Assembly (NCBI GenBank): GCA_030681135.1
Contig: JAUXXF010000025.1
Coordinates: forward strand, 12,156 to 76,155
Source: Chlamydiales bacterium
GTDB lineage: Bacteria > Chlamydiota > Chlamydiia > Chlamydiales > SM23-39
DNA length: 64,000 bases
Direction of reading: 5' to 3'
The translations under genes and the position numbers were made by a program. Positions 1-64,000 of the stretch are shown piece after piece; within the stretch, counting starts at the first letter, position 1, and each line of letters starts with the position of its first letter. The notes below the pieces were generated by a model. The model had not been told where the DNA came from and searched no databases. It saw nothing but the letters and a program-made list of their open reading frames with translations.

Positions 1-393
1 AATACCCCCCGGAAAAGATCACATTTGCTATAACAATCGCAGAAATTGCCGCTGAACAGAAAATAAACTGTTGAAGAGGTGAGATGACAAATTTCCTGTG
101 AGCAATTTTTTTAATATCGTTACCTGACAACCCATGATAATAGCAAAAAGAACATTCTGCTATGCCAATGACGACATCAGCCACAATAGTTACTGGGGTA
201 CAAGCAAGAGTAATGGGAAGTGCGATCATTCCCCCCACATACCCCCCTACTCCTGAGAGAATGGCAAGAGTTCGATTGATAAAACGATGTGAAGAATTTG
301 CTGATTCTTGGTTCCATAGTTTTTCAGAGGATTGAAGAGCTTGCCAAGCTATATAAGTGGGAGCTTCTGCTAGCTGGAATACAGACGGCAGCA
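1..393 (-). CDS. hypothetical membrane protein, 3' end cut by window edge (Inc-like hydrophobic core)
   Basis: Own translation of the minus strand from ATG at 393: MLPSVFQLAEAPTYIAWQ...GVGGYVGGMIALPITLACTPVTIVADVVIGIAE... It stays open to position 1 (131 codons). It is absent from the ORF track, presumably because no stop lies inside the window. No family recognised. Confidence 0.35.
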
Positions 394-611
394 TTTGATA
401 ATGAAATACTTTACTCGTCTTGGCAGGTAAACTTATCGACACATCCTTCTCCTCTACAAAAAAGAGACATTGTAGAAAAATCCGGAAATGATTGAAAGGG
501 AAACCCCGTTCTATATTTTTATGAAAAATGTAAAAAATAAGAGAAACCAAAATCAATACCCCTCACAATAAAAGCATAAACAACTGTCCATAAATAACTT
601 AAGAAAGCGAG

Positions 612-638
612 TCAGCAATCCTTTGACTTGATTGCTAA
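612..638 (+). promoter_or_regulatory. CIRCE-like HrcA operator (TCAGCAATC-N9-GATTGCTAA)
   Basis: Arms 612-620 and 630-638 are reverse complements at 8 of 9 positions, with a 9-nt spacer. This resembles canonical CIRCE TTAGCACTC-N9-GAGTGCTAA. It lies 7 nt upstream of the -35 box of the hrcA promoter. Confidence 0.6.
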
Positions 639-645
639 AAATCGA

Positions 646-674
646 TTGCATCCTGGAAACCCTTCTGCTATAAT
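646..674 (+). promoter_or_regulatory. sigma-70/66-type promoter TTGCAT-17 nt-TATAAT for hrcA-grpE-dnaK
   Basis: TTGCAT at 646-651, 17-nt spacer, TATAAT at 669-674, 25 nt before the hrcA ATG (699). Confidence 0.5.
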
Positions 675-698
675 ACAGAAATAGAACAAGGTAACTGG

Positions 699-1871
699 AT
701 GAAACAGGCAACTCTCAAATCTCTTACCAGCAAAAAACCCTCAAAAAACGACCGGGAACAGGCCGTTTTATTGGGGCTCGTCGAACTATACCTCAAGCTA
801 GGCAAGCCAATTGGCTCTCAAACTCTTCAAGATCATGGATTTGAGTCGCTCAGTTCAGCCACAATCCGTAACTACTTCAGTAAATTGGAAGAGCTCGGCT
901 TTCTCAAGCAACCCCACACGTCGGGAGGAAGAATTCCTACTGACCGAGCTTTTAGACTCTACGCTGACACATTTCAAGAGCAAGGGATCGTTGAGCAAGA
1001 GCAGATTGATCTATTCCAAAAGACATTGCATAAAGAGTCGCAAGAAGTTGCAACCCTTTTACATAAAGCAGCAGAAACCCTCAGTGAAATCACCCAATGC
1101 GCCGTATTTGCCTCCTCTCCCAGGTTCGACCAAGATTTTATCCAAAATGTAAAACTCGTCTCACTGAACGAAGAAAAAATGCTCGCTATACTGATCACAG
1201 ATTTTGGGCTGGTTCGGACAGAAACGATCTATCTAGATCGCCCTGTATCTGAATCCTTCTTGCCTCTTTGCGAAAAATACTTCCTCTGGCGCATGAATAA
1301 GGGCGATAAAATCCTGTTCGAAAGAGAGGCTGACACCAAAACAGCGCAGCGCATCTATAATGAGGTGATCGTCCGTCACGTCGTTGGCTATGTGAACTTC
1401 CCTGAAGAAGATATTTTCCGAACAGGTCTTTCTAAACTACTCAACTATCCTGAATTCAATGATCCTACGGCGCTAGCTAGCTCTTTAAGCCTATTGGAAG
1501 ATCCCATTCAAATGCGCGCCATGCTTCGCTCCTGCTCTCAAAAAGGAAAACTGACCTCCTGGATTGGAGATGAATTAGACCCTCATATTCCTTCCGGAGC
1601 TGAATGTGCAGTCTTGGCAGTCCCCTACCATATTCATACAACCATCTCAGGATCGATTGCCCTGCTAGGGCCTATGCGGATGCCCTATCGAAATTTATTT
1701 GGGCTCATTCAGCTTTGCTCAGAGCACATTAGCGAGCTGCTGACCAAAAGCGTCTACACATTTAAAATCACATATCGGCAGCCCACTATTTTAGGCTCTC
1801 AACGGATCGATGCTGAAGAGACATCCATCCAACTAGAAAATAAAAACCAAACAAAAGATGAAAAACCATGA
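699..1871 (+). CDS. hrcA: heat-inducible transcription repressor HrcA
   Basis: 390 aa. The N-terminal winged-helix region and SGGRIPTDRAFRLY are typical of HrcA. It is followed by grpE and dnaK, and a CIRCE-like site lies upstream. Confidence 0.9.
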   Translation: MKQATLKSLTSKKPSKNDREQAVLLGLVELYLKLGKPIGSQTLQDHGFESLSSATIRNYFSKLEELGFLKQPHTSGGRIPTDRAFRLYADTFQEQGIVEQEQIDLFQKTLHKESQEVATLLHKAAETLSEITQCAVFASSPRFDQDFIQNVKLVSLNEEKMLAILITDFGLVRTETIYLDRPVSESFLPLCEKYFLWRMNKGDKILFEREADTKTAQRIYNEVIVRHVVGYVNFPEEDIFRTGLSKLLNYPEFNDPTALASSLSLLEDPIQMRAMLRSCSQKGKLTSWIGDELDPHIPSGAECAVLAVPYHIHTTISGSIALLGPMRMPYRNLFGLIQLCSEHISELLTKSVYTFKITYRQPTILGSQRIDAEETSIQLENKNQTKDEKP

Positions 1872-2488
1872 TGAATGATCCAGAAGACCAACTCGCAGAA
1901 GAATCTCTAGCTGCACTCAATGATGATACGCTAAGTGAGCTATTGGAAGAGAGTCAAGCTTCCTTAGAGTCTGAGCCCGAAACTAAACCAGCGGAAGAAG
2001 ACTGGAAGGGAAAATATTTTCGAGCTTTGGCTGAACAGGAAAATATGCGAAAACGACTCCAAAAAGAAAAGCAAGACATGCTCCGTTTTTGCTATGAAAA
2101 CTGCATTAGCGAATTCTTAGCTCCTTTGGACAATTTAGAAAACGCACTCAAGTTCACAGAGCAAGCCTCTCCAGAGGTCAAAAACTGGGCCATGGGATTT
2201 CATATGATCTTAACGCAGTTTAAAGAAATTTTGCACAATCATGGAGTGGTCGCCTTTCATTCCGAAGGCAACATATTTGATCCTCACTCCCATGAAGCAG
2301 TAGAAATTTTAGAGACTGAGCAACATGCAGAAGGAATTATTTTACAAGAATTTACCAAAGGGTATAAGAGCGCATCGCGCGTGGTCCGCCCAGCCCGGGT
2401 AAAGGTAGCTAAACGGCCAAAAGCTGAGACATCTTGTAAAGAACATGAATCGCAGGCCGAACAAACTTCTAAAGAAACAACAAATTAA
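1868..2488 (+). CDS. grpE: nucleotide exchange factor GrpE
   Basis: 206 aa with an acidic N-terminus, coiled coil and a C-terminal GrpE-like beta domain (FDPHSHEAV...). ATGA overlap with the hrcA stop; dnaK follows. Confidence 0.9.
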   Translation: MMNDPEDQLAEESLAALNDDTLSELLEESQASLESEPETKPAEEDWKGKYFRALAEQENMRKRLQKEKQDMLRFCYENCISEFLAPLDNLENALKFTEQASPEVKNWAMGFHMILTQFKEILHNHGVVAFHSEGNIFDPHSHEAVEILETEQHAEGIILQEFTKGYKSASRVVRPARVKVAKRPKAETSCKEHESQAEQTSKETTN

Positions 2489-2509
2489 AGTAAAAAAAAG
2501 AGAAACCTT

Positions 2510-4411
2510 ATGACAAAAAAACGAAAAATTATCGGTATTGACCTAGGAACCACCAACTCTTGTGTTGCTATCATGGAGGGCGGTTCTACTATAGTTATTT
2601 CCAACGCAGAAGGCGGGAGAACCACTCCTTCTGTCGTCGCATTTAAAGGATCTGAAAGGCTCGTCGGTGTACCTGCAAAAAGACAGTCGGTCACCAACCC
2701 TGATAAAACGCTCTATTCGACAAAACGATTCATCGGACGAAAGTTTGATGAAGCGAGCTCGGAAATTGCCACAGTACCTTATAAAGTGATCAAAAATGCC
2801 AATGGCGATGCAATCTTTGAAGTAGACGGCAAGCCAGTTTCTCCCGAGGAAGCTGCAGCGCAAGTGCTGATTAAGATGAAAGAGACTGCAGAGAGCTATC
2901 TTGGGGAAAAAATCACAGAAGCTGTGATCACGGTTCCAGCTTATTTTAACGATTCGCAGCGCCAATCAACAAAAGATGCTGGTCGGATTGCTGGACTTGA
3001 CGTAAAGCGAATTATTCCAGAGCCTACAGCTGCAGCTTTAGCTTACGGACTTGATAAACAAGTGACCGACAAAAAGATCGTTGTGTATGACTTAGGCGGC
3101 GGTACATTCGACGTTTCTGTTCTTGAAATCGGCGATGGCGTCTTTGAAGTGCTCGCAACAAACGGCGATACGCATCTTGGTGGCGACGACTTCGACAACG
3201 TGATTATTCATTGGATGCTCGACGAATTTAAAAAAGAGCACGGCATAGACCTTTCCAAAGATAAAATGGCTTTGCAGCGCCTTCGCGATGCAGCGGAAAA
3301 GGCAAAAATCGAGCTCTCTGGCGTCATGACGACAGAGATCAATCAGCCCTTTATTACCATGGACGCTAGCGGACCTAAACACCTCGCTTTGACGCTCAAC
3401 CGCTCAAAATTAGAAAGTCTTTGCCACGATCTGGTTGAAAGAACCGTAGCTCCTTGCCAAAAGGCCATCAAAGATGCCGGCATCAATATTTCCGATATTG
3501 GCGAGGTTATCTTGGTCGGTGGAATGACCCGTATGCCAATAGTCCAGCAAAAAGTCAAAGAGCTCTTCCAAAGAGAACCTCATAAAGGAGTAAATCCTGA
3601 CGAAGCTGTAGCTATCGGCGCGGCTATTCAAGGAGGCATTATCGCAGGAGATGTCAAAGACGTTCTTCTCCTAGACGTGGTTCCTCTTACTCTCGGCATT
3701 GAGACGCTCGGCGGCGTGATGACAGCTCTCATCGAGCGCAATACGACGATTCCTACACAGAAAAAACAAGTATTCTCAACTGCTGCAGATAATCAGCCCG
3801 CAGTGACGATCGTCGTCCTCCAAGGTGAGCGCCCTATGGCGAAAGACAACAAGGAAATTGGTAGATTCGATCTAACTGATATTCCTCCTTCTCCTCGAGG
3901 CGTTCCTCAAATTGAAGTAGCGTTCGATATCGATGCAGACGGTATTTTACACGTCTCTGCAAAAGATAAGCAGTCAAACCGCGAACAAAAGATCAAGATT
4001 GAAGCAAAATCGGGATTAACCGATGCAGAAATCCAAAAAAAGATCAAAGAAGCGGAACTGCATGCTGAGGAAGACAAAACGCGCAAAGAGGAAGTCGAAG
4101 TACGCAACGAAGCCGATGCACTGGTCTTCCGAGCAGAAAAATCGCTGACCGAGTTCAAAGATAAATTGCCTGCGAATATCGCCTCCGAAATTCAGGGTAA
4201 AATCGATGAAGTAAAACAAGCGATCTCTTCACAAGATACAGCGCTTATTAAAACCAAAACAGCTGACTTGCAGCAGCACATGCAGAAAATTGGAGAAGAG
4301 CTCTCTAAAGCAGGCCAGGCTCAAGGAGCTGCGCCTCAAGCATCCGCTGCTAACTCTGGGGATAAAAACAACCTAGAAGATGCAGAAGTCGAAATCATCG
4401 ATAAAGAATAA
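2510..4411 (+). CDS. dnaK: molecular chaperone DnaK (Hsp70)
   Basis: 633 aa with [23 protein letters not shown] and [11 protein letters not shown] Hsp70 signatures. Confidence 0.98.
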
Positions 4412-4434
4412 GTAAGTTTATTTTCTCCCAACTT

Positions 4435-4470
4435 AAGCCTGGCTAATTCATTAGCCAGGCTTTCTTTTTT
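4435..4470 (+). terminator. rho-independent terminator after dnaK
   Basis: Perfect 12-bp stem AAGCCTGGCTAA / TTAGCCAGGCTT (4435-4446 / 4451-4462), 4-nt loop, then TCTTTTTT. Confidence 0.65.
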
Positions 4471-4479
4471 ACAACCAAC

Positions 4480-6087
4480 TTAGAGGGCCATGACAACGCC
4501 GCTCTCTTGATTAATCGTAAATTCTCCTTTCAAAAAATTTGGCGAATTCTTCGCCAGGCCTGCCATGGCATTAAAGTTCAGCGGAATAGTTGGATCGATT
4601 TCCCCTTTTGCCATGAGTTCTTTATGCCGCTCCAAGACTCTCGTTATAAAAGGCAGCCCGATAGTGACTGCTTTCGATAACCTCTCTTCTTTGGTAACTC
4701 CCAACGCTGGATTATTGGCCAAATTCACTAACACAGCCGGCATATAAGTAGGCGTCCGACCAGATTCTTTCAATTGAACATCTAACTGGGCAGCAATACG
4801 GGTTTGCATCACAGGATCGAGTTCAGCAATCGCTTTTCTAAGAACCATTCCTTCCTCTACAGTAAATAACCTCAACATGGCTCCAACACGCGTTAATACA
4901 CGATCAGAATGATGATGACAATTAAGACCTAGCCAAGATGCACGCACGCTAAGATAAGCATTATACGCATCCAATTCACTCGCATTCGGTGAGATAAGGA
5001 CTCTTACAGCCTCTGCCATTGCCTGCATCGCTTGATGTGTGGATTCTGTATAGACTATAGAAGATTGATTATTCACATGACCTAAAGCGCCAGCCACATC
5101 ACATGTATGGACAAACAAATCAAAAGAAAGGGCGATGGGATCCGTAGAAGGAACTCCGCTTTCTTTTAATTTACTAAACATTCCAAGACCTCCCTCCAAA
5201 TGGGTCACATGTCCATAATGAGCTAAGTTTGCGATTTTAAAGAGCAGCTTTTTGGCAGAAGTGGGCAATTTAGCAAAAGAAGGGCAAAGCTTAGGGCTGT
5301 GGAAGATGATTTGCATCGCCTCTCCATAAAAATCATCATGATCTGGAGCTTTGATTCCATAAGGATTAAATATAGCTCTGGCTTTTTCGCTTTTTCCAAT
5401 ATCGCCGAGGACTAAAGCAGTTTCCATAGCTTCGGCCATTTGGAGCTCAGACATTCCTCCCCATCTTGATTTTAAGATGGTTTGTCCTTGTAGATGAAGC
5501 ATTTGGAAACTCTCGAATGAAAGTTTCCCATTCTCCGGTTGAGCTGCTGTGAACGTTGCATAAGCTTTTTCACTTCCATCCAATAGAAGTTTTAAGCAAT
5601 GAAGAGTCATGATCGTACGATCAAATTCAATATATTTTTGACCAAACAACTGCTCAGAATATGTTCCTTGAAGAGTCGCCTGTCCTTCTTCAGTCTTATG
5701 AACTTCGCTATTTGCAAGCCATAAAACTTCTGGGTGTTGCTGAACACATTGTTCAACCCACATCTTCCCCTCTATCGGTGATAAGATCATTGGCATTAAG
5801 CAGTCTTCAAATGAAGAGCCTGTCTCTTTTCCATGTAAAGAAAAAGAACCGAATAAGCTTCCACTCAATAATAAATAGAAGGCAGTTTTTCCTATTTTTT
5901 TTACCATTGGACCTTCTTGATTTTGAACAATCAATCTCGATATGACTCTGAAACTAGAAGTTCCTGTAGTTTTAAGCATTTCTATAAAACTGCCCATAGC
6001 AGCTTCAAAAAGTTGGCTAGTTGAATCTTTAGCCTGAGAAATAAAAGAAGGCAAAGATCTTGCGTAAGAAGAAATAAGAGGGAACAT
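4480..6087 (-). CDS. hypothetical protein (lineage-specific; one N-terminal hydrophobic segment)
   Basis: Long ORF 4480-6123 (GTG). The ATG at 6087 is preceded by AGGAG at 7-nt spacing, so it is the preferred start. No confident family. An LGDIGK / DHDDF stretch faintly recalls HD-domain motifs, but this is not supported further. Confidence 0.6.
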   Translation of the reverse strand: MFPLISSYARSLPSFISQAKDSTSQLFEAAMGSFIEMLKTTGTSSFRVISRLIVQNQEGPMVKKIGKTAFYLLLSGSLFGSFSLHGKETGSSFEDCLMPMILSPIEGKMWVEQCVQQHPEVLWLANSEVHKTEEGQATLQGTYSEQLFGQKYIEFDRTIMTLHCLKLLLDGSEKAYATFTAAQPENGKLSFESFQMLHLQGQTILKSRWGGMSELQMAEAMETALVLGDIGKSEKARAIFNPYGIKAPDHDDFYGEAMQIIFHSPKLCPSFAKLPTSAKKLLFKIANLAHYGHVTHLEGGLGMFSKLKESGVPSTDPIALSFDLFVHTCDVAGALGHVNNQSSIVYTESTHQAMQAMAEAVRVLISPNASELDAYNAYLSVRASWLGLNCHHHSDRVLTRVGAMLRLFTVEEGMVLRKAIAELDPVMQTRIAAQLDVQLKESGRTPTYMPAVLVNLANNPALGVTKEERLSKAVTIGLPFITRVLERHKELMAKGEIDPTIPLNFNAMAGLAKNSPNFLKGEFTINQESGVVMAL

Positions 6088-6289
6088 GTTGAATCTCCTA
6101 GTTAAAGGCGTTATTTGTAGCACACCCTCTCTAAAAAAACAACCAAAGGACAGACAAGACTAACCTTCGTATGTGTAAATTTTTCTTTAAAATATTTCGC
6201 ATATTCTATAAAAGATATTACCTTCACAGACAGCTGTGAAGACTCCCCTTCCTTAAGAGGAAAAAAAACAAAACATATGAGGTTCTATT

Positions 6290-7168
6290 ATGGCTACACA
6301 AGCATGTTCAGAAACCCTTTATCAAAAATCTATACAACAAGCTCTCCATTTTTACTCTCAGGCGGAGCCCGTTTTAGGAGAAAATCTTAAAAAGATGGAT
6401 TGTTGCAAAGGAGAGTGGTCTAGGCAAACTATAGATCTATCTATCTCTACTTATACTGCTGAGCAAAAAGAGCAAATAGAGAGAACGGCGCTGACAAATT
6501 ACCATACCTTTCAAAAAACAAAACAACTAGTCAACGAACTGTTTCAAACAATTACTAAAACACGCCAACTTTGTACGAGAAATCCCATTTCGGAAGACGC
6601 CTATGAAACCATGAAGAACTTAGGAATCATGATTGAGATCATTCGTGAACACGAAAATGCACTCTGCAACGCAGTTCAACATTTAGAAACTATAGAAAAG
6701 CGGATCAAAGAGGTATTCAAAGATCGTATAGAGCAACGGATACCTGAAATAGAACCTAGTCTCGACGGTCTTATGAGTGTTTTACATCCAGAGCTTGTAG
6801 GATGGGGAATCGTTAAAAGTCTCTACAGAGGACAACCCGCTTTAACGAAAACATATGATGACTGGGTAAAAAATGCTTCCGAAGAACAAAAAAACGGATC
6901 TCTTCTCACAAAAGTAAAGCCGCTTAAAGAGTTCTCTTTTGCTGCTGTAGATCCTACCTTTAGTCGATTAGATGAGGCTTTAAAAACCTTAGATCTTAGC
7001 TATCTTGATCCTCAAACAAATAAAGGATATGGCCTGCAGCCTGCTTCAGAAGAAGGATGGAAGGAGGCTGTAAAAGAGCCCGAGGAAAAGAAGCTTGAGC
7101 AGGTTGTAGAAGAAACACCAATCACTCTGGAACAGCAGCCAAGCTTTCTAGATCTTAACGCTTGTTAA
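6290..7168 (+). CDS. hypothetical protein, helical/coiled-coil rich
   Basis: 292-aa ORF with GAGG 7 nt upstream of the ATG. A hairpin follows the stop. No family recognised. Confidence 0.55.
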   Translation: MATQACSETLYQKSIQQALHFYSQAEPVLGENLKKMDCCKGEWSRQTIDLSISTYTAEQKEQIERTALTNYHTFQKTKQLVNELFQTITKTRQLCTRNPISEDAYETMKNLGIMIEIIREHENALCNAVQHLETIEKRIKEVFKDRIEQRIPEIEPSLDGLMSVLHPELVGWGIVKSLYRGQPALTKTYDDWVKNASEEQKNGSLLTKVKPLKEFSFAAVDPTFSRLDEALKTLDLSYLDPQTNKGYGLQPASEEGWKEAVKEPEEKKLEQVVEETPITLEQQPSFLDLNAC

Positions 7169-7181
7169 AGAAACCATTCAA

Positions 7182-7213
7182 ATCCCCCTTCCTCGAAAGC
7201 GAGGTTGGGGGAT
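7182..7213. terminator. hairpin between convergent genes (possible bidirectional terminator)
   Basis: ATCCCCC...GGGGGAT outer stem with an inner CCTCG-AAAG-CGAGG stem, lying between the stops at 7168 (+) and 7230 (-). No strong T-run. Confidence 0.4.
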
Positions 7214-7229
7214 CTATAGTCATTTATAC

Positions 7230-9152
7230 CTAAAAAAACGATCCGAAAAGCCTCGTAATATCCTGATAGGTAATATACACAAAAAACGCCACAAGAAGCC
7301 CAACAAAAGGGATCATCATCCTCTCCATGGTTCTGGCTTTAATAGGACGTCTTATGATTTTTTCGATCAGAGAAAATACGATATGCCCTCCATCGAGGAC
7401 AGGCAAAGGCAATAAATTCAAAAGCCCCAAGCTTAAGCTAATCACTGCCATCCAATAAAGAGCTTCTTTGGCTCCTATCATCCAACTATGATGCACAACT
7501 TGTACGATCCCAACAGGACCCGACATAAATTTAGGGCTCAACTTGCCAGAAACTAATCTTGATAAGGTAAGAGCTGTATCTTGAATCACATCGCCAAACT
7601 GCTGGGCAGGATTCGGATTATAGACCACGACTCGATCCTGAAGTGAGGCGCCTAATGCAAGTCTATTTTGCTGCTGTTCAAACTGTCTGAAAGCCTCAGC
7701 TCTTGCCCCTGCATGTTTTATCCCCTCAATGGCTTTTTTTTGTTTCTCCATCTGCGCAAGGATCAAGTTTTTTTGTTCAGAGACAAACGGCAAATGACTA
7801 TAGGAAAGAGGAGTTGTAGGGCGCAGCAAATGTAAAGATCCCAAGGAGCTTATAGACTGATTTGTCCCAATGCTCGACACAATTGCCTGAAGATCGGCTA
7901 ATCGAAAATCATCAAACTGCTTATCCGCCTCTGTCCAAAGCACCTTTTCTACAGATTCAGGATTTCTCTCTACAATTAAAAGAACTTCCCTCGTTTGCAA
8001 ATGCTCCAAAAATTGGTAGGCACTGCCCACTGCATGGCCATTTACTGCCAGGATCTGATCCCCTTCTTGTAAAGGATGAAAATAGGCACACCGCTGACAA
8101 TCTTGAAAAGCTTTTTTCTGCTCTTGTTCATCAATAAACGGCAGACGACTTTCTACTTCACAAGCAGGCGATAAATTATAAGGAATAAAGGCAAGATCTT
8201 GAACTTTTTTCTGCAGCCCGATCTCATGTTGCCAATCATCGACTTCTGAGCGCTCATAAGAGCTCATCTTCAAATCGCCTATGAGTACCCGAGGAACTCT
8301 CGTTTGAAAGACTTCATCCCCTCGCCGTACAGTTAAAAAAGCTGTTTGCTCATTAATCACATGGCTCAGCTGCTTTAGGGAAAATAAAACTTCCCCATCA
8401 GCCCAAATCAATCGATCTCCAGGTTTCATGCCACTAGCTACAATCGGGGCACCTTCCAAGAGACCGGACTCTGCATAAATTAAATAACTAGCCGGATCGG
8501 AAATGCCAATTGTTCTCATATCTTGAGAAAGATCCGATCTCTTATCATGCTTTAAGGTGTATTGAAAAGGAATCTCTTTGCCTGTTTCATAATCAACCTT
8601 ATACCCCTCAATCTGCATCATCGACTCATCCATCACCGATGCAACCAAGAGATCCTTTATCCCTCTAAAGGGGCGCCCATCATATTTTTGGACAACATCA
8701 CCAGGACGAACCCCCTGTTCATATAAAGTAGATGTAGGATCAATCCATCCAATCCGCTGGGTGTATTCTTTAAAAGACTTATCTCTTCCACCCAGACTCC
8801 AGAGAAAAGTAAACGCAAGAAAAGCAAACACGATATTGACGAGAGGACCGGCCAAGGCGACTTGAATTCTTTTTCCTGGCGATTTACTATAAAAACCATC
8901 GGGGACATCGCAAGGCTCTACGTTCCCTTCTCTTTGCATCCCTGCAATTTTTACGTACCCCCCAAAAGGTAATAGACAAATTTGCCATTTGACCCCCTGA
9001 AACATCCAAGAGATCAGCGGACGTCCGAAACCGATAGAAAAGATTTCTATTTTCATTCCAGCACGCTTCGCTAACCAATAATGCCCAAGCTCATGAATAA
9101 ACACTAAAAAGCCAAGGCCCACAATTGCCAATAATATATACATCAGATCCAT
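7230..9152 (-). CDS. rseP: RIP site-2 zinc metalloprotease RseP/YaeL (M50) with PDZ domains
   Basis: 640 aa with HELGHYWLAK near the N-terminus, central PDZ-like regions, and C-terminal LNLLPLPVLDGGH. Confidence 0.9.
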   Translation of the reverse strand: MDLMYILLAIVGLGFLVFIHELGHYWLAKRAGMKIEIFSIGFGRPLISWMFQGVKWQICLLPFGGYVKIAGMQREGNVEPCDVPDGFYSKSPGKRIQVALAGPLVNIVFAFLAFTFLWSLGGRDKSFKEYTQRIGWIDPTSTLYEQGVRPGDVVQKYDGRPFRGIKDLLVASVMDESMMQIEGYKVDYETGKEIPFQYTLKHDKRSDLSQDMRTIGISDPASYLIYAESGLLEGAPIVASGMKPGDRLIWADGEVLFSLKQLSHVINEQTAFLTVRRGDEVFQTRVPRVLIGDLKMSSYERSEVDDWQHEIGLQKKVQDLAFIPYNLSPACEVESRLPFIDEQEQKKAFQDCQRCAYFHPLQEGDQILAVNGHAVGSAYQFLEHLQTREVLLIVERNPESVEKVLWTEADKQFDDFRLADLQAIVSSIGTNQSISSLGSLHLLRPTTPLSYSHLPFVSEQKNLILAQMEKQKKAIEGIKHAGARAEAFRQFEQQQNRLALGASLQDRVVVYNPNPAQQFGDVIQDTALTLSRLVSGKLSPKFMSGPVGIVQVVHHSWMIGAKEALYWMAVISLSLGLLNLLPLPVLDGGHIVFSLIEKIIRRPIKARTMERMMIPFVGLLVAFFVYITYQDITRLFGSFF

Positions 9153-9186
9153 CTGCCTGCTCTAATTTTTAAACACCCTTTTAAGG

Positions 9187-10143
9187 TTAACATATTTCTG
9201 TCTCTCTGTGAAGTTTTTTGGTAGTTGTCAATTTTTTTACCAGAAGAGCCAAGAGATAAAGAAGCCCAATAACGACCGACACAATCCCTCCTGTAGAAAG
9301 CGCCCAACCATGAATGTTAAACACATGGCGAGATATTGCGACGCTCATCCAAGCAGCTCCCATTCCAATCAAAGGAGTCCATACAAGCAATCTAGAGAGC
9401 CTAGAGCAAAACAGACGAGCAATCAAATAAGGACCTGTTAACAACGTCAATACAACAACTACACCTACGGCCCGAAAAGCGCCGATGCATGTTATGGCTA
9501 CAAGAAGTAGAAAAAGATAACGAAAAAACCCTACTCTGACTCCAAAAATTCTCGCTAAAGAACTGTCAAAACTCATCAACTGAAATTGCTTAAAAAATAG
9601 AAAAATGATCATAGCATTCACGATAATCGAACAAGCTGGCAAAGCCACATCACTGATAGAGAGGGCATCAGCATTGCCCATAATCGCCTCTACCCCCAAA
9701 TGGACATCGCGTAAATAAATGGTTACGATTATGATGGCTATCGCAAAAAGCCCCGTAAACACGAGACCGATGCTCGCATCAGCCTGTAAACGAAACCATT
9801 TAGCTAATGCATCGCTGCTCACAGCTGTCAATAGAGCGGCAATAAACGCTCCTAAGAGCAAAGAAGACATATCAAACCACTGCCCTCCCCAGAAAGCTCT
9901 AGCCACAAGAGCTGAAAGAGCAATTCCTAAAAGCACGGTATGAGAAAGAGAATTTGCCAGCATTGTCATCCGCTGCAAAATAAGCAAAGGACTAACAAGC
10001 CCGCAAGAAAAAGCAACTGCACTGATGACAATCAGCTGAACTTCATCAGAGCAAAAAGCCTCCTTGCCCATGAAGAGAAGAGGGAGTCTTTGAAAAAAAA
10101 GGAGGAAAAAAGAGAAAAAATTGACATCCCAATAGGCACTCAT
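9187..10143 (-). CDS. ytgD: metal (Fe/Mn/Zn) ABC transporter permease, YtgD-like
   Basis: 318-aa polytopic membrane protein of the ZnuB/TroD type. ATGA overlap with the upstream permease gene. Fourth gene of the ytgABCD-like operon. Confidence 0.8.
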   Translation of the reverse strand: MSAYWDVNFFSFFLLFFQRLPLLFMGKEAFCSDEVQLIVISAVAFSCGLVSPLLILQRMTMLANSLSHTVLLGIALSALVARAFWGGQWFDMSSLLLGAFIAALLTAVSSDALAKWFRLQADASIGLVFTGLFAIAIIIVTIYLRDVHLGVEAIMGNADALSISDVALPACSIIVNAMIIFLFFKQFQLMSFDSSLARIFGVRVGFFRYLFLLLVAITCIGAFRAVGVVVVLTLLTGPYLIARLFCSRLSRLLVWTPLIGMGAAWMSVAISRHVFNIHGWALSTGGIVSVVIGLLYLLALLVKKLTTTKKLHRETEIC

Positions 10144-28458: not shown

Positions 28459-31400
28459 ATGAATAAGTTTACGTATTTTTTTCTGACAACATTCATCAGT
28501 TCTCTTTGTGCAAATACCATCACTGTCAGCTCAACTGCTGATACAAATACAGCAGGAACTCTTCGCAATGCGATCTTAACTGCTCAGTCAGGAGATACCA
28601 TTACCTTTACTACAAGCATAACACCTCTAACACCTATAAACCTCACCAGTCCCCTTCCAGCCATTACACAGCAAAATCTCACCATCGCTGCAACAACAGG
28701 ATTCCCGGTAACCATTAACGGAAACGGAACTTATCAAGTTTTTTCCGCGGTACAACCAGGAGTAAATACAGGCCAGCTTACATTGCAAAATATCGTGATC
28801 ACAAATGGTCTTTCTATCGGAGGTACTGGAGGTGCGGCCGACGGTTCAGGGGGTGGCGGCGGTGGCGGCGCTGGAGGAGGCGGAGGTTTGTATGTCCATA
28901 CGGGATCCAACGTCACATTGCAAAACGTCCAACTTGCTAGCAACGCTGCCCAAGGTGGCAATGGAGGCGATGTCACTGGAGGATTAAATGGAGGGGGCGG
29001 TGGTGGTGGCTTTGGATCGACTCTCACAAACCAAGCTGGAGCAGGGGGTGCTGGTTCTAGTAGCGCTTCTGGAGGAGGCGGAGGAGGCGGTGGTGGAAAC
29101 CCCTCCGGAGGTAATGGCGGAAGTGGAGGAGCAGGACAAGCGGGAGGTTCTTCAACGAATGGCGTCGTAGGCGGAGGCGGAGGTGGAGGCAGCGGAAACG
29201 GAGCAGGCGGCGCAGCGTATGCTCCCATGACAACCCCAGCGCCCACCGGAGGCGGTCATTCTGGCGGTGGTGGTGGTGGAGGCGCTGGCTTAGGAGGTAA
29301 TGGCGCCGCAGGCTCTGCTTCAGGAGGAGGGATAGGAGGAATGGGGATAGGCCCTGACACCTATTTTGGCGGTGGCGGCGGTGGGGGCGCTAACGTCACT
29401 AGCTCTTCTGGAGTCCCTGGAGGTGCGGGCTTTGGAACGGGCGGTGGCGGCGGATCGTTTCAAGGTCCTGGAGGCAATGGAGGAGACGCTGGAGGAGGAG
29501 GCGGTGGAGGCTCTAGTGGAGGAGGAGCAACCATAGACAACTGCAATGGAGGAAACGGAGGATTTGGCGCTGGGGGAGGCGGAGGAGGCAGAAGCCGCAG
29601 CGGAGGGGGTGGCGGCGAGGGAGGAAGTTCACTCTTTGGAGGAGGAAGCGGAGATAATGGCACAGGAACTAGCAGCGGCAGAGGCGGCGGTGGCGCCGCT
29701 ATGGGAGGAAATATATTTATCCAAAACCAGGCTCGGCTGACAATCGGAGATAACGTATCGATCAGCGGAGGGATTACTAGCCCAGGGAGTGGCGGAGGAG
29801 GAGGTCCAAACGAGGGAACAGCTTACGGTCCAGATATTTTTCTTCGCTCTGGAGGAACTCTTATTTTTACGAACTCAGGGATCATGACGATCACAACCAA
29901 TATAGAGAGCGATGTAGAGGAGGGTGGCGGGACCGGTGGTGGCCTCATTATGCAAGGAACAGGAACTCTCGTTTTAGGAGACTCAAACACCTACACCTCA
30001 AGTACGCAAATTCTATCTGGCACATTGCAAATCTCTCAAGATACAAATCTTGGATACTCTACAAATACCGTAACCATACAAAACGGCATTTTGCAAACAA
30101 CCGCCAACATCAACTCCGCGAGAGCTTTCTCTTTGACAGGATCCTCTGCAACGATCAGCACTGACCCACTGACGACACTGACTCTTACCGGACTCATTGA
30201 TGGATCAGGATCATTGACCAAACAAGGAACAGGCACACTGATTCTGGATCCCACTTCTCTTCCGAATACATATACAGGAAATACAACCATTGCAGCCGGC
30301 ACGTTGCAAATTCAAGGTGATTCGGCCTTAGGCAATGCAACTAGCAGCGTCACCATGGCAAGCGGTTCTACCTTAGCTGTGGTCATTCCACCTTCCAGCA
30401 GTATTTCTTCTGCCCGCCCTTTTACCCTGCAATCAGGGCCTGCAACCATCAATGTGACTGCCAACCCTGCAACAGGACCTGCTATTCTTTTTCTTACAGG
30501 CAATATGCACGGCTCAGGTCAGCTTGTTAAAACAGGAGATCAAATCCTCGGTTTATTCGGAGTGAATTCTTACAGTGGCGGGACAGTCGTTAATGAAGGA
30601 ACTCTCATTGGCAATACAATCAGCCTACCTGGAGGAAATGCTACCATCAACTCTCCAGGGATACTCACTTTTTTGCAGGCAGCTACTGGAACCTACACTG
30701 GCATCATCTCTGGAAATGGGACTCTGGAAATTGGGGACGGAGCTAGCACTTTCCCCCAAGTGACCATGAGCGCAGATAGTTCGTCTTTTACTGGTCCAAC
30801 CACAGTTTATTTAGGAGGAAACGTAAATGTAACTGGCTCTCTTGCAGCTAGCGCCGTCACCGTTCAAGCTGGAGGTTTTCTTTCTGGAACTGGGACAATA
30901 GGAACCTTGGCAAACAGCGGCAATCTTCAACCTGGAAATCCCCTAGGGACGCTGACAGTCAATGGGAATCTAACTCTCTCTGGCTCTCCAAACTTTTTTG
31001 TCGACGTGTCGCCGACAAGCAGCAGTCTTTTGCAAGTACTCGGCACAGCTGCTTTAACAGGAACATTAACCATTACGCCAACCATCACCGGTTTTTATGG
31101 TCTAGGCAATACCTACACCATTCTTACAAGTACAGGACTTACAACAGGAACTTTTTCTCCCGTTCTTTCAGATCCCAATTTTATTACTTCGGTCAGTTAC
31201 TCTTCCAATGCTGTTGTTCTTACTCTTAAAGTAGAGCAGCCTTTTTTAAACTTCCCTTACGCAAATCCTAATGAAAAGAGCGTCGGCGAAAATATCGACG
31301 CTCTTTCAGAAGCTGGCTATCTCACAAGCGCCTCCCCTCTTGGCGAAGCGATCAACTCGCTTAGAGGATTTTCTGATGCTGCAATTAACCAAGCTCTAGA

Positions 31401-32355
31401 CCAGATGCATCCGGCTCCTTTTAGCGCTTTTGCAGAAATCCAAGCAGCTTTAGGAGGTCAGCTTCTTTCGATGTTTCACCGAAGGCCAGTGCCCGGATGT
31501 GCATGCTACAAACAGAGCAGACTTTGGGTAGAGCCTTATGGCAATTGGCTCAAAGAAAAAAACATTGGGTATGAATTGGGATTCAACGCCATTTCCAAAG
31601 GAGTTGCAGGAGGCATTGATACAGAGACCGAAGACGGAATCGTGTTTGGTCTTGGCGCCGGATGGAACGACACTCATATGCAATGGCGAAGAGGACAAGG
31701 CCATAGCACGATTACAGGATACTACGGCGCTGTTTATATCGATTATGCAACTGACAATTTCTATCTTGGTCTTTCTGGAATTGGAGGCTATGATACATGC
31801 AATTCTTCGAGACATCTCCAATTTTCCACGATTAACGAACACGCAAATGCCTCTCGCCACAACGTAGAGATGATGGGGCAATTGGCAAGCGCTATCTTTT
31901 TTGGGCCCTCCGCCTGTTTTGCATTCCCCTATTTCAACTTGGATTATTTTTATTTGCGAGAAGGGAAAGCTCAGGAAAGTGGCGCGCCTGGACTAAATCT
32001 TTCAGTAAGCAGACACTCGAGCAGCACGCTTCGCTCAGAGGTTGGATTTGCTGTACAAGTACAAGATATCAACAGAGCCAACACCATGTGCGTTTCCCCT
32101 CTCTTTGGACTCGGTTGGGCAATGGAGATGCCTTTGCATAGACCTAAATATAAAGCTACCTTTGAAGATCAACCGATCCCCTTTTATGTACAAGGATGGG
32201 ACTACACATGGCAGCTATTTACCTTGCGATTTGGATTTACGATCACCTATCGATGTCTTTCTCTTGCTGGAAGCTACATCGCAGAGATGTCTCCTTTGAA
32301 GCAGACTCCCTTTTTTGATCAACGAGGAGATCTTCGTTTGGAATGGAGTTGGTAA
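28459..32355 (+). CDS. Pmp-like autotransporter, glycine-rich passenger (copy 1)
   Basis: 1298 aa. In order: signal peptide MNKFTYFFLTTFISSLCA; N-terminal ...TAGTLRNAILTAQSGDTITF motif; a ~340-aa Gly-rich tract; repeated GTGTL.L....NTYT..T.I..GTLQ autotransporter-associated beta-strand repeats; a C-terminal beta-barrel ending ...LRLEWSW. Confidence 0.85.
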   Translation: MNKFTYFFLTTFISSLCANTITVSSTADTNTAGTLRNAILTAQSGDTITFTTSITPLTPINLTSPLPAITQQNLTIAATTGFPVTINGNGTYQVFSAVQPGVNTGQLTLQNIVITNGLSIGGTGGAADGSGGGGGGGAGGGGGLYVHTGSNVTLQNVQLASNAAQGGNGGDVTGGLNGGGGGGGFGSTLTNQAGAGGAGSSSASGGGGGGGGGNPSGGNGGSGGAGQAGGSSTNGVVGGGGGGGSGNGAGGAAYAPMTTPAPTGGGHSGGGGGGGAGLGGNGAAGSASGGGIGGMGIGPDTYFGGGGGGGANVTSSSGVPGGAGFGTGGGGGSFQGPGGNGGDAGGGGGGGSSGGGATIDNCNGGNGGFGAGGGGGGRSRSGGGGGEGGSSLFGGGSGDNGTGTSSGRGGGGAAMGGNIFIQNQARLTIGDNVSISGGITSPGSGGGGGPNEGTAYGPDIFLRSGGTLIFTNSGIMTITTNIESDVEEGGGTGGGLIMQGTGTLVLGDSNTYTSSTQILSGTLQISQDTNLGYSTNTVTIQNGILQTTANINSARAFSLTGSSATISTDPLTTLTLTGLIDGSGSLTKQGTGTLILDPTSLPNTYTGNTTIAAGTLQIQGDSALGNATSSVTMASGSTLAVVIPPSSSISSARPFTLQSGPATINVTANPATGPAILFLTGNMHGSGQLVKTGDQILGLFGVNSYSGGTVVNEGTLIGNTISLPGGNATINSPGILTFLQAATGTYTGIISGNGTLEIGDGASTFPQVTMSADSSSFTGPTTVYLGGNVNVTGSLAASAVTVQAGGFLSGTGTIGTLANSGNLQPGNPLGTLTVNGNLTLSGSPNFFVDVSPTSSSLLQVLGTAALTGTLTITPTITGFYGLGNTYTILTSTGLTTGTFSPVLSDPNFITSVSYSSNAVVLTLKVEQPFLNFPYANPNEKSVGENIDALSEAGYLTSASPLGEAINSLRGFSDAAINQALDQMHPAPFSAFAEIQAALGGQLLSMFHRRPVPGCACYKQSRLWVEPYGNWLKEKNIGYELGFNAISKGVAGGIDTETEDGIVFGLGAGWNDTHMQWRRGQGHSTITGYYGAVYIDYATDNFYLGLSGIGGYDTCNSSRHLQFSTINEHANASRHNVEMMGQLASAIFFGPSACFAFPYFNLDYFYLREGKAQESGAPGLNLSVSRHSSSTLRSEVGFAVQVQDINRANTMCVSPLFGLGWAMEMPLHRPKYKATFEDQPIPFYVQGWDYTWQLFTLRFGFTITYRCLSLAGSYIAEMSPLKQTPFFDQRGDLRLEWSW

Positions 32356-35300
32356 TGCGCTATAGATGTTTACTTATTTGTTTACTCAGTCCCTTTTATC
32401 TGGCAGCGCAAGTCAACACAAATACTGATCCTGCGACACCTGTGGCAGGTACACTTCGCTATGCCATATTAAATGCCGCTCCTGGCGACACGATTACTAT
32501 CAATTTAGCAAGTCCCAACAACGTAATTACCCTTACCGGTCCTTTGCCAACCATTACGCAAACCAACCTCACCATTAGCGCAGCTTCAAGTTCAGCGCCT
32601 GTCACAATCGATGGCGCAGGCAGCTATCACATCTTTTCAGCTGTCCAAAATAATGACCCGTTGGAAAACATCACGCTGCAAAACATCACGTTGCAAAATG
32701 GGGCATCGAAAGGAGGCAACGGAGGTTCGGGGCATCAGGGGGGCGGAGGAGGCGCCGGAGGAGGAGGAGGTTTGTATGTCCACACCGGAAGCCATGTCAC
32801 TCTCAATTCAATCGTCTTCAATAACAATCAAGCTATAGGAGGAAACGGAGGAGTGGCCGGAGGTAACGGAGACAGAGGAGGAGGCGGTGGTGGCGGCTTT
32901 GGCGGAGGAAACGGGGGCAATACAACAGGCGGCGATTCTACTGGAGGTGGGGGTGGTGGCGTTGCAGGAGGCCGTGGGGGAGATAACAGCGCTCTCGCTG
33001 GAGCTGGTGGCCGTTCAGGATTTGTGCAAAGTGGCGGTGGAGGAGGGGGAAGCTCCACTGAAAATGGAGGGGTAGCCTACCGACCTCAAGATGCTACTCT
33101 TTCTTACTCTGGAGGAACAGGTTCAGGAGGAGGAGGTGGAGGAGCTGGAGCTGGAGGAGCCGGAAGTGGCGCCAATGGAATTGGGGGAACGGGGGGACCT
33201 GGAATTGGAATCGACCAATTATTTGCGGGGGGAGGAGGCGGAGGAGCTAGCACCTCTACTGCGCAAAATGGAGGGGCCGGAACAGGGATGGGAGGAGGGG
33301 GAGGCGCAAATTCCGGGTCTGGAAATTCCAGAGCTGGAGGTGCTGGAGGAAGTTTAGGTGGCGGGGGGGGCGCAGGATCCAACAGAAACGACGACAGCAT
33401 TGGCGGCCAGGGAGGCTTTGGAGGAGGAGGGGGCGGAGGGAAAACTGGCGGCATCAGCATCTTCGCAGGAGGCACTGGAGAAGACGCAGTCAGTGGAGGC
33501 GGAGGCGCTGCGCTCGGAGGGGCGATTTATGTGCAAAATGGAGCAACTCTTACCATTCTCAATGCCAGTTTTAGCGGAAATACCGTCACACCGGGAACAG
33601 GAGGATCTCCTGTAGCGCTAGCGCTCAGCAATGATCTTTTTATCCGCTCTGGAGGCACAGTCACCTTTCAAAACGCAAGCCCTGTCACCATTACTAGCAA
33701 CATAGAGAGTGATGAGGGCGTTGGCGGCGGCACTGGAGGCGGCATCATCATGCAAGGAACTGGGACTCTCACGTTGGGATCAAGCGATCTAACGACAGGA
33801 CTCAATACTTACACCGAAAGCACGCAAATTCTCTCTGGCACACTCCAAGTCTTCCAAGATGCCAATCTTGGCAGCTCTTCCAATTCTGTGACGATAGGAA
33901 ACGGCACCCTGCAAGCGCTGGGATCTTTTAGTTCGCCGCGCAGCATTACACTCAGCGGTTCAGCCATAGTCAACACAGGTTTAAGCAGTACATTGACCCT
34001 CACAGGCATCATCACCGGCGCAGGGAGCCTTTCAGTAACAGGAACCGGAGTCCTTGCCTTGCAAGGAGTCAATACCTACATCTCAAGCACGCAAATTGTA
34101 TCTGGCACGCTGCAAATCGCTCAAGATTCCAACCTGGGCAACTCTTCTAATAATCTTGTGATACAAAATGGCACGCTACAAATTATGCCTGGTTTTGCCT
34201 CCAGCAGCAGACCTATTTCTCTCACAGGTGCAGCTACGATCGACACTCAAGCAAATAACTTTACTCCAACAGGAACGATCAGCGGCTCAGGGAGCCTGAC
34301 GAAAGTAGGAACAGGCACACTCATTCTTTCCCCTGGCAATACATATTCTGGAGGGACAAACCTCTCGGCAGGGACCATCAGTTTTAGCGCCAACACTTCT
34401 CTAGATGATTCAGCTTTGGGAGCGTTGAATAAACAAGTAAGCCTCGCCTCCGGAACAACCCTCATCGCAACGGGAACGAATCCCATTCATTCAACACGCC
34501 CTTTTGTCTTGCAAGATCCAGCAATTCCTCCTGCAACCTTTGATGTACAAGCTTCGGCTCCTTTTACTATCAACGGCTCTATCACAGGCGATGGAGCACT
34601 TACAAAGACAGGCCCCGGAGATCTAGTCCTCTTTGGAGCTAATTCCTATAGCGGTGGCACAACAATCACGCAAAATAGGCTCGTTGGGAATACCTCAGGT
34701 TTGCAAGGGACGATCACCTTCAATAATCCAACCACGCTCGTCTTTGTCCAAGCAGCCTCTGGAACGTTTCAAGGAACGTTGGTTGGCAATGGAACCCTTC
34801 AAATAGGAGACACCCCTGCTCCCCCCTCTCTTCTACCGCCTGTCATCATCGCCAATGCAAATCCCTTATTTACGGGTCCTACAAATATTCTTTCCGGAGG
34901 AAACCTAAAAGTAAACGGCTCTTTAGCGAATAGTTCTTTAATGACGATCTCTTTAGGAGGTCTACTTACTGGAACTGGAATTGTAGGTCCGTTGACAAGC
35001 TCCGGCTGGGTTGAGCCTGGCAATAGCATAGGAACATTGACCGTCCAAGGAGATTTAACGCTGCTGCCTTCCTCGAATTTTCTTGTCCAGATTTCTCCTA
35101 CGGAAGCGAGTTTACTTCAGGTGCTTGGAAATGCGGCTTTGGATGGAACGGTCACAGTATTGCCCTTGTTCCCCTCTGGTTTTTATGGCATCGGCAATAG
35201 CTATACAATCTTGACCAATACAGGAGTCCAATCAGGAACATTTGCTCCCATTCCCCCCTCACCCAATTTAGAAGCAACCCTATCGTATTTTCCCCATTCC

Positions 35301-36443
35301 GTGATTCTGAATATAAAAGTCGAAAAGCCTTTCCTCAATTTTCCCTACGAAAATCCCAATGAACAAAGTGTAGGCGAAAATATCAATGCTCTTTCGGCAG
35401 CAGGCGATATCCCTGCTGGATCTCCCCTGGCACAGGCAATTAATTCGCTGATAGGACTTTCGAATTCACAAATCGATCGAGCTCTCGATCAAATGCATCC
35501 AGCGCCTTTTAGCGCCTTTGCAGAAATTCAAGCGGCTCTGGGAGGCCAGCTTCTTTCGATGTTCCACAGAAGGCCCGCTCCTGGTTGCGCCTGTTTTAAC
35601 GGCAGCCGTTTATGGCTAGAACCTTATGGCAACTGGCTCAAAGAAAAAAACGTTGGATACCAAGTAGGTTTTAACGCGATTTCGAAAGGAGTTGCAGGAG
35701 GAATTGATACGGAGACGGAAGATGGTCTCATCTTTGGCCTTGGCGCGGGCTGGAATGATACGGAGATGCAGTGGAGGCGCGGTCAAGGTCACAGCACCAT
35801 TCGAGGATGGTTTGGAGGCGCCTACATCGATTATACAAGCGACAACTTTTATCTTGGCCTTTCTGGTCTTGGAGCCTATGACTCTTGCGAATCTTCAAGA
35901 CATATTCAATTTTCTACCGTCAACGAACGGGCCAGCGCAAAACGTCATAACGTCGAAATGATGGGACAATTTGCAAGCGCTGTGTTCTTCGGCCCCGACT
36001 CTTGCTTTGCCTTCCCCTATTTCAACCTAGATTATTTTTACTTAAGAGAAGGAAGCGCTCAAGAAAGCGGCGCGCCCGGCCTTAATCTCTCAGTCAGCAG
36101 ACACTCTAGCAGCACGCTCCGCTCAGAGGCTGGATTTGCTGTACAAGTGCAAGATATGAATAAAGCTAATACGATGTGCGTTTCTCCCCTCTTTGGACTC
36201 GGATGGGCGATGGAGCTGCCACTACAGCGGCCCAAGTATAAAGCTTCTTTTGAAGGAGAACCAATCCCTTTTTACACACAAGGGTGGGACTATACATGGC
36301 AACTATTTACCCTGCGCTTTGGGTTTAGCATTACGTATCGATGTCTTTCTATTTGGGGAGGATATACAGCAGAAATGTCTCCCCTGGAGCGAACTCCATT
36401 TTTTGATCAGCGAGGAGACATTCGTTTAGAATATAGCTGGTAA
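32355..36443 (+). CDS. Pmp-like autotransporter, glycine-rich passenger (copy 2)
   Basis: Same architecture as copy 1. It contains GGAIYVQNGATLTILNASFSGN (GGAI plus FxxN). The C-terminal third is closely similar to copy 1 and ends ...IRLEYSW. The preferred start is the ATG at 32355 (TAATG overlap, then signal peptide MRYRCLLICLLSPFYLAAQ). The track start at 32343 adds MELV. Confidence 0.85.
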   Translation: MRYRCLLICLLSPFYLAAQVNTNTDPATPVAGTLRYAILNAAPGDTITINLASPNNVITLTGPLPTITQTNLTISAASSSAPVTIDGAGSYHIFSAVQNNDPLENITLQNITLQNGASKGGNGGSGHQGGGGGAGGGGGLYVHTGSHVTLNSIVFNNNQAIGGNGGVAGGNGDRGGGGGGGFGGGNGGNTTGGDSTGGGGGGVAGGRGGDNSALAGAGGRSGFVQSGGGGGGSSTENGGVAYRPQDATLSYSGGTGSGGGGGGAGAGGAGSGANGIGGTGGPGIGIDQLFAGGGGGGASTSTAQNGGAGTGMGGGGGANSGSGNSRAGGAGGSLGGGGGAGSNRNDDSIGGQGGFGGGGGGGKTGGISIFAGGTGEDAVSGGGGAALGGAIYVQNGATLTILNASFSGNTVTPGTGGSPVALALSNDLFIRSGGTVTFQNASPVTITSNIESDEGVGGGTGGGIIMQGTGTLTLGSSDLTTGLNTYTESTQILSGTLQVFQDANLGSSSNSVTIGNGTLQALGSFSSPRSITLSGSAIVNTGLSSTLTLTGIITGAGSLSVTGTGVLALQGVNTYISSTQIVSGTLQIAQDSNLGNSSNNLVIQNGTLQIMPGFASSSRPISLTGAATIDTQANNFTPTGTISGSGSLTKVGTGTLILSPGNTYSGGTNLSAGTISFSANTSLDDSALGALNKQVSLASGTTLIATGTNPIHSTRPFVLQDPAIPPATFDVQASAPFTINGSITGDGALTKTGPGDLVLFGANSYSGGTTITQNRLVGNTSGLQGTITFNNPTTLVFVQAASGTFQGTLVGNGTLQIGDTPAPPSLLPPVIIANANPLFTGPTNILSGGNLKVNGSLANSSLMTISLGGLLTGTGIVGPLTSSGWVEPGNSIGTLTVQGDLTLLPSSNFLVQISPTEASLLQVLGNAALDGTVTVLPLFPSGFYGIGNSYTILTNTGVQSGTFAPIPPSPNLEATLSYFPHSVILNIKVEKPFLNFPYENPNEQSVGENINALSAAGDIPAGSPLAQAINSLIGLSNSQIDRALDQMHPAPFSAFAEIQAALGGQLLSMFHRRPAPGCACFNGSRLWLEPYGNWLKEKNVGYQVGFNAISKGVAGGIDTETEDGLIFGLGAGWNDTEMQWRRGQGHSTIRGWFGGAYIDYTSDNFYLGLSGLGAYDSCESSRHIQFSTVNERASAKRHNVEMMGQFASAVFFGPDSCFAFPYFNLDYFYLREGSAQESGAPGLNLSVSRHSSSTLRSEAGFAVQVQDMNKANTMCVSPLFGLGWAMELPLQRPKYKASFEGEPIPFYTQGWDYTWQLFTLRFGFSITYRCLSIWGGYTAEMSPLERTPFFDQRGDIRLEYSW

Positions 36444-36450
36444 AAGAAAC

Positions 36451-36561
36451 TTATCCGCTTTTATTCATTTTCTTTTCTTTCTTTTTCGCCTTACGTTCTT
36501 TAGGAGTCAGTGTAGGCTGTTTTCTTTCATCTTTTCTATGTTTTACAACTTCTTTTGTCAT
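36451..36561 (-). CDS. possible small basic protein (36 aa)
   Basis: Own translation: MTKEVVKHRKDERKQPTLTPKERKAKKKEKKMNKSG. GGAG lies 8 nt upstream of the ATG (36561). Below the ORF-track size cutoff. No other support. Confidence 0.3.
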   Translation of the reverse strand: MTKEVVKHRKDERKQPTLTPKERKAKKKEKKMNKSG

Positions 36562-36687
36562 ATATATTTCTCCATTTGAAGGCGCCCTGAATAGGCACCG
36601 TCTCGCATCATAAACTTTCTCGAAAAATTATCAAGAAAATAACTTGAAAATCTTCTATGCTTAAGGTTCGCCAAAATGGAGATTTTT

Positions 36688-38295
36688 ATGCAAAGACTAT
36701 TATGTATCCTCTTCATCCTACCCTGCTTTGTTTTCTCTTCTCTTAAAGAAATGACTCTGGAAGAAAAAGTCGGACAAATACTCATGGTTCATTTCCAGGG
36801 AGAACAGGCGAATGAAGATGCAAAAACGCTCATCCAAAAAATCCATGTAGGCGGAATCATTTACTATAATTGGGCCAATGGCCTGTATGGACCAGAGCAA
36901 GTCTTAGAGCTGAGCTCAGGGCTACAAACACTAGCAGAGAAAAATCGTTTAGCCGTTCCCCTTTTCATCGCTGTGGATCAAGAAGGAGGGCTTGTTGCAA
37001 GGTTAACGCAAGGATTCACTATATTCCCTGGCAATAAAGCACTCGGCATGACAAAAGATCCAACTCTTGCTAAAGAGTGCGCTGAGGCCATGGGAGAAGA
37101 ACTGAGCGCCGTCGGCGTGAATTTCAATCTTTCTCCTGTGGTCGATGTCAACAGCAATCCACGCAATCCCGTGATTGGAATCCGCTCTTTTGGAGACAAC
37201 GCGGAAGAGGTGGCAGTTTTTGGCAAAGAAGCTCTCGAGGGATACCGCAAAGCAAACATCATTACCTCCTTAAAACATTTCCCAGGACATGGAGATGTTG
37301 AAATAGATTCTCATCAAGATCTGCCTGTTATTGAAAAATCAAAAGAGCAGATGCAGAAAATAGAACTTCTCCCCTTTTCGCATCTTGCAGCTCACGCAGA
37401 TACCATCATGACAGCACATGTGTTAGTGCCCTCTATCGATCCTCATCACTGCGCAACGTTGTCTAAACCTCTCTTAGATATTCTTCGCAAAGAGATGCAC
37501 TTTGAAGGAGTGATTATCAGCGATTCTCTTGTCATGGCAGGCCTGCTTAAAAACTGTCCTTCCATCGATGAAGCAGCTGTGCAAGCATTGAATGCAGGCT
37601 GCGATATCATCCTTTTAGGTGGAAGGCAACTTGCTGGAAACGATACATGTTTAGAACTCACAGTAGCAGACATTCAACGGATCCATCAATTCCTCGTCCA
37701 AGCTGTAAAAGATGGACACATCACTGAAACAAGACTCGATGTGGCTGTCGAAAGAATTTTGGCTTTAAAAACCAAATATGCCCTTAGAGCGGCCACCCCC
37801 ACTAAAGAAGAGCTTCCCCTGCTCATGCGTCAAAAAGAGCATAAGGTTCTTGCAGAAAAAATTGCAGCGCTTGCTTTAAAGACCAGTAACAAAGAAGCAC
37901 ATGTCGCTTCCTTAACAAACTCCAAAATAGCCCTTTTTGCTCCGCAAATGCTTCAAAACACGATCAAAGAAACTTCGCTTTTACAATTAAGCAAAAAAAT
38001 GGACATTCTCTTTTTTACAGGCCTCTCCCCTACTCAAGAAGAATTGCAACAAGCTGAAACAATAGCAAAAGAAGCTGATGCGCTGATTGTTTGTTCTTAC
38101 AACGCCTGGAAAAATTCATCACAAGAAAAACTGATCCAGATCTTAGCTAAAACAGAAAAAGAGCTGATCTTGATTGCACTAAGAGACCCACTCGATGCGG
38201 CAATCTGCTCTGAGACAGCCTTTACAATCACAACTTTTAGTCCAACAGCTCCAGCTATTGAGGCTGCTTACCATCAACTTTTAAAGAAATTATAA
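36688..38295 (+). CDS. glycoside hydrolase family 3 beta-N-acetylhexosaminidase (NagZ/YbbD-like), secreted
   Basis: AVDQEGGLVARL, KHFPGHGD and VIISDSLVMAG are GH3 motifs, with an extra C-terminal domain. The ATG at 36688 has GGAG 6 nt upstream and yields signal peptide MQRLLCILFILPCFVFSS. The track start is 36676. Confidence 0.85.
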   Translation: MQRLLCILFILPCFVFSSLKEMTLEEKVGQILMVHFQGEQANEDAKTLIQKIHVGGIIYYNWANGLYGPEQVLELSSGLQTLAEKNRLAVPLFIAVDQEGGLVARLTQGFTIFPGNKALGMTKDPTLAKECAEAMGEELSAVGVNFNLSPVVDVNSNPRNPVIGIRSFGDNAEEVAVFGKEALEGYRKANIITSLKHFPGHGDVEIDSHQDLPVIEKSKEQMQKIELLPFSHLAAHADTIMTAHVLVPSIDPHHCATLSKPLLDILRKEMHFEGVIISDSLVMAGLLKNCPSIDEAAVQALNAGCDIILLGGRQLAGNDTCLELTVADIQRIHQFLVQAVKDGHITETRLDVAVERILALKTKYALRAATPTKEELPLLMRQKEHKVLAEKIAALALKTSNKEAHVASLTNSKIALFAPQMLQNTIKETSLLQLSKKMDILFFTGLSPTQEELQQAETIAKEADALIVCSYNAWKNSSQEKLIQILAKTEKELILIALRDPLDAAICSETAFTITTFSPTAPAIEAAYHQLLKKL

Positions 38296-38861
38296 TGTAT
38301 AGAAGACAGCTCCTCGATTTATTACATACCTACCACCCCACCTATCCAGAGGAGATCGAATCTAAGCGTAACATGCTCCATTTTATTGAAGACAATGCAC
38401 GCTGTTTTGAAAGAGCTTTGGAAATAGGTCATATGACAGCCTCTTCTTGGCTGCTCAGCCAAGATGGCAGCCAAGCGCTACTCATGCATCACAGAAAACT
38501 CAATCGCTGGCTGCAATTAGGAGGCCATGCCGATGGAGACTCGAACCTCTTGGAAGTCGCTATAAAAGAAGCTCAGGAAGAATCGGGTATCCATCATATC
38601 GAAGCCATAACTCCACATATCTTCGATATTGATATCCATCTCATCCCTGAAAATCCTAAAGAAAAAGCCCACTATCACTACGATGTCCGTTTCTTGCTAC
38701 AAGTAAAAAGCCTTGAAAGAGTGCAAGGAAACCATGAGTCAAAAGAACTGCTTTGGATCAGTAAAGATCCGAGTGAACTGCCTACCAAAGAGAACTCAAT
38801 TCTACGCATGTTTACGAAATGGACAAAGTCCAATGATACTGCACCCGGTCAAATGTTGTGA
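38295..38861 (+). CDS. NUDIX hydrolase
   Basis: 188 aa with Nudix box GGHADGDSNLLEVAIKEAQEESGI. TAATG overlap with the GH3 gene stop. Confidence 0.85.
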   Translation: MYRRQLLDLLHTYHPTYPEEIESKRNMLHFIEDNARCFERALEIGHMTASSWLLSQDGSQALLMHHRKLNRWLQLGGHADGDSNLLEVAIKEAQEESGIHHIEAITPHIFDIDIHLIPENPKEKAHYHYDVRFLLQVKSLERVQGNHESKELLWISKDPSELPTKENSILRMFTKWTKSNDTAPGQML

Positions 38862-38987
38862 ATCTAGGCAGTAGAGTCTATAAGAGCAAATGACCATTGC
38901 CAAGAGCAACGTATGAGCGGAGACAAAAATTCTGAGGCAAAGCAGCCTCAGTCGAAAACTCATTCTTCAAGTCATTTCAGCATAGTA

Positions 38988-39168
38988 TCTTACTTAACTC
39001 ACCTTACGCACACAGGGAGGCTTCTGGGCTGTTTGAAAGCTGTCGATAAATCGAATAGCGCAAAGCGGGTAGTATTGAATGAAATACAACCCACTTTGCG
39101 CTATTCGATTTTCGACGCTTTGAAACAGCCCAGAAGCCTCCCTGTGTACGTAAGGTGAGTTACTTAAT
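38988..39168. repeat. long imperfect palindrome (~80-bp arms)
   Basis: TAACTCACCTTACGCACACAGGGAGGCTTCTGGGCTGTTTGAAAGCTGTCGATAAATCGAATAGCGCAAAGCGGGT pairs with ACCCACTTTGCGCTATTCGATTTTCGACGCTTTGAAACAGCCCAGAAGCCTCCCTGTGTACGTAAGGTGAGTTA. Confidence 0.75.
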
Positions 39169-39471
39169 ACGCTCCAACATCTACGTGAATGTTTTCATCT
39201 AGGCACACCTTTCCCCTTCTGAACCTCTCTACAAATTTATACTAACTTAATTATGATTTTTAAACAAACCTAAATCAAAAACAACTAAACAGAAGCGTTT
39301 TGCACATTTAATTTACAATTAAATGAAAATCTTCTTACATAGAGCTATACATAGACAACCTCTGGAGCTGAAGCTTCGCTCTTGATTCTCAGAAGAACCT
39401 CTTCTCCCGAAAGCGTTTTATGTATAAACACAAGTCAGAACATACAAAAAAACAAAATTGGAGCTTTTTTT

Positions 39472-40011
39472 ATGCATAGAAATCATTTCGAAAAAAATTG
39501 GAATCAATTGAAGAAACAAATCCAAGCAAAATGGAATAAATTGACAGACGCCGATATGGATGCAATCCATGGTAAATTTGATCAATTGATTCAAAAACTT
39601 CAGCAAAAATACGGTCAATCAAAAGAGCATATCGAAAAAGAACTCGAAAACTGGATGCCTGAAAATCAGTCGCAAGGCATGCACGGTGCAGAACACGGAG
39701 AAGAGAAAAAAGGCCACAATCAATCTCAGGAAAAAAAACCTTATGAGAAAGGCCAATCACAAGAAGAGTGGAAAAAGAAAAGCAGCATGCACGGTCAAGA
39801 ACATAAAGAAGAGAAAAAAGGTCACAACGAATCTCATGAAAAAAAACCTTACGAAAAAGGTCAATCACAAGAGGAATGGAAAAAGAAAAGTAACGCGCAC
39901 GGTGCAGAACACGGAGAAGAGAAAAAAGGTCACAACGAATCTCATGAAAAAAAACCTTATGAGAAAGGTCAATCACAAGACGACTGGAAGAAGAAAAGAA
40001 AAGCAGGCTAA
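39472..40011 (+). CDS. CsbD-like stress protein with three C-terminal 36-aa repeats
   Basis: The ATG at 39472 has GGAG 8 nt upstream; the track start at 39382 is probably too far upstream. The N-terminus NWNQLKKQIQAKWNKLTDADMDAIHGKFDQLIQKLQQKYGQSKEHIEKEL matches the CsbD pattern. It is followed by 3 x (HG.EH.EEKKGHN.S.EKKPYEKGQSQEEWKKK). Confidence 0.7.
   Translation: MHRNHFEKNWNQLKKQIQAKWNKLTDADMDAIHGKFDQLIQKLQQKYGQSKEHIEKELENWMPENQSQGMHGAEHGEEKKGHNQSQEKKPYEKGQSQEEWKKKSSMHGQEHKEEKKGHNESHEKKPYEKGQSQEEWKKKSNAHGAEHGEEKKGHNESHEKKPYEKGQSQDDWKKKRKAG
39679..40002 (+). repeat. 3 x 108-bp in-frame tandem repeat
   Basis: Repeat units start at 39679, 39787 and 39895, nearly identical at the DNA level. 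Confidence 0.85.
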
Positions 40012-40020
40012 TCATTCTAT

Positions 40021-40049
40021 ACAAAGAGGTTGCAAGGCAACCTCTTTGT
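40021..40049 (+). terminator. hairpin after the CsbD-like gene
   Basis: ACAAAGAGGTT / AACCTCTTTGT with loop GCAAGGC. The downstream T-run is weak. Confidence 0.5.
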
Positions 40050-40152
40050 TCACATTATTTGGCTACACAAGATGATGCTTTTTGATAAAAAAATATTTTG
40101 ATAGAACACCTCTTATATGGCATAATGAGCATCCTCAAAACGGAGCTTAACT

Positions 40153-41121
40153 ATGCGAACATTCATCTCTCTTTTCATCTTTCAAATTTTCTTGGCAAGC
40201 GCTTCCTATGGCGCCTCCCTTTATGTCGTGCACGCTGCGGAAAACCAGGTGAGCGTCATCGATACAAATACCAACGCAGTTACTGCCACAATCACCTCTC
40301 CTACGTTTACTTTCGGTGGTGGCATGGTGGCAACAAATTCCAACACTCCCTACGTCTTTGTCACAACTGTTGAAAGCGATAAAGTGAGCGTCATTGACGC
40401 AGCGACCAATACAGTCTTAACCACCATCCCTGTCGGAATCGGAGCGGGCGGCGGAATTGCCATAACGCCAGATGGACAATCGGTTTACGTATCGAATCGC
40501 GCTGACTATACCGTGAGTGTCATTGATACATCAACGCTTAGCGTCAAGGCAACTGTCGACCTACAAGATGCTCCTTCTGGTATAGCCATCACTTCTGACG
40601 GCACATCTGCTCTGGTAACAGGACGAGGAGATGTATCAGGATCTGTCACCATAATTGATACAAGAACCAATACCGTAACCCGAGTGATTCCTGATGTAGG
40701 CTCTAATCTTTCTGGAATTGCTATCACCCCAGACGATCTATTTGCTTATGTAGCAGGTCTTTATCCATACGTCATTGATCTCACGACGTTTAGTGTAGTC
40801 CCCTCTTCGATGAATCTGCTCCTCCCTTATTATGCCTCTTCGACGCCCGATGGAAAATTTGTTTATATGACTACAACTCGAGACGGCTCCATTAGCTTTA
40901 TCGACACCACAACCCAATCGATCAGCAATGTGTTATATCTCAACTATGGAGATGATAGCGCTTGTGGAATAGCGATGAATCCCGATAACACGGTTGCTTA
41001 TGTTACCAATATCATGCCAAGTCTCGTTTGCGTGATTGACAACGCTACTCAGCAAGTCAAGACTACGATTCCCGTAGGCACTCCTGGCGTTAGCCGACCG
41101 ACAGGGATTGCGATCAGATAG
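40153..41121 (+). CDS. YVTN-family beta-propeller repeat protein, secreted
   Basis: 322 aa with signal peptide MRTFISLFIFQIFLASASYG. Repeated ~40-aa units of the form .YV....(D/N).VSVIDT.TN.V..TI.VG..P.GIAITPDG. Confidence 0.8.
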   Translation: MRTFISLFIFQIFLASASYGASLYVVHAAENQVSVIDTNTNAVTATITSPTFTFGGGMVATNSNTPYVFVTTVESDKVSVIDAATNTVLTTIPVGIGAGGGIAITPDGQSVYVSNRADYTVSVIDTSTLSVKATVDLQDAPSGIAITSDGTSALVTGRGDVSGSVTIIDTRTNTVTRVIPDVGSNLSGIAITPDDLFAYVAGLYPYVIDLTTFSVVPSSMNLLLPYYASSTPDGKFVYMTTTRDGSISFIDTTTQSISNVLYLNYGDDSACGIAMNPDNTVAYVTNIMPSLVCVIDNATQQVKTTIPVGTPGVSRPTGIAIR

Positions 41122-41141
41122 CGTTCCATGATGAGGGAACG

Positions 41142-41171
41142 AGCAACATTCGCTTCGAAACGAATGTTGCT
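41142..41171 (+). terminator. hairpin after the beta-propeller gene
   Basis: AGCAACATTCG (41142-41152) / CGAATGTTGCT (41161-41171), 8-nt loop, no clear T-run. A shorter hairpin lies at 41122-41141. Confidence 0.35.
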
Positions 41172-41281
41172 GGTTCTCTCTTATACCAGTCTCTAACCAT
41201 CCCTCTCTCAAGCAGTAAAATTTTTTCTGCAAATAAGGAGCTATACAAAAATATAGCACACGCTATAAAATTTTCCCTTGA

Positions 41282-41602
41282 ATGAACGCCTTTGAAATCA
41301 TGAGACAATTACCGATTCCTATAAATAAAGAGAACATTAGCGCCTGCTGTCAAAAAAACCACATTACCTATCTTGCTGTATTTGGATCAGTCTTGACTTC
41401 TCACTTTTCTCCATCTAGCGATGTAGATATTCTTGTAAAATTTGATGAAAAACATATTCCTGGCTTATTTGGGATCTTTGATATTCAAGAAGAACTAAGC
41501 GCAATTGTAGGAAGGGAAGTCGATTTAAAAACTCCAAACGGCTTAAGCCACTATTTCCGCGAAGAGGTCTTATCTAAAGCACAAGTGCTTTATGGAAAAT
41601 AA
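41282..41602 (+). CDS. nucleotidyltransferase-domain protein (MntA-type antitoxin of HepT/MntA type VII TA systems)
   Basis: 106 aa. YLAVFGSVLTSHFSPSSDVDILV carries the GS-x10-DxD minimal nucleotidyltransferase motif. Confidence 0.75.
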   Translation: MNAFEIMRQLPIPINKENISACCQKNHITYLAVFGSVLTSHFSPSSDVDILVKFDEKHIPGLFGIFDIQEELSAIVGREVDLKTPNGLSHYFREEVLSKAQVLYGK

Positions 41603-41657
41603 AGATCACATTCGATTGAAATACATGTTGGATTCCGCAAAGGGAGGCTTTTCGTGA
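41592..41657 (+). pseudogene. 21-codon remnant of a HepT (DUF86) toxin gene
   Basis: An ATG overlaps the MntA 3' end (TATGGAAAATAA), as in intact mntA-hepT pairs. MENKDHIRLKYMLDSAKGGFS* resembles the HepT N-terminus (..D..yL.hiLDai..) and then stops. Confidence 0.4.
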
Positions 41658-43510
41658 TTTTTAAGTGGCATAGATCTTCTCTTTTGCGAATTTTATTTTG
41701 CGGAGTTCTCGTTATGGCTGCGCAGGGCGAAGCCTGCGAAGAAATCGACCAATTTATTGCAAAAATCCCGCATGAACAAAAAATTACTCTAGAACAGACC
41801 TCAAAAAACATACTGACGTCTGTATTTGCAACCCTCGGCTATGTTTTGTATGGCAATAAACCCATGTGTATCGTAGCCACACATGAATTTTCAAAAATCC
41901 CGAATGCACAGGCGTCTTGCGATATTGATATTACTGAACTTAAATGGTTTGATTTCTTAACTGGACTAAATATCCAGCCTCAAGACAAAAAATATCCATT
42001 TATTGAGTGCAAAAGCCAATACCTTAGACACCTTATTTTCATTAACAGAAATCTATTTATTGAAACTGTAAACAAAAATCTTCCTTTGTTTAGATCTATT
42101 TTAGGAAGAACATTAACGGCAGAGAGTTTTCTAGATACATTATTAAAAAGTGGAGATTATTTCTATGACAACTTGAAATCTAATAAACTCCTTCTTGGCA
42201 TTCTTTTGGGCTATGGGACTCAAAACGCTTTGCTTGTTTCTAGAGAAGAAGACTTGACATGTGAATTAGGTGACGACAGAATCCATTTCCCCTTTAAAAG
42301 TTACGAGACATTCATTGGGTTTCAGCAAGTTCCGTCTATTGGATTCTCAACTATACAGGAAGAGCAGAAAAAACTATCCAGTTTGATTGAAGTTTCTACG
42401 AACATTAAGGATTTTGACTATTGTCCCATCCCAAATTTTGGATGCGATCCGAGTTTAAAAGAGACAAAGGATCTCCTTTCCGTTTATGAAAAAAACCGAG
42501 AAAAGATCATCAAGATTGTGAAAGAAGAAAATGTCTTAGCAAAATTAGTAAAACGCTTGTGTACCACTGTCTCCGGCGCAGTGAAACCGCCTCAGGATTT
42601 AGACAAGCCGATTCACAACATTTCTTACGAAGATAGTTCGATGTTGAAAAAATTCATCGATTGCGTTGCTTTGAATATGTTTCAAAAATGTAAAGATCCC
42701 CACTTCAAAGAAAAGCCCTTGATCGAAGCCGTTGTAAAAGGGATGAAGTGTGCTGAAGAGGGAGGATCTTGTCCCATTCCAGACTGGACCGGAACTTGGT
42801 CGCACGGATATGATGCCCGGGGGATTTTTGAGCAGCATCTAGATGAAAAAAAGGCTGACCAATTACTTAAGAAACTAACTAAGCAAAATGATGTCATTAA
42901 ACTGGTTCCGAATTATATTTATCACAAAGTTCTGGTTCAAGGCGAAGGAATTCCAGCAACAAACAAGATCAAAAATGCGACTTTTCATTTTTCCTTGTAC
43001 GCTGATGATGGGACATTTATTCACTCTGGAACGATCAAAAAAGTCGATCTAGAAAAACTCGTTCCAGGCGTTGCTTATTCTCTCATCGGAATGCAAAGAG
43101 GCGAAGAGCGGGTTATATATATTCACCCAAAATATGCCCATGAAAGACCCTTCTATCCATCATCAATGATATTGACTACAACCCACCTTAAATTATTGGA
43201 CTTTGAAGAGGGAGAAACTGAAGCAGCCCTTCCCAAGATTCGTAGAGATCTCGTCGATGCAGAACATTTTCAGGATTTTTTACACGGATATCAAAAAGCT
43301 AAGAGAGCTTCCTGTTTCTACTCAGGCTACCATTTTTGGAAAAATATAAAGGAACTTGATATCGATCTTGATCTAGAGGAATTTTCTAAGCGTTTTAAAT
43401 CAGAGTCCATCTCCCCTCTTTTTCAAAGTGACGAGGAAGCAAGGCAATTTATTCTTGATTTCAACTGCTACTTATTTACTCGCGAATATGCAAGAGAGAC
43501 GATCCCTTAG
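41654..43510 (+). CDS. secreted hypothetical protein with a divergent FKBP-like domain
   Basis: 618 aa. The GTG start is preceded by GGAGG at 6 nt. Signal-peptide-like MIFKWHRSSLLRILFCGVLVMAAQGEA. Near aa 430-510, ATFHFSLYADDGTFIHSG...LVPGVAYSLIGMQRGEERVIYIHPKYAHE aligns by eye to the FKBP core (V.YTG.L.DG..FDSS...VI.G..EG...M..G....L.I.P..AYG). Confidence 0.6.
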   Translation: MIFKWHRSSLLRILFCGVLVMAAQGEACEEIDQFIAKIPHEQKITLEQTSKNILTSVFATLGYVLYGNKPMCIVATHEFSKIPNAQASCDIDITELKWFDFLTGLNIQPQDKKYPFIECKSQYLRHLIFINRNLFIETVNKNLPLFRSILGRTLTAESFLDTLLKSGDYFYDNLKSNKLLLGILLGYGTQNALLVSREEDLTCELGDDRIHFPFKSYETFIGFQQVPSIGFSTIQEEQKKLSSLIEVSTNIKDFDYCPIPNFGCDPSLKETKDLLSVYEKNREKIIKIVKEENVLAKLVKRLCTTVSGAVKPPQDLDKPIHNISYEDSSMLKKFIDCVALNMFQKCKDPHFKEKPLIEAVVKGMKCAEEGGSCPIPDWTGTWSHGYDARGIFEQHLDEKKADQLLKKLTKQNDVIKLVPNYIYHKVLVQGEGIPATNKIKNATFHFSLYADDGTFIHSGTIKKVDLEKLVPGVAYSLIGMQRGEERVIYIHPKYAHERPFYPSSMILTTTHLKLLDFEEGETEAALPKIRRDLVDAEHFQDFLHGYQKAKRASCFYSGYHFWKNIKELDIDLDLEEFSKRFKSESISPLFQSDEEARQFILDFNCYLFTREYARETIP

Positions 43511-43534
43511 AGATTTTTATACCACAAGCTTCAA

Positions 43535-44236
43535 ATGATAATAAATTCGAATCCTTCGGAAAGTTATGATTTACGTTATAATGGCTACCCCAAAACAAGC
43601 GAAATATTGCCATTATCTTCCAGGATTTATGCAATAGCGAAAACAGTTTTCTTCTTTTTCAAAGCCATTTGTTCATTTTTCAATGAGGACACCCTTAAAA
43701 TAATGAAAGAACACGCTGCTTGCGCGTGGACAGGTGTTCGATATAAAAAATTACAAGGATTAGCTAATTTTGATGGCAGATTCACAGTTACTCTGCTGCC
43801 TGAAAATGAGGCATTATTAAGAAATCTTTTGGACGAATCCCCTTATCCACTCGATACATTGATCCGACGAAATTCAGTATCGTTCCCCCCAAATTTTGAT
43901 GAATTAAATCCTCCAGTTACACTAGGTATAGTTCAAGGTTGGCAAGGAGAGCGCACAGATCCTGCTATACTAATTAAAATTTCTGGAGAATCTCTTGCTA
44001 CAGGAAAAATCACAAAAACTGTAGTTTTATTAACACAACGACATAATTTATTGAGCAAATTAGTTGAGTTCACATTAGTCAAAAAAGAGAATGAAACACT
44101 AAGATCCTTATTTTTTAAATCTGACAAAGAAAGCTTTCCTGAAGTTCGTAATGAAGAGAACGGATTTCAATCTCTTAAGCAGCTTTTATCTAAAGGACAA
44201 GTGATGATCGATCAAATGACTTGGAAGTTGGCTTGA
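43535..44236 (+). CDS. hypothetical protein
   Basis: 233-aa ORF co-oriented with its neighbours. One hydrophobic stretch (IYAIAKTVFFFFKAICSFF). No family recognised. Confidence 0.5.
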   Translation: MIINSNPSESYDLRYNGYPKTSEILPLSSRIYAIAKTVFFFFKAICSFFNEDTLKIMKEHAACAWTGVRYKKLQGLANFDGRFTVTLLPENEALLRNLLDESPYPLDTLIRRNSVSFPPNFDELNPPVTLGIVQGWQGERTDPAILIKISGESLATGKITKTVVLLTQRHNLLSKLVEFTLVKKENETLRSLFFKSDKESFPEVRNEENGFQSLKQLLSKGQVMIDQMTWKLA

Positions 44237-44350
44237 AACTTCTAAGTGACGTGAACCTATGTCAATTCGGACGCAATTCGAACTTTCGACTCGAAAAAGT
44301 TTCACGAACGTATTAAGATGTTTATCTTACTTAAAAAAATTGAGGAAACC

Positions 44351-45493
44351 ATGAACCGCCCACATTTATTCATCTCTGCCTTTTTAGGGCTTGCTCTCAC
44401 ATTCGTACATGCAGAGTTTTCATCTGAAGATCATATCTCCATTTCCTCCGAAAAACAGTCTATGATACCTGCTTATTTGAAAGATCTTGAAGAATTTGGA
44501 TATTGCGTTATTCCCGATGTGATTTCGAAAGCTGAAACAGAGGTTCTGTACCAACGTGTTTGGCATGAATATATTGAAAAAGCATGGCCAAATTGCAACA
44601 TGAGTGATCGAAGCAACTGGAGAGAAACATTTCCAGCCCATAATAAACTAGGGATTTTTTGCGGTCCTGCCGGCCAAACTCAAGTCATGTGGGATGTAAG
44701 ACAAGATTCCCGAATCGTCGATATTTTTACTCAAATTTGGAATACAAGTGACCTCATAGTGAGCATGGATGGGTTATCCATTATGTGTCCATCTGAAATA
44801 CGGGAAGAAAATTTTGAGCCATGGCCTCACGTCGATCAAGGAATCAACAAACGACGAGATGGCGTCTTACATAACAATCTTCCTCCCGCTGATTTTGTGA
44901 GCGAATCATCACTAAAAACGAAACCATTTACCATTCAAGGACAGTTTTTATTTGAAGATTCTTTCGATGGTGACGGAGGATTCTTTTGCATTCCAAAGTC
45001 ACACCTTCGATTTGAAGAATTCTCTTCCGCCCTTGAAGCTCTTTATGCACTGAATATTCCCTGGAACGAGAAAATTAAAATAAGAGATGATTACTTACGA
45101 GATATCTTCGGAACAAGCTGCGATGAACCTAACAATATGTATCCGATGAAACATGTAAAAGCTCCACGAGGCTCTCTCATTCTATGGGATTCGAGAACCA
45201 TTCACTGGAATCAACATCCGCAAAAAGACAGACCTTTTAGCAAATGCCCAAAAGTCAGAATGGTCGGATATCTTTGCTATGTTCCAAGAAAAAGAATGTC
45301 TGACGACATCAAAGCTCTTCGAATCAAAGCTTTTGAGACAGGCGTCTCCACAGGTCATAATCCCACTCAGTTTGACCTTAAATATACCAAAGACCATATC
45401 TGGGAAGGTTATGAGCAATATATTGAAGATCCAAGCTACATGCAGCCACACATTTATCTCACCCCATTAGGTGAATCGTTGCTAGGTCGATAG
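44351..45493 (+). CDS. PhyH-family Fe(II)/2-oxoglutarate dioxygenase with signal peptide
   Basis: The ATG at 44351 has GAGGA upstream; the track start is 44318. Signal peptide MNRPHLFISAFLGLALTFVHA. GYCVIPDVISKAETEVL, WPHVDQG (HxD) and PRGSLILWDSRTIHWN (distal His) match the phytanoyl-CoA dioxygenase pattern. Confidence 0.72.
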   Translation: MNRPHLFISAFLGLALTFVHAEFSSEDHISISSEKQSMIPAYLKDLEEFGYCVIPDVISKAETEVLYQRVWHEYIEKAWPNCNMSDRSNWRETFPAHNKLGIFCGPAGQTQVMWDVRQDSRIVDIFTQIWNTSDLIVSMDGLSIMCPSEIREENFEPWPHVDQGINKRRDGVLHNNLPPADFVSESSLKTKPFTIQGQFLFEDSFDGDGGFFCIPKSHLRFEEFSSALEALYALNIPWNEKIKIRDDYLRDIFGTSCDEPNNMYPMKHVKAPRGSLILWDSRTIHWNQHPQKDRPFSKCPKVRMVGYLCYVPRKRMSDDIKALRIKAFETGVSTGHNPTQFDLKYTKDHIWEGYEQYIEDPSYMQPHIYLTPLGESLLGR

Positions 45494-45504
45494 AGCAAAT
45501 ATCA

Positions 45505-46302
45505 ATGAAAAACCCTCTTATTTTCTGGCTGCTTCTGTTCATATCGGCTCACCTGCCTCTTTCTGCAAACAGCTGTCCAATCGTCGAAGAAAGACATCAG
45601 CTATTTATCTTAGGAGTTTTGGCTTATTTGCATAACCAATCGACAGTTGATCCAAAACCAGGACATGATATTACTGCTCTCATTGCGTGGGATGTGGAAA
45701 ATATAAATAAAACTCCAGAATTTGTCCTGGATAGAAACCGAAACTTCGAAAAACAGGGAAATATTTTTCATGCAGAGATGATGACGATTGAAAAAGCAGC
45801 TTGGAAAGAATTCGATTCAAGCATAGACCCTCTCCAGCCTGCAGAAAAGCAATATTCCCGCCGATTAGCTAATGCCACCTTATACAGCTCTTTAGAACCC
45901 TGCCCCTTTTGTACTATGGGAATCACTGTGGCTCGTATTCCTAAAGTGATCTATTTTATGGAAGATCCTGGTCTACGAGATAGTAAAACGCATCTGCCTC
46001 TATTTCCTTTCCCTAATGAATTTCTTGCAAAAAAAATTCCGCACTTCATCTCTTCTTCTTTGCCACTTGCCGAAAAAGTGAACCAAGAACTAAGAGAAAT
46101 GCTTTTGCAAAACCATTTTGGAAAATATACAGTTACTCTACCCAATGGACAAACTGTTTTCGACTTTAGAGGCTACTTTGAAGAAGAGCTCAAGCGACTC
46201 CTCAAATTGGGGCATGAGCTTTTTTCTTCCTATGAGATACTCCATAAAGAAAATAAAGAGTTATACAACAAGATAGCAAAGGCCATAGGATTCTCATCCT
46301 AA
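45505..46302 (+). CDS. CDA-fold (cytidine/deoxycytidylate/TadA-like) zinc deaminase with signal peptide
   Basis: 265 aa. Signal peptide MKNPLIFWLLLFISAHLPLSANS. Zinc/catalytic motifs HAEMMTIEKA and SLEPCPFCTMGI (H-A-E ... P-C-x-x-C), then ...IPKVIYFMEDPG. Confidence 0.75.
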   Translation: MKNPLIFWLLLFISAHLPLSANSCPIVEERHQLFILGVLAYLHNQSTVDPKPGHDITALIAWDVENINKTPEFVLDRNRNFEKQGNIFHAEMMTIEKAAWKEFDSSIDPLQPAEKQYSRRLANATLYSSLEPCPFCTMGITVARIPKVIYFMEDPGLRDSKTHLPLFPFPNEFLAKKIPHFISSSLPLAEKVNQELREMLLQNHFGKYTVTLPNGQTVFDFRGYFEEELKRLLKLGHELFSSYEILHKENKELYNKIAKAIGFSS

Positions 46303-46316
46303 CAAAAACACCTTTA

Positions 46317-46467
46317 TACCGAAACAACCTGAAGAATCGGTTTTTGGCTGTGTCGGCTTTACCTCAGATTTTTTGTCTTAACTCGTGTCTTGCCTCCGGC
46401 AATGGTCACTCGCTCCAGACAAAAAATTCTGAGGAGCCTCCTTGCCAAAATCCCGATCCTTCAAGTT
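46317..46467. repeat. long imperfect palindrome between convergent genes
   Basis: ATACCGAAACAACCTGAAGAATCGGTTTTTGGC...CCTCAGATTTTTTGTCT pairs with AGACAAAAAATTCTGAGG...GCCAAAATCCCGATCCTTCAAGTTACTTCGGTAT. It shares the TTTTGGC/GCCAAAA motif with family A. Confidence 0.6.
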
Positions 46468-46823
46468 ACTTCGGTATATATTTTTTTAGACCATTCAGAT
46501 TCTTTAAAACCTAAGAGTCCAAAATCACTCCCAAGTAAAAAAGGACGTTTAACAAGCATGCCATGTTGATTTAGTAAGGCAATAGCTTTATCGGTATTCA
46601 GATCTTGAAATTTTTCTTTCAGCTGCATCTCTTTATACAAAAGACCGGATGTATTGAAAAGCTTCTTCAAATGGCCATTTTGGCACTCGAGCATCTGTTG
46701 CAGCTCTGCGATTGAAGGTGGGGTTTTAGAGATCTCCTTCTCAGTAAATACTACACCATGTTTTTTTAAAAAAAGAAGGGCAGACTTACAGGTAGAGCAC
46801 TTGCCATAAACATAAATAATCAT
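46461..46823 (-). CDS. ArsC/Spx/YffB-family thioredoxin-fold protein
   Basis: 120 aa. MIIYVYGKCSTCKSALLFLKKHG... and ...LVKRPFLL... are typical of the ArsC family. Confidence 0.8.
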   Translation of the reverse strand: MIIYVYGKCSTCKSALLFLKKHGVVFTEKEISKTPPSIAELQQMLECQNGHLKKLFNTSGLLYKEMQLKEKFQDLNTDKAIALLNQHGMLVKRPFLLGSDFGLLGFKESEWSKKIYTEVT

Positions 46824-46842
46824 CGATTAGTTTTTTCACCTT

Positions 46843-47622
46843 TTATGATTCGTGGTAGACTTTCATTGTTTTGAGATCTAGAAATCCAAGCTTTTGGTAA
46901 AGGTATTTGGCATCATTGGTCGCTGTTAAGACACACTTCTTAACGCCTTTCTCTTGAGCGCTTAGCATTGCTTTTATTGTCATGGCTTTACCTAACCCCC
47001 TTCCTCGCATTTCCGGCAAAACAATGACATCAAATAGAGAAGCTATTCCTTGATCATAAAATAAGGATGATAGTGAGATTGGTTTCCCATTTTCATATCC
47101 CACAAAAAATATTAAAGAACTGGCTTTAGATAGTAAAATAGGTGAGGATTGCTCATAAAATGATTGAATTGCTGAATGTTCCTCAAGAGGCAGGATATGA
47201 TTCATCACGCTAATAATGTCTTGAATTCCAGCTGAATCTTGCACCTGCCTAATATCAAAATCAGAATGCATATGAGTTAAAGCTTGATTATCTAAATCAC
47301 ATGACATTGCCCACTCTGTTTCTTCGGTGATTAATCCAAGAGCTAATAGCTCTTCTTCTAACCAAGAAGGATCATCTTCAAATCCTATCCAAAAGGCATA
47401 CGGCATTTTCTTTGACCTAAAGAAATCAAGCACGATTTTGATGGATGCGCGATCTGTACTTCCATTAGAATATAGAATATTAAACATATTTGAATGAAGA
47501 CCGCTATCTATCAAAACTATGTTCTCTATAGTCTGTATAGTCATTTGTTTGTTATGAATGGGCAAATAGGAAAATTTTCCTTTTATGTTACAATCGAATA
47601 ATTTTAAGAATTGCTTATCCAT
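46843..47622 (-). CDS. GNAT family N-acetyltransferase
   Basis: 259 aa. The C-terminal VLPEMRGRGLGKAMT (acetyl-CoA binding Q/RxxGxG/A) and ...NDAKYLYQKLGF are typical. Confidence 0.8.
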   Translation of the reverse strand: MDKQFLKLFDCNIKGKFSYLPIHNKQMTIQTIENIVLIDSGLHSNMFNILYSNGSTDRASIKIVLDFFRSKKMPYAFWIGFEDDPSWLEEELLALGLITEETEWAMSCDLDNQALTHMHSDFDIRQVQDSAGIQDIISVMNHILPLEEHSAIQSFYEQSSPILLSKASSLIFFVGYENGKPISLSSLFYDQGIASLFDVIVLPEMRGRGLGKAMTIKAMLSAQEKGVKKCVLTATNDAKYLYQKLGFLDLKTMKVYHES

Positions 47623-47637
47623 TGTTTTTTCAGCCGC

Positions 47638-47669
47638 AAAAAAAAAAGGCAGTCCGAAGAGGACCGCCC
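47638..47669 (-). terminator. rho-independent terminator after tRNA-Leu
   Basis: The minus-strand RNA reads GGCGGUCC-UCUUC-GGACUGCC followed by U10. Confidence 0.55.
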
Positions 47670-47680
47670 TTTGTTGTTTT

Positions 47681-47764
47681 TGCCGGTGACCGGACTCGAA
47701 CCAGCACTCTATTGCTAGAAGTAGATTTTGAGTCTACCGCGTCTACCAATTTCGCCACACCGGC
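47681..47764 (-). tRNA. tRNA-Leu (anticodon CAA)
   Basis: The reverse complement reads GCCGGTG TG GCG AAATTGGTAGA CGC G GTAGA CTCAAAA TCTAC (15-nt variable arm) GCTGG TTCGAGT CCGGT CACCGGC A. 84 nt, class II tRNA. Confidence 0.9.
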
Positions 47765-47815
47765 TTAAGAAATAGAAGAGTCTATTATAGAAAAAATCGA
47801 TTTTTTCCTAAAGGG

Positions 47816-48892
47816 TTATTTCAAAGCTTCTTGCAAATCGACTGTTTTAGCCTCTTCAAACTGACTGGCGGTATGCAGCCAACCTTCCGCAAGGACAATA
47901 TCTTGCAAAGAGGAATAGGCTTTTGCATTTAAAAGAGCCGTCTCAAAGGTAGGACGAAGCTCATAGATCTCATGAGCATACTCAGCAACTAGATGGTAAT
48001 TTTTTTCTTGAGAAGCAAGTTTACAAAGGAGCCACTTCCCCTCTTTCAACTTACTGACATCGGAAGTCCTAAGAAGATCATAAGCCTCTTTGGGTTTTCC
48101 TTGCTGCTGCAAGGCCTCTGCCAGCCCTTCTAGCGCGCGATTACGAATAGACTCATCGTTAGACCGGATCAGTTTCCGAAAGCTTTTTTGAGCCATGTCT
48201 AGTTCTTTTCCTGCCAATAGACCCATTGCCTCATTTAATTGAGAAAATAGGTTTCCCTTGGACTTTACAGGACGAGATCGATAGGCCTGAAAATTCTTCA
48301 TCCCATAAAACAGAAATACGCAAGCAAATACTACGCTTTGCTGCGCCAGGAAATACACAGCGCCTACTAAGGCCGCAACCATTCCTAGAAGAAAACCAAA
48401 AAAAGCCCCTCTTTCCTCTCCAAAAAATCTTCTCAATACATATCCTGCCATTTGTCCTCCATCTAAGGGAGGCAAGGGCGCGAGATTCACAATCAATAAA
48501 TAGGTATTTAGCTTCATCATGTAATAAAAAAAGCAATTCACCCAGTAAGAAGTAAATACATGGCTTTTAAAAAAGTAGTAAGACACCCCTATGAGGAGAG
48601 CTGTAAAAAGAGGGCCACAGAGGGTGATGAAAAATCGATACTTTTCATGAAGTCCCCGGTTAGGATAAGAAACGTAACCTCCAAAAGCCTCCAGAATAAT
48701 TTGAGGCTCTCTTCCGCATTTGATCGCTGCAAGGGCATGACCGTATTCATGAATCAATAAAGACAGGCTTAAAACCACCCCTAAAAGACAAGCGCTCATC
48801 GGGTCACCACGAAAGTTCATACAAAAGAAGAGAAGAAACAACCAAAATGTAGGTTGAATCACTACGGGAATATTGAAGATTCTAAATTGCAT
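47816..48892 (-). CDS. M50 family site-2 metalloprotease fused to a C-terminal TPR-like domain
   Basis: 358 aa. HEYGHAL in a TM helix and the NLAPLPPLDGG motif, then ~150 aa of helical repeats (..AQKSFRKLIRS..RNRALEGLAEALQQQGKPKEAYDLL..). Confidence 0.8.
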   Translation of the reverse strand: MQFRIFNIPVVIQPTFWLFLLFFCMNFRGDPMSACLLGVVLSLSLLIHEYGHALAAIKCGREPQIILEAFGGYVSYPNRGLHEKYRFFITLCGPLFTALLIGVSYYFFKSHVFTSYWVNCFFYYMMKLNTYLLIVNLAPLPPLDGGQMAGYVLRRFFGEERGAFFGFLLGMVAALVGAVYFLAQQSVVFACVFLFYGMKNFQAYRSRPVKSKGNLFSQLNEAMGLLAGKELDMAQKSFRKLIRSNDESIRNRALEGLAEALQQQGKPKEAYDLLRTSDVSKLKEGKWLLCKLASQEKNYHLVAEYAHEIYELRPTFETALLNAKAYSSLQDIVLAEGWLHTASQFEEAKTVDLQEALK

Positions 48893-48915
48893 AAACTATG
48901 AACAGATTCTAAGAT

Positions 48916-50334
48916 TCAAGTAAACGTACATCCTTCAGAGATCAGCTGATCAATATAGCCAATGGTATAATTATGAGTTAAAAACCGTTGGTCTTCCAGC
49001 ATGTACTGATGAAACCCGATCGTCGAATGAACTCCTGCAATATGAAACTCTCGAAGAGCTCTTTTCGCATGAGCAATCGCCTCTTCTCTCGTAGCGCCTT
49101 TCACAATCAATTTAGCAATCATTGAATCATAATGGGGAGGGATTTTATAGCCACCATAACAGGCGCTATCGACGCGGACATGAGGTCCTCCTGGAGGAAT
49201 ATAGTGCTCAAGCTGTCCTGGCGAAGGCGCAAAGTTTTGCGCAGGATTTTCCGCATTAATCCGGAATTCAAAGACATGTCCTTTAAAAGTGATGTCTTTT
49301 TGACGAAAGGGAAGTTTTTCTCCTTTCGCGATTAAGATTTGCTGTTTTACAAGGTCAACGCCAGTCAGCTCTTCCGTGATCGTATGCTCGACTTGAATGC
49401 GCGTATTGACTTCCATAAAATAGAAAGAGCCTTGCTCATCGAGTAAAAATTCTACCGTGCCTACAGAATGATAGTGAGCCGCCTTCACAATCTCAACCGC
49501 ACACTGTCCCATCTTCTTTCGAAGAGAGTCGGTAATTTTGGGACTCGGAGCCTCTTCAATCAGTTTTTGCCTACGACGCTGGATCGTACAATCCCTTTCT
49601 CCCAAATAGACATAATTGCCAAACTTGTCCCCCATGATCTGCACTTCCACATGACGCGGATTGACAATCATTTTCTCAAGATAGACATCAGGATTATTAA
49701 AGCTCGCTTCAGCTTCCGTACGGGCCTGAATGAATTTTTGGACAAAATCTTCATCGGAAAAAGCGATACGAATCCCCTTTCCGCCTCCTCCTGCAACAGC
49801 TTTGATAAAGAGCGGATAGCCAAATTTATGCGCCAGCTTCAACCCAGTTTCCACGTCATGGACAACTCCATCTGAACCAGGGATGATAGGACACTTGACG
49901 CTCTTAGCAGTCGCTTTGGCCGCCGCTTTATCCCCAAGCAGAGAGATCGTCTTGGAAGAAGGGCCAATAAAGGTCAATCCAGAGCTCTCGCAGATCGAAG
50001 CAAAATTTGCATTCTCACTAAGAAAACCATAACCAGGATGGACAGCATCCGCTCCAGTAATCTCACAAGCTGCAATAATATTGGGGACTTTAAGATAGGA
50101 CTTGGCAGATGGAGCCTGGCCAATACAAATGGCCTCATCAGCGTGATGCACATGCATCGCCTCCGCATCCGCCTCAGAATAGACTGCGACTGTTTGAAGA
50201 CCAAGATCGTGGCATGCCCGAATAATTCGAACAGCAATCTCTCCTCGATTAGCTATAAGTACTTTTTGCACACTATTTTTTTGCACTATATTAACGTCCC
50301 GATGTGTCTGTGATGCGCAATAAGCGAGTGCCAA
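48916..50334 (-). CDS. accC: acetyl-CoA carboxylase biotin carboxylase subunit
   Basis: KVLIANRGEIAVRIIRAC and the ATP-grasp motifs are present. This is the maximal ORF, which overlaps accB by 44 nt. The true start is probably GTG at 50286 or 50271 (VQKVLIANRGE). Confidence 0.95.
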   Translation of the reverse strand: MALAYCASQTHRDVNIVQKNSVQKVLIANRGEIAVRIIRACHDLGLQTVAVYSEADAEAMHVHHADEAICIGQAPSAKSYLKVPNIIAACEITGADAVHPGYGFLSENANFASICESSGLTFIGPSSKTISLLGDKAAAKATAKSVKCPIIPGSDGVVHDVETGLKLAHKFGYPLFIKAVAGGGGKGIRIAFSDEDFVQKFIQARTEAEASFNNPDVYLEKMIVNPRHVEVQIMGDKFGNYVYLGERDCTIQRRRQKLIEEAPSPKITDSLRKKMGQCAVEIVKAAHYHSVGTVEFLLDEQGSFYFMEVNTRIQVEHTITEELTGVDLVKQQILIAKGEKLPFRQKDITFKGHVFEFRINAENPAQNFAPSPGQLEHYIPPGGPHVRVDSACYGGYKIPPHYDSMIAKLIVKGATREEAIAHAKRALREFHIAGVHSTIGFHQYMLEDQRFLTHNYTIGYIDQLISEGCTFT

Positions 50335-50770
50335 ACTCTACAGGTTGAGCGCTGTCAGTTAAAATTTCAGCGACTACACCGTTTACGCCTGCTTTTACTT
50401 CATTCATGACCTTCATCGCCTCAATAATACACACGATTGTATTCTCGCTGACCGTATCTCCAACTTTTACAAAAGGAGGCTGGTCAGGAGCAGGTGAGCC
50501 ATAATAGGTCCCCACCATAGGAGAAGTTACATAAGTGCCTGCTGCTTCAGCAGTACGCTCCGTCTTCATAGGAGGAAGCTCATGCTGCGGTTCAAAATGA
50601 AATTTCACAGGTTGAGAAGAAGAAGGAGGCGGGACATAAACAGGAGCAGGAGCCGGCTGGTCACTCTCTTTTTCTAGGTGCAGTTCAAAGTCCCCTTGTT
50701 TATACACCAATTTTTTCAGCTTACTAGCCTCAAGTTGGGCCATTAATGCTTTAATCGTCTCTAAATCCAC
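50291..50770 (-). CDS. accB: biotin carboxyl carrier protein
   Basis: 159 aa with a Pro/Ala-rich linker and the biotinylation motif IEAMKVMNEV. Confidence 0.9.
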   Translation of the reverse strand: MDLETIKALMAQLEASKLKKLVYKQGDFELHLEKESDQPAPAPVYVPPPSSSQPVKFHFEPQHELPPMKTERTAEAAGTYVTSPMVGTYYGSPAPDQPPFVKVGDTVSENTIVCIIEAMKVMNEVKAGVNGVVAEILTDSAQPVEFGTRLLRITDTSGR

Positions 50771-50775
50771 TGATT

Positions 50776-51333
50776 TTATACCCTTTGTATGTATTCATGA
50801 GCGTGAGTATCTACCTTGACCACATCGCCGCTCTCAATAAATAAAGGCACGCTCATTTTCGCGCCAGTTTCCAATACCGCACTCTTATTGCCTTCAGCAT
50901 TGACATCGCCAGGCGGCAAATCTTCTGTCTTAACGACCATAATTTCAAGAAACTGAGGAAGCTCTATGGCAAAAATTGTATCGCCATAAAACATCGCTTT
51001 TACTTGAATGCCTTCTTTCAAAAAGTGAATCTTGTTTCCTAAGATGGAAGCAGAGACAAGTACGTGCTCTAAATTTCCAACATCGAGAAAAAGATATTCT
51101 TGACCTTCCGGATACAAAAACTCAAGAGCTCTTTCGACAAGAGACACCTCTTGAACAATCTGATCGGGTTTAAAACTCTTTTCAATCAATTCATCCGTAA
51201 TCAGATTGCGAAGTTTTGTTTTGACAAAAGGAGGTCCTTTTGGCGCAGTGACCTTCACACTCGATTCTACCCGATAAATTTTCCCTTCGATGTTGAGTGT
51301 CATCCCAGGAGTAATTTGATTCGAAGTCGTCAT
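50776..51333 (-). CDS. efp: elongation factor P
   Basis: 185 aa with an EF-P three-domain pattern (..IYRVESSVKVTAPKGPPFVKTKLRNL..). Confidence 0.9.
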   Translation of the reverse strand: MTTSNQITPGMTLNIEGKIYRVESSVKVTAPKGPPFVKTKLRNLITDELIEKSFKPDQIVQEVSLVERALEFLYPEGQEYLFLDVGNLEHVLVSASILGNKIHFLKEGIQVKAMFYGDTIFAIELPQFLEIMVVKTEDLPPGDVNAEGNKSAVLETGAKMSVPLFIESGDVVKVDTHAHEYIQRV

Positions 51334-51358
51334 CGTATTCTATTCCTTTTTACAGCCC

Positions 51359-52012
51359 TTAAATTCGAAAGAGGTCTTTTAGCTCTCTCAAGTCCGAGAT
51401 CGAATAATCGATCCAGGATTCAGCTTGATTCACAAGTCCCCGCCCCCACCGCATATGGACAGTCGTACAACCCAGTTCATGACCAGGAGCCAAGTCCATT
51501 GCGACTCGATCTCCACATACAATCACCGGGGTATTCAAAAATTTCTTGCACAAAACCTCATAAGAGGGGCGTTTGATGCAGTCTTCCGGGATCAGAATAT
51601 TACTAAAAAAGGACGGTTCAATACCAGCTTTTTCCAACTTCTCCATCTGAAAAGAAGAATTTCCTCCCGTCACTAGGGCTAGATGATGTCCCTTTTGCAG
51701 ATCAAAGAGGATTTCGTTAGCACCTGGAGTTGTGGGAATTACAAAATCATCCGGCAAAGGAGAGACCATCAAAGGCAGTACTTGCTTTGTCCAGGAAAGA
51801 TCCCCTTCTTTGAGTTTAATAAATTGTTTAATTGCATCAAAAGAGCGCAAAGACTCAGCATTAATTGCCATCAACTCTCGATAAGCCCCTTCAAAAGAAG
51901 ACACCCTTAAACCAAGTTCTACAAGCTTCTCTAAACAAAGTTTCATTTTAAAAGGAACAACAAAACCTGTCGTATCAATTAACGTGTCATCTAAATCAAA
52001 GATCATCAACAA
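51359..52012 (-). CDS. HAD-superfamily hydrolase
   Basis: 217 aa. Motif I FDLDDTLIDT, motif II LVTGG, motif IV GDRVAMD. Confidence 0.75.
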   Translation of the reverse strand: MLMIFDLDDTLIDTTGFVVPFKMKLCLEKLVELGLRVSSFEGAYRELMAINAESLRSFDAIKQFIKLKEGDLSWTKQVLPLMVSPLPDDFVIPTTPGANEILFDLQKGHHLALVTGGNSSFQMEKLEKAGIEPSFFSNILIPEDCIKRPSYEVLCKKFLNTPVIVCGDRVAMDLAPGHELGCTTVHMRWGRGLVNQAESWIDYSISDLRELKDLFRI

Positions 52013-52988
52013 TTTTTACAAGCTCCTGAGCCAATTTTTTTGAATCGTGCCGAATCAAATTGCGCTTCATCACATCTTTGTTCGATTGCTCTGCAACTTT
52101 GCCAAGCAGGTTTGCAAAAACAACTCTAGGATCATCCAAGTCATTTTCGACCAAATCCCCTTCTGCAGCATACACATCAATCAAGTCCTCTGGGGGTTTT
52201 TGACAATTAATTAAGATGTAATCAAACACATCTTCCCCAAGGAATCTGGTCAGCTCCTGCAAATAGTGAGAAGTCTTAAATTTCGTCGTTTGCCCTTTAC
52301 GATTCATTAAATTCACAACGAATACTTTTTTAGCAGGACACGTCCGAATCGCTTGAGCCATTCCATCAACTAGCAAATTAGGAATCAGAGAAGTATAAAA
52401 TCCCCCAGGTCCTATCACTACAAGATCTGCTGCCTTTAACTCTTCGATCACCCGGCTATTGACTTTCGCAAAAGGCTCTAAATAGATCGATTTATAGCCC
52501 TGGTCAATTTCCTGGGACAAGTAAATCTCTTTTTCTCCTTCGAGCACTTTTCGATTATTTAAAATCATTTTTAAGCGAACCTGGTGAGTCGTCACAGGGA
52601 TCACTTTCCCTTTAATGTACAAAATCTTTCCAGCTTCTTCTACGGCCCTTTCAAAGCTTCCGGTCACTTTTTCAAGAGCCGAGAGCAAGAGATTCCCAAA
52701 ACTATGGCCGCCAAGACCTCCATTTTCAAAACGATAATTCATGAGGCTGCGCATTAAACGACTTGAATTCGACAAAGCAACTAAACACTGGCGTACATCT
52801 CCAGGAGGCAAAACTCCGAGTTCATCCCGTAAAATCCCAGTACTTCCCCCATCGTCTGCCATAGAAACAACAGCCGTCAACTCAAGCGGATAATATTTTA
52901 ATCCTCTGAGCACTGTAAAATTCCCAGTGCCGCCACCAACCACAACGACTTTTTTACAGGTTGGACGAAAAACAGATGATAGACTCAT
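51996..52988 (-). CDS. YvcK/CofD-like (UPF0052) gluconeogenesis-factor family protein
   Basis: 330 aa. VVVVGGGTGNFTVLRGLK, SMADDGGSTGILRDELGVLPPGDVRQCLVAL. Confidence 0.8.
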   Translation of the reverse strand: MSLSSVFRPTCKKVVVVGGGTGNFTVLRGLKYYPLELTAVVSMADDGGSTGILRDELGVLPPGDVRQCLVALSNSSRLMRSLMNYRFENGGLGGHSFGNLLLSALEKVTGSFERAVEEAGKILYIKGKVIPVTTHQVRLKMILNNRKVLEGEKEIYLSQEIDQGYKSIYLEPFAKVNSRVIEELKAADLVVIGPGGFYTSLIPNLLVDGMAQAIRTCPAKKVFVVNLMNRKGQTTKFKTSHYLQELTRFLGEDVFDYILINCQKPPEDLIDVYAAEGDLVENDLDDPRVVFANLLGKVAEQSNKDVMKRNLIRHDSKKLAQELVKIVDDL

Positions 52989-53701
52989 GAAGTTTGCCTT
53001 AACAGTTGAATGCCGGTAGATAAATTAGGCTGACGGAAAAGAAATTCGCCACTCACGAGCACATTAGCCCCGGCCTCTATACAAGCTTTGGCCGTCTTGT
53101 CATTAATGCCTCCATCTACTTGAATATCAAAAGGAGGAAGCTGATCGAGCGAAAGTTCCTCTTTTGCGATGACCCCTCCTTGACGAATCCTCTCTTTGTC
53201 GCAAAATTGTCTCGCTAACTGAACTTTCTCTAAGACTTCAGGCATAAATGCTTGGCCGCCAAATCCAGGACTTACTGTCATAAATAACACCAAATCACAC
53301 TGCACAAGGTATTTTACAGCCATCGAAAAAGAGGTTTCAGGACGAAACGCAAGCCCCGCTTGTTTTCCACATTTTCGAATAAACTGAATCGTCTCTTCCA
53401 CATCCTCTGTTGCTTCAAAGTGAAAGGTGATCCGATCGGCCCCAGCGCCAATAAACGCCTCTATATAATCAAAAGGATGATAAATCATGACATGGACATC
53501 TAAAAAAAGATTAGAGCTCCGATTGATTGCAGCCACAGCTTTAGGGCCCAACGTTAGATTAGGAACAAAATGGCCATCCATAATATCGATATGGATCGCA
53601 TCTGCGCCCGCATCCTCGATTCTTTTTGCCTCATCAGCTAAATGACCAAAATCTCCAGATAAGATCGATGGATAAATTTGTATAGGAAAATTTTTTTGCA
53701 T
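52985..53701 (-). CDS. rpe: ribulose-phosphate 3-epimerase
   Basis: 238 aa. IYPSILSGDF, HIDIMDGHFVPNLT, MTVSPGFGGQAF, VDGGIN. Confidence 0.9.
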   Translation of the reverse strand: MQKNFPIQIYPSILSGDFGHLADEAKRIEDAGADAIHIDIMDGHFVPNLTLGPKAVAAINRSSNLFLDVHVMIYHPFDYIEAFIGAGADRITFHFEATEDVEETIQFIRKCGKQAGLAFRPETSFSMAVKYLVQCDLVLFMTVSPGFGGQAFMPEVLEKVQLARQFCDKERIRQGGVIAKEELSLDQLPPFDIQVDGGINDKTAKACIEAGANVLVSGEFLFRQPNLSTGIQLLRQTS

Positions 53702-53708
53702 ATATTAT

Positions 53709-55769
53709 TCACATAGAAAAAGGTTCTTCATTTTCAAAAATTTCAAGAACTTTTGCTTGAAGCTCTTGATTTTCACTGAAAAGAAGATAACCTAAATAGG
53801 GAATTTCTTGAAAAACTAAAGAAAAAGAAACTAACGCATGTTGAGCTAACCCAAGAGACGCAAGACGCTCTTGCAATCTAGAAACTTGAGCTGGTTTTAA
53901 ATCTGGCAAGATCGCAAATAATCTTCGGCTATCTTGTTTCAAGAGCCAATCTCCAGCTTTACGTTTACTTCTTATATCAACTCTGATGGCCTGCAAAAAC
54001 ATCAAAAACCACTGCTTTAAAAGATCGGGCTCCAAGACACTTCGCATTTCCATCGGCATTAATGCATAAAAAAATTGTTCGAGTAGCAAACTGTGCTGGT
54101 TGGCCGCTTTTCCCAAACTTGTCTTTACATGATCCAAAAGCTCTAGCTGCTTGAGAATCATTCCTCCATTAAAATCTCTCACTTCGCCCACTAAACGGAC
54201 GATTTCAGTAAAAATACTTTGACGCGCTTTATATAAATCGATAGAACGATCAAAACGCATAAAATCTTTCATTGGGACTGCTACACGAACAAGAGCCGCT
54301 TCTTTAGCATATTTTTGTCGAATAGAACCAAGCCTTCTCACTCTTTCTGGGAAAAAGCAGATACTTGTCTTATCTGATGCAAAAAGCTCCTGTACAGGTT
54401 TGCTATTTTCTCCCCGAACTCTTAGCAAGATAATTGTAAAACAAAGATCATCCCCTTTTTGCTCATCAAACGAGATGACTACTTGAGGTCTGTCGCTTAC
54501 ATAACGGATCTGCCTAGAAAGAACCATAATATTTTTTAAGACATCTTCTTCATTGCGCGGCATGAAGATTGGATGCGTCAGCTGTTCTATATTCTCTGTC
54601 AAACTTGCAGGGAGAGCTGTCCGAAGACCTTGGACTTCATCAAACGAAAAATCCTCTCCACTTTGCTTTTCGATCTCGACATAAACAAGCTGCAAAGAGC
54701 TCTCATTGTCTTTTTCTACAATCATCGACCCTTCAACAAGACGCACCTCGTTCATGATTTTTTGAATAGCTGCGACTAAATGGTGATGATTAAACAGTTC
54801 GTGTTCACGTAAAAAATTGAGTCCTACTAAAACGCCCAGTACCGGCCTTTCTTGCTTTGGGCTCGTTTCCATATAAAGTCGTGTTTTCAAAAATTTCACC
54901 ATCACATGGCGCTTGCCTGGCAGCTCAACAATTTGCTGTTGCAGCACTTTTTGGACGGAATGAATATTAGAAATAATACGGCTAATATGATGATAGTCTC
55001 GAACTTTTTTAAAATCTTCTCGGCAAGTGACTAAAAAATGTTGCATTTGCGAAAAGATGCCTCGATCAAAATCTTTAGAATGGCTTTGAATGAGCGAACC
55101 AATTTTTTCCTGAATCATCGCCGTCTTGCCATCCATTGAAAGGCCCTTGAACTCCAAAATGCGGCGAGCATGATAATTAGAGGCAACTCCCAACCGAATT
55201 TCCGTCTCAATCGCATGAAGATTTCGGCGAACCTCTTCCACTTCCTGTAAGCTTTTTAGATAAACAACAATCTCCGCAACGCTGAGTAGTTCATCAGATA
55301 AATGAGGCAACCTGACATCAGACGCAAAAAAGAGCTCCACATTGATTTTTTTTGCAGGCAATAACCACCTGCTGATCATATCGTAAAAAAAATGACAGGC
55401 ATTCTGACGAAATTTACATAGTAAAAGAACAGAAAGAGAACAAGGAGCTCTAGAGAGCTCTGACCAGCAAACTTGAGGAATCAAATCTGAAAACCGGGCT
55501 CTTTGCCAAGCGGCCTGATAAGGAGAAGGCTCTAATAAATCAGCTGGCAAAATTTTTTGAATAATATCTTGCGCCCCTTCCCGATAATACTCTGCTTCGA
55601 TGAAAGGACAACTAAAGGTGAAATCAAATTCTAATTGCTGCGCCGGCCGTTTTTTCCCAAAAGAACTTGAAGTATCCGGAGGACATACACTTGTCGCAGA
55701 AGAAGAAAAGCGGTCTTTTACATCCCGGTCGAACACTAAAGGCATTTGCATACGACACTCACTCATCAA
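53709..55769 (-). CDS. hypothetical protein (686 aa), translationally coupled to the upstream kinase gene
   Basis: Long uninterrupted ORF with an ATGA overlap with the gene at 55766-56545. No motif recognised. Confidence 0.65.
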   Translation of the reverse strand: MMSECRMQMPLVFDRDVKDRFSSSATSVCPPDTSSSFGKKRPAQQLEFDFTFSCPFIEAEYYREGAQDIIQKILPADLLEPSPYQAAWQRARFSDLIPQVCWSELSRAPCSLSVLLLCKFRQNACHFFYDMISRWLLPAKKINVELFFASDVRLPHLSDELLSVAEIVVYLKSLQEVEEVRRNLHAIETEIRLGVASNYHARRILEFKGLSMDGKTAMIQEKIGSLIQSHSKDFDRGIFSQMQHFLVTCREDFKKVRDYHHISRIISNIHSVQKVLQQQIVELPGKRHVMVKFLKTRLYMETSPKQERPVLGVLVGLNFLREHELFNHHHLVAAIQKIMNEVRLVEGSMIVEKDNESSLQLVYVEIEKQSGEDFSFDEVQGLRTALPASLTENIEQLTHPIFMPRNEEDVLKNIMVLSRQIRYVSDRPQVVISFDEQKGDDLCFTIILLRVRGENSKPVQELFASDKTSICFFPERVRRLGSIRQKYAKEAALVRVAVPMKDFMRFDRSIDLYKARQSIFTEIVRLVGEVRDFNGGMILKQLELLDHVKTSLGKAANQHSLLLEQFFYALMPMEMRSVLEPDLLKQWFLMFLQAIRVDIRSKRKAGDWLLKQDSRRLFAILPDLKPAQVSRLQERLASLGLAQHALVSFSLVFQEIPYLGYLLFSENQELQAKVLEIFENEEPFSM

Positions 55770-64000: not shown

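Follow-up and report, generated by a model that had tools for sequence, protein, structure and literature searches.

A tandem pair of PATR-type autotransporters with a conserved translocator and a glycine-rich head in uncultured Chlamydiales

Gene pair and locus

The window analyzed here, a stretch of 64,000 nucleotides from a Chlamydiales bacterium, carries two adjoining genes on the + strand, identified from the ORF listing and its translations (Table 1). Together they cover 7,985 bp or 12.5% of the window, in agreement with the initial annotation (about 8 kb, one eighth). The gene 1 product is identical to the NCBI MAG protein P0001 and that of gene 2 to P0002. Both have Chlamydiales MAG as source label and are already annotated as autotransporters by NCBI. 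Translation of gene 2 could start at 32343 or at 32355, giving proteins of 1366 or 1362 aa. The form deposited at NCBI (P0002) is the 1362-aa protein starting with the ATG at 32355. The junction reads TGG TAA TG: the stop codon of gene 1 and the start codon of gene 2 overlap by 1 nt, and a GGAG sequence lies six bases upstream of the ATG. The TAATG overlap noticed previously is therefore borne out by both the ORFs and the junction sequence, and it suggests translational coupling. A tblastn search did not find a third copy of the gene within the window. The divergently transcribed aconitase gene provides a synteny anchor in related genomes. The window also encodes a TLC ATP/ADP translocase, and it contains a gene for an ABC-3 permease that carries a fused DtxR-type repressor domain.

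Table 1 Features of the autotransporter locus (positions in the window)
Feature	Position	Strand	Description	Evidence
Aconitase	25556..28375	-	Divergently transcribed	Pfam; synteny in related genomes
Gene 1	28459..32355	+	Type Va autotransporter, 1298 aa	ORF, translation, Pfam PF03797 and PF12951, exact database match
Gene 1 signal peptide and N-terminal cap	28459..28809	+	Putative signal peptide, by eye about aa 1-20; cap aa 21-117	Sequence, AF2
Gene 1 glycine-rich head	28810..29868	+	aa 118-470, 46% Gly	Sequence, AF2
Gene 1 beta-helical stalk	29869..31248	+	aa 471-930, PATR repeats	Pfam PATR x3, AF2, Foldseek
Gene 1 alpha-helical linker	31249..31494	+	aa 931-1012	AF2 helices; 77% identity to gene 2
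Gene 1 translocator beta-barrel	31495..32352	+	aa 1013-1298, six conserved Cys, ends WSW	PF03797 at aa 1022-1271
Junction	32345..32357	+	GGAG 32345-32348, stop TAA 32353-32355, ATG 32355-32357	Sequence
Gene 2	32355..36443	+	Type Va autotransporter, 1362 aa	ORF, translation, Pfam, exact database match
Gene 2 glycine-rich head	32703..33668	+	aa 117-438, 42% Gly	Sequence, AF2 of aa 20-480
Gene 2 beta-helical stalk	33669..35336	+	aa 439-994, PATR repeats	Pfam PATR x4, alignment
Gene 2-only extra repeat unit	34041..34307	+	aa 563-651, about 90 aa	BLASTP and alignment
Gene 2 linker and beta-barrel	35337..36440	+	Linker aa 995-1076; barrel aa 1077-1362, ends YSW	PF03797 at aa 1086-1338

Domain organization

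Both proteins are classical type Va autotransporters with PATR repeats. The PF03797 barrel profile (gathering score 26) matches gene 1 with 101.6 bits (E 8e-29, profile positions 1-252 of 255) and gene 2 with 109.3 bits (E 3.6e-31, positions 1-255 of 255). PATR repeats (PF12951, cut-off 27) score 68 and 60.7 bits, with three copies in gene 1 and four in gene 2, and TIGR02601 (cut-off 19.85) matches both proteins with 49 and 47 bits. Judged by eye, a hydrophobic stretch follows a basic residue at both N-termini (MNKFTYFFLTTFISSLCA and MRYRCLLICLLSPFYLAA), which makes each a putative signal peptide. The C-termini are LEWSW and LEYSW, and the terminal W occurs in 20 of the 20 family members listed. 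Profile searches thus do not reject the barrel ending in W that had been read from the sequence, and the PATR repeats are found as well.

The AF2 model of the gene 1 passenger (pLDDT 90.4, pTM 0.83), built like that of the gene 2 head on a shallow alignment of 20-40 sequences, is a beta-solenoid with terminal helices. The cap is predicted as a short helix followed by the first beta rungs (pLDDT 80-94) and the stalk as a regular beta-solenoid (pLDDT above 90). The linker helices are predicted at model residues 917-988, corresponding to aa 937-1008, directly before the barrel. Foldseek matches this model to EspC, Ssp, Ag43, SepA, EspP and pertactin (E 9e-6 to 3e-4; 9e-6 to 3e-3 with Hbp included), and also to Hap. 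The pair shares with Ag43, pertactin and the EspC/SPATE proteins a putative signal peptide, a predicted beta-helical passenger, PATR repeats, a predicted alpha-helical linker, a PF03797 barrel and a terminal aromatic residue, and the predicted gene 1 passenger superposes on their solved passengers. However, these structures have no counterpart to the glycine-rich head, which forms the N-terminal third here.

The two proteins are collinear, and every shared motif quoted in the initial annotation is present in the translations. The cap carries AGTLRNAIL...GDTITF in gene 1 and AGTLRYAIL...GDTITI in gene 2, while GTGTLxL...NTYTxSTQILSGTLQ and PFLNFPY.NPNE.SVGENI.ALS are common to both. A 28-residue string, MHPAPFSAFAEIQAALGGQLLSMFHRRP, is identical in both proteins (linker aa 983-1010 of gene 1). 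BLASTP aligns them with 1034 bits (E = 0) and 64% identity across the C-terminal 820 aa. By domain, identity is 52% in the N-terminal region, 54% in the Gly block, 56% in the beta-helix, 77% in the linker and 83% in the barrel (82% for linker plus barrel). The extra unit of gene 2 is an old internal duplicate of the unit before it, with 56% identity.

Relation to the Pmp family

Pmps are defined by many paired GGA(I,L,V) and FxxN tetrapeptides (PMC10715098, PMC11166332). Neither protein matches PF02415 (Chlam_PMP), whether full proteins are searched at E<=0.01 or the N-terminal 500 aa at E<=10, and the PF07548 (PMP_M) middle domain is not found in either full protein at E<=0.01. GGA[ILV] occurs 0 times in gene 1 and once in gene 2, and FxxN twice and five times. 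Membership of the Pmp family is rejected on these grounds. The description of the genes as Pmp-like holds only in the loose sense in which the label is extended to Chlamydia-related bacteria, for instance to the autotransporter wcw_0271 of Waddlia (PMC6490308, PMC2878342). Like Chlamydiaceae Pmps, the two proteins are chlamydial autotransporters with a PF03797 barrel, a beta-helical passenger and tandem paralogs; Pmps are regarded as adhesins. Isolated rungs, such as GGAIYVQNGATLTILNASFSGN in gene 2, resemble the Pmp rung. However, the stalk is of the PATR type. Counterparts by description are Waddlia wcw_0271, Protochlamydia pc0303 and Rhabdochlamydia RhT_00552, which come from the same organism group (Chlamydia-related bacteria), combine signal peptide, passenger and barrel, and have very few GGA/FxxN motifs. 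With five FxxN and one GGA(ILV), RhT_00552 equals gene 2 in both counts (PMC6490308, PMC2878342). None of the three appears by name among the 120 best database matches.

Relatives and history of the pair

The order aconitase-autotransporter-autotransporter is kept in GCA_964440435.1 and GCA_027351235.1. Positional orthologs in these genomes are 83-91% identical, and their paralog pairs display the same 55/60/80% mosaic. The aconitase neighbour is present at L002, L004 and L007, and one relative has a single gene copy at the locus. The comparison of copy number suggested by the initial annotation therefore gives a pair in two related genomes and one copy in a third. The pair goes back to an old duplication and has been inherited stably.

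Individual domains give different topologies. In quartet bootstraps, barrel, linker and helix group by genome in 94-100% of replicates, whereas in 80-99% the Gly block sorts by position within the pair, although this positional signal stems from sequence of low complexity, in which alignment and composition may be misleading. The best partners of the Gly block are P0008, P0004 and P0005 for gene 1 and P0006, P0007 and P0003 for gene 2. The N-terminal cap gives no clear grouping and the stalk a mixed signal in sliding windows. The proportion of nonsynonymous differences (pN) between gene 1 and gene 2 is the highest of all pairs in the N-terminus plus Gly block (0.371), and in the barrel the lowest (0.102) of those pairs that join distinct gene lineages. 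These discordant domain trees suggest that the 3' part may have been homogenised between the copies long ago.

Alternatively, one ancestral gene could have duplicated independently in each lineage at the aconitase locus, without conversion, the positional signal of the Gly block being an artefact of composition or alignment. Grouping by genome of the barrel, linker and most of the stalk, the single copy in one relative and the low complexity of the block would all fit this scenario. However, the discordant topologies persist without G-G columns and with independent pairwise alignments, the contrast between the two pN extremes argues against it, and two events at one locus are less parsimonious than one. 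We consider independent duplications unlikely, but of some plausibility.

The glycine-rich head

For the head (320-350 residues), searches of Pfam and NCBIfam give no match, even with the threshold relaxed to E<=10. In gene 1 it contains 12 runs of G5-G9, and its local GC reaches 0.61 because of the Gly codons. Over 18 relatives the block measures 299-380 aa with a Gly fraction of 39-48%, and 76 columns do not vary among 20 sequences. Many Gly and aromatic positions are invariant in the relatives. A phmmer search of metagenomic protein clusters retrieves 997 cluster representatives at E<=1e-3, many of which span the whole head. They are almost all metagenomic; the few taxonomic labels point to environmental Chlamydiae and most clusters carry no taxon. 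Some members lack the autotransporter barrel. The head has no tblastn match in 72,556 PLSDB plasmids, a search in which BLAST masks low complexity, so that distant similarity may escape it, and the presence of a Shigella virulence-plasmid icsA was assumed.

Such a composition raises the possibility of an intrinsically disordered, low-complexity spacer that merely pushes the N-terminal cap outward. Consistent with this, Gly makes up 42-46% of the block, which in both AF2 models is almost devoid of DSSP secondary structure. The model of the gene 2 head (aa 20-480, pLDDT 81.7) falls below 50 at model residues 193-249 and has no PDB structural match at E<0.001. However, the conserved length and the invariant Gly and aromatic positions argue against a spacer, and pLDDT stays at 72-95 across the gene 1 block. 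Clear beta-helix rungs occur on both flanks (GGGGGLYVHTGSNVTLQNV... and GGAIYVQNGATLTI...), poly-G runs recur at an irregular, roughly rung-like spacing (mostly 17-39 residues, range 8-63), and the significant or near-significant fold matches, weak as they are, are all right-handed beta-helices. A disordered spacer is thus rather doubtful. Only tentatively can the head be read as an undescribed folded solenoid, a beta-helix extension on a glycine scaffold that would form the host-binding tip of a surface family of about 1,000 clusters, the paralogs possibly representing two ancient positional head types kept for different host ligands.

Two analogies may be drawn. Shigella IcsA (VirG), also of type Va, has a glycine-rich repeat region in its N-terminal passenger, at aa 117-307 (PMC9769942). 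The relative position is the same, but the block described here is longer and richer in Gly, and the comparison goes no further than analogy. Polyglycine-II folds (phage gp38 adhesin, mycobacterial PE_PGRS predictions) are likewise Gly-rich, adhesin-associated and without DSSP helix or strand. A gp38-like fold is not supported: the Foldseek matches to gp38 are not significant, with E values of 1.5 (PDB) and 0.32 (BFVD) and TM 0.09-0.15.

Divergence and selection between the two copies

The mosaic conservation proposed in the initial annotation is real: the passengers are 52-56% identical, linker and barrel 77-83%, rather than all domains alike. Synonymous sites are nevertheless saturated in every mature domain (pS 0.67-0.73), including linker and barrel (0.67-0.72), so that the likeness of the latter exists at the protein level only. 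In contrast, pN is 0.10-0.11 in linker and barrel and 0.33-0.36 in the passenger. The dN/dS analysis by domain that had been recommended gives omega values of 0.05-0.06 and 0.19-0.24, respectively, below 1 in all mature domains; these values are rough because dS is saturated, and they leave room for episodes of positive selection at a small number of surface sites. The longest DNA tract identical between the genes is 18 nt. Together with the saturated synonymous sites and the stable orthologs, this indicates that the high barrel identity results from purifying selection on the translocator and that the arrangement is old and stable. The mosaic thus mainly reflects differing purifying selection, which constrains the barrel and pore helix strongly and is relaxed on the surface-exposed rungs.

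The same observations weigh against the initial suggestion of antigenic diversification with gene-conversion potential as a current process. Recent duplicates whose passengers diversify for antigenic or adhesive purposes, and whose 3' ends are kept alike by gene conversion and serve as recombination substrate, would explain why barrel and linker are far more alike than the passenger, and why the two barrels resemble each other more than they do the corresponding barrels of other genomes. However, saturation as high in linker and barrel as in the passenger, the short identical tract, omega below 1 throughout and positional orthologs that have been distinct from paralogs since the two related genomes diverged make this scenario improbable. 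Nothing in the sequences compared points to ongoing gene conversion or positive selection. We therefore favor, with a probability of roughly 0.8, two functional type Va autotransporters in the core chromosome, forming an old and stable pair whose mosaic arises mainly from differing purifying selection.

Proposed function and significance

The two genes are probably co-transcribed and translationally coupled via the TAATG overlap. Each protein would be exported by Sec, after which the C-terminal 286-residue barrel would insert into the outer membrane, with the conserved alpha-helical linker filling its pore. Folding of the passenger would then proceed from C- to N-terminus on the cell exterior and give a beta-helical stalk of the PATR type, bearing the glycine-rich solenoid head and the small AGTLRxAI...GDTI cap at its membrane-distal tip. 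Host-cell adhesion appears the most likely role, by family precedent only: Waddlia wcw_0271 has been cited as an adhesin (PMC6490308, PMC2878342). The two paralogs would then present two different tips on the same translocator. That the passengers are instead secreted enzymes, such as EprS-like serine proteases, is very improbable: although NCBIfam ranks its model of the EprS autotransporter serine peptidase first (E 1.6e-34), the score of 119 bits is far under the 1700-bit cut-off, the match spans profile positions 464-933 only (stalk and barrel, without the protease domain), and neither Pfam nor NCBIfam finds a catalytic domain in the first 500 aa.

The barrels of both proteins contain six conserved Cys. 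The last 300 aa contain on average 6.7 Cys in this family versus 1.4 in 69 non-chlamydial PATR autotransporters, in which barrel Cys usually number 0. These residues suggest that the barrels may be cross-linked by disulfides into the chlamydial outer-membrane complex.

Chlamydiae typically carry autotransporter paralogs in tandem and, to our knowledge, the translocator is better conserved than the passenger in any autotransporter family. A tandem pair with a conserved translocator is therefore ordinary; the unusual part is the undescribed glycine-rich tip domain. Autotransporters are generally considered scarce outside Chlamydiaceae. This pair and its about 20 relatives show that autotransporters of the PATR type, distinct from Pmps, occur in uncultured Chlamydiales. 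Through the barrel-specific Cys, a connection of autotransporters with the disulfide-cross-linked outer membrane of chlamydiae becomes testable. The head, conserved, unmatched in Pfam and NCBIfam and present in roughly a thousand metagenomic clusters, is a candidate new adhesin module.

Two tandem autotransporter genes and their genomic context

The two adjacent genes encode proteins sharing one layout: a putative signal peptide, an N-terminal cap, a glycine-rich block (hereafter the head), a PATR stalk, a linker and a barrel, the part preceding the linker forming the passenger. The Pfam Autotransporter beta-domain is recognized with 101.6 bits in gene 1 and 109.3 bits in gene 2 (cut-off 26), together with three and four PATR repeats respectively; no other Pfam domain was found in either protein. 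The NCBIfam search matched the TIGR02601 repeat. An EprS hit in the same search is partial, far below threshold and restricted to the stalk and barrel, ruling out an EprS protease. At the junction, TGG TAA TG, the last A of the gene 1 stop codon (32353-32355) is the first base of an ATG (32355-32357) with a GGAG six bases upstream. The NCBI deposit of the second protein (P0002) is the 1362-aa form starting at this ATG. The exact products of both genes are deposited on a 185-kb contig and are already annotated as autotransporters; they represent an ordinary pair of old paralogs.

Both proteins align with 1034 bits (BLASTP, E = 0) and tblastn identified no further copy in the window. The ORFs, the junction and this alignment confirm the tandem paralogs with a TAATG overlap proposed in the initial annotation, all of whose quoted motif strings occur in the translations or alignment. 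The global alignment is collinear except for one repeat unit of ~90 aa that only gene 2 has (aa 563-651) and that arose long ago by duplication of the unit before it (56% identity). GC content of both genes is 0.50-0.51 against ~0.42 for the window, largely because of glycine codons (0.59-0.61 in the glycine block); outside the block it is 0.46-0.48, still slightly over the window average. Promoter and terminator counts at the locus equalled the shuffled expectation and are uninformative.

Coordinates of the autotransporter genes and of other features in the window
Feature	Position	Strand	Description
Gene 1	28459-32355	+	ORF, 1298 aa
Gene 2	32343/32355-36443	+	ORF, 1366 or 1362 aa depending on start
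Barrels of genes 1 and 2	31495-32352, 35583-36440	+	
Metal ABC transporter operon	9187-13251	-	ZnuA-type binding protein (12247-13251) and two ABC-3 permeases
ABC-3 permease	10140-11456	-	438 aa, fused to a DtxR-type Fe_dep_repr_C domain
TLC ATP/ADP translocase	14245-15804	+	full-length, Pfam E 1e-219
ORF between amino-acid permease and aconitase	23925-25040	+	371 aa, without Pfam match
Large ORFs	41654-45493 (+), 53709-55769 (-)		618, 233, 391 and 686 aa, without Pfam match at E<=1e-5
Deaminase-like protein	45505-46302	+	265 aa, weak matches to cytidine deaminase (E 6e-10) and MafB19-like deaminase (E 3e-8)

The other genes of the window (including hrcA and dnaK; lepA, 6PGD and aconitase; rpsA-nusA-infB-truB) are consistent with a chlamydial core chromosome. 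The permease-DtxR fusion resembles the YtgC-YtgR fusion of Chlamydia and supports a chlamydial origin. TLC ATP/ADP translocases are a hallmark of energy-parasitic intracellular bacteria. The 371-aa ORF may be a lineage-specific insertion, given that in the related assembly GCA_964440435.1 (L002) the amino-acid permease and aconitase are separated by 261 bp without a called gene. The 265-aa protein could be a housekeeping or a toxin-type deaminase.

Relationship to Pmp proteins

Pmp proteins are defined by numerous GGA(I,L,V) and FxxN motifs in pairs, a PMP_M middle domain (PF07548) and a barrel (PMC10715098, PMC11166332). Neither PF02415 nor PF07548 was matched by either protein, and the motifs are rare: GGA[ILV] is absent from gene 1 and occurs once in gene 2, while FxxN occurs two and five times respectively. 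Membership of the Pmp family is therefore ruled out. The term "Pmp-like" used in the initial annotation holds only in the loose sense in which it has been applied to autotransporters of Chlamydia-related bacteria, such as Waddlia wcw_0271, Protochlamydia pc0303 and Rhabdochlamydia RhT_00552, the last with five FxxN and one GGA(ILV) (PMC2878342, PMC6490308).

Structure of the passenger and of the glycine-rich head

A sequence search of the PDB with gene 1 gave no match. The AlphaFold2 model of its passenger (aa 21-1012, 40-sequence alignment) has a mean pLDDT of 90.4 and a pTM of 0.83. It comprises a short N-terminal cap, the glycine block, a regular beta-solenoid (~aa 420-925) and alpha-helices (aa 937-1008). 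The final helix (aa 985-1008), located inside a 28-residue string identical between the two genes, would correspond to the pore-filling linker helix of solved type Va autotransporters. Foldseek matched the model to the PDB autotransporter passengers EspC, Ssp, Ag43, SepA, EspP, pertactin, Hbp and Hap (E 9e-6 to 3e-3) which, with the Pfam barrel and PATR repeats, upholds the original autotransporter call.

The head carries 10-12 runs of five to nine glycines, irregularly spaced (mostly 17-39 residues, range 8-63), and is bordered on both sides by clear beta-helix rungs (GGGGGLYVHTGSNVTLQNV... and GGAIYVQNGATLTILNASFSGN). Across 20 relatives, 76 of its columns are invariant, mostly Gly but also Tyr, Phe, Leu, Pro and Ala. 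In the gene 1 model its pLDDT is 72-95 and DSSP assigns isolated bridges only. The gene 2 head was modelled separately (aa 20-480; pLDDT 81.7), model residues 193-249 being of low confidence. Foldseek found no match for it in the PDB at E<0.001, its weak matches there being right-handed beta-helix proteins; the best named match in a viral library was also a right-handed beta-helix protein (E 7.5e-4). A PGII fold as in gp38 is unsupported (gp38 E = 1.5 against the PDB). A disordered spacer is a less likely alternative to an ordered structure. We infer that the head is a folded glycine-rich extension of the solenoid, which would make its distal tip.

Pfam and NCBIfam searches with the first 500 aa returned no match even at E<=10. 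Searching 1.84 billion cluster representatives with the head by phmmer retrieved 997 proteins at E<=1e-3, of which 181 reach E<=1e-10 and 21 reach E<=1e-30; many matches span the entire head. These include PATR autotransporters and barrel-less proteins; nearly all are unnamed metagenomic sequences in a cluster look-up, and one is labelled Chlamydiia. Three metagenomic proteins of 1,700-3,400 aa (P0158, P0141 and P0180) carry portions of the AGTLRxAI-plus-Gly-rich module, sometimes in multiple copies. One of them, an invasin/Big_1 protein without autotransporter barrel, carries part of it at the C-terminus; the module is thus not confined to autotransporters. The glycine-rich repeats of IcsA occupy a similar position (PMC9769942) but this is analogy only: a tblastn search of plasmids with the head, aimed at IcsA, detected no sequence similarity, although BLAST masks low-complexity stretches and may miss a distant resemblance. 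We found no description of a glycine-rich chlamydial autotransporter in the literature.

Conservation and history of the domains

Per-domain Nei-Gojobori counts agree with the mosaic conservation initially noted, the passenger domains being clearly less conserved than the linker and barrel.

Divergence between gene 1 and gene 2 by domain
Domain	Gene 1 aa	aa identity	pS	pN	omega
N-terminal cap	21-117	52%	0.72	0.35	0.20
Gly block	118-470	54%	0.73	0.36	0.19
Stalk	471-930	56%	0.68	0.33	0.24
Linker	931-1012	77%	0.72	0.11	0.05
Barrel	1013-1298	83%	0.67	0.10	0.06

Synonymous sites are saturated in all five domains, including the barrel, so the 3' regions resemble each other because purifying selection preserves the protein sequence, not through recent DNA exchange. 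The longest DNA tract common to both genes is 18 nt, a poor substrate for homologous recombination. These counts and tract length rule out recent gene conversion, a potential for which had been suggested together with antigenic or adhesive diversification. The latter is not apparent as a current process either: omega exceeds 1 in none of the five domains, and positive selection on the passenger is unsupported at values of 0.19-0.24, although saturation limits power.

About 20 proteins of uncultured Chlamydiae share the complete layout, and their modules hardly vary in size (cap ~115 aa, linker 80-82 aa, barrel 285-291 aa; Gly block 299-380 aa with 39-48% Gly). The order aconitase(-), autotransporter(+), autotransporter(+) is also found in L002 and GCA_027351235.1 (L004). 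Positional orthologs of these two are 83-91% identical while the paralogs inside each show the same 55/60/80% mosaic, indicating an old and stable pair. Copy number at or near the locus differs among relatives: another (L007) has one autotransporter adjoining aconitase (L007 3055-7035). On a JGI contig, the gene of P0008 lies between a gene fragment ending 5 nt before its start and a further large gene, also partial and in the same orientation; the three may form a single run. P0008 is itself mosaic, with a Gly block resembling first-position genes and a barrel resembling second-position genes. A genome-collection scan with the barrel gave one partial relative (48% identity) on a 4.9-kb contig, uninformative on copy number.

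Quartet bootstraps (500 replicates) combining genes 1 and 2 with the tandem pair from either relative gave discordant histories. Grouping is by genome for the barrel (500/500), linker (485-495/500) and stalk (471-485/500) and by position for the Gly block (399-493/500); the cap favours neither. In a sliding window, positional signal covers aa 89-456 and by-genome signal aa 457-578 and 951-1230, with mixed signal between these regions. Between genes 1 and 2, pN is the highest of all pairs for the N-terminus plus Gly block (0.371) and the lowest between distinct gene lineages for the linker plus barrel (0.102), where only the L002/L004 positional orthologs are nearer (0.046-0.055). The data are most simply read as a single ancestral duplication, after which the 3' region was homogenised within each lineage long ago. 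Independent duplications would also group the 3' domains by genome, leaving the positional signal of the Gly block as a compositional artefact. We regard this as less likely: the signal persists once columns with G in all four sequences are removed (410-491/500), and independent pairwise alignments of the Gly block place gene 1 nearest P0008, P0004 and P0005 and gene 2 nearest P0006, P0007 and P0003.

Cysteine-rich barrels

In each protein, six of the eight cysteines fall within the final 285 residues, among them those of a PGCAC motif where linker and barrel meet. The passenger is nearly cysteine-free, with a single one in gene 1 and none in gene 2. Across 18 relatives, four of the six barrel positions are invariant or nearly so; the remaining two are conserved within the close clade. 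Barrels of the chlamydial clade (P0001-P0031) contain 4-9 cysteines. In the last 300 aa the family has 6.7 cysteines on average; 69 non-chlamydial PATR autotransporters average 1.4, and 43 of them lack cysteines there altogether. The undescribed glycine-rich head and this cysteine-rich barrel make the pair a mild variation on known autotransporters. Disulfide-cross-linked proteins stabilise chlamydial outer membranes (PMC2878342, PMC2811131), which suggests that the barrels described here may be tied into the outer-membrane complex by disulfides between their cysteines and other proteins.
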